DNA of 64,000 nucleotides from Bacteroidota bacterium. Lineage in GTDB: Bacteria > Bacteroidota > Bacteroidia > UKL13-3. The translations under genes and the position numbers were made by a program. Each line of letters begins with the position of its first letter. Positions within the stretch are counted from its first letter, which is position 1. The DNA lies in NCBI GenBank assembly GCA_947464275.1, contig CANHVU010000008.1:17082-81081 (forward strand). The letters are read 5' to 3'. Shown here piece by piece: positions 1-64,000 of the stretch. The notes below the pieces were generated by a model that did no database searches, was not told the origin of the DNA, and saw only the letters and a list, made by a program, of their open reading frames with translations.

Positions 1-404
1 AACTCTAAAAATGGTTTTTCATCCATTTTATTTGCATCAACCAAATCAGAATAGAAACGATAAGAAATACCATTCGTTAAAAGACCAAATTTTGCTTTAG
101 ATACATGAAAATATCTTAGAATTTGACCATCGTGAACATTTAGATTTTGAGCCCAATGCTTACACTCAATTAGTATTGTTGGATTTCCATCTTTGAAAAT
201 TGCATAATCTATTTTTTCGCCCTTTTTAGTCCCAATATCTGTTATGTATTCTGGAACTACTTCAATTGGATTAAAAACATCGTAGCCTAATACTTGTAGA
301 AATGGCATTATGAAAGCATTTTTCGTTGCTTCTTCTGTTTGAATTTGATCTTTCAATTTGGCAACTCTGTCACCCAGTTGTTTGATTTGGTCTTTAAAGT
401 CCAT
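1..404 (-). CDS. Type I restriction enzyme HsdR N-terminal-domain (PD-(D/E)xK) protein, partial (runs off the window)
   Basis: Not in the ORF track. Manual translation from ATG at 404 gives MDFKDQIKQLGDRVAKLKDQIQTEEATKNAFIMPFLQVLGYDVFNPIEVVPEY...GEKIDYAI...ILIECK...LTNGISYRFYSDL, which has the D..IECK and LTNG motifs of HSDR_N. Confidence 0.85.
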   Translation of the reverse strand, partial: MDFKDQIKQLGDRVAKLKDQIQTEEATKNAFIMPFLQVLGYDVFNPIEVVPEYITDIGTKKGEKIDYAIFKDGNPTILIECKHWAQNLNVHDGQILRYFHVSKAKFGLLTNGISYRFYSDLVDANKMDEKPFLE

Positions 405-451
405 ATTTGTTTTTAGTTTTTACAAAGTTAATATTTCTCTTGTATGTCGTT

Positions 452-730
452 CTACTTTTGGCTAAAAATTTTACAACAACAAGAAGTTGGCGATTTCAAA
501 GCACTAAACTCTTTGCCGTTACTTAACTTGATACGTTGATAAAAATTTGATTTAAGCACTGAACCCGATTTTTTCCAAACGCCTATTAGCGGTTCGGCTT
601 TCTTTTTCCAGTGTTTCCATTCTTCCAATTTAATGTCTTTAACAATCGAGTCATTTGTGAACTCGATATACAATATCTTACCTTTTTGATTGTCAATATT
701 CCAATTATTGCTTGAAAATGCTTCATTATG
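452..730 (-). pseudogene. Probable gene remnant whose 5' part is replaced by the palindromic repeat array
   Basis: The frame of ORF 452..673 stays open upstream (NEAFSSNNWNIDNQKGKILYIEFTND) and runs into the first half-repeat at 719-741. No family recognised. Confidence 0.4.
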
Positions 731-1730
731 TTCGCAATGACTTTTGCTACTGTAATTTCATAATATTAAAAAAGTGCGGGAACAATCGTCATTGCGAGGA
801 ACGAAGCAATCTCAAGTTATGTGTAATACTCGCTTTAGATTGCTTCGCTACATTCGCAATGACGTTTGCTGATGTAATTTCATAATATTAAAAAAGTGCG
901 GGAACAATCGTCATTGCGAGGTACGAAGCAATCTCAAGTTATGTGTAATACTCGCTTTAGATTGCTTCACTACATTCGCAATGACGTTTGCTGATGTAAT
1001 TTCTCGTACTAAAAAAAGTTCGGAAACTATCGTCATTGCGAGGTACGATACAATCTCAAGTTATGTGAGATTATTACTCGCTTGAGATTACTTCACTACG
1101 TTCGCAATGACGTTTGCTGATGTAATTTCGTCATTGCGAGGAACGAAGCAATCTCAAGTTATGTAAGGCGTTTGTTTTTAAAATTCTATTGTTTCATACA
1201 AATCAATCCATTCTTTATTCATTGAATCAATTAATATTATTTTACTATTTCTCGAGCCAGATTTAATTCTCTTTTCTTCCTTTATTGCTTCTTCTATTGT
1301 ACTGAAATAATTATAATAAACTAATTTAGAAATATTATACTTTGCTGTAAACGATTGAGGAAAATAGTGTGTTTTATGTTGCCAGATTCTTTGTTGCAAA
1401 TTAGATGTAATACCTGTATATAAAACTGAATTATCTTTATTAGTTAAAATATAAACAAATCCACCCATAGTTATTAATTAGTCTTTTTTAGGAACTAAAT
1501 AAACCTTTTTATCACAAATTTCCAATTACTCGCTTGAGATTGCTTCACTATGTTCGCAATGACGTTTGTTGGTGTAATTTCATTGTAACTCGTACTAAAA
1601 AAGTGCGGGAACTATCGTCATTGCGAGGTACGAAGCAATCTAAAGTTATGTATGATAATTGTTAGCTTGAGATTGCTGGTTATTGCTCTCACATTAAATG
1701 TTCGCAATGACGTTTGTTGGTGTAATTTCA
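719..1730. repeat. Tandem array of CGTC-tagged palindromic (REP/BIME-like) doublets
   Basis: Left arms CGTCATTGCGAGGwACGAAGCAATCT at 787, 909, 1031, 1129 and 1616. Right arms AGATTGCTTC..TTCGCAATGACG end at 741 (partial), 864, 986, 1112, 1564 and 1712. The first units have a 122-bp period and conserved linkers. Confidence 0.95.
1178..1468 (-). CDS. Small stand-alone GIY-YIG nuclease
   Basis: GFVYIL...LYTGITSNL..RI.QHK...FT.KYN..KLVYY...AI..EKRIK, with the Tyr, Arg, His and Glu catalytic positions present; 96 aa. Confidence 0.92.
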   Translation of the reverse strand: MGGFVYILTNKDNSVLYTGITSNLQQRIWQHKTHYFPQSFTAKYNISKLVYYNYFSTIEEAIKEEKRIKSGSRNSKIILIDSMNKEWIDLYETIEF

Positions 1731-1849
1731 ATAGCGAATCGCTAGCAAATGCTTACCCCCAAAACAAATAATTTTTCACATAATTTTATTTTTTATTGAA
1801 ACTATAATTTGCAGCCCATTTTGGTTCATTATATTGCGCTCCAATAACT

Positions 1850-3466
1850 ATGATTAAATTTTTATCCCAATACACCACCAAACAAGCATGGCTGCAGGCA
1901 ATTCTGCTTTTTGTATGTTTTGGAATTGGGTTTTATAATTTCCCGTTAAGTTTAGTACAAACCAATTTTAGCTATATGCCTGGCGATTTAGGCGATGCAA
2001 GGTTTATAAACTTTGTACTGGAACATGGCTATCAATATCTAATAGGCAATCAACCTTCGTTTTACGATGCTACCTTTTTTTATCCTGCCAAAAACACTTT
2101 GGCTTTATCGGATAATATGGTTGGAACATTACCCATTTATGCCATTTATAGAGCCTTACATTTTGATAGAGAAACAGCTTATCAATGTTGGTGGTTAAGC
2201 ATATTTGTACTCAATTATTTTATAGCATTTTATTGTTTTTATAAAATTACCAAAAATAGTTATGTATCTATTTTAGGAGCCTACTTGTTTACTTTTTCCA
2301 TGATCATGTTTGGGCAATGCAATTTTACCCAACTCAATATCCGTTTTTTATTACCGGTTATTATTTTAGCAGCTTATAATTTAGCTACTCTTGCCAAACC
2401 TAAATACTATTATTATTTGGTGTTAGCCGTTGCTTTTCAGTTTGTATTAGGCGTTTATTATGCCTTCCTTTCAGTATATTTATTGGTGATATTTTTTGCT
2501 TGTTATGCCCTCATTACACGCAAATTTGATTTTATAATTCAGCTGTTTTATAATAAAATGCAAAGCATAAAAACCATTGCTTACACTTTAGCCGTTATTG
2601 GTTTATTGGCGCTTTACATGCAAAATTATATTGAAGTTTCTAAGCACGTTAATCTGCATAAATTTAGCGAAGTATTACACCTAATGCCAACTTTTACAAG
2701 CTACACTTTAGCTAACGATGCTAGCACTTGGGCCTTTACCAATAAATATGGGAAAAACTTATTAGCTGATAGATGGTGGTTAAACGAGTTTTTTATGGGA
2801 GTATTTTCTATTGGTTTATTAATTAGCTACGCAATTATTACTTTTAAAAACAAAGATTCAAATAAATTTTTAGTAGTTGCTATTGGTATGGCTATCGTTT
2901 GCAGTTTATTGTTTGCCAATAAATACAGTGTTTTAGCCATTTTTTATTACTTACCCGGCTTTGGAAGTTTATCGGTATTGGTTAGGGTAATTACAGTAAT
3001 TTTTACTCTAATAGTATTTGTCAATGTGCTATTTTTAAATGACCTATTTTTAAAATACAAAAAATGGTGTTTGTTTATCTTTATAAGTTTGTTTGCCTTA
3101 TTGTTTATCGATAATCATGTAGATGCAAGCAAACTAACCAGAACAAAAAAAGAAACCATTTTAAACAGATACAAAACCATAGAAACACAAATTGGCAATC
3201 ATAAAAAACCTATTTTAGCCATAGTAAGCGAAGGCGATGATTGGAAAAACTTCAAATTTCATTTAGATGCAGCATTGTATGCGCAAGCCCATCAAATGAA
3301 GAGCATTAACGGCTATTCGAGCAATGCTCCGCAAAATTTTGGAGGCTTTTGGGAAAAACATAACCGAAAAACCTTGAATGATTGGTGTATTTATAATAAT
3401 ATTGACACCAGTAAAATAATAATAATTGATAATATAAACCTTGTAACCTCGGTTAATAACGAATAA
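1850..3466 (+). CDS. Polytopic membrane protein, probable GT-C fold glycosyltransferase (YfhO-like)
   Basis: About 12 hydrophobic segments, an acidic GDLGD motif in the first loop, and C-terminal INGYS. Confidence 0.6.
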   Translation: MIKFLSQYTTKQAWLQAILLFVCFGIGFYNFPLSLVQTNFSYMPGDLGDARFINFVLEHGYQYLIGNQPSFYDATFFYPAKNTLALSDNMVGTLPIYAIYRALHFDRETAYQCWWLSIFVLNYFIAFYCFYKITKNSYVSILGAYLFTFSMIMFGQCNFTQLNIRFLLPVIILAAYNLATLAKPKYYYYLVLAVAFQFVLGVYYAFLSVYLLVIFFACYALITRKFDFIIQLFYNKMQSIKTIAYTLAVIGLLALYMQNYIEVSKHVNLHKFSEVLHLMPTFTSYTLANDASTWAFTNKYGKNLLADRWWLNEFFMGVFSIGLLISYAIITFKNKDSNKFLVVAIGMAIVCSLLFANKYSVLAIFYYLPGFGSLSVLVRVITVIFTLIVFVNVLFLNDLFLKYKKWCLFIFISLFALLFIDNHVDASKLTRTKKETILNRYKTIETQIGNHKKPILAIVSEGDDWKNFKFHLDAALYAQAHQMKSINGYSSNAPQNFGGFWEKHNRKTLNDWCIYNNIDTSKIIIIDNINLVTSVNNE

Positions 3467-3473
3467 TAAAACT

Positions 3474-4127
3474 ATGTTAGATAAATTTGGCATTGCAAAA
3501 CGAATTGCAAAAGAATTAAAAGACGGATATTATGTAAATTTAGGAATTGGCATTCCTACTTTGGTAGCAAATTATGTTCCTGAAGGAATTGAAGTAATCC
3601 TTCAATCGGAAAATGGACTTTTGGGAATTGGACCCTTTCCATACGAAGAAGAAGTAGATGCTGATTTAATAAATGCTGGAAAACAAACTGTTACCACTAA
3701 AAAAGGTTCAAGCTTTTTTGATAGTGCCATGAGTTTTGGTATGATTAGAAGTGGAAGAGTTGATTTAACCGTGTTAGGTGCTATGGAAGTAGCTGATAAT
3801 GGAGATATAGCTAACTGGAAAATTCCAGGTAAAATGGTAAAAGGAATGGGAGGTGCTATGGATTTAGTGGCATCGGCTAAAAATATTATTGTGGCTATGC
3901 AGCATGTAAATAAAGCTGGCGAATCGAAACTTTTAAGCAAATGTTCGTTACCTATAACAGGCTTAGGTTGCGTTAAAAAAGTAGTTACCGAGCTAGGTGT
4001 TTTTGAAATTACCGAAGAAGGTTTTAAACTGTTGGAATATGCACCAGGAGTAACCATTGATTATATCAAATCGAAAACCGAAGGACGCTTAGTTATAGCC
4101 GACAATGTGTTTGAAATGAGCATTTAA
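3474..4127 (+). CDS. scoB: 3-oxoacid CoA-transferase subunit B
   Basis: VNLGIGIPTLVANY, SENG active-site Glu, GMGGAMDL. Confidence 0.93.
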   Translation: MLDKFGIAKRIAKELKDGYYVNLGIGIPTLVANYVPEGIEVILQSENGLLGIGPFPYEEEVDADLINAGKQTVTTKKGSSFFDSAMSFGMIRSGRVDLTVLGAMEVADNGDIANWKIPGKMVKGMGGAMDLVASAKNIIVAMQHVNKAGESKLLSKCSLPITGLGCVKKVVTELGVFEITEEGFKLLEYAPGVTIDYIKSKTEGRLVIADNVFEMSI

Positions 4128-4140
4128 CATGTATTTTTAA

Positions 4141-5643
4141 ATGAAAAAATTTTATCAAGAACAACCTTTAAATGCCATATTGATTGTGGCATTTTTAGTT
4201 AGATTAGTAGCTGTAATTTTTAGCCAAGGTTATGGCATGAGCGATGACCACTTTTTAATTATTGAAGTGGCTCAAAGTTGGATAGATGGTAGAGATGATA
4301 GCCTATGGTTACCAGGCCCTATGAACCCCAATGCAGTTGCCACAGGTCACGTATTGCTTTACACTGGTTTTCATTATTACTTCTTTAAATTTTTAGCGCT
4401 TTTGGGCATAGTAGAGCCTAATACCAAAATGTTTGTTGTAAGACTTTTTCATGCTTTGCTTTCATTAATTGTGGTAAAATATGCTTTTAAAATTACTGAA
4501 AAACTAAGCAATGTAAACGATGCCAAATTAGTGGCTTGGTTATGTGCATTGCTTTGGTTTATTCCTATGCTAAGCGTAAGGAATTTGGTAGAGGTAGTTT
4601 GCATTCCACCATTAATTTATGGAACTTGGTTAGTGGTAAGTAATGATAACAAAAAAGTAATGCAATACTTACTTGCAGGTTTTGTTACAGGTTTGGCATT
4701 TTCTATTAGGTTTCAAACATCTACATTTATAGCTGGATTAGGCTTGGTAGTTTGGATTCAACATCAGTTTAAGAATGCGTTTTTTTATGGTGTAGGTGTA
4801 GTTTTATCGTTATTGGTTTTTCAAGCCAGTGTAGATATGGTAATTTGGGGCAAACCATTTGCTGAGTTTCTAGCTTACTCAGTTTATAATGCTGCCAATG
4901 CCTATAATTACATAGTTGGTAATTGGTATAATTATTTGCTATTGGTAGGTGGTATTTTAATTCCACCAGTAAGTTTATTTTTAGCTTATGGCTTTGCTTT
5001 AAGCTGGCGCAAATATTTGGTATTGTTTTTACCTGCATTTTTGTTTTTTATATTTCATTCAGCCTTTCCAAATAAACAAGAACGCTTTATTTTGCCTGTA
5101 ATTCCGTTTATAGTAATGGCAGGTGTAATTACCTTTAACCAAGTAAAAGAAACCAATGCATTTTTACTTAAAAACAAAAAGTTTGTGGCAGGCAGTTGGA
5201 AATTCTTTTGGGTATTTAACACTATTGTTTTGATAGCTTTAACACCTTCATCTACCAAGTTAAGCAGAGTAGAAGCCATGAATTATTTATCGAAAAAAAC
5301 CGATGTAAATTCATTTATTTTAGAAAGTAGTAACTCAGGTACTGTCCTAATGCCACGTTATTATTTACAAAAATGGGTTCCATATTACAATGTAACCAAA
5401 GAAATTCCAGCAGACACCTTACTTACGCAATTGCATACCGAAAAGGCTGAATTGCCAAATTATTTGGTAATTGGCGAAGCTGAAAAATTGGTAAACAGAC
5501 TTACGCCTTGTATAAAAAGTTTTGGTAAAGTTGAATATTTAACCACCATAGACCCAAGTTTTTTAGACAAATTTATGCATTGGTTAAACCCTTACGGTAA
5601 CGAAAACCAAACTTATTATATTTATAAGTTTGATAGAAAATAA
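4141..5643 (+). CDS. GT-C family (GT22/GT39-like) membrane mannosyltransferase
   Basis: N-terminal DDH motif, IRFQT, HS.FPNKQERFILP, multiple transmembrane helices. Confidence 0.75.
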   Translation: MKKFYQEQPLNAILIVAFLVRLVAVIFSQGYGMSDDHFLIIEVAQSWIDGRDDSLWLPGPMNPNAVATGHVLLYTGFHYYFFKFLALLGIVEPNTKMFVVRLFHALLSLIVVKYAFKITEKLSNVNDAKLVAWLCALLWFIPMLSVRNLVEVVCIPPLIYGTWLVVSNDNKKVMQYLLAGFVTGLAFSIRFQTSTFIAGLGLVVWIQHQFKNAFFYGVGVVLSLLVFQASVDMVIWGKPFAEFLAYSVYNAANAYNYIVGNWYNYLLLVGGILIPPVSLFLAYGFALSWRKYLVLFLPAFLFFIFHSAFPNKQERFILPVIPFIVMAGVITFNQVKETNAFLLKNKKFVAGSWKFFWVFNTIVLIALTPSSTKLSRVEAMNYLSKKTDVNSFILESSNSGTVLMPRYYLQKWVPYYNVTKEIPADTLLTQLHTEKAELPNYLVIGEAEKLVNRLTPCIKSFGKVEYLTTIDPSFLDKFMHWLNPYGNENQTYYIYKFDRK

Positions 5644-5689
5644 TAATGCTGGTTAATATTAAATTCTAAAATTCCATTAACACGGTGTG

Positions 5690-5800
5690 TTGGGCCGGCA
5701 AAAAAGCGGGCCAGCTAAGTCCCGAAAGCTTTCGGGATGTGCGTGGAAGCATTTTTTTGCCTTGATTTTTTGTTTCTTTTTCATCTAAGGAAAAAGAAAG
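5690..5800. repeat. GC-rich structured intergenic element containing a TCCCGAAAGCTTTCGGGA palindrome
   Basis: Outer stem GGCAAAAAA..TTTTTTGCC, an 18-bp palindrome at 5720-5737, and a TTTCTTTTTC/GAAAAAGAAA hairpin. Confidence 0.6.
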
Positions 5801-5893
5801 CAGAAAAAATGGTTCAAAGAATAAATTTTTACTATTTGTGGCTAATTTTTATGTTATCAAATTAATTTATTATTCAAAATTAAAGAAGAAATA

Positions 5894-6556
5894 ATGAGCC
5901 AATACATCAATTTACACACCCACCGAAAACCACGCGTAACGGAAGAAATAGCTATTAGAAATGGCTTTTTAAAAACCATTGATTTTAGTAAAGTCAATTA
6001 CCCTGTTTCAATTGGTTTGCATCCGTGGCATGTGCATAAAACTGATTTAAATTGGGCATTACAAATTATAGAACAAAACCATACTCAAATTATAGCAATT
6101 GGTGAATGCGGACTTGATAGAGCAATTAAAACTCCTATTGAACCGCAGTTATTGGCTTTTGAAAAACAAATAAAGTTAGCATTGCAATACAATTTGCCTG
6201 TAATAGTGCATTGCGTAAAAGCGTATGCCGACTTTGCAGCTTTTGCTAAACAAAACAGCCAAGTTAATTTTGTGCTGCACGGTTTTTCTGGCAATGATGA
6301 AACCTTACAGCAACTTTTAGCTTTTAAAAATGTGTATTTTAGTGTAGGTAAATATTTGTTTAATACGCAATCAAATGCTAGTTTAGTATTGAATAAAATT
6401 CCACTAAACCGCCTATTTTTAGAAACGGACACTACCCCACTTTTAATTAATAATGTTTACGAAAAGGCATCACAAATTATTGAAATAGAAGAAACTGTTT
6501 TAAAAAATCAAATCTTTTCTAACTTTGCGCTCCTTTTTAAAAATAAAAGCTTTTAA
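5894..6556 (+). CDS. TatD family hydrolase
   Basis: HTH (NLHTH), GLHPW, AIGECGLD, HCVKA, LETD. Confidence 0.9.
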   Translation: MSQYINLHTHRKPRVTEEIAIRNGFLKTIDFSKVNYPVSIGLHPWHVHKTDLNWALQIIEQNHTQIIAIGECGLDRAIKTPIEPQLLAFEKQIKLALQYNLPVIVHCVKAYADFAAFAKQNSQVNFVLHGFSGNDETLQQLLAFKNVYFSVGKYLFNTQSNASLVLNKIPLNRLFLETDTTPLLINNVYEKASQIIEIEETVLKNQIFSNFALLFKNKSF

Positions 6557-6559
6557 AAC

Positions 6560-7297
6560 ATGAAAGAAGTACAACCCTGGATGGGAAGAACCGAGCTTTT
6601 GCTTGGACCTGATAAATTAAAAACGTTAATTAACGCTAATGTATTGGTGGTTGGTTTAGGTGGTGTAGGCGGTATTTGTGCCGAAATGATAGCCCGTGCA
6701 GGTGTTGGAAAAATGACCATAGTAGATGCTGATACTGTTGACCCTACTAACAGAAACAGACAAATTCCAGCTTTAAAAAGTACCGAACATAAAGTAAAAG
6801 CCGATGTATTGGCTGAACGTTTATTAGACATCAATCCAGATTTGGAGTTGCAGGTTTTACCAGTTTATTTCCGCGATCAAATAACTGAAGAAGTTTTAAA
6901 TAACAACAAATTTGATTACGCAGTTGATTGTATTGATACCCTTTCGCCAAAAGTTTATTTTATAAAAGCTTGTATTGATAGAGGTATTCCAATAGTAAGT
7001 TCGATGGGTGCAGGTTCAAAGGTTGATCCTACTCGTTTGCGCGTGGCAGATATTTCGGAAACTTACAATTGCCATTTGGCAAAATATGTGCGCAAATATT
7101 TACACCGCTTAGGTGTGTATAAAGGCGTTAAAGCAGTGTTTAGCGATGAACAACGCATGCCCGAATACCAAGTGGTAGAAACACCTAACGATACCCGCAA
7201 AAAATCGGTAGTGGGAACTATAAGCTATATGCCAGCCGTATTTGGTTGCACAGTAGCCAGCGTTTGCATCCGCGATTTGTATAATAGAAAACAATAA
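6560..7297 (+). CDS. tcdA: tRNA threonylcarbamoyladenosine dehydratase (ThiF family)
   Basis: GLGGVGG, DADTVDPTNRNRQ, DCIDT, SSMGAG, GTISYMPAVFG. Confidence 0.9.
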   Translation: MKEVQPWMGRTELLLGPDKLKTLINANVLVVGLGGVGGICAEMIARAGVGKMTIVDADTVDPTNRNRQIPALKSTEHKVKADVLAERLLDINPDLELQVLPVYFRDQITEEVLNNNKFDYAVDCIDTLSPKVYFIKACIDRGIPIVSSMGAGSKVDPTRLRVADISETYNCHLAKYVRKYLHRLGVYKGVKAVFSDEQRMPEYQVVETPNDTRKKSVVGTISYMPAVFGCTVASVCIRDLYNRKQ

Positions 7298-7454
7298 TGT
7301 GTCCATTTACAAAATAAGTGTATCCTAAAAAGTGTTTTATTTTATGGAAATGGATACACTTAATAGAACATACTATAGTTCAGCAACAAACATTAAAAAC
7401 ACAAACAACTAAATAACAGTAATTTAGAAAAACATGTCGCAATATTGATACTTT

Positions 7455-7470
7455 TGGCACAGTGATTGCT
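7455..7470 (+). promoter_or_regulatory. Sigma54 -24/-12 promoter
   Basis: TGGCAC-AGTGA-TTGCT, an exact match to the TGGCAC-N5-TTGCW consensus. An 11-bp inverted repeat lies upstream at 7315-7325/7352-7362. Confidence 0.7.
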
Positions 7471-7511
7471 AAATACTAATTAATAATACTTTTTTCTAAT
7501 TCATATAAAGT

Positions 7512-7545
7512 AAAAACCCTTGATTATAGCTAATCAAGGGTTTTT
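7512..7545 (+). terminator. Intrinsic terminator (A/T tracts on both sides)
   Basis: AAAAACCCTTGATTA-tagc-TAATCAAGGGTTTTT. Confidence 0.8.
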
Positions 7546-7563
7546 CTATTTTAGGCCCATAAA

Positions 7564-7593
7564 AAAACCTGAACCATTTCTGATTCAGGTTTT
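7564..7593 (-). terminator. Intrinsic terminator after the PKD gene
   Basis: AAAACCTGAA..TTCAGGTTTT with a poly-A flank. Confidence 0.75.
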
Positions 7594-7612
7594 GAAAAAA
7601 GTGTTGTAAATT

Positions 7613-9874
7613 CTAGTCTTGTTTAAAAACTTTTTTAACTACCGTATCTCCATCTTTCGAAATTACTTTAACTAAATATAAGCCATTGGTGTATTCTGAT
7701 ATATTTAACTCTGCACTTAAATCATTAGCTTCTATATTTTTAGTAACTATTAACTTACCTGTTATATCAAATATTTGAACCGCATTAGGTTTTTGATTTA
7801 AGGCTTCCCAATCAATTTTAACAATTCCGTTAGTTGGATTTGGATAAACATTGATTGCTGCTGTTTCTTTAACTTTTGGTTGTTCACTAATTGAGGTGCT
7901 AACTGTATTTTTTCCAATAATTATGTTTATACCTGAAACTTTATTTACTGTATTGTTAATATTAGCCAAAGCAGGAATAGTTTGTTTACCAGCCATTTCG
8001 CCCCAAACTTTATAATTTCCTACTGGCACTTTCCCGAAATCGAAAACGCCATCTGTATTTGTGTGCGTAAAGGCTACTGTTCTGCCACTTCCATCCACCA
8101 AATACACTAACATTTTTTCAGCAGGTTTACCAACCTCAATTGGTCCATTTTGATCAACCACACCTGTACCATATTTAACAAAACCCGAAATGTTTCCTTT
8201 GCCTGTAGAGTCATAAGTATATGGTATGAGGTCAATATCAATGCCACTTCTTTTGCCTTGAAAATATAAAACATCAGCCAAATCCCAATTCAATTTGTTT
8301 TTATAATAGGTTGGTAAATAAAACCCATTGTTGAAAGGGTCAAAAGCAAAATCAGCTTGCACCAAATAAAAACCCTTTTTCAAACTAATTGAATAATTTC
8401 CATTTTCATCGGTGCTGGTATAATTATTTTTGTATAACAAACCTGAAATTGAATCATAGCTGTATACATAAACTCCAGAATAATAAGCAGGCAATCCACC
8501 TTGTGTTATTTTTCCGCTTAGCACATAGTTTGGTCCAACACTTACAATTTTAGTTAATGAGTCACTGCAACCTGCAATATTATTCATTATTAAAGTAACA
8601 TTGTAAGTACCTTCATTGGCATAAGTATGGTTAAATGTACCACTGTCAATTCCCGAATAAATCAATCCATCTCCCCAATTAATGGTTATATTAGTAGGTG
8701 CCGAACTACCATAAGCTATTGATGAATTGTATAAAATTGCAGCATATTCGTAGTCATAAAGCTCGAAATTGGCCTTGCAAATGGCGGTTAAACTATTAAT
8801 TCTTACCGTATCGCAGCTCATTAACTGTATGTCACACAAATTAATTTGAGAATAAACGCAAACCTTATAACTACCAGTGTCAGTATAAATATGCGATATG
8901 CTGTTGGTTTGCATATAATCTTGATTTAAATCTCCATAATCAATTAAGTATTTTTCAAATAATGGCTCAGTATTACTTGAAGTTACAGTAAATAGTACTT
9001 TTTGATAATTGATTGTACTATTAAAGTTTATGTTACATAAAATTGTATCTGGTTGACTAATGGTTTTTTGAATGGTATCGCCACAAGTTGGACCAAACAT
9101 ATATAATTTTACTTCATAATTTCCTACTGCTGCATATTTATGTGTTGGTTCTTTTAAGTAACTTACATTTGTATTATCTCCAAAAACCCAAGTAAAGTTT
9201 ACCGTGGTATCAGGGCTTGTACTTAAATTTCTAAACTGAAATTGATTATCAATATATTCAAAATCAAAATCGGCAAAGCAAGGAGTATTAACGGTTACAT
9301 TCAAAGTATCGTGGTATATATCAAAATTATTGTTGCTATCTAAAATGGTTAAACTTACAATATATTGACCAGTAGCGTGATAATTATGTTTTACCAATTT
9401 ATCGTTACTCATTACGCCATCGCCAAAATCCCATTGATAGGTAATGATTGGAGAACCAGAAGTAGTACTTGAATCGCTGAAAAAATAATTACCATTTCCT
9501 AAATCAACAATACCAAATTTGGCATTAACTTCCTTGGTATTGCTAACCAAAATACTATCGCAAAACATGGCATTACCAGTGCATAAACTATCAACCAAGC
9601 AAACGCGGTATTTGCCAGCTTGTGAGTAGTTATGGCTTAATTGATACTCGCCATTATTTAAAACAGGGCTGCCATCTCCAAAATTCCAGTAAAAAGAATT
9701 GATACCAACATGCCACTCTGATTTATTTACAAAAACTACATTTTGGGCATTTTTATAATAATCAAATTTGGTGGCACATGGCTGCGCCCATAAAGTCATG
9801 GCTGAAAGCAGGAAAACTTGTAGTGTTAAAAACACTTTTCGTAAATTCATAGTGTTAAAAATTTTATTTTTCAT
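7613..9874 (-). CDS. PKD-repeat protein with a T9SS type A C-terminal sorting domain
   Basis: Signal peptide, repeated W[DN]FGDG PKD motifs, C-terminal VYPNP...GLYLVK...KKVFK. Confidence 0.9.
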   Translation of the reverse strand: MKNKIFNTMNLRKVFLTLQVFLLSAMTLWAQPCATKFDYYKNAQNVVFVNKSEWHVGINSFYWNFGDGSPVLNNGEYQLSHNYSQAGKYRVCLVDSLCTGNAMFCDSILVSNTKEVNAKFGIVDLGNGNYFFSDSSTTSGSPIITYQWDFGDGVMSNDKLVKHNYHATGQYIVSLTILDSNNNFDIYHDTLNVTVNTPCFADFDFEYIDNQFQFRNLSTSPDTTVNFTWVFGDNTNVSYLKEPTHKYAAVGNYEVKLYMFGPTCGDTIQKTISQPDTILCNINFNSTINYQKVLFTVTSSNTEPLFEKYLIDYGDLNQDYMQTNSISHIYTDTGSYKVCVYSQINLCDIQLMSCDTVRINSLTAICKANFELYDYEYAAILYNSSIAYGSSAPTNITINWGDGLIYSGIDSGTFNHTYANEGTYNVTLIMNNIAGCSDSLTKIVSVGPNYVLSGKITQGGLPAYYSGVYVYSYDSISGLLYKNNYTSTDENGNYSISLKKGFYLVQADFAFDPFNNGFYLPTYYKNKLNWDLADVLYFQGKRSGIDIDLIPYTYDSTGKGNISGFVKYGTGVVDQNGPIEVGKPAEKMLVYLVDGSGRTVAFTHTNTDGVFDFGKVPVGNYKVWGEMAGKQTIPALANINNTVNKVSGINIIIGKNTVSTSISEQPKVKETAAINVYPNPTNGIVKIDWEALNQKPNAVQIFDITGKLIVTKNIEANDLSAELNISEYTNGLYLVKVISKDGDTVVKKVFKQD

Positions 9875-9900
9875 GTTAATTTTAATTATTTGTTTTTTAC

Positions 9901-11223
9901 TTAAAAATTATACTTTAAACCGGTTTGTATTTGTAAGGTATTAGGTTGATGTAAAGAGCCATTTAAATATTTTAAATAATTGGCCGAAATATGAAGAGCC
10001 CAATTATGATATAATTTTTGATATCCACCAACACCCATAGTTGGCGCAAATAACAACTGATAATTATTATTGGTTTGGATGGTTTCATTAAATAAGCCAA
10101 TATTATTTACATTTGTTTCTTGCTGATAAATAACGGTACCTGTAATTCCTATTGCCCCATAAATACCTCGCTTTTCATTACCTAATTGATAGCGTAACTG
10201 AATTGGTAAATTGTAAAAAGCAATATTATTCTGGTACGAATTATTAGCATGATGCTCTACATTTTTTTCACTTGTAACAGTATCTATTTGCATCATTAAT
10301 CTTTTATAAAAAGCATTGTATTTAATAGTGGTATCAATGCTTTCAATATGTTTTTCGGTAGTTACAAATGCCCTTTTATTCATTTCAATTTGATTAAAAA
10401 ACAAGGCACTTAAACCAAAATTCAAACTCCAATTTTTACTCATATTAAATCCTGCATTGACACCTATTCCATTAAAATATTGGTTAGATGAATTATTCAG
10501 TTGTTTATAAACATTGCTTTGCAACAAATAACCTAACTCTACATAAGCCAAGTTTACCATTAATTTCCCTTTGGTTTTTAAGGTTTTGTTTTTTGCTGAA
10601 TCAATATCTATTGTATAAATTTTAGTTCTTAATGCATTTCTATTTTCAATACTTATTAATTGTGGCTGACTTAAATTAAGCAAATAGCTCTTGCTTGTTA
10701 AAAGTATTAAGTCACTCCAATTCTTAATCAATTCAATGCGGCCCTTTGTTTCAATAAGTGTATTTTGATTTGCAACATTTACCTCATTTCTGTTTTTATT
10801 TTCTATCTTACTTTTTTGAATGATTTGCTTAGCAACTGCGTTACCATCTTCCTTATTATTTGATAGTAATCTAGTTTTATTATTTGCAATTTCAGACGTT
10901 GTTAAATTAGGTTTTTCTAAATTAGTGAATGGTGCAATCGAAACTTCATCTTTTATAATTTCTTTAGTATCTTTTGGTTTTACAATACTTAACTGTTCAT
11001 TAGTAATTTTATTTAAATAAATAGCATAAACACTAAACAGCGAAACAGTTAAAATACTAATCCAAATCAAAAAGCTCATTTTACGTTTTTTATTGCCCTG
11101 TTTGTGGGCACGATAAGCCTTATCAAAGCTATCCCAATCACCATTGGTGGGCTGCTTTGGCGTTACTTGGCTTATTTTATCACCAAGTAATTTAAAAAAC
11201 TCATCGTCCTTGTTATAAAACAT
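9901..11223 (-). CDS. Putative anti-sigma factor with one TM helix and a C-terminal outer-membrane beta-barrel
   Basis: Overlaps the ECF sigma stop codon. TM helix at about aa 50-70, an N/K-rich linker, amphipathic strands (YNLPIQLRY) and a terminal Phe (GLKYNF). Confidence 0.7.
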   Translation of the reverse strand: MFYNKDDEFFKLLGDKISQVTPKQPTNGDWDSFDKAYRAHKQGNKKRKMSFLIWISILTVSLFSVYAIYLNKITNEQLSIVKPKDTKEIIKDEVSIAPFTNLEKPNLTTSEIANNKTRLLSNNKEDGNAVAKQIIQKSKIENKNRNEVNVANQNTLIETKGRIELIKNWSDLILLTSKSYLLNLSQPQLISIENRNALRTKIYTIDIDSAKNKTLKTKGKLMVNLAYVELGYLLQSNVYKQLNNSSNQYFNGIGVNAGFNMSKNWSLNFGLSALFFNQIEMNKRAFVTTEKHIESIDTTIKYNAFYKRLMMQIDTVTSEKNVEHHANNSYQNNIAFYNLPIQLRYQLGNEKRGIYGAIGITGTVIYQQETNVNNIGLFNETIQTNNNYQLLFAPTMGVGGYQKLYHNWALHISANYLKYLNGSLHQPNTLQIQTGLKYNF

Positions 11224-11770
11224 ACGTATTTAAACTATTAACTAATTTTTTTAAAATGGCTCTTCCTTTCGATAATTGCGATTTTGAAGTTCCTTCACTA
11301 ATACCCAAATTTTCGCTTATTTGCTTATGGCTTAAACCTTCAATGGCATATAAATTAACCACTGTTCGATAGCCATCAGGTAATTTTTGCAATAAACTCA
11401 AAGCTTCATCGGGCGAAAGTTCTTTTACCAATTCGTTATCAAAATCAGGTAAATCTGGAACCAAAAACTCGTTTTCGCTAATGGATAAAAATGAATTTTT
11501 ATTTTTTGCTTTTAAGTAACTTATTGCATGGTTAACCATTATACGGCTTAACCAAGTACTTAAGCTACTTTCACCTTTAAATTTTTTTACTCCTTCAAAA
11601 GCTTTAATAAATCCTTCTTGTAAAATATCTTTAGCTTCATCTTCATTTTTGGCAAACCTGATGCAAATAGCAAACATTTTAGAATAGTATTTATCAAAAA
11701 ACAGGCGTTGAAAACGACTATCTTCCTTAATACACCCTAATATGATTTCTTGATCGGTAAAATCCTTCAT
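11213..11770 (-). CDS. ECF RNA polymerase sigma-70 factor
   Basis: DILQEGFIK, STWLSRIMVN, LPDGYRTVVNLYAIEGLSHKQI...GTSKSQLS. Confidence 0.95.
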   Translation of the reverse strand: MKDFTDQEIILGCIKEDSRFQRLFFDKYYSKMFAICIRFAKNEDEAKDILQEGFIKAFEGVKKFKGESSLSTWLSRIMVNHAISYLKAKNKNSFLSISENEFLVPDLPDFDNELVKELSPDEALSLLQKLPDGYRTVVNLYAIEGLSHKQISENLGISEGTSKSQLSKGRAILKKLVNSLNTYVL

Positions 11771-11786
11771 TCCATTTATTACTAAA

Positions 11787-11812
11787 TAGACACACTTTTG
11801 TAAAAAGGTTGC
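11787..11812 (-). promoter_or_regulatory. Putative autoregulatory ECF promoter
   Basis: The minus strand reads GCAACC-N15-GTCTA just upstream of the ECF start codon. Confidence 0.55.
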
Positions 11813-12177
11813 CTAGCTACTTCTTATTTTTATTAAAAAACAATGTTTTTAATAAAAAGATTTGACAATGAAGAATTTAAATAAAGATAGGATTACTTAA
11901 TACTATTTTAAATTTCCAATGCGAGCTTATTTCAATTCGTGAAACAACATTTTATTTTGTTCCACAACTATTTTATTAACTATTAGCACTCTGCAAAACC
12001 AAAGTTCAGTTATCAACACGCATGTTGACAAGGAGTGTATATGTTACCTTGTCAAATGGCGTTATTTGGTAAATACAAAATATAAAAATAATTGGTGTTT
12101 AATTAAAAACCAATTGGTTAAATAATAAATATATTAATTACAAAAAAATATAAAATTAAGTTGAACAAATACTTAGC

Positions 12178-12990
12178 ATGGCAAAAATAATAGCAATAGC
12201 AAATCAAAAAGGTGGAGTTGGAAAAACTACAACTGCCATTAATTTATCGGCAAGCTTAGCAGCTTTAGAGTTTAAAACTCTATTGGTAGATGCTGATCCT
12301 CAAGCAAATTCAGCTTCAGGTACAGGATTTGATCCGCGTGAAGTTTCAACTGGTTTGTATGAGGTAATGGTTAATGAAACTCCAACCACCAATGCAATAG
12401 TACATACTGAGCTGCAATACATGGATTTACTTCCATCAAATATTGATTTAGTTGGGGCAGAAATTGAATTGGTTAACTTACCCAACAGAGAAAAGTTGTT
12501 AAAATTTGCATTAGATTCTATTAGAAAAGATTACGATTTTATCATTATTGATTGCTCGCCAAGTTTGGGTTTAATTACCACCAATGCTTTAGTAGCTAGC
12601 GATAGTGTTATAGTTCCAGTTCAGTGCGAGTATTTTGCATTAGAAGGTTTAGGTAAATTATTAAATACCATCAAAATTGTACAACAAAGTTTAAATACCA
12701 ATTTACAAATTGAAGGAATATTATTAACTATGTATGACATGCGTTTACGCTTGAGTAACCAAGTGGTTGAAGAGGTTAAAATGCATTTTCAACAATTGGT
12801 TTTTGATACCATTATTCAACGTAATACTAAGTTAAGCGAGGCTCCAAGTTTTGGTAAACCTGTAATTCTTCATGATGCAGAAAGTCGTGGCTCAATTAAT
12901 TACATGAATCTTGCAAAAGAATTATTAGCAAAAAATGGCTTAATTGAGGGTTTTAATAATCCAAATTCAGACACGCAATCATTAAATTAG
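12178..12990 (+). CDS. parA: Chromosome partitioning ATPase ParA/Soj
   Basis: [43 protein letters not shown]. Confidence 0.97.
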
Positions 12991-13021
12991 TAGTCAAAAA
13001 AAAGTAGTAGAAAGATATAAA

Positions 13022-13933
13022 ATGAGTAACCCACGCAGAAACGCATTAGGACGAGGATTAAGTGCATTACTTGAAAATGCCGCAACTGATATTACCACAA
13101 CCGAATCAAAACCGGTTAATTCTATTAGCGAAGTTCCTATTTCGCAAGTAGAAGCAAATCCATTTCAACCTAGAACCGATTTTAAAGAAGAAGAATTAAA
13201 CGAATTAGCAGAAAGTATCAAGGTACATGGAGTAATTCAGCCTATTACTGTTCGTAAAATTGGATTTGATAGGTACCAATTAATTAGTGGGGAACGCAGA
13301 ACGCGCGCCTCACGAATTGCCGGTTTAGAAAAAATTCCTGCCTATATTCGCTTAGCCGATGACCAAGGAATGCTAGAAATGGCATTGATTGAAAACATTC
13401 AACGCGAAAATTTAAACGCTATGGAAGTGGCTTTAAGCTACAAACGCCTTATGGACGAATGTAAATTAAACCAAGAGGAATTAGGCGATAGAGTTGGTAA
13501 AAACCGTAGTACTGTTAATAATTACATGCGTTTATTAAAACTTCCTGATAATATTCAAGCCGCTTTGAGAGATGATAAAATTTCGATGGGACACGCACGT
13601 GCCATAATAAATATTGACAATGCCGATGAGCAACAATATTTATTTAACGAAATGGTTTTAAAAGATTTATCGGTTCGTCAGGTAGAAGCTTTGGTACGTG
13701 AAGCTAGTGAAAGAGCCAAACAAGATCAATCACTTATTGAAGATGAAAAACCTAAAAGCAAAAAAGTTTCAAAATTACCTTTAAGTGAAGTAGTAACTGA
13801 ATTTCAAAAACTATTAACTGATAAATTTGGTAATAAAGTAAAAATTACCAATGATGAAAAGGGAAAAGGAAATATTACTATTCCTTTTAAATCTGAAGCT
13901 GATTTGAACAAAATTTTAGATATGCTATCTTAA
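13022..13933 (+). CDS. parB: Chromosome partitioning protein ParB
   Basis: LGRGLSALL, NPFQPR, GERRTRA, IENIQRENLN. Confidence 0.97.
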   Translation: MSNPRRNALGRGLSALLENAATDITTTESKPVNSISEVPISQVEANPFQPRTDFKEEELNELAESIKVHGVIQPITVRKIGFDRYQLISGERRTRASRIAGLEKIPAYIRLADDQGMLEMALIENIQRENLNAMEVALSYKRLMDECKLNQEELGDRVGKNRSTVNNYMRLLKLPDNIQAALRDDKISMGHARAIINIDNADEQQYLFNEMVLKDLSVRQVEALVREASERAKQDQSLIEDEKPKSKKVSKLPLSEVVTEFQKLLTDKFGNKVKITNDEKGKGNITIPFKSEADLNKILDMLS

Positions 13934-13945
13934 TAGTAATCAGAT

Positions 13946-13978
13946 AAAAAAGCCAACTTTAATAAAGTTGGCTTTTTT
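13946..13978. terminator. Bidirectional intrinsic terminator
   Basis: AAAAAAGCCAACTTT-aat-AAAGTTGGCTTTTTT between convergent genes. Confidence 0.85.
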
Positions 13979-13981
13979 TAT

Positions 13982-15091
13982 TTAAAATTCCCACCATATT
14001 ATGCTGTCAGGATAATTTTTATTTATTGTAATTACCTCTCCAATTAATGGCGTTGTTATAGGCATTTTCATTTCTTTGGCCTTAGCTGTTACTTTTTTTA
14101 TAGGTTCATTCCAAGGATGCAAAGCCAAAGTAAATTTACTCCAATGAACAGGCATTAACACGCTAGCTTTTAAATCAATAGCAGCTTGAACCACTTCTTC
14201 AGGCATCATATGAATATAACCCCACATTTTATTGTATTGACCACATTCTAATAAAACCAAATCGAAAGGACCATATTTTTGTCCAATTTCCTTAAAATGA
14301 GTATCAAATCCACTATCACCTCCTAAAAATATTTTTTCTGTTGGTGTTTGTAAAATGTATGAAGCCCACAAACTTTGATTTCTTTTGAATTTTCTGCCTG
14401 AGAAATGACGACCCGGAGCGGCTGTTAGAATAATATCATCAGTTACTTTTATTGATTCCCACCAATCAAATTCAGTAATTAGCGAATCGTTAATACCCCA
14501 TAAATTTAAATGAGACCCAACCCCTAGCGAAGTATAAAAATGTTTAGTTTTATTTTTTAACTCCATTATCGTTTTATAATCCATATGATCATAGTGATCG
14601 TGTGTAATTATAACCATATCTATTTGAGGAAAATCGCTTATTTTATATTCATTGCTACCGCTAAAATTTTTTCCAAAAAAACTAACAGGCGAAGCATTGC
14701 CACTAAAAACTGGATCTACCAAAATAGTCAAACCATTGGTTTTTATTAAATAACTTGAATGTCCAAACCAAATAATTTGCGTTTTTTCTGTATCAAGATT
14801 ATTTAAATTGGTTTTTATAAAAGGTAATGAATGTGGAGGTTCTGTGTTTTTAGGTTTGTTCAAATACGCTTTTAAAATATCCCAATAACTTGTTCCTTCT
14901 GCTAAATCAGGCGTAAAATGTTGGTTTTGGAAAGCCCCATCTCGGTAGTTGGGTGATTTTTTTATTCGTTCCAATCTGGGTCCAGTTGGCAGTTGTCCAA
15001 ATTGTTTTTGTTCTAAAAATAAATAGCTTCCCGTTGATAAACTTAGTAAAATTGCAATAAATATTATCATTCGTTTTTTTGTGTTTGACAC
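13982..15091 (-). CDS. MBL-fold metallo-hydrolase (RomA/NAPE-PLD-like)
   Basis: WFGHSS, THDHYDHMD, HFSGR, GGDSG, PVHWSKF. Confidence 0.88.
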   Translation of the reverse strand: MSNTKKRMIIFIAILLSLSTGSYLFLEQKQFGQLPTGPRLERIKKSPNYRDGAFQNQHFTPDLAEGTSYWDILKAYLNKPKNTEPPHSLPFIKTNLNNLDTEKTQIIWFGHSSYLIKTNGLTILVDPVFSGNASPVSFFGKNFSGSNEYKISDFPQIDMVIITHDHYDHMDYKTIMELKNKTKHFYTSLGVGSHLNLWGINDSLITEFDWWESIKVTDDIILTAAPGRHFSGRKFKRNQSLWASYILQTPTEKIFLGGDSGFDTHFKEIGQKYGPFDLVLLECGQYNKMWGYIHMMPEEVVQAAIDLKASVLMPVHWSKFTLALHPWNEPIKKVTAKAKEMKMPITTPLIGEVITINKNYPDSIIWWEF

Positions 15092-15187
15092 TTGTTTAAT
15101 GTTTTATAATTTACAAATGAAACCAATTATTAGTTTCAATTAAACCTTAGTTTTTAATATCAACCGAATTATTATTTAAACGGAAAA

Positions 15188-15763
15188 TTATCGATACAAA
15201 TCATTTTCGTCTATAAATTCTTTCACAACTTTTGGCACCAAATACCTGATTGATTTACCTGCTTGTAAAGTTTCTCTAATATAAGTAGATGAAATATTGA
15301 GCAAAGGAACTTCGTATAAACTAATTTTTTTGTGGTTGGCTAATAATGGATTTTCATGAAATCCAGCCCTGCGGTATACAAATAGCTGATAGTTCTCTAA
15401 AATGCTTTCGTAGTTTTTCCATAAATGAAAACTTTGTAAATTATCACCTCCAATAATTGGAGTAAACTGATGTTCGGGATATTTTTCCGCAAGCGTTGTT
15501 AGGGTTAAATAGGTATAATTAGGTTTGGGCATTCCAAATTCAATACTGCATGCTTCAAATCTGTTATCATCGGCTATAGCCATTTCTATCATTTTTAACC
15601 GCAAATTTTCATCAAGCAATTCATCGTTTACTTTAAATGGATTTTGCGGACTTACCACAAACCAAATTTTATCCAACTCGGTATATTCTACCATGTAATT
15701 GGCTATTAATAAATGCCCTGTATGAATGGGATTAAACGACCCAAATAACAAACCTATTTTCAT
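15188..15763 (-). CDS. nadD: Nicotinate-nucleotide adenylyltransferase
   Basis: GSFNPIHTGH, ISSTYIR. Confidence 0.95.
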   Translation of the reverse strand: MKIGLLFGSFNPIHTGHLLIANYMVEYTELDKIWFVVSPQNPFKVNDELLDENLRLKMIEMAIADDNRFEACSIEFGMPKPNYTYLTLTTLAEKYPEHQFTPIIGGDNLQSFHLWKNYESILENYQLFVYRRAGFHENPLLANHKKISLYEVPLLNISSTYIRETLQAGKSIRYLVPKVVKEFIDENDLYR

Positions 15764-15766
15764 TGT

Positions 15767-16330
15767 TTACTTTGCTATAAAATCATTTACTAATTGTTCT
15801 GCTTTTTGCAATGCTTCACGTAAATTTTCGTTTACTAAAACAGTTTCAAATTTGCTTTCATAAGCCAATTCTAAAACAGCTTTTCCAACCCTAACTTGTA
15901 ATGTTTCTTCAGTTTCTGTAGAGCGTTCTTTTAAGCGTTGAGCAAGAATTTCAACGCTTGGTGGTTTTACAAAAATGGCCAAGGCTTTATCTTCAAAATG
16001 CTTTTTAAGGTTTAATCCACCTACTACATCTACATCAAAAATCACCACTTTGCCTTCAGCCCAAATTCTGTCAATTTCCGATTTTAAAGTACCGTAAAAA
16101 TTACCTCCATAAACTTCTTCATATTCTAAAAACTCACCATGAACCAGTTTGTTTTTAAAATCCTCGTGAGTTAAAAAATAATAGTCTTTACCATGCACCT
16201 CATTGGCTCTTTGCGCGCGTGTGCAAGCCGATACTGAAAAAGCCAATTGCTTATTTACACTTAATAAATGTTTTACAATGGTGGTTTTTCCGCTGCCACT
16301 TGGCGCACAAAATATAATTACTTTATTCAT
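15767..16330 (-). CDS. gmk: Guanylate kinase
   Basis: APSGSGKTT, GKDYYF, YGTL, DVDVVG. Confidence 0.95.
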   Translation of the reverse strand: MNKVIIFCAPSGSGKTTIVKHLLSVNKQLAFSVSACTRAQRANEVHGKDYYFLTHEDFKNKLVHGEFLEYEEVYGGNFYGTLKSEIDRIWAEGKVVIFDVDVVGGLNLKKHFEDKALAIFVKPPSVEILAQRLKERSTETEETLQVRVGKAVLELAYESKFETVLVNENLREALQKAEQLVNDFIAK

Positions 16331-16343
16331 TTTCTTCTTTTTA

Positions 16344-16417
16344 TTTCCCGCAGATTTCGCTGATAACCGCAGAAATCTGTGTAATTAATTTCTGTGAAAT
16401 CTGTGTTATCTGTGGCT
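16344..16417. repeat. Inverted pair of roughly 9-bp-periodic (CGCAGA/CACAGA) repeats with no cargo gene
   Basis: TTTCCCGCAGATTTCGCTGATAACCGCAGAAAT ... ATTTCTGTGAAATCTGTGTTATCTGTGGCT; the right arm matches 61447-61475 at 26/29 positions. Confidence 0.75.
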
Positions 16418-16424
16418 AAAGTCT

Positions 16425-17306
16425 TTAGCAAATATTATTGATTTGTTCCTTAATTTTCTCTAATTCATCTTTCATTTCTACCACCAATCGCTGCATATTG
16501 CTATCGTTACTTTTGCTACCAATGGTATTGATTTCGCGGCCCATTTCCTGAGCAATAAAACCTAATTTTTTACCATTAGTTTCTTGTTTTAAAGTTTCTA
16601 AAAAGAAAGTACAATGCTCGGTTAACCTCGATTTTTCCTCGTTAATATCTAGTTTTTCAATATAATAAATCAGCTCTTGTTCGAAACGGTTTTTATCAAT
16701 CAAATCGGTTTGTAAGCTACTTAACTCCTTAGCTATTTTAGCCCTTACATTTTCTATTCTTGCAGTTTCAAAAGGTGCTAAAGCAATCAATTTGTTTTGA
16801 ATACTTTGGCATAAATTAATCAATTCAGTTGCCAAAATTTCACCTTCGCGTGTTCTAAATTTATTAAACTCAACCAAGGCATTGTTAACAGTATTTACTA
16901 TTATTTTCCAATCATCTTCATTGGTGCCCTCATCTTCTTTACTCTGAATAATTCCAGGGAAATCAAAAATAGATTTAAATAGTTGACTACTTGGTATATT
17001 AGTTTGTGTAGAAAGGTTACTTATTTGAGTTAAATAAAATTGCGCCACATCTTGATTGATAGGCAAATATGAATCGTTGGTGTTTTTGCTTGAAACATTA
17101 ATACTAATGCTAATACTGCCTCTTTCTAGCTTTTTCGATAAATCATTGCGCAGCTCCAACTCCTTATTTTGCAAATTGCGAGGCATACGAATATTAATAT
17201 CTAAAAACTTACCATTTAAAGCTTTAATATCTACTTTGCATAAAAATTGGTCTGTATCGGTTTCAGCTTGCCCAAAACCAGTCATTGATTTTATCATATT
17301 TTTCAA
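16425..17306 (-). CDS. yicC: YicC/YloC family endoribonuclease
   Basis: SMTGFG, EKLDINEE, GKKLGFIAQEMGREINTIGSK; adjacent to gmk. The true start may be the second Met. Confidence 0.93.
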   Translation of the reverse strand: MKNMIKSMTGFGQAETDTDQFLCKVDIKALNGKFLDINIRMPRNLQNKELELRNDLSKKLERGSISISINVSSKNTNDSYLPINQDVAQFYLTQISNLSTQTNIPSSQLFKSIFDFPGIIQSKEDEGTNEDDWKIIVNTVNNALVEFNKFRTREGEILATELINLCQSIQNKLIALAPFETARIENVRAKIAKELSSLQTDLIDKNRFEQELIYYIEKLDINEEKSRLTEHCTFFLETLKQETNGKKLGFIAQEMGREINTIGSKSNDSNMQRLVVEMKDELEKIKEQINNIC

Positions 17307-17335
17307 AAAAAAGAAGGCGAAAGTAGGTTAAATTT

Positions 17336-17430
17336 GTGAATTATGATTTATGATTTGTGAAGTTCACTATAAGTATTGAATTCATTAGCATCAAGACAAA
17401 AATCAAAGATCAGCAATCAAAAATCAAAAC
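17336..17430. repeat. Inverted heptamer-periodic repeats
   Basis: TTATGAT TTATGAT TTGTGAA ... AATCAAA GATCAGC AATCAAA AATCAAA. Confidence 0.6.
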
Positions 17431-17474
17431 TCACTTAATCTTCTAATCTTGTAATCATTCAATTTAGCTTATAT

Positions 17475-17849
17475 TTGCCTTTCATGAAATCAATAATATT
17501 TGTAGCCCTTGGAGGTGCGTTGGGAGCGGTTTTACGCTATTTGTTTTCTGTATTATTAAAAGATTACACCCAAGTACAGTTTCCAATTAACACCTTTTTG
17601 GTAAATGCCATTGGCTGCTTTTGCATTGGTTTGTGTTATGCTTTGTTTTTAAATAATAATCATTTCGATACTATCAAATTGCTTCTTATCGTAGGTGTTT
17701 TAGGTGGTTTTACTACTTATTCATCATTCGCTTTCGAAACCATTACTATGTTAAAACAACAGCTTTTTAAACAGGCTTTTGCTTATATTTTATTAACCAA
17801 TTTGGTGTGCATTGGGTTTGCATATTTAGGATTTTCAATTAAAAGCTAA
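17475..17849 (+). CDS. crcB: Fluoride efflux channel CrcB/FluC
   Basis: GGALGAVLRY, GGFTTYSSF. The start is probably ATG at 17484. Confidence 0.95.
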   Translation: MPFMKSIIFVALGGALGAVLRYLFSVLLKDYTQVQFPINTFLVNAIGCFCIGLCYALFLNNNHFDTIKLLLIVGVLGGFTTYSSFAFETITMLKQQLFKQAFAYILLTNLVCIGFAYLGFSIKS

Positions 17850-18772
17850 TGGAAGGAATTGTTGTAAAATCAACTGGGAGTTGGTACGAAGTAATGAAAC
17901 CCGATTTGCAAATTGTAAATTGCAGGTTAAAAGGTAAGTTTAGATTACAAGGTTTAAAACACACCAATCCTGTAACCGTTGGCGATAAAGTAAATTTTGA
18001 AATGGAACCCAATAGCGAAAATGGAGTGATTTTTTCAATTGAAAATCGTAAAAATTACATTATTCGTAAGGCCAGCAATCTTTCAAAACAAACGCATATT
18101 ATAGCCAGTAATATTGACCAAGCTATATTGATGGTAACCATTGCTTTTCCTACTACTTCGCTAGGTTTTATTGATCGCTTTTTAGCCACAGCCGAGGCTT
18201 ATCATATTCCAACTACTATTATTTTTAATAAAGTAGATTTATGTACCGATGGATTGGAAGATGTATTGAACGATACCATTCATTTATACCATAATCAAGT
18301 TGGATACAATTACATAAAAACTTCCGTTAATGACCAAATTGGGTTAGATGAAGTAAAGGCTTTATTGAAAGATAAAACCACTTTAGTTGCTGGTCATTCA
18401 GGTGTAGGAAAATCATCGTTATTAAATGGAATTGAGCCTAACTTAAATTTAAAAACAGGCGAAATTTCAAAATCGAGTTTTAATGGGCAACATACTACCA
18501 CTTTTGCACAAATGCATCCTTTAAGTTTTGGTGGATTTATTATTGATACACCTGGAATTAGAGAGTTTGGAGTAGTGGATTTAAACAATGCAGAACTATC
18601 GCATTATTTTAAAGAAATGAAACCCTATATTGGTAAATGCAGATTCAATAATTGCAAACACATGAACGAACCTCAATGCGCGGTTTTAGAAGCCATTGAA
18701 CAAGGTATTATTCCTGCCGAGCGTTACCAAAGCTACCTTAGCATTATGGCTAACGAAGATGTGTTTAATTAG
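17849..18772 (+). CDS. rsgA: Ribosome small subunit-dependent GTPase A
   Basis: NKVD, GHSGVGKSS, HTTT, DTPG, C-terminal CRFNNCKHMNEPQC. Confidence 0.96.
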   Translation: MEGIVVKSTGSWYEVMKPDLQIVNCRLKGKFRLQGLKHTNPVTVGDKVNFEMEPNSENGVIFSIENRKNYIIRKASNLSKQTHIIASNIDQAILMVTIAFPTTSLGFIDRFLATAEAYHIPTTIIFNKVDLCTDGLEDVLNDTIHLYHNQVGYNYIKTSVNDQIGLDEVKALLKDKTTLVAGHSGVGKSSLLNGIEPNLNLKTGEISKSSFNGQHTTTFAQMHPLSFGGFIIDTPGIREFGVVDLNNAELSHYFKEMKPYIGKCRFNNCKHMNEPQCAVLEAIEQGIIPAERYQSYLSIMANEDVFN

Positions 18773-18774
18773 GG

Positions 18775-19683
18775 TTGTATGAAATGACTTTTGAAGAATA
18801 TTTTACCTATTTAAACCAACTTGTAAAAGTTGAAAATATTCAGAGTGAATCATTTTCTGAAAATTTGATAATACTTTTAAAAGCATTTATTGACAATAAA
18901 ACTAATTCTTCAGTTATTGAATTCAAAAAGTGCGGGCTGTCAAATCCCCCTCAAAAAGAGGGGTGGTCGAAGACCGGGGAGTTAAAAAAGCCATATAGGG
19001 TTATTGCTATCAATGATATTATTTTAACTCAAAATCCAATTACAGAACTGCCTTTTAACCCCAATTTGAAAGAAAAAGCAAAGCAGTTAAGGCAAGCTAG
19101 AAATTAATCGGAAGTATTGTTTTGGAAACAAGTAACCAAAGGTCGTTTTCATAATATTGACTTTGATAGGCAACGAGTTATAGGTAACTATATAGTCGAT
19201 TTTTATGTTAAAAGATTTGGGCTGGTTATTGAAATTGATGGCTCTAGCCACGATAGTAAAGTGGAGTATGATATTGAAAGAGAAGCATTTTTAAAGCAGT
19301 TGGGCTTAAAGGTTTTTCGAATTAAAGTAGTTGATGTTTTTAAACGTTTAACTTATGTGATGCAAGAGTTAGAGTATTTTTTTATTGAGAATTATGCTGA
19401 TAATTTTGATGAAAATGCATTGATTTTGCCACCCCGGTCTTCTACCGATAATTATCGGCACACCCCTTCTTCGGAAGGGAATTTTGTTCCCGAACAATTT
19501 TCACAAGAGCAGTTTTTTAAAACCATACCAAATAACATATACAATTATAAAATAGGTAATTTCTATCCAATAATTTATTGGTTTGAGTTAAATAAAAACA
19601 AGAGTCTTAATCATGATGATTTTTTACATTTTCAAAAAATTATTATTGCAATTGAAGAAACGAAAAAGACATATAATAACTAA
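18775..19683 (+). pseudogene. DUF559 (Vsr-like) endonuclease inside a type ISP R-M remnant, broken by one in-frame TAA
   Basis: ORFs 18775..19107 and 19117..19683 share one frame: LPFNPNLKEKAKQLRQARN*SEVLFWKQV...FDRQRVIGNYIVDFY...IEIDGSSH. The tail YKIGNFYPIIYW...DDFLHFQKIIIAIEET resembles type ISP C-termini. Confidence 0.75.
18945..19483. mobile_element. Inverted CCCC-hairpin repeats bounding the DUF559 domain
   Basis: TCCCCCTCAAAAAGAGGGGTGGTCGAAGACCGGGG (18945-18979) is inverted relative to CCCCGGTCTTC..CACCCCTTCTTCGGAAGGGAA (19432-19481). Confidence 0.7.
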
Positions 19684-19686
19684 CCC

Positions 19687-20139
19687 ATGCGCATTATTAT
19701 TCAACGAGTTACAAAGGCTCAAGTACATATTGATAACAAACTATTTTCTGAAATTGGAAATGGATTATTGGTTTTATTAGGAATTGAGGATGCTGATTCG
19801 GAAGAGGATATCAATTGGTTGGCACAGAAAATAATAAATCTTAGGGTATTTAACGATGAAAATGGTGTGATGAATATTTCTCTCATTGATGCCAATGCGG
19901 ATATTTTACTGGTAAGTCAATTTACACTTTTTGCCTCTACAAAAAAAGGAAATCGACCTTCTTATATCAAAGCTAGCAGACCAGAATTTGCCATTCCGTT
20001 ATATGAAAAAATGATTGCAGAATTAAAAGAACTTTTAGGCAAAAAAATAGCCACAGGATCATTTGGTGCTGATATGCAAATCAGCTTAACCAATAATGGC
20101 CCTGTGACAATTATGATTGATAGTAAGATGAAGGAATAG
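19687..20139 (+). CDS. dtd: D-aminoacyl-tRNA deacylase
   Basis: IQRV, SQFTL, KGNRPSY, NGPVT. Confidence 0.96.
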   Translation: MRIIIQRVTKAQVHIDNKLFSEIGNGLLVLLGIEDADSEEDINWLAQKIINLRVFNDENGVMNISLIDANADILLVSQFTLFASTKKGNRPSYIKASRPEFAIPLYEKMIAELKELLGKKIATGSFGADMQISLTNNGPVTIMIDSKMKE

Positions 20140-20167
20140 TTGATAGTTGTTGGTTGTTAGTTGATAG
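20137..20167. repeat. Heptamer array, left border of the orphan gene island
   Basis: TAGTTGA TAGTTGT TGGTTGT TAGTTGA TAG, starting in the dtd stop codon. Confidence 0.8.
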
Positions 20168-20203
20168 AAATGGAATCTGAAATTTTACTAACTAATCTTA
20201 AGA

Positions 20204-21310
20204 TTATAATTTTTTTAATTGGATACAATGGGAACCATCAGGTCTATTTGCCAGTGGACTAAACCAAATATTGAATTCACCTGTTCCTTCTTTTACACCC
20301 AAAAAACTTATACTAAACTTAATTGCAGAATCGTACCAAACCGAACCATATAGCTTGGCTTCTTTTGTTGTCATTGGAAAAGTTGGATTAAATCCTTTTG
20401 GAATATAAAATTCCTTCAACCTAGCATAAAATATTTTTTCACCTTTAGTTGAAATTGTTTCTATAAAAGGTACAATAAATTCGTTTTGCAGTTCACTATT
20501 ATATTTAATATAATTAGCTTTTACAATTTTAGGCATCAATAATCTTTCTTCAATACATTTCCCAGCAATAACGACATCAATTCCTGTTGATTCTAAGCCT
20601 TGGTTTGTTAGCATCAAATGTTCTTCTTGTATTTCTCCTGGTTTAATATCTACCAGAATAACTCCAGAAATACCGCTGAATTTAGTTAAACCAAGTTCTG
20701 CTGCTTTCTTTTTGTCTTTTTTTGCAAAGTTTAATTTTATTCCTTCGTTTGGATTTTCTTCACTTAGATATTCATAACCTGTCAGTAATTTTGAACTATC
20801 TATATTGATAAATTTGGAGAATTCTCTTAAAAATTCTTCAACAAATACGGATTTATTTCTCCAAGCCTTTACTATATCCTCAAACGAATAATTTTCTAAT
20901 AAAATATTTGACCAAACGTTTGGCTTACTTTTATTGAAATCAATTTCTTTAGAAAGATTGCTTATGGTATCTTTAAGTTTCCCATTTATGTTGAGTCCAA
21001 CATAAATATAATCACTATCATGTACTAAAATACTTAATGCACTTGTATTGAAATGTTTTGATAAGTTAGAAGAGAATTTATAGAACTTTTTAGAGCCTTG
21101 ATCTTCGAACTCTTCATCATATATTGACAACCAATTTGAATTAGCTGGTTCAGAAATAATCACAGTTTTATCAGCCTCATCACTATTCTCAACTACAACA
21201 TAACCATCTTCCAAATTAAACAAAGTAACATATTCAATTACCAAGTCTAACAGTTTGGTTTTGTCAATACCCAAAGTGTTTAGTTGAATATTTGTAAAAA
21301 AGGCTCCCAT
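20204..21310 (-). CDS. Hypothetical protein
   Basis: 368-aa open frame; no family recognised. Confidence 0.75.
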   Translation of the reverse strand: MGAFFTNIQLNTLGIDKTKLLDLVIEYVTLFNLEDGYVVVENSDEADKTVIISEPANSNWLSIYDEEFEDQGSKKFYKFSSNLSKHFNTSALSILVHDSDYIYVGLNINGKLKDTISNLSKEIDFNKSKPNVWSNILLENYSFEDIVKAWRNKSVFVEEFLREFSKFINIDSSKLLTGYEYLSEENPNEGIKLNFAKKDKKKAAELGLTKFSGISGVILVDIKPGEIQEEHLMLTNQGLESTGIDVVIAGKCIEERLLMPKIVKANYIKYNSELQNEFIVPFIETISTKGEKIFYARLKEFYIPKGFNPTFPMTTKEAKLYGSVWYDSAIKFSISFLGVKEGTGEFNIWFSPLANRPDGSHCIQLKKL

Positions 21311-21344
21311 TTAGTATTATGTTGAAAGAATAGTTGATAGCAGT

Positions 21345-21914
21345 TTATTTAGTAATTTCAAATAAAAAGTTGAATGCGTCTCGTAAACTGCCATATCCAC
21401 ATGGAGTTAAAAATAAATTGTATTTCTTTTCCTCTACATTTCTATCCCTTTTTCCTTCCAAAATATAAGTGTTGCAACATAAAAAATCACTATCATCTTT
21501 ATTGTTTGATAAATTCCAAAAATAACTGTCAGAAATTTTTTCTTTAAAATCTAACCAAACTATTAACCTAATTTTTTTAGTAACATTTTCAATTAAAGAG
21601 TCAACTTTGATAGGAATTCCATTGTTCCAAATAAAACATTTTTTAGAGAGGGTTATAGAATCATTTTTATTTTCTAAGGTGAATATAAAACTCTTAGATG
21701 GTTTTTCATTTAAAACCCAAACACGGTAAACTTCACTTTGAGAAGAATCTATTCTCAAGTCTTTTTCATTTATAGTTTTATCAATAGGATAAATATAGTT
21801 TTGATAAATTACTTTTTCTTCTATTACGTTTTTAAACTGTCTAGTTGTTTTATTATTACTACAACTAAGCAAGCTAATACATATAAACGCAAAATAAAAG
21901 GAATTCAATTTCAT
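21345..21914 (-). CDS. Hypothetical lipoprotein
   Basis: Signal peptide with LLSC lipobox. Confidence 0.7.
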   Translation of the reverse strand: MKLNSFYFAFICISLLSCSNNKTTRQFKNVIEEKVIYQNYIYPIDKTINEKDLRIDSSQSEVYRVWVLNEKPSKSFIFTLENKNDSITLSKKCFIWNNGIPIKVDSLIENVTKKIRLIVWLDFKEKISDSYFWNLSNNKDDSDFLCCNTYILEGKRDRNVEEKKYNLFLTPCGYGSLRDAFNFLFEITK

Positions 21915-21930
21915 TTTTTTTCTTACTTAT

Positions 21931-22293
21931 TCAAATTAAACCGTCACGTTTGTTTGCATATAGTATGTATTTCTCTCCAAACTCAAGTTCAAGTCCAATG
22001 CGTATTAGCCCCTGAAATGAAAACCAAAATCCATTCTCAATTTTTAGTTCAAGGTTGTCAATTGAATTGTCCTTTCGATACCATTTCAAATGTTGGTCGT
22101 CTAATGGTTCGCTATCGATTTTCAATAACATTATTCGATGCCTAGTCATTAAGTTATTAAATTTTTCTACGGTGTCAACTCCAAAGTGTAGTAGTTCATT
22201 TAACTCCTCTTCATAGTCTGATTTTGAAAAATCGTTCTGAGAAGGAAACAACATCAACATTGTCGAATATACTTTACTATCTGTCAATTTCAT
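21931..22293 (-). CDS. Hypothetical protein
   Basis: 120-aa ORF co-oriented and closely spaced with its neighbours. Confidence 0.65.
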   Translation of the reverse strand: MKLTDSKVYSTMLMLFPSQNDFSKSDYEEELNELLHFGVDTVEKFNNLMTRHRIMLLKIDSEPLDDQHLKWYRKDNSIDNLELKIENGFWFSFQGLIRIGLELEFGEKYILYANKRDGLI

Positions 22294-22314
22294 TTGTTTA
22301 CTATATTAAGAAAC

Positions 22315-22352
22315 CTATCAACTGACAACTATCAACTGACAACCAACAACTG
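22315..22352. repeat. Heptamer array, right border of the island, inverted relative to 20137-20167
   Basis: CTATCAA CTGACAA CTATCAA CTGACAA CCAACAA CTG, just past the purQ stop. Confidence 0.8.
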
Positions 22353-22359
22353 TCGTCTA

Positions 22360-23052
22360 TTAACCATTCACCAACTGCAACAAACTTTCGAACATAATGC
22401 GTCCGTCAGTATTGTAAATATCAGCATCTACAGCGCGTTCAGGGTGAGGCATCATACCAAATACATTGCGGTTTTTGTTACAAATTCCAGCTATGTTATC
22501 CAATGCACCATTAGGATTGGTTTCGGCAGAAACGTTTCCATTTTCATCGCAGTATCTAAATAATATTTGGTCGTTGGCTTTTAATTCTTGCAATAATTCA
22601 TCGTTGCAATAAAATCTTCCCTCGCCATGCGCAATAGGAATTTTTAAAGCTTTTCTTACTTCATTTAAACTAGTAATTTTACTGTTATTGGTTTCGGTTT
22701 TTATAAATACATTTTTGCAATTAAACTTTTGATGGTCGTTGTGTAACAATGCGCCCGGTAATAAACCGCTTTCGCATAAAATTTGAAAACCATTACAAAC
22801 GCCCCACACCAAGCCTCCATTATTGGCAAATTCAATTACACTTTGCATAATAGGCGAAAAACGAGCAATTGCACCGCTGCGTAAATAATCGCCATAGCTA
22901 AAACCACCTGGTAAAAACACCAAATCTACATTTTGTAAATCAGTATCTTTATGCCAAAGTTCTACTACTTCTTGGCCAAACATGTTTTGAAATGCCCAAA
23001 CTGCGTCTTTATCGCAATTACTTCCCGGAAATATTAATACACCTATTTTCAT
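22360..23052 (-). CDS. purQ: Phosphoribosylformylglycinamidine synthase subunit PurQ
   Basis: FPGSNCD, PGGFSYGDYLR, GVCNGFQ, MMPHPER. Confidence 0.97.
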   Translation of the reverse strand: MKIGVLIFPGSNCDKDAVWAFQNMFGQEVVELWHKDTDLQNVDLVFLPGGFSYGDYLRSGAIARFSPIMQSVIEFANNGGLVWGVCNGFQILCESGLLPGALLHNDHQKFNCKNVFIKTETNNSKITSLNEVRKALKIPIAHGEGRFYCNDELLQELKANDQILFRYCDENGNVSAETNPNGALDNIAGICNKNRNVFGMMPHPERAVDADIYNTDGRIMFESLLQLVNG

Positions 23053-23068
23053 ATAATTTGCTATTGGC

Positions 23069-23086
23069 TCCCGATAGCTATCGGGA
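23069..23086. repeat. 18-bp palindrome TCCCGATAGCTATCGGGA with a TGGC duplication
   Basis: TGGC at 23065-68 and 23087-90; an identical copy lies at 58759. Confidence 0.8.
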
Positions 23087-23138
23087 TGGCTCCTGATATT
23101 TAACTGGATAGCCTTTAGCCATTTGTTTTATTTATTTT

Positions 23139-24173
23139 TTAAAATGCTTTCCAACCTTGAGCTTTTAACTCGTGTTTTTGACCGCCTTTGCTAATCATGT
23201 TAACACCTTCATCGGGTTTGGTTACATGCCCAATTACGGTAAAATCAGGATGGTTTTCTAACTTTTTATAATCGCTTTGTTTGATGGTAAATAACAATTC
23301 GTAATCTTCGCCTCCGCTTAAAGCTGTTAAAGTTGGATCTAAATCTAACTCGCGCGCCATATTGTAAGTAGTGGCATCAATTGGAATTTTTTCTTCATAA
23401 ATTGTAACTCCCATTTTTGATTGATCGGCCAAATGAAAAATTTCAGATGCCAAACCATCACTCACATCAATCATAGACGTTGGCACAATTTCCAAAGCCT
23501 TAAACATTTCAATAATATCTTTTCTAGCCTCAGGCTTTAACTGACGTTCCAAAATATAATCGTGTCCGGCCAAATCAGGCTGCAAATCTGGATTGTTAAT
23601 AAACACACGTTTTTCGCGTTCTAATAACTGAAAACCAGCATAAGCACCACCTAAATCTCCTGTTACACAAACCAAATCATATTCCATTGCACCATTTCGG
23701 TAAACCACTTCATTTTCAGCTGCTTCACCAATTACGGTTACACTAATTACCAAACCTTGTTTGCTTGAGGTGGTATCGCCACCAATAATATCAATTTTAT
23801 ATTTTTCGCAGGCTAAATTTATGCCTTCGTAAATTTCTTGAATAGCTTCTACACTAAATTTGCTGCTAATTCCTAACGAAACTGTAATTTGTTTAGGCGT
23901 TCCGTTCATGGCATAAATGTCGCTTGCATTTACGCTCACGACCTTATAACCCAAATGTTTTAAAGGAAAATAACTTAAATCAAAATGAATTCCTTCTAGC
24001 AACATATCGGTTGAAACCAAAGTAACTTTTCCGTTAGTAGGATTAATTACTGCGGCATCATCACCTACACCTTTAAGTGTATTGTTCTTTAATTCAATGT
24101 GTTGCGTAAGTTGTTTAATTAAGCCAAACTCGCCAATTGTTTCTAATTTTGTTATTTCAGGTTCATTAAACAT
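23139..24173 (-). CDS. thiL: Thiamine-monophosphate kinase
   Basis: GEFGLI, GVGDDAAV, SDIYAMNG, DVSDGL, GGEDYELLFT. Confidence 0.95.
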   Translation of the reverse strand: MFNEPEITKLETIGEFGLIKQLTQHIELKNNTLKGVGDDAAVINPTNGKVTLVSTDMLLEGIHFDLSYFPLKHLGYKVVSVNASDIYAMNGTPKQITVSLGISSKFSVEAIQEIYEGINLACEKYKIDIIGGDTTSSKQGLVISVTVIGEAAENEVVYRNGAMEYDLVCVTGDLGGAYAGFQLLEREKRVFINNPDLQPDLAGHDYILERQLKPEARKDIIEMFKALEIVPTSMIDVSDGLASEIFHLADQSKMGVTIYEEKIPIDATTYNMARELDLDPTLTALSGGEDYELLFTIKQSDYKKLENHPDFTVIGHVTKPDEGVNMISKGGQKHELKAQGWKAF

Positions 24174-24281
24174 GGGCGCAAATTACTAAAAATATAATAA
24201 GTGAAAGAATAGAAAAAGCTATTTTTTATTTTTTTGTAACAATTAAAAACCCAATGTTACATTTGGGGTTATAAATCAAAG

Positions 24282-25760
24282 ATGAAAATAGTAATAATTG
24301 GCTCTGGAATAGCTGGCTTAGCCAGTGCTGTTAGGCTTCAAGCAATGGGCTTTAAAGTAACAGTTTTGGAAGCCAATGCTTATTTTGGCGGAAAATTAAC
24401 CGAGTTTACTCAACAAGGTTTTAGGTTTGATGCTGGTCCTTCGCTTTTTACATTGCCTCAGTTAGTGCTTGAACTGTACGATATTGCAAAGCAAAATAAA
24501 AACAGTTTTGAATACTTGCAGTTGGAAAAAGCGTGCAATTATTTTTACGAAGATGGAACAAGTTTTACAGCTTACCATCAGTCAGAAAAAATGGCCAACG
24601 AACTAAACCAGAAATTAGGAGTAAGCAATCCTAAACCATTTTTTCAATACCTTAAAAATGCTGAATTTAGGTATAAAACTACCACACCAATTTTTATAGA
24701 AAGCAGTTTACATAAAGTAAAAAACTTTTTAAACTTAGCTACGCTTAAGGGTATTTTAAGCATTCCAAAACTTAATTTGTTCAACAGTATGAACCATGAA
24801 AATGAGCAAATTTTTGCCGATAAAAGATTGGTTCAATACTTTAATAGATTTGCTACTTACAATGGCAGTAACCCATATCAATCGCCAGCTTTATTGAATA
24901 TGATTCCGCATTTAGAAAGCAATATTGGAACTTATTTTCCTAAAAATGGCATGCACCAAATTAGCCAAAGTATTTACCAATTGGCTTTGGATTTAGGAGT
25001 AAAATTTGAGTTTGATAAAAAGGCTACTGAAATAGTTTTAAACCAAAATAACAAGCAAGTAAAAGGACTAAAAGTAGGAGAGCAGTTTTATGAAGCCGAT
25101 ATTGTGTTATCGAACATGGATATTTACCCTACTTACAAAAAGTTATTGCCAAAGGTAAAACATCCTGAAAAAATTTTGGTGCAGGAAAAGTCTTCTTCAG
25201 CATTAATTTTTTATTGGGGAATTAATAAACAATTTGCCGAGTTAGATTTACATAACATACTTTTTACCGAAAATTACCAAGCAGAATTTGAACACATTTT
25301 TAGTAAAAAAACCATTTATAGCGACCCAACTATTTACATTAACATTACCTCAAAATACAAGCCAGATGATGCACCTGCGAGTTCCGAAAATTGGTTTTTA
25401 ATGATAAATACACCCAATAACCAAGGGCAAAATTGGGATGCATTAATTTTTGAAGCAAGAAAAAATATTATTTCAAAATTAAATCGTTTGCTCAAAACCG
25501 ATATTGAAAAATACATTGTAACCGAAAATATATTAGACCCAAGAAGTATTGAAAGCAAAACCAGCAGCCACCTTGGTGCACTCTATGGCAATGCAAGCAA
25601 TAATAGGTATGCTGCATTTTTAAGGCATAAAAATTTTAGTTCTAATATAAAAGGATTGTACTTTTGTGGCGGTTCTGTGCATCCCGGTGGTGGAATTCCT
25701 TTGTGTTTAAATTCAGCTAAAATTGCAGCTGGTTTAATTAAGGATGATTATGGAAAGTAA
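24282..25760 (+). CDS. crtD: CrtI-family carotenoid desaturase, probably 1-hydroxycarotenoid 3,4-desaturase
   Basis: GSGIAG FAD motif, FDAGPSLFT, RFATYNGSNPY, GGSVHPGGGIPLCL; next to cruF, crtZ and crtY. Confidence 0.8.
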   Translation: MKIVIIGSGIAGLASAVRLQAMGFKVTVLEANAYFGGKLTEFTQQGFRFDAGPSLFTLPQLVLELYDIAKQNKNSFEYLQLEKACNYFYEDGTSFTAYHQSEKMANELNQKLGVSNPKPFFQYLKNAEFRYKTTTPIFIESSLHKVKNFLNLATLKGILSIPKLNLFNSMNHENEQIFADKRLVQYFNRFATYNGSNPYQSPALLNMIPHLESNIGTYFPKNGMHQISQSIYQLALDLGVKFEFDKKATEIVLNQNNKQVKGLKVGEQFYEADIVLSNMDIYPTYKKLLPKVKHPEKILVQEKSSSALIFYWGINKQFAELDLHNILFTENYQAEFEHIFSKKTIYSDPTIYINITSKYKPDDAPASSENWFLMINTPNNQGQNWDALIFEARKNIISKLNRLLKTDIEKYIVTENILDPRSIESKTSSHLGALYGNASNNRYAAFLRHKNFSSNIKGLYFCGGSVHPGGGIPLCLNSAKIAAGLIKDDYGK

Positions 25761-25881
25761 TTGCATAAAAGGTCATGTTGTAAACATCTTCCTTGAATAT
25801 GAGTTTGATTGCTAATGGAAAGGTGCTTTTAAACAAGGAATTCCGCTTTGGCGGAACTACGGAATGACCCAATATTATGTC

Positions 25882-25940
25882 CGTCATTGCGAGGCACGAA
25901 GCAATCTCGCACTTAGATTGCTTCGTGCCTCGCAATGACG
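25882..25940. repeat. Solo perfect CGTC palindrome of the same family as the 719-1730 array
   Basis: CGTCATTGCGAGGCACGAAGCAATCT-cgcactt-AGATTGCTTCGTGCCTCGCAATGACG; perfect 26-bp arms. Confidence 0.95.
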
Positions 25941-25965
25941 TTAAAGTAAGAACACAATAAGAAAA

Positions 25966-26610
25966 ATGAAAAAAGAAAATATTGCCATTATAATTTTAGC
26001 CATTTTATATGCTGTTGGCCTTTTTGGTTCGGCTATTTTTAAGTTTGATTTATTATCACTTTCGCCAATCAATTTGATAATTAGTGCGGTAGTGTTGTTT
26101 TATTTTCATCAACCTAAAAACACTTTTTTCTGGATTTGGGCCATTGGTGTTTTTCAAGCAGGTTATATTTTAGAACTTTTAGGAGTAACTACGGGTAGAA
26201 TTTTTGGTCAGTATTTTTATGGAAATAACCTTGGCTTAAAAATGGCCGATGTGCCTGTAATTATTGGTTTAAACTGGGTTATGCTATGTTATGTTTCTAT
26301 GCATGTGGCCGAGCTGTTTTTTAGTAAAATAGGTAAACAAAATACTGTTAACCCAATCATAAAAATTGCTTTAAGTGCGTTGCTTATGTTGTGTGTTGAT
26401 TTTTTAATTGAACATGTGGCTCCACAATTAGATTTTTGGTATTGGAAAAATGGTAGTATTCCAATTCAAAACTACACCGCTTGGTATATTTTTGCCTTTG
26501 CATTTATGTTTGTTTACCAAAAATTAGAGTTGCCATTAACCAATAAAATTGCACCTTGGTTGTATGTTTTTCAATTGGTGTTTTTTGCCGGAATGAATTG
26601 GTGGTATTAG
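25966..26610 (+). CDS. Carotenoid biosynthesis membrane protein (CruF-type 1,2-hydratase)
   Basis: E.LGV.TG.IFGQYFY, VPVIIGLNW, D...E, WYW, PIQNYTAW. Confidence 0.8.
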   Translation: MKKENIAIIILAILYAVGLFGSAIFKFDLLSLSPINLIISAVVLFYFHQPKNTFFWIWAIGVFQAGYILELLGVTTGRIFGQYFYGNNLGLKMADVPVIIGLNWVMLCYVSMHVAELFFSKIGKQNTVNPIIKIALSALLMLCVDFLIEHVAPQLDFWYWKNGSIPIQNYTAWYIFAFAFMFVYQKLELPLTNKIAPWLYVFQLVFFAGMNWWY

Positions 26611-26672
26611 ATTTTTTCTAAAAACAATTTCCAATTAAAGTGTTTAGTATAATAAAACGATTTTAAAAATAT

Positions 26673-27125
26673 ATGTGGTTTAATATTTTAGTAGTGTTTC
26701 TTACTTTTTGGTTCATGGAGTTTATGGCTTGGTTTACACACAAGTTTATTATGCATGGTTTACTTTGGTATTTGCATAAGGACCACCATCAAGTGGAGCC
26801 GGGCTTTTTCGAAAAAAACGATAGTTTCTTTTTAATTTTTGCCATACCAAGTGCTTATTGTTATGTAACAGGTTTAATGTACAACGATTTTAGATTGTAT
26901 ATTGGAATTGGTATTTCTTTGTATGGATTTGCCTATTTTATTATTCACGAAATTATCATTCACCAAAGGTTTAAGCTTTGGTCGCGCCTAGATAATAGAT
27001 ATATAAAAGCCATTCGCAGGGCGCATAAAATTCATCATAAATATTTAGGAAAAGAGCATGGCGAAAATTTTGGAATGCTTATAGTTCCGCTTAAATATTG
27101 GAAAAATCCTAATTCAACCAATTAA
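26673..27125 (+). CDS. crtZ: Beta-carotene hydroxylase
   Basis: MEFMAWFTHKFIMHG, HKDHH, HEIIIHQR, AHKIHH His boxes. Confidence 0.92.
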   Translation: MWFNILVVFLTFWFMEFMAWFTHKFIMHGLLWYLHKDHHQVEPGFFEKNDSFFLIFAIPSAYCYVTGLMYNDFRLYIGIGISLYGFAYFIIHEIIIHQRFKLWSRLDNRYIKAIRRAHKIHHKYLGKEHGENFGMLIVPLKYWKNPNSTN

Positions 27126-27128
27126 ACC

Positions 27129-27809
27129 ATGAGTTTGTATGCTTGGTTAATGCTGGTATCCTTTGTTGGTCCTTTTGCATTAAGTTTCGATAAAAAAGTA
27201 GCTTTTTACAAATGGTTTAAACCACTTTTTATTGGTATTGCCTTAAATGCTTTACTCTTTATTTTGTGGGATGGTTGGTTTACTCGAGCAGGTGTTTGGG
27301 GCTTTAATAATCAATATGTTTGGCATTACCGTTTTAACGATTTACCTATTGAAGAATGGAGTTTTTTTGTAGTAGTTCCATTTGCTAGTGTGTTTATTTA
27401 TGCTTGCTTAAAAGCTTATTTTTCCGATAACTTTTTTAAGCCATTGGTAACTTATATAAATTATTTTTTTATAGTAATTTTAGCAGTGACTTGCATTGTA
27501 TTTTATTATAAAACTTACACTTTGGTAAATTGTTCCTTGGCCTTAATATTATTGCTTTGGCATCAGTTATATTTAAAGAAGCCATATATGGGTTATTTTT
27601 GGTTGGCATACTTAGTGCACTTAATTCCTTTTTTAGTGGTAAATGGCGTGCTAACTGGAGCTGTAACGCCTGAACCTGTTGTGTTTTATAATACTAACGA
27701 AATTATTGGTTTACGCATAATTACCATTCCGATTGAAGATACCATTTATGCCTTAACATGCTTGTTAATTCCAATAACAGTTATGGAATATTTATTGAAT
27801 AGAAAATAA
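27129..27809 (+). CDS. Lycopene cyclase (fused CrtYcd type)
   Basis: Two repeats with PIEE and PIED motifs; hydrophobic. Confidence 0.85.
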   Translation: MSLYAWLMLVSFVGPFALSFDKKVAFYKWFKPLFIGIALNALLFILWDGWFTRAGVWGFNNQYVWHYRFNDLPIEEWSFFVVVPFASVFIYACLKAYFSDNFFKPLVTYINYFFIVILAVTCIVFYYKTYTLVNCSLALILLLWHQLYLKKPYMGYFWLAYLVHLIPFLVVNGVLTGAVTPEPVVFYNTNEIIGLRIITIPIEDTIYALTCLLIPITVMEYLLNRK

Positions 27810-27823
27810 GTCTAAAAAACAGT

Positions 27824-28240
27824 CTAATTATTTGAATACAAAATAGATTCTAATTTTTCTTGTTTTAATGGTTTATTTAAAAAGCCTTTTACGACCTTAT
27901 ACTTTTTCGCCTTCTCGTTGTCGCTTTTGTCAATGGAAGATGTAAGCATGTAAATTGGAATATTGATTTCTCTAGCACCTACTTCTTCAATAAAATCCCA
28001 ACCATCCATTAGTGGCATATTTATATCTAACAAAATCACATCAGGTATTATTTTATTAACCATCAAATCGTTTAACGCAATTTCTGCACTTGAATAGCTA
28101 AATATTTCAATCGTTTTATCAATAGAATGAATAATTCTTACATTTAACCAATGCTGCATATCGTCATCATCAATTAAACAAATTTTTTTAAAATTTAATT
28201 TGTGTTGTAAAATATTTTCCGAATTTATATTATCTATCAT
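27824..28240 (-). CDS. Single-domain response regulator
   Basis: IDDD, LLDINMPLMDGWDF, LTSS, KPL. Confidence 0.92.
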   Translation of the reverse strand: MIDNINSENILQHKLNFKKICLIDDDDMQHWLNVRIIHSIDKTIEIFSYSSAEIALNDLMVNKIIPDVILLDINMPLMDGWDFIEEVGAREINIPIYMLTSSIDKSDNEKAKKYKVVKGFLNKPLKQEKLESILYSNN

Positions 28241-28380
28241 TTATCTCCCATTTTGAGCCAAAATTCCCATAAAAAACCGCTATTACGAAATAGAATATAA
28301 CCTCAAGCCCTATAAACACTGCTTTCACTTAAATTTACTGTTCTTTTTCAAATTAATAACTGCTAGAATCAGGCCAAAAA

Positions 28381-28412
28381 AAATCCTAGTTAAACAAGTT
28401 CAACTAGGATTT
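28381..28412 (-). terminator. Intrinsic terminator
   Basis: AAATCCTAGTT..AACTAGGATTT with a poly-A flank, downstream of the PhaE-like gene. Confidence 0.75.
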
Positions 28413-28436
28413 GTGCAAAAATTTTAAAATATAGAA

Positions 28437-29756
28437 CTAAGCGTTCTTAGTAGTTTTTTTAGCTGCTGCTTTTGGAGCTTCGTCATTTACTTCAATTGAA
28501 GCTACACTACTCTTTTCTTTTTCAAGGGTGTTTATACGTTTTTTCAATTCTTGAATTGTTTTGTATAATTCATCCATTTCACTGCGATTAATAATTGGAA
28601 ATTTCTCTAATGATTTTTCCATTTGTTTTTCAATTTTTCCTTTAAGGTTTAATTGCAAAGCACTTACTTCACTCATCAATTTTGAATATTCAGGAGTTTC
28701 AAATAATTGAACAAAATGCTTATCATTAGTATTTAACCAATTTTTATAAACATCAGCAAATTCCTTTACATCTTCACCATTTCTAATCTTAGCATACATA
28801 TTTTCGGCCATATCATCCATTGCCTTCATGCCTGTTGTGTACATCATGTATTGCATTTGATTATTTTTAGTATTGTATTCAGTCATCATTTCCACTAATT
28901 CTTTCATAGTTTCCATGCTTGCCATATTTGAATTAGTACCAAATAATTTGGTTAATGGAGCCATTGAAGTTTGCATTTGAGTGTACATTTGATTGTAATT
29001 ACTCATCATTCCATCCATTATTGGATTTGAGTTAAACATATTACCCATGTTATTTTTCATGTTATCGTAATTTGTTTTACCATTATCCATCATTTTATAC
29101 ATATTATCCTTCATGCTTGCCATCATGGTATTATCCATAAAGTTTTTCATCATATCAGGATTCATGTTAAACATTTTATCCATCATGTCTTTATATGCTT
29201 CTGTATTGAACATACTTTTAAACATTTCAGGAGTAAAAGTTTTATCGTTTAAACTTTTCATCATTGGCATAAAAAACTGGAAGGTTTTCATGTACATTTC
29301 TGAATTATTAAACATATCAGAAAAATTATTCTTAGTTTCACCATTATTGAAATTTTTCATCATTTCATTATAGCTATCAGTCATTGTACTTTTCCAAGAG
29401 TTGAATACATTCATCATGCTATCCATATTCATGTTTTTCATATCAAAACTATTATTCATGTTTGGCATCATATTTTTACTCATGTCCATCCATTGTTTTG
29501 CCATTTCATTTTGTTTATTCATGTAGTTTGTAAAAAACTCCATTCCATTATGCATGTTATTATTTTCGCTACCAACTTGATTAAACCAATTCATTTGGCC
29601 ATCATACCATTTTTTAAAGTTTTCAGAATCCATATTAATATTGGTTCCATTTGCCATTGATTGTTGCATAGTCTTAGCAGCATTTGTCATAGTTTCCATA
29701 GCTTGTTTTTGCATATCAGCCATAGTTTCAAACATGTTTTTTGTGTTGTTTTCCAT
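28437..29756 (-). CDS. PhaE-like protein (class III PHA synthase subunit), extremely Met/Asn-rich
   Basis: C-terminal YKNW...LFETPEYSKL...PIINRSEMDELYKTIQELKKRI matches PhaE. ATG at 29756 is preferred over TTG at 29795; a TAnnTTTG element lies at about 29817-29824. Confidence 0.7.
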   Translation of the reverse strand: MENNTKNMFETMADMQKQAMETMTNAAKTMQQSMANGTNINMDSENFKKWYDGQMNWFNQVGSENNNMHNGMEFFTNYMNKQNEMAKQWMDMSKNMMPNMNNSFDMKNMNMDSMMNVFNSWKSTMTDSYNEMMKNFNNGETKNNFSDMFNNSEMYMKTFQFFMPMMKSLNDKTFTPEMFKSMFNTEAYKDMMDKMFNMNPDMMKNFMDNTMMASMKDNMYKMMDNGKTNYDNMKNNMGNMFNSNPIMDGMMSNYNQMYTQMQTSMAPLTKLFGTNSNMASMETMKELVEMMTEYNTKNNQMQYMMYTTGMKAMDDMAENMYAKIRNGEDVKEFADVYKNWLNTNDKHFVQLFETPEYSKLMSEVSALQLNLKGKIEKQMEKSLEKFPIINRSEMDELYKTIQELKKRINTLEKEKSSVASIEVNDEAPKAAAKKTTKNA

Positions 29757-29995
29757 AATTGTAGTTTTTATACTTTTTGGTTTGATTTTGAACAAATTAG
29801 TGTCTCAAATCGGGCGCAAAAGTAAGTATTATTAAAAATAAGTCAATTAATATGTTTACTTCCTAAATTTAAATTAAAGGCAATCGCTTTACAGTGGCTT
29901 CAATTCATGGTACTTGATTTTTGTCATGCTAACTTATTGATAATATTGAGGCTGCGTGCCTTTTAATAATATTTACATGTAATTGGCATAACAAA

Positions 29996-30025
29996 AAAAG
30001 CCTGTTTTGAATAAAACAGGCTTTT
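29996..30025 (-). terminator. Intrinsic terminator
   Basis: AAAAGCCTGTTTT-gaat-AAAACAGGCTTTT. Confidence 0.8.
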
Positions 30026-30045
30026 AATAATATTATATTTATATA

Positions 30046-30795
30046 TTACTTATTTATACTATTTTCTATAGCCTTTAATAAATCGGCTTTGGCAATTAAA
30101 CCAATATTGGTGTAAACACGTTTACCATTTTTATAAAGAATAAGAGTTGGTAATTCTTCTACATTTAAATTTTTTACTATTTCTTGGCTTTCGTCAGCAT
30201 TTACTTTTATAAATGTTAACTTATCTTTTTTCTCTTCGGCTATGTCGGCCAAGTACGGTGCCATTTTTTTGCAAGGTCCACACCAAGGTGCATATACATC
30301 AACCAAAACCAACTGATTATCGGCAATTTGTTTATTTAAGTCGGCTAATGATAAGCCAGTAGTTGCAGGTTTTACTGGTTCATTTCCAGTAACCGAAATT
30401 GGTTTTGCAGCATTGCGCCAAGCATTCATACCTCCTTTTAAATCATATACTTGGGTAAATCCCATTTCTTTTAATTTATTAGCAGCACTTGCACTTCGTC
30501 CACCAGCTAAACAATATACATATACCGATTTGGTTTTATCTAATTTGGCAGCTTCAGCAGTAAAGTTTTCGCCATTCCAATCAATATTTTTTGCAGTTCC
30601 AATAAAACCTTCGGCATATTCTCCCGGAGTTCTTACATCAATTAATTGAATATTTTTATCGGCATTAATATTTTGCTCAAATACATTTACATCAAGCCTT
30701 CCGCCAGCTCCACTGGCATTATTTTGACAAGATGATATATTGATAACAAAAAATAACGCAATAACCGCTGTGGTAAAAAATTTAATAATTTTCAT
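30046..30795 (-). CDS. Rhodanese-thioredoxin fusion lipoprotein
   Basis: ISSC lipobox, IDVRTPGEY, YCLAGGRS, WCGPCK. Confidence 0.9.
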   Translation of the reverse strand: MKIIKFFTTAVIALFFVINISSCQNNASGAGGRLDVNVFEQNINADKNIQLIDVRTPGEYAEGFIGTAKNIDWNGENFTAEAAKLDKTKSVYVYCLAGGRSASAANKLKEMGFTQVYDLKGGMNAWRNAAKPISVTGNEPVKPATTGLSLADLNKQIADNQLVLVDVYAPWCGPCKKMAPYLADIAEEKKDKLTFIKVNADESQEIVKNLNVEELPTLILYKNGKRVYTNIGLIAKADLLKAIENSINK

Positions 30796-30797
30796 TT

Positions 30798-32213
30798 TTA
30801 TAATAAAGTTAAAGGCGCAATATAATTGGTTTGGGGAACACTTGTTTTTGAAATTTCGCCAAATCCCCCTAAAACATCTACAAAATTATTCCAACCTCTT
30901 TGTTTTAAAATAGATGCAGCCACCATACTTCTATAACCACCAGCACAATGTAAAATAAATGGCTTCTCTTTAGGAAACTCAGCCAAATGGTTGTTAATTT
31001 TTGCTAATGGAATATTTAAGGCCCCAATTACATGGCTTGATTCAAACTCGCTTGCTTTTCTGACATCAATTACCAAAGTATCTTTTGTTTTATAAACTTG
31101 CTCAAATTCTTGTGATGTAATTCGGTTTATTACGTCAAATTCATGACCGCTATTTTTCCAAATATTAAATCCACCATCTAAAAAACCGATAGTTTTATCA
31201 TAACCAACTCGCGCTAACCTAATAATAGTTTCTTCTTCGCGGCCTTTATCAGTTACAATAATAATTTTTTGGTTTATATCGCTTATCAAATCTCCAACCC
31301 ACATAGCAAAGTTGCTGTCTAAGCCAATATTTATACTCAAAGGCACACTTCCCTCGCTGTAATCATTTGCGTTTCGTGTATCTAGAACCAGTACATCATC
31401 TTGTTTTGACAATAATTCAAAAGCCGAAATTGTTAGTGGCTGCATACCTCGTTTTATTATTTCGTCAATACTTTCGTAACCATTAATGTTTAATAATACA
31501 TTTTTAGGAAAATAAGCCGGTGGAGTGGTTAAACCAGTTAAAACTTCTTTTATAAACTCTTGCTTGCTCATATTAGGCCTTAGTGCATAGTTAAATTTCT
31601 TTTGATTCCTCAAGGTGTCAACAGTTTCTTTACTCATCATTTTGCCACAAGCACTACCAGCACCATGGTTTGGATAAATTACCAAATCATCGCTCAATGG
31701 CATAATTTTATTCCTTAAAGAATCGTATAAATGACCCGCTAAAATTTCCTCGGTTAAATCAGCTATTACATGTTGTGCTAAATCTGGCCTGCCTACATCG
31801 CCTATAAATAAAGTATCGCCAGTTATTAAACCTTTTTCTTGATTATTTTCGTCAATCAATAAATAACAAGTACTTTCTAAAGTATGTCCAGGAGTATGAA
31901 TTACTTTTATTTTACACCCCCCTACATTAAACACTTGATTATCTAAAGCTACAATGGCACCAAAATTAGGTTTTGCAGTTGGGCCGTATACAATCAAAGC
32001 ATTGGCTTTTTTAGCTAAATCAATATGCCCCGATACAAAATCAGCATGAAAATGTGTTTCGAAAATATATTTTATTTTGGCGTTATCGTGTTTGGCTTTT
32101 TCCAGATAAGGAGCCACCTCACGTAATGGATCAAAAATAGCTGCTTCTCCGTTACTTTCAATATAATAAGCTGCATGAGCCAAACATCCTGTGTATATTT
32201 GATTAATAATCAT
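30798..32213 (-). CDS. MBL-fold persulfide dioxygenase with two rhodanese domains (CstB/Blh-like)
   Basis: ETHFHADF, TPGHT, GDTLFIGDVGRPDL, HGAGSACG, HCAGGYRS. Confidence 0.9.
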   Translation of the reverse strand: MIINQIYTGCLAHAAYYIESNGEAAIFDPLREVAPYLEKAKHDNAKIKYIFETHFHADFVSGHIDLAKKANALIVYGPTAKPNFGAIVALDNQVFNVGGCKIKVIHTPGHTLESTCYLLIDENNQEKGLITGDTLFIGDVGRPDLAQHVIADLTEEILAGHLYDSLRNKIMPLSDDLVIYPNHGAGSACGKMMSKETVDTLRNQKKFNYALRPNMSKQEFIKEVLTGLTTPPAYFPKNVLLNINGYESIDEIIKRGMQPLTISAFELLSKQDDVLVLDTRNANDYSEGSVPLSINIGLDSNFAMWVGDLISDINQKIIIVTDKGREEETIIRLARVGYDKTIGFLDGGFNIWKNSGHEFDVINRITSQEFEQVYKTKDTLVIDVRKASEFESSHVIGALNIPLAKINNHLAEFPKEKPFILHCAGGYRSMVAASILKQRGWNNFVDVLGGFGEISKTSVPQTNYIAPLTLL

Positions 32214-32265
32214 TTTATATAAATATTTGTTTACACAAATTTTAACTCAAATAATTGGATAACAA

Positions 32266-32279
32266 TTGACTAGAATCAA
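32266..32279. promoter_or_regulatory. FNR/CRP-like box
   Basis: TTGAC-TAGA-ATCAA, one mismatch from TTGAT-N4-ATCAA, about 50 bp upstream of the sulfur gene start. Confidence 0.4.
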
Positions 32280-32310
32280 GTATTTTAATAAATTATGCTA
32301 TCAAAAAAAC

Positions 32311-34050
32311 TTATTTACCTGTAAACTGAATATAAAAGGTGGTGCCCACTCCTACTTCACTTTCTACATGTATTTTGCCACCTGTTTTATTCAAAAAATC
32401 TTTGCAAAGCAATAAACCCAAGCCTGTTCCTTTTTCTTTATCGGTGCCAAGCGTAGTAAAAGTTTCAGTACCAAATAGTTTTTTTACTTTATCAGCACTC
32501 ATACCTATGCCTGTATCTTTAAAAACAACTGTTTCTTCGCCATTAATTTCTTGCGTTGAAAGCATAATTGAATCGCCCGATTTACAAAACTTAATAGCAT
32601 TTGAAAACAAATTCCTAAATACTAATTGCACAGTATTTCTATCAGCATTTAATAAATAATCGCTTGCTATATTATTATTTATTTGTATGTTTTTTTCAAG
32701 TGATAATTTGTTAAAAAAAGTTATTTCAGCATCAACCAAATCCTTTAATAATATTGGTTCTATTACAACCTTCACTGCATCAATTTGGCTTTTTGACCAA
32801 TTAAGTAAATTTTCTAATAACGATGAAGTGTAATCTACGTTTTCAGTTAATTTAGGTAAATACTGCTTAAACTCCTCATGTGAAATATCGTCATCACTTA
32901 CAATTCGAAGCATGCTAACTAAACTAGCAAAAGGAGCTTTTAGATCGTGTGCAATTATTGAAAACAATTTATCCTTTAACCTATTAAGTTCTTCTAGTTC
33001 TTTAGTTTGTTTTTCTAACTTTTCTTTAGCTAGCTCACTTTCTGAAATATCTCTAAATATTAATAAATTACCTTTGTAAACACCTTTCATTGGGTTTATT
33101 TCATTTACAGTAATATCAAAAATTTTATTATGTGTATTTATTGTAAAATGGTTTCCGTTTGCTATTTGTAAATGATCCGTTAATAAAGGTTTATCATCAA
33201 TTATTCCAAGTAAATTTTTACCAATAATTTCATAATGAGTTGCGTTCAAAAATTTCAAAACAACTGAATTTACATCCAAAATTCTATACTGCGAATCTAT
33301 AATAATTACCCCCTCACTCATATTTTCAATAACTTTTTCCCTAGCTATTGGAATTAAATTAAACAAACTATACCTTAATAGAGAAAAGGCAATTGTAGAG
33401 GAAGTAATGATGAAAGCATAGGGAGTTAAATCAATGTGCCCGAAAGGTCTAAAACCAACTATATAAATCAAATTGGTTATCCATGGAATTAATGCGGCTA
33501 AAATAATTGAGATGTATTGCTTTTTATAAATAAAATAGCCTTTAATAAGCGAATTTATTAATAAATACATGCCGAAAATAAGCATACAGTAAAAGTAAAC
33601 AGTATGAATTATGTAAACAATGCCAGGCGAAAAGGATAGTAATGGAATGCCATCAGAATTATCGATGGTAACAGTTTTATATTGTAATTTATGGTAATTG
33701 TTAGAAATTACAAGTGTGAATTCAATAATTGAAATAAAAAAAATTAGGGAGAGATTGGCTTTAGTTAACCATTCGGCTTTATTTACAAAATGTAAAACAA
33801 ATACAACCCAAATTGCAGGCAAAAAGGCAATACCCAAATATTCAACCTTGATAAAAAATAACATTTGTTCCAAAGTTGAACTAGCTAGTTCAAAAGAATA
33901 AGCTATGCTCCATAATGAAATAAAAAACATTAAGGAAGCAAACCACTTAACAATTTCGCCATTACGTTGAAAAAGGATAACTGCTAAAAATAAATTAGCA
34001 CTTCCAATTATTAATAACACTAATGCAAAAACATTGAAGTCAAAACTCAT
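32311..34050 (-). CDS. Sensor histidine kinase (HisKA_7TM-PAS-HisKA-HATPase)
   Basis: Seven TM helices at the N-terminus, IIAHDLKAP, NLFSNAIKF, DTGIG, GTGLGL. Confidence 0.93.
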   Translation of the reverse strand: MSFDFNVFALVLLIIGSANLFLAVILFQRNGEIVKWFASLMFFISLWSIAYSFELASSTLEQMLFFIKVEYLGIAFLPAIWVVFVLHFVNKAEWLTKANLSLIFFISIIEFTLVISNNYHKLQYKTVTIDNSDGIPLLSFSPGIVYIIHTVYFYCMLIFGMYLLINSLIKGYFIYKKQYISIILAALIPWITNLIYIVGFRPFGHIDLTPYAFIITSSTIAFSLLRYSLFNLIPIAREKVIENMSEGVIIIDSQYRILDVNSVVLKFLNATHYEIIGKNLLGIIDDKPLLTDHLQIANGNHFTINTHNKIFDITVNEINPMKGVYKGNLLIFRDISESELAKEKLEKQTKELEELNRLKDKLFSIIAHDLKAPFASLVSMLRIVSDDDISHEEFKQYLPKLTENVDYTSSLLENLLNWSKSQIDAVKVVIEPILLKDLVDAEITFFNKLSLEKNIQINNNIASDYLLNADRNTVQLVFRNLFSNAIKFCKSGDSIMLSTQEINGEETVVFKDTGIGMSADKVKKLFGTETFTTLGTDKEKGTGLGLLLCKDFLNKTGGKIHVESEVGVGTTFYIQFTGK

Positions 34051-34087
34051 TGGATAGGTATCTATTAAATAATAATAATAATTAATA

Positions 34088-35194
34088 TTATTTATTTTGC
34101 TTGCCTAGTAACTCTTCTATTTCTTGTTCAATTTCATTCGCGTCTGCATCAATATCAGTAATCAAATGCCTGTGGATATAAACAGGTAATTGACCTAATA
34201 TTATGGCCATACCAACAATTACAGAAGCTAACACCATAATATTTGTATTTCGTAATAATACTGCTACAAAAATAAAAAGTACATTAGTTACATAAAGCGT
34301 TAAACAAACTTGATTATGTGTCAATCCAATCTTTATGAGCCAATGATGTAAATGGTTTCTATCTGCTTTGAAAGGAGATTGCTTGTTCACTATTCTTAAA
34401 ATAAAAACTCTTAATGTATCGTACAAAGGAATTATTAAAACTGCAATTGCTATAATTGGTGCTGTGGTTAAAGACAATCCATCTGTTCTAACAATATTTC
34501 CAAACTCAATGAATTTTAAAGTAAAAATAGAAATCAAAAAGCCAATTGTCAATGATCCGGCATCACCCATAAAAATTTTAGCGGGAGCGTAATTAAAAAA
34601 CAAAAAACCTAAAAGAGAACCACTTAAAGCAAAACTAATTGTAGCCCAACCAAATTCACCAATAAGATAAAACCACGCAGCGAAAGCTAACGAAATAATC
34701 AAACCTAGTCCACCTGCAAGTCCATCAACTCCATCAATTAAATTAAAAGCATTAGTAATTACAATAAGTGTAAAAATACTTATTGGTATACTTAAATAAA
34801 TGGAAATATCATTAATACCAAATAAACCCTGAAAACTCGTAATTCTAATTCCTTCTGCCATACATACTAAACTTGCAGAAAAAATTTGCATTACCAATTT
34901 GTTGATAGGCGATATTACGATAATATCATCCTTTAATCCTGAAAAAAAAAGCACTATTAATCCTGCAGTTAAATATTGTAAACGGGGAACATTCGAATCA
35001 GCCCACAAACATACAGAAATTGCAAAAGCTGCAAAAATAGCTAATCCTCCTAACCTTGGAATTTTACTTGTATGTAATTTCCTGTCATTATGTGAGTCAT
35101 ACAAACCCTTGAGTTTAGCAATTGTTATAATTGAAGGAATTCCAAAAAGGACAATTATAAATGAGGTAATAAATAAAAGTGTAGTATTTAACAT
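34088..35194 (-). CDS. MraY/WecA family polyprenyl-phosphate sugar-1-phosphate transferase
   Basis: PRLGG, GLKDD, NAFNLIDGVDGL, IFMGDAGS, HLHH. ATG at 35194 is preferred over TTG at 35248. Confidence 0.92.
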   Translation of the reverse strand: MLNTTLLFITSFIIVLFGIPSIITIAKLKGLYDSHNDRKLHTSKIPRLGGLAIFAAFAISVCLWADSNVPRLQYLTAGLIVLFFSGLKDDIIVISPINKLVMQIFSASLVCMAEGIRITSFQGLFGINDISIYLSIPISIFTLIVITNAFNLIDGVDGLAGGLGLIISLAFAAWFYLIGEFGWATISFALSGSLLGFLFFNYAPAKIFMGDAGSLTIGFLISIFTLKFIEFGNIVRTDGLSLTTAPIIAIAVLIIPLYDTLRVFILRIVNKQSPFKADRNHLHHWLIKIGLTHNQVCLTLYVTNVLFIFVAVLLRNTNIMVLASVIVGMAIILGQLPVYIHRHLITDIDADANEIEQEIEELLGKQNK

Positions 35195-35251
35195 AATAAA
35201 TGAAACACAAAGAATGACAAAAGAAATGATAAAAAGAAATTTAAACAAAAA

Positions 35252-35283
35252 AAACTCCGAAAATCAATAGATAATCGGAGTTT
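35252..35283 (-). terminator. Terminator of the alpha operon
   Basis: AAACTCCGA..TCGGAGTTT with a poly-A flank after rplQ. Confidence 0.7.
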
Positions 35284-35300
35284 CTAATAAATTTATTAAA

Positions 35301-35771
35301 TTACTCAGCAGTTTCTGTAGCAACCTCAGTAGTTACTTCATCCTTCTTAGGAGCTCTTCCACGTCTAGTTTTCTTAGCAGTAGATTTAGCTGCTTTCATT
35401 GAAAGCATAGCCTCATTAAAGTCTACTAATTCAATAATTGCCATTTCAGCATTATCACCTTGACGGTTCATCAACTTTAAAATTCTTAAATATCCACCTG
35501 GTCTATCTGCTACCTTAGCAGCTACAGGTCCAAATAATTCTTTAACTGCTTCTGCTTGCTTTAAATAAGAAAAAACAGTTCTTCGGCTATGTGTAGAGTC
35601 TGTCTTTGATTTGGTAATTAAAGGCTCAGCAAATAATCTTAGCGCTTTAGCCTTCGCTAAAGTAGTTGTAATTCTTTTATGCAAAATCAATGATGAAGCC
35701 ATATTGGCTAACATTGCTTTTCTGTGAGGTGCAGTTCTACCTAAATGATTAAGTTTGTTTCCGTGTCTCAT
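35301..35771 (-). CDS. rplQ: 50S ribosomal protein L17
   Basis: MRHG...TTLAKAK...RPGGY; operon order. Confidence 0.98.
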
Positions 35772-35801
35772 TATATTTTTTTTTATATCGTACTAATACG
35801 A

Positions 35802-36794
35802 CTAGTCTTCGTTTAATTTAAATTTAGCAACATCCATTCCAAAGGTTAATCCTTTGTCGCGAACTAACTCTTCTAACTCTGAAAGTGACTTTTTACCGAA
35901 ATTTCTGAATTTTAATAAATCAGCTATATCAAAACTAACCAATTCAGATAATGATTTAATATCGGCTGCTTTTAAACAATTATAAGCACGAACAGATAAA
36001 TCTAAATCAGATAAAGGAGTTTTAAGAATTTTGCGAACATGTAGTAAATTCTCATCTACTTCCTGAGGAACTTCTTTTACTTGAGTATCCAAAGTAATTA
36101 GTTCATCACTAAATAACATAAAGTGTTGAATTAAAATTTTTGCAGCTTCTTTTAAAGCCTCTTCAGGATGAATTGAGCCATCAGTACTGATTTCAATATT
36201 TAACTTTTCGTAATCAGTTTTTTGTTCAACACGGTAGTCCTCAACTAAAAATTTAACATTAATAATTGGAGTAAAAACAGCATCTATTGGAATTACACCA
36301 ACAATAGAGTCCTTAGTACGGTTCTCATCAGCAGGCAAATATCCACGACCTTTTTCTACAACAAGTTCAACTTCTAAATGAACAAAACTTTCCATATTAC
36401 AAATTACCAACTCAGGGTTAAGTATCTTGTAAGCGTTAGTATGCTTTGCAATATCGCCAGCAGTAAATTGCTCTTGACCTTTAATATTAATATAAATTTT
36501 TTCGTTATCAACCCCATCCATGGTACGTTTGAAACGTACACGTTTTAGATTAAGAACTATTTCAGTTACATCTTCAATAACACCCTTAACTGTTGAAAAC
36601 TCATGATCTACACCAGTTATTTTTACGGAAGTAATTGCGTAACCTTCAAGTGAAGACAATAAAATTCTTCTTAAAGAGTTACCAATAGTAACTCCGTATC
36701 CTTTTTCAAGAGGACGGAATTCGAACTGACCAAAAAAGTCAGTATCTTTATGCATGATAACCTTGTCAGGCTTTTGAAAAGCAAGTATTGCCAT
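35802..36794 (-). CDS. rpoA: RNA polymerase subunit alpha
   Basis: [36 protein letters not shown]. Confidence 0.99.
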
Positions 36795-36818
36795 TTATAA
36801 TATTCTTTTTTTAAATTA

Positions 36819-37430
36819 TTATTTAGAGTATAACTCTACTATTAATTGTTCTTTGATGTTTTCAGGAACTTGATCACGCTCAGGTAAAGAAAGGAAAGTA
36901 CCAGTAAGTGATGAAGAATCCCATGATAACCAATTAAAACGTTTAACATTAGAATTAGCTAGGCTATTAACTATAACCTCTACTGATTTTGATTTTTCTC
37001 TAACTGCAACAATATCACCTGGTCTTAAAGTATAAGAAGAAATATTAACAACTTTACCATTTACTGTGATATGTCTATGGCCAACCAATTGACGAGCAGC
37101 TGCTCTTGTTGGAGCTAATCCTAAACGATAAACAGTATTATCCAAACGAGCTTCTAAGAATTTAATCAAGTTCTCGCCAGTAACACCTTTACGTCTAACA
37201 GCCTCTTCAAAAATTTTATAAAACTGACGCTCTAAAACGCCATATGTGTATTTTACTTTTTGTTTTTCACCTAACTGAATAGCATACTCAGTTTGTTTTG
37301 TTCTTCTTCTAGCATTACCGTGTTGTCCAGGAGGAACAGTACTACGTTTTTCGTAATATTTGTCGCTTCCAAAAATCGGATCTTTAAAGCGTCTTGCTAT
37401 TTTGGTTTTTGGACCTATATATCTTGCCAT
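36819..37430 (-). CDS. rpsD: 30S ribosomal protein S4
   Basis: [22 protein letters not shown]. Confidence 0.98.
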
Positions 37431-37451
37431 TTTGTATTCTTATTTAAATGA

Positions 37452-37844
37452 TTATACTCTTCTGCTTTTTGGAGGACGACAACCGTTGTGAGGTAGCGGA
37501 GTGATATCTTTAATTGATAATACTTCTAAACCACTAGCTTGTAAAGTACGGATTGCACTTTCTCTTCCACTACCAGGTCCCTTAACAAAAACATCAATTT
37601 TTTTCATACCAGCATCTACAGCAACTTTAGCACATTCTGAAGCAGCTGTTTGTGCGGCATAAGGAGTATTTTTCTTAGAACCTCTAAATCCCATTTTACC
37701 GGCAGAGCCCCAAGATACAACCTGACCAGTTGCATTGGTAATAGAGATAATTATATTATTAAAAGAAGCTTTAATGTGAGCTTGACCATGTGTGTCAATT
37801 ACAACAACTCTTTTTTTACTAACTTTTTTATTATTTGTAGCCAT
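37452..37844 (-). CDS. rpsK: 30S ribosomal protein S11
   Basis: [20 protein letters not shown]. Confidence 0.98.
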
Positions 37845-37865
37845 TATTCTTTTTTATGCTATTTA

Positions 37866-38243
37866 TTATTTAGTAACTTTCTTTTTACCTGCTACCGTTT
37901 TACGTTTACCTTTTCTGGTACGTGAATTGGTTTTAGTTCTTTGACCACGAACAGGTAATCCTTTACGGTGACGAAGACCACGATAGCAACCAATATCTAA
38001 TAAACGTTTAATATTTAATTGTTTTTCCGATCTTAACTCACCTTCAACAGTTACAAAATCAGTGATGTGTTTACGAATAGCACTTAATTCGTCATCACTC
38101 CACTCACTAACCTTTTTATTTACATCAATATTATTAGTATTTAATATTAACGTAGCGGTTGAACGTCCTATTCCGTAAATATAGGTTAAACCTATTTCAC
38201 CTCTTTTATTTTTTGGTAAATCTATACCTGATATACGAGCCAT
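37866..38243 (-). CDS. rpsM: 30S ribosomal protein S13
   Basis: [19 protein letters not shown]. Confidence 0.98.
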
Positions 38244-38252
38244 ATTATATTA

Positions 38253-38369
38253 TTATCCTTGACGTTGTTTAAACTTTGGGTTCTTTTTGTTAATTACGTA
38301 AACTCTACCTTTACGTTTTACAATTACACAATCCTCGCTGCGTTTCTTTACAGAAGCTCTTACTTTCAT
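38253..38369 (-). CDS. rpmJ: 50S ribosomal protein L36
   Basis: Not in the ORF track; manual translation [38 protein letters not shown]. Confidence 0.97.
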
Positions 38370-38386
38370 TTCTTCTATTTATTTTT

Positions 38387-38605
38387 TTATTTGTATCTAT
38401 AAATAATTCTTCCTTTTGTCAAATCGTATGGACTCATTTCACATGCAATTTTATCACCAGGTAAAATTTTGATATAATGCATTCTCATCTTACCAGAAAT
38501 ATGGGCAATTATTTGATGTCCGTTTTCCAACTGGACTCTAAACATTGCATTACTTAAGGCTTCGACAATAATACCGTCTTGTTTTATAACTGATTGTTTT
38601 GACAT
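38387..38605 (-). CDS. infA: Translation initiation factor IF-1
   Basis: [11 protein letters not shown]...[18 protein letters not shown]; start moved to ATG at 38605. Confidence 0.97.
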
Positions 38606-38657
38606 TTTTAATTGGGGTTGCGAAAATAATATATTTTTTTTATTTATCAACAACTAA

Positions 38658-40001
38658 TTAAGCCGCTGTATTACTTCCACTTCTACCTTTGATTTTCCCA
38701 CTTTTCATTAATCCATCATATTGACGCATTAATAAATGACTTTCTATTTGTTGCAAAGTATCTAAAACAACACCTACCAAAATTAGTAACGATGTTCCGC
38801 CATAAAATTGTGCAAATTGGCTATTAATATTAAAAGCACCTGCAAATGAAGGCAATACTGCAACAAAAGCTAGGAAAATTGCTCCTGGTAAAGTAATTCT
38901 GCTCATAACATTATCGATGAAATCTGCAGTAGACTTGCCTGGTTTAATCCCCGGTATAAATCCATTATTCTTTTTCATATCATCCGAAATTTGATTAGCA
39001 TTCACTGAAATTGCAGTATAAAAATACGTAAACAATACAATTAATAAGCCAAAAGTCATATTATATGCAAAAGACAAAGGGTTAGCAAAAGAAGATAAAA
39101 AACTATTCGCCTCTACATTTGAAACAAATTGTGCGATATAACCTGGAATAAACATTAATGCTTGAGCAAAAATTATTGGCATAACACCTGCAGCGTTAAT
39201 TTTTAAAGGGATATATTGTCTTACACCTCCAAATTGTCTGTTACCAACAATTCTCTTGGCGTATTGAACAGGGATTCGCCTTGTTCCTTGTACTAATAAA
39301 ATAGTTATCATTATTACAGCGAATAAAGCAGCAAGCTCTATTACAAAAATAACCAATCCACCACCACCAGTTGACAATTTAAAGTTGAATTCGTCCCAGA
39401 AAGCTATCGGTAAACGAGCAATAATTCCAATCATAATGATTAAAGAAATACCATTACCTATACCTTTATCCGTTATTCTTTCACCTAACCACATAACAAA
39501 CATTGTACTTGCAGTTAAAATAATCATAGAACTAAAAGTGAACATAAAATCAGAAACAACATCAGCAGAAATAATAGCTGAAGGGTTTGTGTTTTTTAAA
39601 TTGATTATAAAGCCGTAAGACTGAACAACAGTGATTGCTATAGTTAAATAACGAGTAATTTGATTAATTTTTCTTCTACCATCTTCGCCTTCCTTTTGCA
39701 TTCTTTGGAATGAAGGTAAAGCTAACGATAATAACTGAACAACAATTGATGCGCTAATGTATGGCATAATTCCGAGAGCAAAAATAGAAGCTCGGCCAAA
39801 AGCACCACCAGCAAACATATTAATGATACCAAATAAACCACCATCTGCCTGCTTAGTATCTAACAGATTTGGATCAATGCCAGGTAAAGTTACATAGCTA
39901 CCAATTCTGTATACTAGTAATAACCAAAATGTGATTTGAAGTTTGAATCTTAAATCATCAATTCTCCAAATGTTTTTTAATGTATCAAATAGTTTTTTCA
40001 T
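38658..40001 (-). CDS. secY: Preprotein translocase SecY
   Basis: ALGIMPYISASI, GIGNGISL, AGVMPIIFA, GGTSLLI. Confidence 0.99.
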   Translation of the reverse strand: MKKLFDTLKNIWRIDDLRFKLQITFWLLLVYRIGSYVTLPGIDPNLLDTKQADGGLFGIINMFAGGAFGRASIFALGIMPYISASIVVQLLSLALPSFQRMQKEGEDGRRKINQITRYLTIAITVVQSYGFIINLKNTNPSAIISADVVSDFMFTFSSMIILTASTMFVMWLGERITDKGIGNGISLIIMIGIIARLPIAFWDEFNFKLSTGGGGLVIFVIELAALFAVIMITILLVQGTRRIPVQYAKRIVGNRQFGGVRQYIPLKINAAGVMPIIFAQALMFIPGYIAQFVSNVEANSFLSSFANPLSFAYNMTFGLLIVLFTYFYTAISVNANQISDDMKKNNGFIPGIKPGKSTADFIDNVMSRITLPGAIFLAFVAVLPSFAGAFNINSQFAQFYGGTSLLILVGVVLDTLQQIESHLLMRQYDGLMKSGKIKGRSGSNTAA

Positions 40002-40007
40002 TTGTTA

Positions 40008-40457
40008 TTAGATTTTTACTATTGAACCTCCAACTGCCTCGATAGCCTTTTGAGCTGAAGCAGAAAAAGCATGAGCTTTAACCTCAACAGAAACGCTAAT
40101 ATCTCCTCTTCCTAAAATTTTAACAAGGTGATTTTTACTTACAATACCATTGGCAACTAGAACATCAAAATCAATTGATTTCAATCCTTTTTCTGTAGCA
40201 ATGATTTGTAATCTATCTAAATTGATACCAACGTATTCAACTCTATTCAAACTTTTGAAACCAATTTTTGGTAAACGTCTGTATAAAGGCATTTGTCCAC
40301 CTTCGAAGCCACGCTTAGTGCTAGTACCACTTCTTGAACCAGCACCTTTATTACCACGTGCAGCAGTCCCACCTTTTCCACTACCTTCACCTCTACCTAC
40401 TCTTTTACCTTCTTTATGAACTGAACCAGCTGCTGGTTTTAAATTATGTAAATTCAT
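40008..40457 (-). CDS. rplO: 50S ribosomal protein L15
   Basis: RVGRG.GSGKG, GFEGGQMPL. Confidence 0.98.
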   Translation of the reverse strand: MNLHNLKPAAGSVHKEGKRVGRGEGSGKGGTAARGNKGAGSRSGTSTKRGFEGGQMPLYRRLPKIGFKSLNRVEYVGINLDRLQIIATEKGLKSIDFDVLVANGIVSKNHLVKILGRGDISVSVEVKAHAFSASAQKAIEAVGGSIVKI

Positions 40458-40469
40458 TAATTAATATTT

Positions 40470-40649
40470 TTAAATGTTTTCAACTTTTAATAAATGAGCA
40501 ACTTTGTTGATCATACCTAATACAGCAGGAGTTCCTTCAACCTCACGGGATTGATTCAATTTTGAAAATCCTAAAGCCTTGATAGTACGCTTTTGACCTT
40601 CAGGTCTGTCAATGATGCTTTTTACGTATGTAATTTTAACCTTAGCCAT
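40470..40649 (-). CDS. rpmD: 50S ribosomal protein L30
   Basis: Not in the ORF track; manual translation [27 protein letters not shown]...[16 protein letters not shown]. Confidence 0.96.
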
Positions 40650-41178
40650 TATTCACTTCTCCTCCATTAAAAACTTTTTTCATCGATATACCACGAGTAT
40701 TTGCAATTGTATATGCATCACGCATATTTAATAAAGCATCAACAGTAGCTTTAACAACATTGTGCGGATTAGATGAACCTTTAGATTTAGCTAACACGTC
40801 TGTAACCCCAGCACTTTCTAAAACTGCACGCATAGCACCACCAGCAATTACGCCTGTACCATGAGCAGCAGGCTTAAGAAACACTCTTCCTCCACCATAT
40901 TTTCCAAGTTGCTCATGAGGTATAGTACCTTTAAGAACTGGAACTTTCATTAAATTCTTTTTAGCGTCTTCAACTCCTTTGCTGATAGAATCAGTTACCT
41001 CGTTAGCTTTACCTAAACCGTAACCAATAACCCCATTTCCATCTCCCACTACAACTAAAGCTGAAAAGCTAAAAGTACGTCCACCTTTTGTAACTTTTGC
41101 TACACGGTTTATTGCAACTACTCTTTCTTTAAGCTCTATGTCGCTTGATTTTACTCTTTTTATATTTTCTGTAGACAT
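40642..41178 (-). CDS. rpsE: 30S ribosomal protein S5
   Basis: [18 protein letters not shown]. Confidence 0.98.
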
Positions 41179-41231
41179 AATATTTATTGTTTTACTTTAT
41201 GCTGATAACAACATAAAATGATAAAAGCAAT

Positions 41232-41579
41232 TTAAAACTTTAAACCTCCTTCGCGAGCACCTTCAGCTAAACTTTTGATACGACCATGGTACAAATAACC
41301 ATTTCTATCAAAAACCACTTCAGTAATGCCAGATGATATTGCTTTTTGTGCTATTTCTTTACCTACTATAACTGATAATTCTACTTTACAAACTTTCTCA
41401 GTAATTGAACGAGACGAAGAAGACACTAAAGTCTTTCCTGCCACATCATCAATAATTTGAGCATATATAGCTTTATTGCTACGGAATACAGATAAACGTG
41501 GTTTTACAGGAGTACCTTTAATACGGCCACGAATTCCTCTTTTTATTCTAGATCTGCGTAATTCTTTTTTGGTTGCCAT
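41232..41579 (-). CDS. rplR: 50S ribosomal protein L18
   Basis: [20 protein letters not shown]. Confidence 0.98.
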
Positions 41580-41587
41580 AACTTTTA

Positions 41588-42142
41588 TTATTTAGATGCT
41601 GTTTTACCCGCTTTTCTTCTTAGAACTTCACCAACAAACTTGATACCTTTACCTTTATAAGGTTCAGGAGAACGTAATGAACGAATTTTAGCAGCTACTT
41701 GACCAATCAATTGTTTATCGGCACTTTCTAAGGTAATGATTGGGTTTTTACCTTTTTCAGTTTCAGTTTTCACAGTAATTTCTTTTGGAACTTCAAAATA
41801 AATATGATGTGAGAAACCTAATATTAAATCAAGAATATTTCCTTCGTTTGTTGCTTTGTAACCAACACCTACTAATTCTTGTTTTTTGGTGTACCCTTGA
41901 GTAACACCTACAATCATATTATTTATTAATGATCTGTAAAGACCATGTAAAGCTCTATGTCTCTTGTGGTCAGTTGGTCTTGAAACCAAAATCTCACCTT
42001 CGTTAAGAGTAATTGTAATATCCGCATCAACTTGTTGATGTAACTCGCCTTTAGGACCTTTAACAGTAACTAAATTGCTGTTGCTAATTTTAAAATCAAC
42101 ACCAGCTGGCAATTTTATTGGGGCTTTTCCTATACGTGACAT
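41588..42142 (-). CDS. rplF: 50S ribosomal protein L6
   Basis: [14 protein letters not shown]. Confidence 0.98.
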
Positions 42143-42161
42143 GAAATTGTTCTCCTATTAA

Positions 42162-42560
42162 TTAATAAATATAACATAAAACTTCGCCACCAACATTAAG
42201 TTTTCTAGCTTCTTTATCTGTCATTACACCTTTGGAAGTTGTAAGAACAGCAATACCTAAGCCATTAATAACTCTAGGCATACTTTCAATACCTGCATAT
42301 CGTCTTAAACCAGGACGACTAACGCGGTCTAGTTTTTTTATAGCAGATGCTTTTGTAATAGGATGATATTTTAAGGCAATTTTTATTGAACCTTGATGAT
42401 TTACTACGTCCTCAAATTTGTAATTTAAGATGTAACCTTTTTCAAAAAGAACTCTTGTAATTTCTTTCTTCAAGTTTGACGCAGGAATTTCTACGATGCG
42501 ATGATTTGCTTTAATAGCATTACGCAACCTTGTTAAGTAATCTGATATTGGATCTGTCAT
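42162..42560 (-). CDS. rpsH: 30S ribosomal protein S8
   Basis: DPISDYLTRLRNA, SRPGLR, GGEVL. Confidence 0.98.
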   Translation of the reverse strand: MTDPISDYLTRLRNAIKANHRIVEIPASNLKKEITRVLFEKGYILNYKFEDVVNHQGSIKIALKYHPITKASAIKKLDRVSRPGLRRYAGIESMPRVINGLGIAVLTTSKGVMTDKEARKLNVGGEVLCYIY

Positions 42561-42640
42561 TATGTTTTTGTTTTACTTGTTAGCAGTAAGCCAAGGGCAC
42601 TCTTACTAACTAAGTTATGTTTATATTTTATAAAGGGGTG

Positions 42641-42671
42641 CAAATATAAGTATTTATACACCTTTAGCAAA
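42641..42671 (-). promoter_or_regulatory. Internal Bacteroidota housekeeping promoter upstream of rpsH
   Basis: The minus strand reads TTTG-N19-TATATTTG (the -33/-7 consensus). Confidence 0.65.
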
Positions 42672-42682
42672 TTTATTTTAAA

Positions 42683-42952
42683 TTACCAAGAAGCCTTAGT
42701 AACACCTGGTATTTTACCCATAGAAGCAAGTTCACGGAATTGATTACGACAAATACCGAAATCACTCATGTAACCTTTTGGTCTACCTGTTAATTTACAT
42801 CTGTTGTGTAAGCGTACAGGTGATGAATTTCTAGGTAACTTTTGTAAACCTACATAATCACCAGCTTCTTTAAGAGCTTTACGTTTGTCTGCAAATTGAG
42901 CATTTAACTTTTCTCTTTTGCGTTGACGAGCTTTAACTGATTCTTTAGCCAT
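42683..42952 (-). CDS. rpsN: 30S ribosomal protein S14
   Basis: [23 protein letters not shown]. Confidence 0.98.
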
Positions 42953-42959
42953 TTGTTAA

Positions 42960-43523
42960 TTATTTATTTTGATTTTTGAAAGGTAAACCAAATTCTTTCA
43001 ATAAAGAAAGACATTCTTCATCTGTTGCAGCAGTAGTAACAAAAGTTATATCCATACCATTAATTCTGGTAACTTTTTCAATTACTATTTCAGGGAAAAT
43101 GATTTGCTCTGTGATACCCATTGTATAATTACCACGGCTATCAAAACCTTTTTCATTTAATCCAGCAAAATCTCTAACACGTGGTAAAGAAACCGAAATT
43201 AATCTATCTAAAAATTCGTACATTTTTACACCTCTTAAAGTTACGCGAGCCCCAATAGGAATATTCTTACGTAATTTAAAATTTGAAATATCTTTTTTAG
43301 ATTTAGTACCAACAGCTTTTTGACCTGCTATCGAAGTCATTTCAAGTAGTGCTTGATCAACTATTTTTTTATCTGATACTGCAGCACCCACACCTTGGTT
43401 TAAACAAATTTTAACCAATTTTGGTACTTGCATTACATTTTTATATCCAAACTTTTCTATCATGGCAGGTTTAACCTTAGCATCATAGTCTTGTTTTAAT
43501 CTAGGAACGTATGTTGTTGTCAT
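42960..43523 (-). CDS. rplE: 50S ribosomal protein L5
   Basis: VPKLVKI, LPRVRDF, IIFPEI. Confidence 0.98.
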
Positions 43524-43527
43524 GTTC

Positions 43528-43866
43528 TTAATTAATTATATCTTGCGATTTTTTTGAAAATCTAACAGTTTTTCCTTCAGCATCTTTCTTACGACCGATT
43601 TTTGAAGCAACACCATTGTTATCTAAAACAGCTAAATTACTTATACTGATAGGTGCTTCTTTTTTAATGATACCACCTTGTTGATTTTGTGCATTAGGCT
43701 TTGTATGACGGCTAACAATGTTAATACCTTCAACTATAGCTTTATTTTTTGCAGTAATAATTTCTAAAACTTTTCCAGTTTTACCTTTATCATCACCAGC
43801 AATAACTTTTACGCGATCATCTTTCTTGATACGTAACTTTATCTTGTTGTTTACGTTTTTTTCCAT
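43528..43866 (-). CDS. rplX: 50S ribosomal protein L24
   Basis: KOW motif [19 protein letters not shown]. Confidence 0.98.
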
Positions 43867-43868
43867 GA

Positions 43869-44237
43869 TTATAATACCTCCGGTGCTAATGAAACAATTT
43901 TCATGAATTGTTTTTCTCTTAACTCACGTGCAACTGGGCCAAATATACGAGTAGCACGAGGTTCATCTTGCGCATTTAATAATACACATGAATTATCGTC
44001 AAAACGAATGTAAGAACCGTCAGCTCTACGAACTTCCTTTTTGGTTCTAACAACAACAGCTTTAGAAACTGCACCTTTTTTAACTCCTCCTGAAGGTAAA
44101 GCTGACTTAACTGTAACTACAATTTTATCACCTACAGAAGCATATCTTCTTCCAGTACCACCAAGAACTCGGATACATAATACCTCGCGAGCTCCACTAT
44201 TATCGGCTACTTTTAGTCTTGATTCCTGTTGTATCAT
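43869..44237 (-). CDS. rplN: 50S ribosomal protein L14
   Basis: [18 protein letters not shown]. Confidence 0.99.
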
Positions 44238-44241
44238 TTTA

Positions 44242-44511
44242 TTATTTAGCTTTTTCTACTATTTCTACTAATCTCCAACGTTTATCTTTACTTAATGGTC
44301 TTGTTTCCATTAATTTAACGATATCGTTCATGCTACTTTCATTTTTCTCATCGTGAGCTTTAAAAGTAGAAGTCATTTTTATGAACTTCCCGTATTTTGG
44401 GTGCATTACTTTACGCTCTACAGAAACAACAATTGTTTTTTGCATTTTGTTGCTTACTACTTTCCCAATAATAACCTTACGTGAATTTCTATTCTCTGCT
44501 GTTATTTCCAT
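44242..44511 (-). CDS. rpsQ: 30S ribosomal protein S17
   Basis: [17 protein letters not shown]. Confidence 0.98.
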
Positions 44512-44526
44512 TTTGTTACAGTATAA

Positions 44527-44724
44527 TTAAGCAGTAGCTAACTGACGAGCTTTCTTTTCAGTAAGAATTCGTGCAATAGTTTTTTTGCTTTCGTTTATCA
44601 ATCTTGGATTTTCGATAGGTGAAACTGCATTTTGTAGAGATAGTTTTGAAAAATTCAAACGCTCTTCCTTTAAAGCAATATTCAATTCTTTTTCCGATAA
44701 TTCTTTAATTTCTTTATTATTCAT
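44527..44724 (-). CDS. rpmC: 50S ribosomal protein L29
   Basis: ENP...KKTIARILTE; operon position. Confidence 0.95.
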   Translation of the reverse strand: MNNKEIKELSEKELNIALKEERLNFSKLSLQNAVSPIENPRLINESKKTIARILTEKKARQLATA

Positions 44725-44726
44725 AA

Positions 44727-45149
44727 CTAGTTTCCGTTATAATCTGGTTTAACAATAAATTTGGTGATTACAGGTAACTTTTGAGCAGCTAAGCGCATTG
44801 CTTCTCTTGCTGTTTCCACTGGAACACCTTCTGCTTCAAATATAATTGTACCAGGCTTACAAACAGCTACCCAAAATTCAGGAGCTCCTTTACCTTTACC
44901 CATACGAACCTCTGCTGGTTTTCTAGTCATCGGTTTATCAGGGAAAACTCTAATCCAAACCTGACCTTCTCTTTTCATGAAGCGGTTTAAAGCAACACGA
45001 GCCGCTTCAATTTGCTTAGAAGTCAAGAAGCAAGTATCAAGTGCTTTTAATCCAAACGAACCAAAGGCAACAGTAAAACCTCTAGAAGCATTACCTTTTA
45101 CTTTACCTTTTTGTTGTTTCCTAAATTTTGTTTTTTTGGGCTGTAACAT
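44727..45149 (-). CDS. rplP: 50S ribosomal protein L16
   Basis: [18 protein letters not shown]. Confidence 0.99.
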
Positions 45150-45184
45150 TTTTACAGTTATTTAATATTATTGATAAAACTAAT

Positions 45185-45961
45185 TTATTTTTTTTCTCTT
45201 TTTGGCTTTCTATCGCCACCTCTACCAGCTCCGCCACGACTATCTCTTCTGTCATCTCTTCTATCACCTCTACGATCAGGACGTTGGTTTTGGCCTTTTG
45301 CTTCAGCTACACCTTGGTTAGGAGATAAATCTCTTTTTCCATAAATCTCACCTTTGCAAATCCACACTTTAATACCGATTTTACCATACACAGTTAAAGC
45401 CTCAGCAATAGTGTAGTCAATATCAGAACGTAAAGTATGTAATGGAGTTCTTCCTTCTTTATAAGATTCAGAACGAGCCATTTCAGCTCCACCTAAACGA
45501 CCACTGATTGTAACTTTTATACCATCAGCACCCATTTTCATGGTGTTTGAAATAGCACCTTTTAAAGCTCTTTTATATGAAACGCGAGCTTCAATTTGGC
45601 TAGCAATTTGCTCTCCAACAAGAACCGCATCTAACTCAGGACGTTTGATTTCAAATATATTGATTGCAACGTCTTTTTTAGTTAATTTTTTGATTTCTTC
45701 CTTGATTTTATCAACCTCGGTTCCACCTTTTCCAATTATAATACCTGGACGTGAGGTGTGAATAGTAATGATGATACGTTTAATTGTACGCTCAATAACT
45801 ATTTTAGACATACCTGCTTTTACTATACGAGCACGTAAGTATTTTCTAATTTTCTCATCCTCAATTAATTTTTCGGCAAAATTTTTACCACCAAACCAAT
45901 TGCTTTCCCAGCCTCTGATTATGCCTAAACGTAATGCTATCGGATTTACCTTTTGTCCCAT
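45185..45961 (-). CDS. rpsC: 30S ribosomal protein S3
   Basis: [23 protein letters not shown]. Confidence 0.99.
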
Positions 45962-46356
45962 TATACTTTAGAATTTTCTTTATCGTTTGTTGTTTCTACT
46001 GAATTATTAGCAACCATGCTATCAACTATTAAAGTTACATGGTTAGAACGTTTACGGATTCTATGTGCACGTCCTTGAGGAGCAGGTAAAACACGTTTCA
46101 TCATAGCACCACCATCAACAAAAATAGTTTTTACATATAATTCATTGTTTTCAGCACGTGAACCTTCGTTTTTTTGTTCCCAATTTGCTATTGCACTGCG
46201 TAATAATTTTTCAACGCGGTGAGCACTTTCTTTTTTATTATTGAAACGTAAAGTATTGAAGGCTTCTTCAACTCTTTTACCACGAATCAAATCTACAACT
46301 AACCTCATTTTACGAGGTGAAGTAGGACAATTATTTAATTTTGCTACTGCTTCCAT
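45961..46356 (-). CDS. rplV: 50S ribosomal protein L22
   Basis: [24 protein letters not shown]. Confidence 0.98.
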
Positions 46357-46358
46357 TA

Positions 46359-46625
46359 TTAATCTTTCTTAACTGGATGTGATTTAAATGTACGTGTAGG
46401 AGCAAATTCACCTAGCTTATGACCAACCATATTTTCAGTAACATAAACAGGTATAAATTTATTGCCATTATGAACAGCAAAAGTATGTCCTACAAATTCT
46501 GGAGATATCATTGATCTGCGACTCCAAGTTTTAATTACAGATTTTTTCTTTGCCTCATTCATAGCATCAACCTTTTTTTCAAGTTTGAAATCAATGAAAG
46601 GACCTTTTTTTAGTGAACGAGCCAT
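46359..46625 (-). CDS. rpsS: 30S ribosomal protein S19
   Basis: [19 protein letters not shown]. Confidence 0.99.
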
Positions 46626-46631
46626 ATTCTA

Positions 46632-47453
46632 TTACTTCTTACGCTTTTCGATGATAAATCTATTTGAATATTTTTTAGGTGTGCGGGTTTTGTAACCTTT
46701 TGATTTCATACCGTTACGAGAACGAGGATGACCTCCTGAAGCTCTACCTTCACCACCACCCATTGGATGATCAACCGGATTCATTGCAACCGGACGAGTA
46801 CGTGGTCTAACACCTCTCCATCTATTTGCTCCAGCTTTACCTTTTCTTTCCAAGTTATGATCTGGATTTGAAACCTGACCGATAGTAGCTGAACAAGCAA
46901 CTAATATCATACGTGTCTCACCAGAGGCTAACTTAATGATCGCGTAGCGACCATCTCTATTCAATAATTGAGCAAATGAACCTGCAGAGCGAACTAATTT
47001 TCCACCTCTACCTGGTAACATTTCAATATTATGAATTAAAGAACCTAATGGAATTTCAGATAAAGGTAAAGTATTACCAATTTCAGGTGGAGCACCTGCA
47101 CCACTTTGAACTATCTGACCAACTTGAAGGTTTTTAGGAGATAAAATGTAACTTTTTTCACCATCAGCATATTGAATCAAAGCAATACGAGCTGAACGAT
47201 TTGGATCGTACTCAATTGTTAAAACAGTAGCTTCACCTTGTTTAGTTCTTTTAAAATCAACTAATCTATATTTTCTTTTATGACCACCACCTACATAGCG
47301 AATAGTCATTTTACCAGTGTTATTTCTACCACCAGATTTCATTAACGATACTGTTAACGATTTTTCTGGACTTGAGGCTGTTAATTCCTCAAAAGTATTA
47401 GCAGACTTAAAACGTGTGCCTGGCGTTATCGGGTTAAATTTTCTAATTCCCAT
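46632..47453 (-). CDS. rplB: 50S ribosomal protein L2
   Basis: [21 protein letters not shown]. Confidence 0.99.
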
Positions 47454-47461
47454 TTTGTTTA

Positions 47462-47752
47462 CTAAACGTTTTGGAAGAAGTCAATTTTTTGATCTTCTTT
47501 AAGTGTAACAATAGCTTTTTTGAAAGCTGTTCTTCTGCCAGAGAATTGACCTCTTTTAGTAGATCTAGTTTTATTTTTACCGGCATAAACCATTGTACTG
47601 ATACCAGTTACGTTTACGCTGTAAATTTTTTCAATCTCGCTAATAATTTCAGGTTTAGTTGCTTTTTTCTCTACAATAAAAGCAAATTGATTCAATTTTT
47701 CGCTAAGACGACTGAACTTTTCAGTGATAAGTGGCTTTTTAAGTATACTCAT
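47462..47752 (-). CDS. rplW: 50S ribosomal protein L23
   Basis: PLITEK, KKAIVTL. Confidence 0.97.
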
Positions 47753-48387
47753 TACTTATTTTTATTAAAAAGGTTATCAATAGCTCCTAATGAATTTTCT
47801 ACTAAAATTACATTTTGAGCATCCAAAATTTCATAAGTATTTACATCACCTACTGTTACAACTTTAGCTTTCGATAAATTGCGACTAGATTTGTAAATGA
47901 AATCGTTATAATCTGCCATTACTAATAATGTTTTAGCATTATTTAACTTTAGATTATTTAAAACATTAACATAATTTTTAGTTTTAGCCGAATCAAAAAC
48001 GAAGTTCTCTAAAACAACAATGTTATTATTTTTAGCCTTGTAAGCAAAAGCCGACATTCTAGCTAATTGTTTTAATTTCTTATTTAATTTGAAACTGTAA
48101 TTTCTAGGTTGAGGTCCAAATATACGGGCACCACCTACTCTAGTTCCAGATTTTATACTACCCTTACGAGATCCACCAGTACCTTTTTGACGGTGTAACT
48201 TTTTAGTAGAACCGCTTACCATACTGCGCTCTAAAGAAGAGTGAGTACCTTGGCGTTGGTTAGCTAAAAATTGTTTAACGTCTAAGTATATAGCATGGTC
48301 GTTAGGTTCAATTCCAAAAACTTCTTTGCTAAGAACTACTTTGCGGCCAGTATCAGCACCTTGTGTATTTAATATTGCTAATTCCAT
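47752..48387 (-). CDS. rplD: 50S ribosomal protein L4
   Basis: RQGTH, RQKGTG, FGPQPR. Confidence 0.98.
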   Translation of the reverse strand: MELAILNTQGADTGRKVVLSKEVFGIEPNDHAIYLDVKQFLANQRQGTHSSLERSMVSGSTKKLHRQKGTGGSRKGSIKSGTRVGGARIFGPQPRNYSFKLNKKLKQLARMSAFAYKAKNNNIVVLENFVFDSAKTKNYVNVLNNLKLNNAKTLLVMADYNDFIYKSSRNLSKAKVVTVGDVNTYEILDAQNVILVENSLGAIDNLFNKNK

Positions 48388-48391
48388 CTGC

Positions 48392-49009
48392 TTATTTCTC
48401 TAATAATATAAATGAACCTTTAGCACCAGGAATAGACCCTTTAATTACCAAAAGATTCTGATCTTTCAACACTTTTAAAATTTGAAGATTGGTTTTCTTC
48501 ACTCTATTGCCACCCATTCTTCCAGCCATTCTCATTCCTTTGAAAACTTTTGAAGGGTCTGATGATGCACCAATTGAACCTGGAGCTCTTTGACGATCAT
48601 GCTGACCATGAGTAGCCATACCAACACCACCAAAACCGTGACGTTTTACAACACCTTGAAAACCTTTTCCTTTTGAAGTTCCAACCACATCAACAAACTC
48701 ACCTGCTTCAAACAAATCAGCCATCAAAACATCACCTAAATTTAAAGGAGTTTCAAATCCTTTGAACTCAACTAATTTTCTTTTTGGAGTTGTATTTGCT
48801 TTTTTGAATATACCTTTTAACGCAGCGGGTGTATTTTTTTCTCTTGCTTCACCATACGCTAGTTGAATAGCACTGTATCCATCTGTTTCAACAGTTTTAA
48901 CCTGAGTAACAACATTTGGACCAACTTCAATCACAGTACAAGCTATTTGCTTGCCATCTTGGTTGAAGATGCTAGTCATTCCTATTTTTCTACCTATCAA
49001 TCCTGACAT
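48392..49009 (-). CDS. rplC: 50S ribosomal protein L3
   Basis: [28 protein letters not shown]. Confidence 0.99.
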
Positions 49010-49043
49010 AATCTTATCTGTCTAAATTCTTTTAATTAATTGA

Positions 49044-49352
49044 TCAAACTTTAATTTCAACATCAACACCACTTGGCAATTCAAGCTTCATAAGAGCATC
49101 TACAGTTTTTGCTGTGCTACTATATATGTCTAAAATTCTTTTATAAGAACACAATTGAAATTGCTCTCTTGCCTTTTTATTTACGTGTGGCGAACGTAAT
49201 ACTGTATAAATTTTCTTTTGTGTTGGAAGTGGAATTGGACCACTAACAATAGCACCAGTGCTTTTTACAGTCTTAACGATTTTTTCTGCTGACTTGTCAA
49301 CTAGATTGTAATCGAAACTTTTTAACTTAATTCTTATTTTTTGGCTCACCAT
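49044..49352 (-). CDS. rpsJ: 30S ribosomal protein S10
   Basis: [21 protein letters not shown]. Confidence 0.99.
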
Positions 49353-49363
49353 TATTATTAAGC

Positions 49364-51460
49364 TTATGCTTTTCCGTTAATTTTTGCTAATATTTCTTCT
49401 TGAACATTTCTAGGGGCTTCAGTGTAATGACTGAATTCCATAGTCGAAGTAGCTCTTCCTGAAGACAAAGTTCTTAATTGTGTAACGTATCCAAACATTT
49501 CTGCTAAAGGTACTTTTGCTTTTACAACTTGAGAACCAGCTCTGCTATCCATTCCTTCTAATTGTCCACGTCTTCTATTTAAATCACCAATAACATCACC
49601 CATATTTTCTTCAGGAGTTAATACCTCTAATTTCATAATAGGTTCTAATAATACTGGTTTAGCTTTTCTTGATGCTTCTTTGAAGCCCATTCTAGCTGCT
49701 AATTCAAATGATAATGAATCCGAATCTACTGCGTGGAATGAACCATCAAATAAACGAACTTTTAAACTTTCAACAGCGTATCCAGCTAAAACTCCGTTGT
49801 TCATTGCACCTTTGAATCCTTTTTCAACTGAAGGGATAAATTCTTTTGGAATAGCACCACCAACAATCTCATTTACAAACTCTAAACCAACTTTCTCTGG
49901 ATCGCCAGGTATTAATTCGAATTGGATATCTGCAAACTTACCTCTACCACCAGATTGCTTTTTGTAGCTTTCTCTGTGTGTAACAGGTACTGTAATAGTT
50001 TCTTTATAAGATACTTGAGGAGCACCTTGATTAACTTCTACTTTAAACTCACGTCTTAAGCGATCAACAATGATTTCCAAATGTAATTCACCCATTCCTG
50101 AGATTACAGTTTGACCAGTCTCTTCATCAGTTTTTACTTTAAAAGTAGGATCTTCTTCTGCTAATTTAGCTAAAGCCATACCTAATTTATCTGAATCAGC
50201 TTGAGTTTTAGGCTCAACCGCTAAACCAATAACTGGTTCAGGGAAATCCATCGATTCTAATACAATTGGGTGCTTTTCATCACACAAAGTATCACCAGTT
50301 TTTATATCTTTAAAACCAACAGCCGCTCCAATATCTCCAGCACCTAAGCTATCAATAGGGTTTTGTTTATTGGCATGCATTTGGAAGATACGAGAAATAC
50401 GCTCTTTATTACCACTACGAGTATTTAAAACGTAAGAACCAGCATCTAATTTACCTGAATATGCACGCATAAATGCTAAACGACCAACAAATGGATCTGT
50501 TGCAATTTTAAATGCTAAAGCTGCAAAAGGCTCATCGTATGAAGGTTTGCGTTTTACTTCTTCATTGGTATCAGGATTTATTCCTGTAACGCTTTGTTTA
50601 TCCATAGGACTTGGTAATAATTCCATTACTAAGTCTAACATGGTTTGAACACCTTTATTTTTGAATGAAGAACCACATAACATTGGAACTATTTTCATGT
50701 CAATAACAGCAGCGCGCAAAGCGTCTAAAATTTCTCTTTCTGATATGCTAGTAGGATCTTCAAAGAATTTCTCCATTAACTTATCATCATACTCAGAAAC
50801 TGCTTCCAATAACTTTTCTCTCCACATTAGAGATTCTTCCATCATTTCTTCTGGGATTGGAATTTCTTGGAAAGTCATACCTTTATCGTGCTCATTCCAA
50901 ATCATTCCACGGAAGTTGATTAAATCAACAACACCTTTGAAACTATCTTCAGCACCAATTGGTAATTGTAAAGGAACTGCATTGCTACCTAACATTTCTT
51001 TAACTTGTTTTACCACATTTAAGAAATCAGCACCTGAGCGGTCCATTTTATTAACGAAGCCTAAACGAGCTACGTTATAGTTATTAGCTAATCTCCAGTT
51101 AGTTTCTGATTGAGGCTCAACACCGTCAACAGCACTAAATAAGAAAACTAAACCATCTAATACACGCAATGAACGATTTACCTCAACGGTAAAATCAACG
51201 TGACCAGGGGTATCGATAATGTTGATTTGGTATTTATTACCTCTGTATGCCCAAGGCACAGTAGTTGCAGCAGAAGTGATTGTTATACCACGTTCAGCTT
51301 CTTGTACCATCCAGTCCATTGTTGAAGCACCATCATGTACTTCACCAATTTTATGGTTAACACCAGAATAGTATAATATACGCTCAGTTGTTGTAGTTTT
51401 ACCTGCATCAATGTGAGCTGCAATTCCTATGTTTCTTGTTAGTTTTAGGTCGCGAGACAT
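49364..51460 (-). CDS. fusA: Elongation factor G
   Basis: [30 protein letters not shown]. Confidence 0.99.
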
Positions 51461-51482
51461 TTTATTTTACTCTTTTTATTTA

Positions 51483-51953
51483 TTATGATAATTTAAAGTG
51501 AGAGAACGCTTTGTTAGCATCAGCCATTTTGTGCGTATCTTCTCTTTTCTTAACTGAAGCACCTTCGTTTTTAGAAGCAGCAATAATTTCAGCAGCCAAT
51601 TTATCTGACATAGATTTTTCGCTACGTCTGCGGCTGTATAAAATTAACCACTTCATGCCAACAGCTACTTTTCTATCAGCAGGAACTTCAATTGGAATTT
51701 GGAAAGTTGAACCTCCAACTCTTCTTGCTTTAACCTCTACTGAAGGCATAACATTGTTCAATGCTTTTTTCCAAACATCGATACCACGTTCTTGAAGTTT
51801 AGCTTCTACTTTATCTAATGCTTCGTAGAATATTGCGTAAGAAGTATTTTTCTTACCACTCCACATCATATTATTTACAAACCTTGTAACCAAAGTATCA
51901 TTAAACTTTGGATCAGGTGTTAAAATGCGTTTTTTAGGTTTTGATTTTCTCAT
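51483..51953 (-). CDS. rpsG: 30S ribosomal protein S7
   Basis: RRVGGSTFQIP, HKMADANKAF. Confidence 0.99.
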   Translation of the reverse strand: MRKSKPKKRILTPDPKFNDTLVTRFVNNMMWSGKKNTSYAIFYEALDKVEAKLQERGIDVWKKALNNVMPSVEVKARRVGGSTFQIPIEVPADRKVAVGMKWLILYSRRRSEKSMSDKLAAEIIAASKNEGASVKKREDTHKMADANKAFSHFKLS

Positions 51954-51981
51954 TGTAATCTATTGCTTTTAGGCTTCTAAA

Positions 51982-52398
51982 TTATTTTTTCTTTTTGCCT
52001 TTAGCGTCTGCTGCAGGAGCTGCTCCTGGTTTAGGACGTTTAGTTCCATATTTAGAGCGTTGTTGTGTTCTTCCTTCAACACCCGCAGTATCTAATGCAC
52101 CACGAACAATGTGATATCTAACACCCGGTAAATCTTTAACACGACCACCACGTACTAAAACGATAGAGTGTTCTTGTAAATTGTGACCTTCTCCAGGAAT
52201 GTAAGCATTTACTTCGTTTCCGTTAGTTAAACGAACACGAGCTACTTTACGCATTGCTGAATTTGGTTTCTTTGGCGTAGTAGTGTAAACACGAGTACAA
52301 ACACCTCTACGTTGAGGACAGTTGTCAAGTGCTGGTGATTTACTTTTAAAAACCACATCGGTACGACCTTTTCTAATAAGCTGTTGTATAGTTGGCAT
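51982..52398 (-). CDS. rpsL: 30S ribosomal protein S12
   Basis: [27 protein letters not shown]. Confidence 0.99.
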
Positions 52399-52435
52399 AT
52401 TAATTAAATTCTTATAACCTCTTTTTTAGGGGCTG

Positions 52436-52466
52436 CAAAGGTAGATGAATAATCTTGCAAAACAAA
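52436..52466 (-). promoter_or_regulatory. Promoter of the str/S10 operon
   Basis: The minus strand reads TTTG-N19-TACCTTTG. A second -7 element (TATATTTG) lies at 52584-52591. Confidence 0.75.
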
Positions 52467-52680
52467 TGCGCAACAAAAAATATTTTAATAAAGAGCTAAA
52501 ATACTATTTTGCTGAGCGGGTTGAATTGAAAAAACTAACCATCAGACAATGCCGCTTGGGACTTTTCCCGTTTAAAGGGGGTGCAAATATAATTATCTTA
52601 TTTACTAATACAAGTTTTATTGTGAGTTTTTTTTTATTTTGTTTTGAAAAACAGCCAATAACAAAAAAATTGCATAAAAA

Positions 52681-52702
52681 AACCGCAACTAAAGCTGCGG
52701 TT
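52681..52702 (-). terminator. Intrinsic terminator
   Basis: AACCGCA..TGCGGTT with a poly-A flank. Confidence 0.65.
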
Positions 52703-52728
52703 CTCGTTTCTTAAATTATTAAAAAAAA

Positions 52729-53094
52729 TTATTCTAGGCCCCACGAATCATATAATGTATTTATGAACTTATTTTCTTGGTTCTCCATTTTTGAATCAGA
52801 CATACAAATTTTCATAGCAAATTGTATTAGCTTATTTCTTTCGCTATTGGTGCTTAGTTTGAAGAAATGTTCAGCAATTTCAATAAAATGCGGCATTATT
52901 TCGCTTAAAGGGAAAGCTCTTAAAAAAGCTTGCTCCTTAATTAAATCGATCGGTTGTTTATAATTTCTCTCCAAAAAATCTAATAAAACATGTCCTTCAG
53001 CTTTTTCTATTTTACCATCAGCTTTTGATAATATCATTAATAAATGAAAACCAGCCTCGGTTTTGTTCATTTTATTTATAAATTGGGTAGGCAT
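52729..53094 (-). CDS. TerB-family protein
   Basis: LSKADGKIEKAE ... MSDSKMENQE duplicated D-x-x-x-x-x-E motifs. The start is probably the second Met. Confidence 0.7.
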   Translation of the reverse strand: MPTQFINKMNKTEAGFHLLMILSKADGKIEKAEGHVLLDFLERNYKQPIDLIKEQAFLRAFPLSEIMPHFIEIAEHFFKLSTNSERNKLIQFAMKICMSDSKMENQENKFINTLYDSWGLE

Positions 53095-53219
53095 ATTGAG
53101 TGAGTTAATTTTTTAGTGAAAATAAAAATTATTTTGACAATTGCAAAATAATTTAAACTTTTAATAAAAATATTTTAAAAGCAAAATATTTTAAAAACAT
53201 ACATTAATACTATTAGTTT

Positions 53220-53669
53220 TTAAATCAATTGTTTAGTATGAGCTTTGGCATCTACCTTTTCAATTACTTTTTCAATTATTCCTTTTTCATTAATCACAAA
53301 GGTACTGCGCAAAATACCCATATAAGTTTTACCATACATGCTTTTTTCGCCCCATGCGCCATAAGCTTCGGCTACTTCGTGGTCAATGTCGGCTAATAAA
53401 CTAAAAGGAAGTTCATATTTGGCTATAAATTTCACATGCGATTTTTCAGTATCAGGGCTAACACCAAGTATTTCGTAACCTTGAGCCTGAAATGTGTGGT
53501 AATTGTCTCTTAAATCGCAGGCTTCGGCAGTGCAGCCAGGAGTTGAATCTTTAGGATAAAAATATAAAACCAACTTTTTGCCTTTATAATCGGCTAATGA
53601 AACTTTTTCGCCCTTTTCGTTGGTACTTGTAAATGCTGGTGCTTTATCGCCTATTGTTAGTTTAGTCAT
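53220..53669 (-). CDS. bcp: Thioredoxin-dependent peroxiredoxin BCP
   Basis: YFYPKDSTPGCTAEAC, RSTFVI. Confidence 0.95.
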   Translation of the reverse strand: MTKLTIGDKAPAFTSTNEKGEKVSLADYKGKKLVLYFYPKDSTPGCTAEACDLRDNYHTFQAQGYEILGVSPDTEKSHVKFIAKYELPFSLLADIDHEVAEAYGAWGEKSMYGKTYMGILRSTFVINEKGIIEKVIEKVDAKAHTKQLI

Positions 53670-53731
53670 ATTTTTTAGTTTAAAAGTTTTTAGTTCTTAG
53701 TTTAAAGTACTTAGTTTTTGGTTGCTGAACA
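53670..53731 (-). repeat. Heptamer-periodic leader ending at the bcp start codon
   Basis: Minus strand GTTCAGCAACC AAAAACT AAGTACT TTAAACT AAGAACT AAAAACT...AAAAAATATG; similar to 58826-58898. Confidence 0.7.
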
Positions 53732-53751
53732 CATCAAAGTATTAATTTAAA

Positions 53752-55566
53752 TCATTCAAAAGCAATCGGCATTATGAAACTTTTTTCTGCCACATTTTCT
53801 TTTTTATCTGTAACACGAATAAGTACTTCTGGTTTTATTATTGCACCATTTTTTAGTTTACTATCCTTATTTTGAGCTACTAAATTATACCAAATTTTAT
53901 CGAAATGGTATGTAAGCATATTGCTTTTAGCATCAAAATCTAATAAAATCCATTCACCATTTAAGTAACCTTCATACTTACCAATTCCACTAAAATTATC
54001 TTTTATTTCAAAATAAAAATGGAGGCTATCCCCTAAAGCTTCTTCGGTATTTATAAATACTTGCTTTATGGTTGGCGCAATGGTATCAATGGTTACAAAA
54101 TAATGTCCAAAGTTACTTACTTTTCCTTTTACCACTCCCCCATCGTAATTTCCGCCTGCACTTCTAAAATTTTTTTCATCATCAAAATAATGTGCTAAAA
54201 GTAACTTACTATGATATTCGGTTTTAACTTTTATTGGTTTAATGGCAATATCGGCAGCCTTATGCACTGGTGCAGTTGGGTTGAAAATTTTAAAGGTTTT
54301 ACTGTATGAAGTTTTGTATTTTGGTAAAACTTCAAAATCATAAAACACAGTATCATAAACAGATTTAGCATCCAATTCAAACAAAAAATCTTTGTTTTTT
54401 ATGGTATTCTTTTTTAATGGATAAAACGCCTTTTTCTGCTTGATTGATTTTAAATAATCTTGTTTTTCCTTATCAATTTTACTAGGTAAGCCTACAATTG
54501 GAATTAACAAAACAAACTTATTTTGGTTAAAGTCTTTTACTTCAAAAACCAATGTATCTCGAGTATTTTTAATTACTAAAATTTTTCCTTTTAAAGCGTT
54601 GGTTTGGTAGGTGCTAAATTCGTTTCCTTCATCTATAAAGCACTTCTGAACACGGGTTTTTGCAACCTTGTAAAACGGATAATCAATATGTGTATTGATA
54701 TATTTACTTTCATCGAAAGCAAATTGATTTAATGTATGGCTAAATGCAAGTTTATTTTTAAATTTTAAACTATATTCATGAATTCCTTTTTCATCTGTTA
54801 GATTATGAATATAATCGTAAGCTTCAATGCCAAAACCATAGGTTTCGGCAGGCAATTCAAGTGCTTTTTTGTAAATAAATTGATTTGGAGTATTGGTTGC
54901 AACAATGGTTTGATGGTTAATTTTTAGTTCTTGTTTTAGTAAAAGTCCATCTGGAACAAAATTATATACAAACACATTTTTTATTACAGGATTTAAGGTA
55001 TCAAAAGGTATAATTCCAAATAAAGCAGGATTGATAATTTTTTCAGATTTGGTGTTTCTAATTTCAAAATGAACATGCGGGCCAGAGCTACCACCACTAT
55101 TGCCACTTAAGCCAATGGTATCACCTTTTTTAACCAATAATACAGGTTTTTCAAAAACATAATCAAACTCAAAAGTTTGGTTTTTATACTGATAATTTTG
55201 AATCCACTCCGCTATTTTACCTGAGTATTTTTGCAAATGTCCGTAAACAGTTGTGTAACCATTTGGATGATCTAAATAAATGGCTTTTCCGTAACCAATG
55301 CTTTGAATTTTAATGCGAGAAACGTAACCATCGGCACTAGCAAATACAGGTAAACCCTCACGCTGATTTGTACGCAAATCCATGCCACTATGAAAATGAT
55401 TATCGCGCAAGCCACCAAATGGAGAAACCAAGCTTGGCAATGAATCTAACGGATAGCGAAAATAATTTTGCGGATAATTTTGTGCATTTGTTTTTTGTAA
55501 AAAAACTTTAAAAACAACTATTAACAGTAATTTCCATTTTGCTGTATTAAAAATTTTGAAGTTCAT
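53752..55566 (-). CDS. M23 family metallopeptidase
   Basis: HFHSGMD, YGHL, SGNSGGSSGPHVHFE. Confidence 0.92.
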   Translation of the reverse strand: MNFKIFNTAKWKLLLIVVFKVFLQKTNAQNYPQNYFRYPLDSLPSLVSPFGGLRDNHFHSGMDLRTNQREGLPVFASADGYVSRIKIQSIGYGKAIYLDHPNGYTTVYGHLQKYSGKIAEWIQNYQYKNQTFEFDYVFEKPVLLVKKGDTIGLSGNSGGSSGPHVHFEIRNTKSEKIINPALFGIIPFDTLNPVIKNVFVYNFVPDGLLLKQELKINHQTIVATNTPNQFIYKKALELPAETYGFGIEAYDYIHNLTDEKGIHEYSLKFKNKLAFSHTLNQFAFDESKYINTHIDYPFYKVAKTRVQKCFIDEGNEFSTYQTNALKGKILVIKNTRDTLVFEVKDFNQNKFVLLIPIVGLPSKIDKEKQDYLKSIKQKKAFYPLKKNTIKNKDFLFELDAKSVYDTVFYDFEVLPKYKTSYSKTFKIFNPTAPVHKAADIAIKPIKVKTEYHSKLLLAHYFDDEKNFRSAGGNYDGGVVKGKVSNFGHYFVTIDTIAPTIKQVFINTEEALGDSLHFYFEIKDNFSGIGKYEGYLNGEWILLDFDAKSNMLTYHFDKIWYNLVAQNKDSKLKNGAIIKPEVLIRVTDKKENVAEKSFIMPIAFE

Positions 55567-55665
55567 AGAGGTTTAGAAAAAAATTATTAAAACAGAATGG
55601 CAAAAATTGAACCACACAAATAAGAGGTATCTAAGATATTTATAACAAAGGCAATAATTTATCTA

Positions 55666-56274
55666 TTATTTTACGTCACAAGTCAACATTAACTCATTGC
55701 CAATATAACCTTCTAGTTTATCGCCAATATTAACTTGACTAACCCCTGCAGGAGTGCCTGTATAAATTAAATCGCCCACTTTTAAAGTAAAATATTGTGA
55801 TACAAAACTTACTATTTTTTCAAAAGAAAATATCATTTGAGCCGTGTTTCCTTTTTGCACTACTTGTCCATTTTTTTGCAAACTGAAATCAATGTTTTTT
55901 AAATCCATGTTTTCAATATTGATAAAATTACCAATTGGTGCCGAACCATCAAAAGCTTTGGCAAGTTCCCAAGGTAAACCTTTTGATTTCAGTTCTGACT
56001 GCACATCGCGGGCAGTAAAATCAATACCTAAGCCAATTTCTGAAAAATAATTATGGGCAAATTTTTCCTGAATTTTTTTTCCCACTTTATTAATTTTTAT
56101 AACCAATTCCACCTCGTGGTGCACATCGCTACTAAAACTAGGTAAATAAAATGCTTCATTATTTTTTAGCAAAGCAGTATCGGGTTTGCTAAATATCACT
56201 GGATTTTCTGGAACGGCATTACCTAACTCCTTGGCATGTTCGCTATAATTACGGCCTACACAAAGTATTTTCAT
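55666..56274 (-). CDS. Fumarylacetoacetate hydrolase family protein
   Basis: VGRNYSEH, HHEVEL, DFTARD, YTGTPAGV. Confidence 0.93.
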   Translation of the reverse strand: MKILCVGRNYSEHAKELGNAVPENPVIFSKPDTALLKNNEAFYLPSFSSDVHHEVELVIKINKVGKKIQEKFAHNYFSEIGLGIDFTARDVQSELKSKGLPWELAKAFDGSAPIGNFINIENMDLKNIDFSLQKNGQVVQKGNTAQMIFSFEKIVSFVSQYFTLKVGDLIYTGTPAGVSQVNIGDKLEGYIGNELMLTCDVK

Positions 56275-56358
56275 TTATAAAAGTATCAATTTTTGCTACG
56301 AATATATTTTAAATATACAATTGGCTAAATATTTTAATTTGATAATTTCGTTTATAAA

Positions 56359-57030
56359 TTGACAAAAGTGAAACGTTACAATCCAAACATCCATCATAGA
56401 AAATCCATTCGATTAAAAGGCTACGATTACTCTCGTAAAGGATTATATTTTGTTACCATTTGTTGTAAAAACAGGGCCTGTTTATTTGGTAAAATTGAAA
56501 ATGGTAAAATGTTTTTAAATGAAGCAGGTGTAATGATTGAAAAATGGTATTTTGAATTAGAAAATAAATTCCTAGATATTAAATGCCAAGAAATGATTGT
56601 GATGCCAAATCATATACATTTCATAATTGAAAATACGGGCGATATTGCTGCCGTGCAGGCAAACCGAAATATTCGCCCTGAAGATGAAGACGTACGGGCG
56701 AACCTAGGTGTTCGCCCCGATGATATCGGGCAGACACATAGGTCTGCCCCAACAGAAACATCTGAACAAATTTTTGGTGAACATATTGGGTCGCCATTGC
56801 ATAGGGTTATTCAATGGTTTAAAACAATGACTACCAACGAATATATTCGAGGTGTAAAAAATTTAGGTTGGGAACCTTTTTACAAAAAATTATGGCAACG
56901 GAATTATTGGGAACATATTATTCGTAATGAAAATTCATATCAAAACATTTCAAATTATATCATCAATAATCCTTCAAAATGGAATGAAGATGTTTTGAAT
57001 AGAGAAAAGCTGAACACTAAAAGCTTTTAA
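56359..57030 (+). mobile_element. REP-associated tyrosine transposase (RAYT, Y1/HUH) with internal REP hairpins
   Basis: HRKSIRLKGYDYS...YFVTIC, MPNHIHFII (HUH), WQRNYWEHIIR, YIINNP. Confidence 0.9.
56653..56800. repeat. Four GTA(G)-type REP hairpins inside the RAYT ORF
   Basis: Forward at 56653-56679 and 56692-56718 (GTACGGGCGAAC..GTTCGCCC); reverse at 56728-56753 (GGGCAGAC..GTCTGCCCCAAC) and 56776-56800. Confidence 0.8.
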
Positions 57031-57057
57031 TAAAATAATTATCAAAAATCATTCATT

Positions 57058-58767
57058 ATGCTTACAAATACCCTTTACTTTGCGAAGCTTTTGAATAACC
57101 AAGTAACTATATTATCTAAACTTTGCAGCGATTTTGGAATTGAGCATGCTGTAATTTGTCCAGGCTCACGTTCTGCGCCATTGGTGTTTGCTTTTAACCG
57201 AAATAAAAACATCAAAACTTACGCCATTGTAGACGAGCGAAGTGCAGGCTATATTGCTCTTGGTATGGCCCAACAATTACAAAAACCGGTAGCCTTAATT
57301 TGTACCAGTGGAACTGCTGCTCTTAATTTCTTTCCGGCTATAGCCGAAGCTTTTTATCAAAAAATTCCTTTGGTGGTTTTAACGGCAGATAGACCCGCTG
57401 AATTACTTAATCAACAAGATGGGCAAATGATTAACCAAGTGAATGTATTTGGAAGTCATGTAAGGGAAAGTTTAAATTTAAATAAAGAAAATTCGAATTT
57501 CGAATTTCGAATTTTGAATTTGTTAAGCAAATCAATGCTTCCTGTTAAAGGACCTGTGCATATAAATGTGCCTTTGGTGGAACCTTTGTACGAAGATTTA
57601 GCAATTTGCAATGAGCAATTTGCAATAGGCAATTATAAAAAAAAACCATACAACAATTTAACAATCTTTGACAATTTTGATAAAGTTAAGCTAAGCAATG
57701 CAGTCAATAAAAGTTCTAAAAAGGTAATATTAATTGGGCAGGGTTTTCCTGACCAAAAATTAGCCTCGGTTTTAAAAAGTTTGGAACAAAAGGGTTTTGT
57801 AATTTTAGCAGATGTAGTTTCAAATCAACACGAAAGTACTTGCATTTCGCATTACGATTTGATTGTTGCGCAAGCAACACCTGACATTTTAAAAACTTTA
57901 GAACCTGATTTAATTATTAGCTTGGGTGGACCAGTTTTATCGAAAGCATTAAAACTTTGGCTAAAAAAGCAAAAACCGCAGTTTCATTTTAGAATTCAGC
58001 AAGATGAATTTTTGGTAAACACTTACGATAATGTTACCGATTATATAGTTACTAATAATATCAGGCCACTAAAATTTATTACTGAAAATTTTATTCCTAA
58101 AAATTTATTTTTGAATAATTGGCAAGAAATAAATGCCAAAGCAAAACAGTTAGTAACCGATTTTACCCAAAATAATCAAACTGTGTTTAATGAACTGGTG
58201 GCTGTAAAAACTGTTTTGGAGCAATTGCCAAACCAAAGTCAATTACAAATTGCTAACAGTACTGCCATACGCTACGTAAGTTATTTAGGTTTACCAAACA
58301 AAAATTTAACGATTTTTTGTAACAGAGGCACGAGCGGAATTGATGGTTGTACCTCAACAGCATTGGGCGCAGCCCTCATCAATAATAAAATTACCACTTT
58401 AATTACGGGCGATTTAGCGTTTTTTTACGATAGAAATGCTTTTTGGAACAATTACATTCCAAACAATTTGCGTGTAATTTTATTAAATAATAATGGAGGA
58501 GGAATTTTTAATTTAATTGATGGACCAAGCAGTGCACCCGAATTAGATAAATTCTTTTTAACCAAACATACATTAAAAGCAAAAAATTTAGCTGCCGATT
58601 TTGGATTAATTTACGAAAATTGCACTTCGCAAAATGAATTAAACCAAGCATTAAATTCGTTTTTTGAACCTTCGGAAACAGCTAAAATATTAGAACTGAG
58701 TTTTGATATGAATAAAAGTGCCGAAGTGTATAAAGCGTTTAGGAAAATGGTTATTGGCTCCCGATAG
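57058..58767 (+). CDS. menD: SEPHCHC synthase MenD
   Basis: CPGSRSAPL, DERSAGY, CTSGTA, TADRP, NRGTSGIDG, GDLAFFYD, NNNGGGIF. The true start may be TTG at about 57091. Confidence 0.96.
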   Translation: MLTNTLYFAKLLNNQVTILSKLCSDFGIEHAVICPGSRSAPLVFAFNRNKNIKTYAIVDERSAGYIALGMAQQLQKPVALICTSGTAALNFFPAIAEAFYQKIPLVVLTADRPAELLNQQDGQMINQVNVFGSHVRESLNLNKENSNFEFRILNLLSKSMLPVKGPVHINVPLVEPLYEDLAICNEQFAIGNYKKKPYNNLTIFDNFDKVKLSNAVNKSSKKVILIGQGFPDQKLASVLKSLEQKGFVILADVVSNQHESTCISHYDLIVAQATPDILKTLEPDLIISLGGPVLSKALKLWLKKQKPQFHFRIQQDEFLVNTYDNVTDYIVTNNIRPLKFITENFIPKNLFLNNWQEINAKAKQLVTDFTQNNQTVFNELVAVKTVLEQLPNQSQLQIANSTAIRYVSYLGLPNKNLTIFCNRGTSGIDGCTSTALGAALINNKITTLITGDLAFFYDRNAFWNNYIPNNLRVILLNNNGGGIFNLIDGPSSAPELDKFFLTKHTLKAKNLAADFGLIYENCTSQNELNQALNSFFEPSETAKILELSFDMNKSAEVYKAFRKMVIGSR

Positions 58768-58776
58768 CTATCGGGA
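58759..58776. repeat. 18-bp palindrome TCCCGATAGCTATCGGGA supplying the menD stop codon
   Basis: Identical to 23069-23086; the TAG at 58765-67 ends menD. Confidence 0.8.
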
Positions 58777-58825
58777 TAGCTTCTGGCCAAATGCTAATAA
58801 ATCTAGCTATAAAATTAGAGCTAAC

Positions 58826-58898
58826 GCTTCGGCTACGCTCAGCGACCAAAAAACTAAAAACTTTGAACTAAGTACTAAAAACTAAGAACTAAAAAAAT
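58826..58898 (+). repeat. Half-REP plus heptamer-periodic leader ending at the menB start
   Basis: GCTTCGGCTACGCTCAGCGACC AAAAAACT AAAAACT TTGAACT AAGTACT AAAAACT AAGAACT AAAAAAATATG. Confidence 0.7.
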
Positions 58899-59723
58899 AT
58901 GACAAGTAAATATAATTGGACAACTCTAAAGGAGTACAAGGAAATTTTATTTCAATACTACGAAGGTATTGCTAAAATTAGTATTAACCGTCCGCATGTG
59001 CACAATGCGTTTACCCCGCTTACCGTTCAAGAAATGAGCGAAGCCATGGAATTAGCGCGCCAAAATCAAGATGTGCGTGTGGTAATTTTAACTGGCGAAG
59101 GCGGAAAAGCTTTTTGCAGTGGTGGTGATCAAAGTGTGCGCGGACACGGAGGTTATATTGGCGATGATGGAATTCCTCGTTTAAATGTGTTGGATTTACA
59201 AATGCAAATCCGCAGAATTCCTAAGCCGGTTGTGGCTATGGTAGCAGGTTATGCCATTGGTGGCGGACATGTATTACATGTAATTTGCGATATTTCTATT
59301 GCTGCCGAAAATGCTAAATTTGGTCAAACAGGACCAAAAGTGGGCAGTTTTGATGGTGGATTTGGTGCTGGCTATCTAGCTAGAGTAGTTGGCCAAAAGA
59401 AAGCCAGAGAAATTTGGTTTTTATGCGACCAATACAATGCCCAAGAAGCTTTAGATATGGGCTTGGTAAATAAAGTGGTGCCTTTAGAATTATTAGAAGA
59501 CGAAACCATAAAATGGTGTCAGAAAATGATTGAAAAAAGTCCAGTGGCTTTACGTATGATAAAAGCAAGTTTTAATGCTGAGTTAGACGGACAAGCGGGT
59601 ATTCAGGAATTAGCAGGAAACGCTACTTTGCTTTATTACCTCAGCGATGAAGCTAAAGAAGGCAAAAATTCGTTCTTAGAAAAACGCAAACCCGACTTTA
59701 GTAAATTCCCTAAGTTCCCATAG
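58899..59723 (+). CDS. menB: 1,4-dihydroxy-2-naphthoyl-CoA synthase
   Basis: [28 protein letters not shown]. Confidence 0.97.
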
Positions 59724-59733
59724 TTTTCCCGCA

Positions 59734-59749
59734 TCCCGATTTATCGGGA
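59734..59749. repeat. 16-bp palindrome TCCCGATTTATCGGGA with a GCA duplication, inside a nonamer-type repeat
   Basis: CCC-GCA-[palindrome]-GCA-GAATTTCGCAG, compared with the uninterrupted CCCGCAGATTTCGC at 16347. Confidence 0.75.
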
Positions 59750-59817
59750 GCAGAATTTCGCAGAGATTTTGTTTAGTTTTTAAGTAAAATTTGTTCCTAA
59801 AAAAATAAAACATTTAT

Positions 59818-60843
59818 TTGCCCCAAATGATTTTAAAACCCAATATTTCGCTTAAACCATTTAATACTTTTGGTATTGATGCCACTGCATCTGATTTTAT
59901 TGAAATTGATTCGATTCAAACACTTCAATTTGTAATTGATAATTTCAATTTAGCCAATAGAAAAACGCTAGTTATAGGTGGTGGTAGCAATATTTTGTTA
60001 ACCAAAAATTTTGATGGTTTGGTTTTAAAAATGAGCATTAAAGGTATTGAAAAAGTAAATGAAGATAACGAATATGTGTATTTAAAAGCCATGGCAGGCG
60101 AAACCTGGCATGGCTTTGTAATGCATTGTGTAGCCAATAATTATTCGGGAGTTGAAAACCTCTCGTTAATACCTGGCTGTGTGGGTGCTGCGCCTATGCA
60201 AAATATTGGTGCTTATGGCGTTGAAATTAAAGATACTTGCCATGAAGTAGAAGCGTACAACATAGAAACCAACGAAGTAACAATATTTAGCAATGCTGAT
60301 TGTAAATTTGGCTACCGCGAAAGTATTTTTAAGCATGAAGCCAAAGGAAAATACATCATTTCATCGGTTACATTTAAATTAGCCAAACAAGCCAAAATTA
60401 ATGTTTCGTACGGTGCTATACAAGATGTATTAAAGAGTAAAAACATTGAAAATCCTACCATTCAAGATGTAAGCGAAGCAGTAATTGCCATTCGTGAGTC
60501 GAAATTACCTAACCCAAAAGTATTGGGAAATGCGGGCAGTTTTTTTAAAAATCCAGAAGTTCCAACAGAAGAATATTTAACTTTAAAAGAAAAATACCCT
60601 GCTTTGGTTGGTTACAAAACCAGCGAAACCCACACCAAACTAGCCGCAGGTTGGCTAATAGAACAATGTGGTTGGAAAGGAAAAGTAGTTGGAAACACTG
60701 GTTCGCACAAAGACCAAGCTTTGGTTTTGGTAAATTATGGCAATGCCACTGGCAACGAAATTTGGAAATTAGCCATGCAAATTCAAGAATCGGTTTTCGA
60801 AAAATTTGGAGTAACCATTGTTCCTGAGGTAAATGTGATTTGA
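59818..60843 (+). CDS. murB: UDP-N-acetylmuramate dehydrogenase
   Basis: NTFG, GGGSNIL, IPGCVGAAPMQNIGAYG, GNAGSFFKNP, PEVN. Confidence 0.97.
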   Translation: MPQMILKPNISLKPFNTFGIDATASDFIEIDSIQTLQFVIDNFNLANRKTLVIGGGSNILLTKNFDGLVLKMSIKGIEKVNEDNEYVYLKAMAGETWHGFVMHCVANNYSGVENLSLIPGCVGAAPMQNIGAYGVEIKDTCHEVEAYNIETNEVTIFSNADCKFGYRESIFKHEAKGKYIISSVTFKLAKQAKINVSYGAIQDVLKSKNIENPTIQDVSEAVIAIRESKLPNPKVLGNAGSFFKNPEVPTEEYLTLKEKYPALVGYKTSETHTKLAAGWLIEQCGWKGKVVGNTGSHKDQALVLVNYGNATGNEIWKLAMQIQESVFEKFGVTIVPEVNVI

Positions 60844-60926
60844 GGAGCCACAGATTGCACTGATTACATAGGAAAATAACCGCAAAGGGCGCTAAGATTT
60901 TTTGCTAAAAGCAAATCATTCACAAC

Positions 60927-61379
60927 ATGAAAAAAGTATTCCTACTATTTGCCTTATTGTTCGTATTAAGAATTGGCTTTTGTCAAGTTTCGAAAGAGAT
61001 ATCAACAATAACAATTATTGCATTGAATCAATTTGAAAATAAATGTGATAAAGCCATTAAGATTACTGGTGATTCAATATTTATTGACACTTGTTATAAT
61101 AAAACTACAAAATTGCTAAATCCTGTAAAAACTACTTTTATAAAAAACAATCCAATATACTCAAAACTCTACACCGTTTCAGATTTGCAGTGGAAAAATG
61201 CAGAAGCAAAATTAAATTCAATAAAAAAATGTGACTACGCAATTGAGTACAAAATTATTTTATTTAATAACAACCTAACTAAAACCTATTTTCTAAAAGG
61301 ATTTAAAAATTGCTATCCAAATGACTGTAAAGAACTATTAAATAATTTAGATTGTATTTTCAATCAACTATCCAATTAA
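60927..61379 (+). CDS. Hypothetical secreted protein
   Basis: Signal peptide MKKVFLLFALLFVLRIGFC; several Cys residues. Confidence 0.7.
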   Translation: MKKVFLLFALLFVLRIGFCQVSKEISTITIIALNQFENKCDKAIKITGDSIFIDTCYNKTTKLLNPVKTTFIKNNPIYSKLYTVSDLQWKNAEAKLNSIKKCDYAIEYKIILFNNNLTKTYFLKGFKNCYPNDCKELLNNLDCIFNQLSN

Positions 61380-61411
61380 GGTTTTCCCCTATTTAAAAGC
61401 TCATAAAAAAA

Positions 61412-61435
61412 GATGTTGGCAGTTAAGCCAACATC
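61412..61435 (-). terminator. Intrinsic terminator
   Basis: GATGTTGGC..GCCAACATC with a poly-A flank. Confidence 0.7.
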
Positions 61436-61478
61436 AATATCAAATTTTTCTGTGCAATCTGTTTAATCTGTGGCTTAA

Positions 61479-62672
61479 TTATTTAGTTTCCCAAAAACGA
61501 TATAGTTTGGTTTCGTTAAATATAAAATTTAGTATGTTTTTATCGTCTTCGGTTAATTCTACGTTTCTGCGTTTATAAACTGCTTCGGCCGTTTTAAAAA
61601 ACTTATTGATTACAAATGTTTCAAAACCTTGTGCGCCACCCCAAGCAAAATCAGGGATGAAGTTACGCGGAAAACCTGCGCCAAACACATTTGCACCCAC
61701 TCCTACTACCGTTCCTGTGTTAAACATGGTGTTTATACCACATTTAGCATGATCGGCCATTATTAAGCCGCAAAACGTTAAGCCCGTTTTTTCAAACTTT
61801 TGTTTATCGTAGTTCCAAAGTTTTACTTCATCGTAAGTATTTTTAAGGTTAGAGTTATTGGTATCGGCACCCATATTTACCCACTCGCCAATTACTGCAT
61901 TGCCCACAAACCCATCATGACCTTTATTGCTGTAGGCAAAAAACACCGCATTACTTACCTCTCCACCTACTTTACAATAAGGACCAACCGTGGTTCCACC
62001 ATAAATTTTGGCATCCATTTTTAAACCAGCATGTTCGCACAAAGCAAAAGGCCCACGTATTTTGCAGCCTTCCATCACTTCAGCATCAGCAGCTATATAA
62101 ATTGGCCCACCCGAAGCATTTAAAATACTGCATTCTACAATGGCACCTTCTTCTAAAAACACATTTTCGGGTTTTATAACTTGGTTGGTACTTGAAATGG
62201 GTTGCGATTTACGACCAGCAGTTAATAATTTAAAATCATCTTCAATACCTTTGGCATTGTTCGAAAAAATATCTTGAGGAAATTTAATATGAATAAAATC
62301 TTCAGCTTTGGTTTCAATTAATTCAAATTGAGTAGCAATATTGGCAATATCAACAAATAAAGCACTGTTAAATGCAATAATTACATTGTTTTTATAAAGC
62401 GCTTGCCCTTTAGTTAAACTGCTAATTTCATTTATCAAAACCTCTGAAGGGCAAATACTTCCATTCACAAAAATATTTTCAACTTCCAATGTAATTGGAA
62501 ACTTGTTTTGCAAATAATCCATTGTTAAATACGAAACATTGGTTTTTAAATGCTTTTCCCATTTTTGGGCAATGGTTAATATACCGCACCTAACATTGGC
62601 CACAGGCCTAGTAAAAGTTAATGGTAACAGATTCTGTCTATCGGTAGGGTTATCGAATAAAATGTAATTCAT
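61479..62672 (-). CDS. Bacteroidota GlmU-related putative sugar nucleotidyltransferase
   Basis: LLPLTFTRPVA, hexapeptide repeats, SNKGHDGFVG, GADTNNSNLKN. Confidence 0.88.
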   Translation of the reverse strand: MNYILFDNPTDRQNLLPLTFTRPVANVRCGILTIAQKWEKHLKTNVSYLTMDYLQNKFPITLEVENIFVNGSICPSEVLINEISSLTKGQALYKNNVIIAFNSALFVDIANIATQFELIETKAEDFIHIKFPQDIFSNNAKGIEDDFKLLTAGRKSQPISSTNQVIKPENVFLEEGAIVECSILNASGGPIYIAADAEVMEGCKIRGPFALCEHAGLKMDAKIYGGTTVGPYCKVGGEVSNAVFFAYSNKGHDGFVGNAVIGEWVNMGADTNNSNLKNTYDEVKLWNYDKQKFEKTGLTFCGLIMADHAKCGINTMFNTGTVVGVGANVFGAGFPRNFIPDFAWGGAQGFETFVINKFFKTAEAVYKRRNVELTEDDKNILNFIFNETKLYRFWETK

Positions 62673-62719
62673 TGGGTAAAATTTTTTATAAAATAAAACT
62701 GCAATTAGCTAAAAATAAA

Positions 62720-62743
62720 AAAGCCTTCCAAATGGAAGGCTTT
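62720..62743 (-). terminator. Intrinsic terminator
   Basis: AAAGCCTTCCA-aa-TGGAAGGCTTT. Confidence 0.8.
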
Positions 62744-62764
62744 AAATATTTGTAAACAAAAAAA

Positions 62765-63013
62765 TTATTTTTTTGCGTAACGTTTGTTGAATTTATCAAT
62801 ACGACCTGCAGTATCGATTAACATGCTTTGGCCTGTAAAAAACGGATGTGATTTGTAAGAAATCTCTAATTTGAATAGAGGATATTCAATTCCATCTTCC
62901 AATGTAATTGTATCTTTAGTATCTACTGTTGAACCAGTTACAAAAGTATATCCGTTACTCATGTCTTTAAATGCAACTTTTCTATAATTTTCTGGATGAA
63001 TTCCTGCTTTCAT
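62765..63013 (-). CDS. rpmE: 50S ribosomal protein L31 type B
   Basis: [10 protein letters not shown]...SHPFFTG...[13 protein letters not shown]; start moved to ATG at 63013. Confidence 0.96.
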
Positions 63014-63177
63014 TTTATTTATTATTTTGGAGTGCAAAAGTAATTTATTTTGAAATAAATGCAAATATATTCGAGAAAAATATTTTTGTTTTATCATAAA
63101 ATAATCCAAAAGCATTGTAAAATCTATTCGGAAAGCTTTTAATAATAAATATATTTGCCCTATAATTTTTTATAAAA

Positions 63178-63675
63178 GTGAAAACAAAAGTACTCAATCA
63201 TTCAGACATTGAAAAAATTATTAAGCGTATGGCTTACCAAATTTATGAAAATAATTTTGGCGATAAACACATTACGTTTGTTGGCATTAGCTCGCGCGGA
63301 TATGAAATTGCTAAATTATTGCAAGCTGAATTAGATATAATTAGTAATTTAAAATCGAATTTGCTTGAAATTGCCATTGATAAAGAATCACCATCTATTG
63401 AAAGTACAGTAATTAAACCTGCAAAATTTGAGGTAAAAGGTACTGTGGTAATTATTGACGATGTGTTAAACACAGGCCGCACTTTGGTTTATGCAGCATT
63501 GCCATTTTTAAATTATAAATTAAGTAAATTACAAGTAGCAGTATTGGTTGATAGAAACCATAAAAAATTCCCGATTGCTGCCGATTATACAGGCATTCAG
63601 CTAAACACTACTTTTCAAGAGCATGTAAGTGTGGAGCAAAATAAAAAGAAACAATTTGAAGTATACTTACAGTAA
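63178..63675 (+). CDS. PyrR-like phosphoribosyltransferase
   Basis: RMAYQIYE, IIDDVLNTGRT, VLVDRNHKKFPI.ADY. Confidence 0.88.
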   Translation: MKTKVLNHSDIEKIIKRMAYQIYENNFGDKHITFVGISSRGYEIAKLLQAELDIISNLKSNLLEIAIDKESPSIESTVIKPAKFEVKGTVVIIDDVLNTGRTLVYAALPFLNYKLSKLQVAVLVDRNHKKFPIAADYTGIQLNTTFQEHVSVEQNKKKQFEVYLQ

Positions 63676-63707
63676 GTTCAAACAAAAAATTTAAACGTTA
63701 TTAAACA

Positions 63708-63737
63708 AAAAAGGCTGTTCAAATGAACAGCCTTTTT
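63708..63737. terminator. Bidirectional intrinsic terminator
   Basis: AAAAAGGCTGTTCA-aa-TGAACAGCCTTTTT between convergent genes. Confidence 0.85.
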
Positions 63738-63765
63738 AATTTCTTTGCTACAATAGCTCGTTAAA

Positions 63766-64000
63766 TTACTTAACTTTAGCTTGTAAGTTAGCACCAGCTT
63801 TGAACTTAACAACCTTTTTAGCAGGAATGTTAATTTCTTTACCAGTTTGAGGATTACGTCCTTTACGAGCAGCACGTTTAGTTACCGAAAAGGTTCCAAA
63901 ACCAACTAGAATTACTTTGTCGTTTTTCTTCAATGCTCCTTGAGTTGATAACATAAATGCATCTAAAGAAGCAGCAGCTTGAACTTTAGTAATACCGGCA
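63766..64000 (-). CDS. HU family DNA-binding protein, partial (start lies beyond the window)
   Basis: VGFGTFSV..RAARKGRNPQTGKEI.IPA; the frame is open to the window end. Confidence 0.95.
   Translation of the reverse strand, partial: AGITKVQAAASLDAFMLSTQGALKKNDKVILVGFGTFSVTKRAARKGRNPQTGKEINIPAKKVVKFKAGANLQAKVK

What the first reader, a model, noticed from the sequence alone, without database searches (positions are those of the whole stretch)
719..1730. GIY-YIG nuclease gene inside the loop of one unit of its own palindrome array: candidate non-RAYT REP-mobilising system
Seen: the array unit is left arm (CGTCATTGCGAGGwACGAAGCAATCT), loop (AAGTTATGT..TACTCGCTT), right arm (AGATTGCTTC..CGCAATGACG) and linker, repeating at 122, 122 and 98 bp. 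In the fourth unit the left arm (1129) is followed by the first half of the loop (AAGTTATGT), then the whole GIY-YIG gene with its upstream region, then the second half of the loop (ATTACTCGCTTG) and the right arm (to 1564). The gene is therefore bracketed by terminal inverted repeats, and the other units look like internal deletion derivatives. Known: GTAG-type REPs are tied to RAYT HUH transposases, and CGTC-tagged palindromes are a described repeat class. I know of no demonstrated enzyme for the CGTC class. Inference: the 96-aa nuclease is the cognate nickase or mobiliser, giving an autonomous element plus MITE-like copies.
Basis: partly seen in the sequence, partly recalled or inferred. 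Interest (0 to 1): 0.85.

Follow-up and report, generated by a model that had tools for sequence, protein, structure and literature searches.

The report
Ssn nuclease gene within hairpin repeats
A small DNA-cutting enzyme gene sits between two inverted copies of the short hairpin repeat it most likely recognises; this enzyme-repeat pairing was published in 2025 for other bacteria, so this is a new example of a known system, not a new kind.

Summary
A 96-aa GIY-YIG gene (window 1178-1468, minus strand) lies between the two arms of one unit of a five-unit palindrome array (about 703-1730). The enzyme-repeat link has been in print since 2025: Chenal et al. (PMC11893778) showed that 94-aa single-domain GIY-YIG proteins (SsnA, family Ssn) bind CGTCAT-tagged hairpin repeats (NTS/SRM) as single-stranded DNA and cut just upstream. 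They also noted the IS-like "repeat-gene-repeat" layout.

Our protein aligns end to end with Neisseria SsnA (41-46% identity, Y6 and Y17 in place).

New here:
- This repeat variant fails the published search motif.
- The host looks like a Bacteroidota member.
- The module and a gene-less repeat pair are present or absent as discrete units among close relatives.

That fits mobility, but mobilisation by the nuclease is not shown. A hydrolytic nuclease with oppositely oriented sites does not fit the RAYT or IS200 mechanism. Verdict: new member of a known kind, moderate interest.

The parts
1178..1468 (-). ssn-like gene: 96-aa single-domain GIY-YIG nuclease (Y6, Y17, E65)
   Evidence: ORF. PF01541 E 1.4e-14. 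41-46% identity over 90-91 aa to the 94-aa Neisseria SsnA-type proteins. dN/dS 0.06-0.24 among six close copies (15 pairs).
1129..1158 (+). SRM-like arm, subtype A1 (CGTC-ATTGC-GAGGAACGAA-GCAAT-CT), downstream of the gene, GTCAT end facing outward
   Evidence: Same layout as the published NTS.
1533..1564 (-). SRM-like arm, subtype A2 (CGTC-ATTGC-GAACATAGTGAA-GCAAT-CT on the minus strand), upstream of the gene, GTCAT end facing outward
1469..1532 (-). 64-nt upstream region of the gene inside the unit (presumed promoter and ribosome-binding region)
   Evidence: Conserved in five gene-bearing units (alignment A1). No function tested.
787..864 (.). gene-less unit 1 (A1 arm, loop, A2 arm)
909..986 (.). 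gene-less unit 2
   Evidence: ssDNA fold -24.7 and -25.2 kcal/mol.
1031..1112 (.). gene-less unit 3. Its loop GTTATGT-GAGATT-ATTACTCG matches both junctions of the gene cassette.
1616..1712 (.). gene-less unit 5 (longer loop). It is the only unit kept at this site in relative G004.
728..745 (-). partial right arm at the left edge of the array
   Evidence: family D5.
25772..25940 (.). second SRM cluster in the window: two short class-B SRMs and one class-A inverted pair (25883-25940). The pair is present in G000 and G005 and absent with intact flanks in G004 and G008.

Best explanation
This is an Ssn-family system: a single-domain GIY-YIG endonuclease gene embedded between two inverted copies of its own Ssn-related motif (SRM), inside a BIME-like tandem array of SRM pairs, in a genome that looks like Bacteroidota.

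Shown here:
- The protein is a full-length homologue of the 94-aa Neisseria SsnA type and keeps the catalytic tyrosines and glutamate.
- Each arm has the NTS/SRM layout: (C)GTC, a 5-bp stem ATTGC, a variable loop, GCAAT, then C.
- All five Ssn-like copies in the genome are bracketed by inverted SRMs with the GTCAT ends outward.
- Different paralogues carry different SRM variants.
- The gene is under purifying selection.
- The SRM-gene-SRM module and a gene-less SRM pair are gained or lost as discrete units among close relatives.

Inferred from the published enzymology of SsnA (not tested here): the protein binds the SRM only in single-stranded DNA, in one orientation, and cuts a few nucleotides 5' of the GTCAT end. 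For this module that would place the cuts just outside the module, one on each strand.

The biological outcome is open. The options are restriction of incoming or exposed ssDNA, as in Neisseria transformation, and/or break-induced copying that spreads the repeats and the gene.
For: - Pfam GIY-YIG, E 1.4e-14.
- tblastn of our protein against 8 loci of Neisseria-genus genomes: 41-46% identity over 90-91 aa, E 5e-18 to 1e-23. The printed ORFs are 94 aa from the Met, with Y6, Y17 and E64 as the paper describes. 4 of the 8 loci hold exact NTS copies.
- Sphingopyxis homologues (best 44% identity, E 5.6e-20): 4 of 8 loci have SRMs that pass the published motif. One of them, L152, is flanked by the same ATTGC-class repeat as ours.
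- Own genome: 5 Ssn-like copies, all bracketed by inverted SRMs. 4 of 5 have a perfect-stem SRM within 100 bp, against 0 of 12 Y1-transposase-like genes within 1 kb.
- Relatives: TCATTGCGA (one mismatch allowed) occurs within 250 bp of 12 of 12 homologues of 48% identity or more, against 3 of 17 more distant ones.
- Strict SRM scan: SRMs on both sides in 14 of 35 loci, on at least one side in 22 of 35, and in 0 of the 7 most distant homologues, several of which look UPF0213-like to me.
- Genomes with 10 or more class-A repeats: 17 of 18 have a homologue. Genomes with fewer than 10: 8 of 23. The genomes are related, so the Fisher p of 1e-4 overstates the case.
- dN/dS 0.06-0.24.
- Published enzymology and the published association figures (71% of homologues with at least one SRM nearby, 42% on both sides): PMC11893778, sections read.
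Against: - The arms do not match the published degenerate SRM motif. The whole genome gives 1 hit, and the ATTGC stem has G where the motif needs Y.
- A single arm's own mini-hairpin is weak: -2.4 and -3.1 kcal/mol, z about 0. NTS has a GC-rich 8-9-bp stem. In ssDNA the two arms of a gene-less unit would pair with each other instead, which could hide the site.
- 12 relatives carry 10 or more class-A repeats without a homologue of 48% identity or more. Repeat persistence therefore does not need the cognate gene in every genome, or other paralogues cross-react, or the gene is unassembled.
- The CDD cd10448 assignment and any enzymatic activity could not be tested.
- I could not fetch a named N. 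meningitidis SsnA. The Neisseria proteins used come from unnamed genus-level genomes and were recognised by length, residues and NTS flanks.
Confidence: 0.85

Rival explanations
1. The SRM-ssn-SRM module is an autonomous mobile element whose nuclease mobilises it. The gene-less SRM pairs are its non-autonomous (MITE-like) derivatives, mobilised in trans. This adds a claim to the best explanation rather than replacing it.
For: - Homology between the G000 copy and the copies in G017 and G004 is limited to window 1128-1570, arm to arm. Their flanks map to other G000 contigs.
- The G004 copy sits in an array orthologous to G000 C12:69100-69470, which lacks the gene-bearing unit (4 units against 3).
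- Upstream of the same membrane-protein gene, G005 has the array with the gene, G004 has one gene-less unit, and G009 and G008 have no class-A unit.
- A 58-bp gene-less pair at window 25883-25940 is present in G000 and G005 but absent, with conserved flanks, in G004 and G008.
- Gene-less loops keep both junction sequences of the gene cassette.
- The published Discussion raises the same idea.
Against: - GIY-YIG enzymes are hydrolytic nucleases with no known strand-transfer chemistry (established knowledge of the superfamily).
- The published enzyme cuts only one orientation of the motif. With inverted arms, each strand carries only one cuttable site, so an IS200/IS605-type excision of one strand is not available (plus anatomy).
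- No target-site duplication or sharp empty-site junction was seen.
- The unit gain and loss inside arrays can be explained by unequal recombination between tandem units.
- The two copies in G000 differ at dS 0.33, so there has been no recent burst.
- Single arms and direct arrays exist, which a TIR-element model does not predict.
- 12 relatives keep 10 or more repeats without a close gene copy.
Confidence: 0.3
2. Homing-type selfish gene. The SRM pairs are older host or selfish repeats. The ssn gene is a passenger that inserted between two SRMs. It spreads by cutting exposed ssDNA at SRMs, followed by repair copied from a gene-bearing unit.
For: - Filled and empty units differ by one clean cassette between GTTATGT and ATTACTCG.
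- The divergent paralogue on C39 sits at the equivalent place of a different repeat subfamily, next to empty 91-bp units.
- Repeats greatly outnumber genes: about 80 SRM-like elements against 5 gene copies.
Against: - The recognition sites stay intact beside the gene, whereas classical homing destroys the site.
- There are only 2 close copies per genome, and they have diverged.
- No case of a filled versus an empty version of the same unit at one orthologous position was found. The differences seen involve whole units.
Confidence: 0.12
3. The repeats are REP-like elements moved by Y1 (RAYT or IS200-like) transposases in this genome, and the GIY-YIG gene is only a neighbour.
For: The genome has 13 matches to PF01797 Y1_Tnp, three of them strong (E 1e-25 to 2e-27).
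Against: - 0 of 12 Y1-like loci have a perfect SRM within 1 kb. The nearest distances are 1.3 to 86 kb, or none on the contig. By contrast 4 of 5 Ssn-like genes have one within 100 bp.
- The same gene-repeat pairing recurs in Neisseria-genus, Sphingopyxis and a gammaproteobacterial MAG.
Confidence: 0.04

Closest known systems
Ssn nucleases with NTS/SRM repeats (SsnA of Neisseria meningitidis; Chenal et al. 2025, Nat Commun 16:2388, PMC11893778)
   Same: - Single-domain GIY-YIG of about 95 aa, with Y6, Y17 and the Glu conserved.
- 41-46% identity to the 94-aa Neisseria-genus proteins.
- Repeat layout: (C)GTCAT tag, short palindrome, then C.
- The gene is flanked by the repeats, and tens of copies are dispersed and clustered in intergenic DNA.
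   Different: - The stem is ATTGC/GCAAT (5 bp) with a 10-16-nt loop, not ATTCCCGCG/GCGGGAAT. It fails the published degenerate motif.
- The arms are mostly paired head to head into long hairpins and stacked in tandem arrays with linkers.
- One genome carries several paralogues, each with its own repeat variant.
- The host looks like Bacteroidota. The words 'Bacteroid' and 'Flavobacter' are absent from the paper's main text. Its supplements could not be read.
- Enzyme activity is untested here.
RAYT (REP-associated tyrosine transposase) with REP/BIME
   Same: - One gene flanked by inverted copies of a short hairpin repeat that is also dispersed, often as inverted pairs and mosaic clusters.
- Activity on single-stranded DNA hairpins.
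   Different: - The enzyme is a hydrolytic GIY-YIG nuclease, not an HUH Y1 transposase.
- The repeat tag is (C)GTCAT, not GTAG (the GTAG tag is recalled, not tested).
- Y1-like genes of this genome are not next to the repeats.
IS200/IS605 elements and their gene-less derivatives
   Same: - Subterminal hairpins recognised as ssDNA.
- Gene-bearing and gene-less versions.
   Different: - In IS200/IS605 both end hairpins lie on the same strand and the enzyme forms covalent intermediates (recalled).
- Here the two sites are on opposite strands and the enzyme class has no known strand-transfer step.
GIY-YIG homing endonucleases (I-TevI type)
   Same: - GIY-YIG catalytic domain.
- Selfish-gene-like distribution.
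   Different: - No DNA-binding domain: 96 aa in all.
- Not in an intron or intein.
- The recognition site stays intact beside the gene.
UPF0213 / YhbQ-type small GIY-YIG proteins (PDB 1zg2, 1ywl)
   Same: Stand-alone GIY-YIG domain of about 90-107 aa.
   Different: - Only weak similarity: E 0.0013 and 0.77.
- The 91-aa protein of this type in N. lactamica was not found with our protein at E 0.01 and has no NTS in its locus.

Membership tests
Ssn nuclease family (Chenal et al. 2025) | Single-domain GIY-YIG protein of about 94-100 aa with no extra DNA-binding domain | tested here: met
   96-aa ORF. PF01541 covers residues 3-74, and no other domain passes its cut-off except the related T5orf172 over the same stretch.
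Ssn nuclease family (Chenal et al. 2025) | Full-length homology to SsnA, with the residues whose mutation abolishes cutting (Y6, Y17, E64) | tested here: met
   41-46% identity over 90-91 aa to 8 Neisseria-genus proteins, E 5e-18 to 1e-23. Y6 and Y17 are at the same positions, and the Glu is at 65 after a 1-aa shift. They were recognised as SsnA-type by length (94 aa), residues and NTS flanks.
Ssn nuclease family (Chenal et al. 2025) | Gene flanked by hairpin repeats with an oriented 5' (C)GTCAT tag and a C after the palindrome | tested here: met
   Arms at 1129-1158 (+) and 1533-1564 (-). The same holds for the four other copies in the genome.
Ssn nuclease family (Chenal et al. 2025) | Repeats match the published degenerate SRM search motif | tested here: not met
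   The arm fails the motif, and the whole genome gives 1 hit. This motif is a search tool of that paper, not a biological definition. The same ATTGC-class repeat flanks a Sphingopyxis homologue.
Ssn nuclease family (Chenal et al. 2025) | Assignment to CDD family cd10448 | not testable with these tools
   No CDD search is on hand.
Ssn nuclease family (Chenal et al. 2025) | Site-specific cutting of ssDNA only, a few nt upstream of the repeat | not testable with these tools
   Needs purified protein and oligonucleotides.
RAYT/REP system | HUH Y1 transposase gene flanked by the repeats | tested here: not met
   The flanked gene is GIY-YIG. 0 of 12 Y1_Tnp-like loci have an SRM within 1 kb.
IS element with MITE derivatives | Terminal inverted repeats bounding a discrete unit | tested here: met
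   Inter-genome homology ends at the outer ends of the arms, window 1128-1570.
IS element with MITE derivatives | Target-site duplication or a precise empty site | tested here: not met
   No duplication was seen at the filled/empty comparison of window 25883-25940. The junctions are blurred by AT-rich divergence. There is no precise empty site at the main locus.
IS element with MITE derivatives | An encoded enzyme able to join DNA | not testable with these tools
   No strand-transfer activity is known for GIY-YIG nucleases (established knowledge). Untested for this protein.

The most novel reading that the evidence does not exclude
The SRM-ssn-SRM module is a self-propagating element of a kind not yet demonstrated. 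A 96-aa hydrolytic GIY-YIG ssDNA nuclease nicks outside each of two oppositely oriented hairpin sites. Host repair or replication restart then copies the module, or gene-less SRM pairs, to new places. Over time this builds REP/BIME-like arrays without any HUH transposase. Different paralogues would each drive their own repeat variant in one genome.
Probability: 0.25. Interest if true: 0.75.

Novelty: new member of a known kind. Interest (0 to 1): 0.35.

Why it matters
The main claim, that a small GIY-YIG nuclease is the partner of CGTCAT-tagged hairpin repeats, was already established experimentally in 2025. The finding therefore does not open a new field. Three things are still useful.

1. 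It shows that the published search motif misses a whole repeat variant, the ATTGC stem. In one search this variant was found in 28 of 41 genomes of this class sampled, and it also flanks a homologue in one alphaproteobacterium. Published counts of repeat-bearing genomes may therefore be too low.

2. This genome holds several nuclease-repeat pairs side by side, which makes it a natural test bed for specificity.

3. The locus offers gene-bearing and gene-less units, plus presence/absence differences among close relatives. These are the material needed to test the open question the published paper only raises: whether Ssn nucleases spread their own repeats.

Tried and rejected
- Literature searches for GIY-YIG with palindromic/Bacteroidetes, COG2827 and miniature inverted-repeat gave nothing relevant. 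The search with 'repetitive extragenic palindrom' found the key paper. Searches for SsnA and for hairpin/flanked/ssDNA/transpos found no follow-up work.
- A literal search for the repeat core gave 23 papers. The 10 listed all looked like unrelated topics by title and abstract; the other 13 were not seen.
- Rfam at E up to 1 gave only four sub-threshold microRNA and snoRNA look-alikes, so an RNA gene is rejected.
- No terminator-like site lies at any unit, so a terminator role is not supported.
- PDB sequence search found only UPF0213 structures, at E 0.0013 and 0.77. NCBIfam gave nothing above cut-off.
- The published SRM motif gave 1 hit in the genome.
- A loose 'GTC + any 5-bp hairpin + C' definition is not enriched overall: 212 hits against 226-259 in five mononucleotide block shuffles. 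Only five GC-containing stem classes stand out (80 elements), so I counted only those.
- N. lactamica NS19 and N. mucosa hold exact NTS copies, but no Ssn homologue was found there with our protein or with PF01541. Only a UPF0213-like 91-aa gene and larger GIY-YIG proteins turned up. I then reached SsnA-type genes through a genus-wide search.
- Only 2 of 120 NTS-holding 8-kb loci encode a homologue. This is expected for dispersed repeats and is not used as evidence.
- The empty site for the G017 copy could not be resolved, because its flanks map to two different G000 contigs.
- No structure prediction, complex prediction, large protein search or read mapping was run. They would not have changed the verdict.
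- The paper's supplementary data (homologue lists, the 29 genomes used for the motif) could not be read. They may already include Bacteroidota or the ATTGC variant.
Full report
**What is in the sequence**

Window 703-1730 holds a tandem array of five palindromic units plus a partial one.
- Left arms (CGTCATTGCGAGGWACGAAGCAATCT) start at 787, 909, 1031, 1129 and 1616, with spacing 122, 122, 98 and 487.
- Right arms end at 864, 986, 1112, 1564 and 1712.
- In the fourth unit the arms (1129-1158 and 1533-1564) are separated by a 96-aa ORF on the minus strand (1178-1468) and its 64-nt upstream region.
- Unit 3 has the same loop ends (GTTATGT ... ATTACTCG) with 6 nt in place of the gene cassette.
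- The ORF is a GIY-YIG domain (PF01541, E 1.4e-14, residues 3-74).
- A gene-less unit folds as single-stranded DNA at about -25 kcal/mol (z -6.5 and -7.4).
- The core pattern occurs 44 times in the genome, against 0 for the reversed pattern.

**The rest of the genome**

The window is contig C8:17082-81081 of a 3.40-Mb, 32% GC assembly. It has 108 matches to the T9SS sorting domain PF18962. From my own knowledge that points to Bacteroidota.

tblastn finds five Ssn-like copies:
- the one in the finding;
- a 92%-identical copy 8.5 kb upstream (C8:9778-10062);
- a 57% copy (C39:22885-23166);
- a 39% copy (C14:83754-84008);
- a fragment with stop codons (C2:794-955).

All five lie between two inverted hairpin repeats with the GTCAT ends outward. 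The C39 copy sits in a different subfamily of the repeat, beside 91-bp gene-less units that run to the contig end. The C14 and C2 copies are bracketed by short variants such as GTCATTCCGTAGGAATC. The second C8 copy has both of its arms damaged.

Perfect-stem elements number 80 in five stem classes: ATTGC 46, ATTCC 14, ATGCT 10, ATGCC 6, ACTGC 4. A looser definition is not enriched over shuffles (212 against 226-259), so only these classes are counted. Arms also occur singly and in direct arrays. The arm is therefore the basic element, not the palindrome.

**What is already known**

A literature search led to Chenal et al. 2025 (PMC11893778). I read its Results, Discussion and one Methods section.
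- SsnA of N. meningitidis is a 94-aa single-domain GIY-YIG protein of CDD family cd10448.
- It binds the repeat NTS (CGTCATTCCCGCGMAVGCGGGAATCYRG) only as single-stranded DNA and only in one orientation. It cuts a few nucleotides upstream.
- The mutations Y6A, Y17A and E64A abolish cutting.
- Homologues from three other species cut their own repeats.
- 71% of homologue genes have at least one related motif (SRM) nearby, and 42% have one on both sides.
- The Discussion notes that NTS-ssnA-NTS looks like an insertion sequence. It compares it with IS200/IS605 and RAYT/REP/BIME.

**Membership**

I could not fetch a named N. meningitidis SsnA. From an NTS-flanked homologue in a gammaproteobacterial MAG (L113) I then searched 41 genomes of the Neisseria genus. 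12 of them have a match.

The printed ORFs are 94 aa from the Met, with Y6, Y17 and E64. 4 of the 8 loci fetched hold exact NTS copies. Our protein aligns to them from residue 1 or 5 to residue 91 or 94, at 41-46% identity and E 5e-18 to 1e-23. Y6 and Y17 are in place and the Glu is at position 65.

UPF0213-type small GIY-YIG proteins are much further away: PDB 1zg2 at E 0.0013, and the N. lactamica 91-aa protein was not found at E 0.01.

Sphingopyxis witflariensis has nine matches, best 44% identity. 4 of its 8 loci carry SRMs that pass the published motif. One locus is flanked by the same ATTGC-class repeat as ours.

The arm has the NTS layout: GTC, stem, loop, stem, C. Across relatives the layout reads GTC-ATTGC-GA-[variable inner hairpin]-GAA-GCAAT-C.

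One test fails. The published degenerate motif does not match the arm and finds 1 site in the whole genome, because the stem has G where the motif asks for a pyrimidine. I treat that as a limit of the search motif, not as a failure of membership.

**Association across relatives**

- 25 of 41 related genomes have a homologue at E 1e-5 or better.
- The 9-mer TCATTGCGA (one mismatch allowed) lies within 250 bp of 12 of 12 homologues with 48% identity or more, and of 3 of 17 more distant ones.
- A strict scan finds SRMs on both sides in 14 of 35 loci and on at least one side in 22 of 35. It finds none in the 7 most distant homologues, several of which look UPF0213-like to me. The strict scan misses imperfect arms such as those of the second C8 copy.
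- More distant paralogues carry other variants, such as GTCATGCTGAGGAACGAAGCATC and GTCATTCNGNAGGAATC. Protein clade and repeat variant therefore tend to go together, but not one to one.
- The class-A pattern is present in 28 of 41 genomes. Of the 18 genomes with 10 or more copies, 17 have a homologue. Of the 23 with fewer, 8 do. The genomes are related, so the Fisher p of 1e-4 overstates the case.
- Against a strict dependence, 12 genomes have 10 or more class-A repeats without a homologue of 48% identity or more.
- The genome also has 13 Y1-transposase-like matches, but none of the 12 loci has an SRM within 1 kb.

**Evidence bearing on mobility**

- Five gene-bearing units (two in G000, one each in G005, G017 and G004) align from arm to arm.
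- The G017 and G004 copies share only window 1128-1570 with G000. Their flanks map to other G000 contigs.
- The G004 copy lies in an array orthologous to G000 C12:69100-69470, which has three units and no gene-bearing one, against four in G004.
- Upstream of the orthologous membrane-protein gene, G005 has the array with the gene, G004 keeps one gene-less unit, G009 has a short class-B repeat instead, and G008 has none.
- A 58-bp gene-less pair at window 25883-25940 is present in G000 and G005. It is absent, with well-conserved flanks, in G004 and G008.
- The units are thus gained or lost as discrete pieces on a short time scale.
- I saw no target-site duplication. The changes inside arrays could come from unequal recombination. 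The two G000 copies differ at dS 0.33, so there has been no recent burst.
- The gene is under purifying selection (dN/dS 0.06-0.24, 15 pairs).

**Mechanism**

The part I hold with high confidence (0.85) is that this is an Ssn nuclease with its cognate repeats. By homology it would bind the arm in single-stranded DNA and cut just 5' of GTCAT.

Both arms point outward, so the two predicted cuts lie just outside the module, on opposite strands. The published enzyme does not cut the reverse strand. A single-strand 'peel and paste' excision of the IS200/IS605 type is therefore not available, and GIY-YIG enzymes have no known joining chemistry. If the nuclease spreads the repeats, it would have to do so through host repair or replication restart after a nick. 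I give that 0.25-0.3.

A further oddity concerns structure. A single arm's own hairpin is weak (-2.4 and -3.1 kcal/mol, z about 0). Two arms of one unit pair strongly with each other. Pairing could therefore mask the site, which is worth testing.

**Verdict**

The enzyme-repeat link is right but already published. The mobiliser claim is open, with some comparative support.

I rate this a new member of a known kind. It has a repeat variant outside the published search motif, several nuclease-repeat pairs in one genome, and a Bacteroidota-like host. Interest 0.35.

Noticed in passing
window 3-404 (-): ORF running off the window start, with type I restriction HsdR N-terminal domains (PF04313 E 4.5e-16, PF13588 E 5.8e-10). 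The left flank of the array, including this gene, has no counterpart next to the array in the closest relative G005.
   Followed up: partly
window 452-673 (-) and 1850-3466 (+): A 73-aa ORF and a 538-aa ORF flank the array. The 538-aa product looks like a hydrophobic membrane protein by eye. Neither has a Pfam match at E 0.01.
   Followed up: no
G000 C39:23255-23515: The contig ends inside the 91-bp repeat array next to the 57%-identical paralogue. The assembly breaks in these arrays, so repeat and gene counts from draft genomes are lower bounds.
   Followed up: no
G000 C8:9733-10145 (L026): The second close copy has both flanking arms damaged. The outer half of the left arm is deleted, and the right arm reads ATCAT instead of GTCAT. 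Intact gene-less units lie on either side.
   Followed up: partly
L004 1350-1450 and 1900-2000; G000 C12:69200-69400: The arrays are mosaics. Class-A units alternate with linkers that hold a short class-B repeat and a conserved AAGTGCGGGAAC box. One unit is collapsed to CGTCATTGC..GCAATGACG, apparently by deletion between the two GCAAT stems.
   Followed up: partly
G000 C3:26900-26960, C17:3050-3340, C8:109520-109560: Another palindrome (..CCGATAGCTATCGG..) recurs beside solitary SRM arms. Its nature is unknown.
   Followed up: no
L050 (Neisseria lactamica NS19), L093 (Neisseria mucosa): These genomes hold exact NTS copies, but no Ssn homologue was found with our protein or with PF01541. Only a UPF0213-like 91-aa gene and larger GIY-YIG proteins turned up.
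   Followed up: partly
G027 (same class, different family): 113 copies of the class-A pattern, the most among the 41 genomes searched. Many are head-to-head pairs of two different loop types. The genome has two homologues, at 61% and 48% identity.
   Followed up: no
window 56794-56970 (C8:73875-74051): Weak Y1_Tnp-like match (E 0.0086; 26.8 bits with its neighbours in the frame) in a 230-aa open frame, far from any SRM.
   Followed up: no
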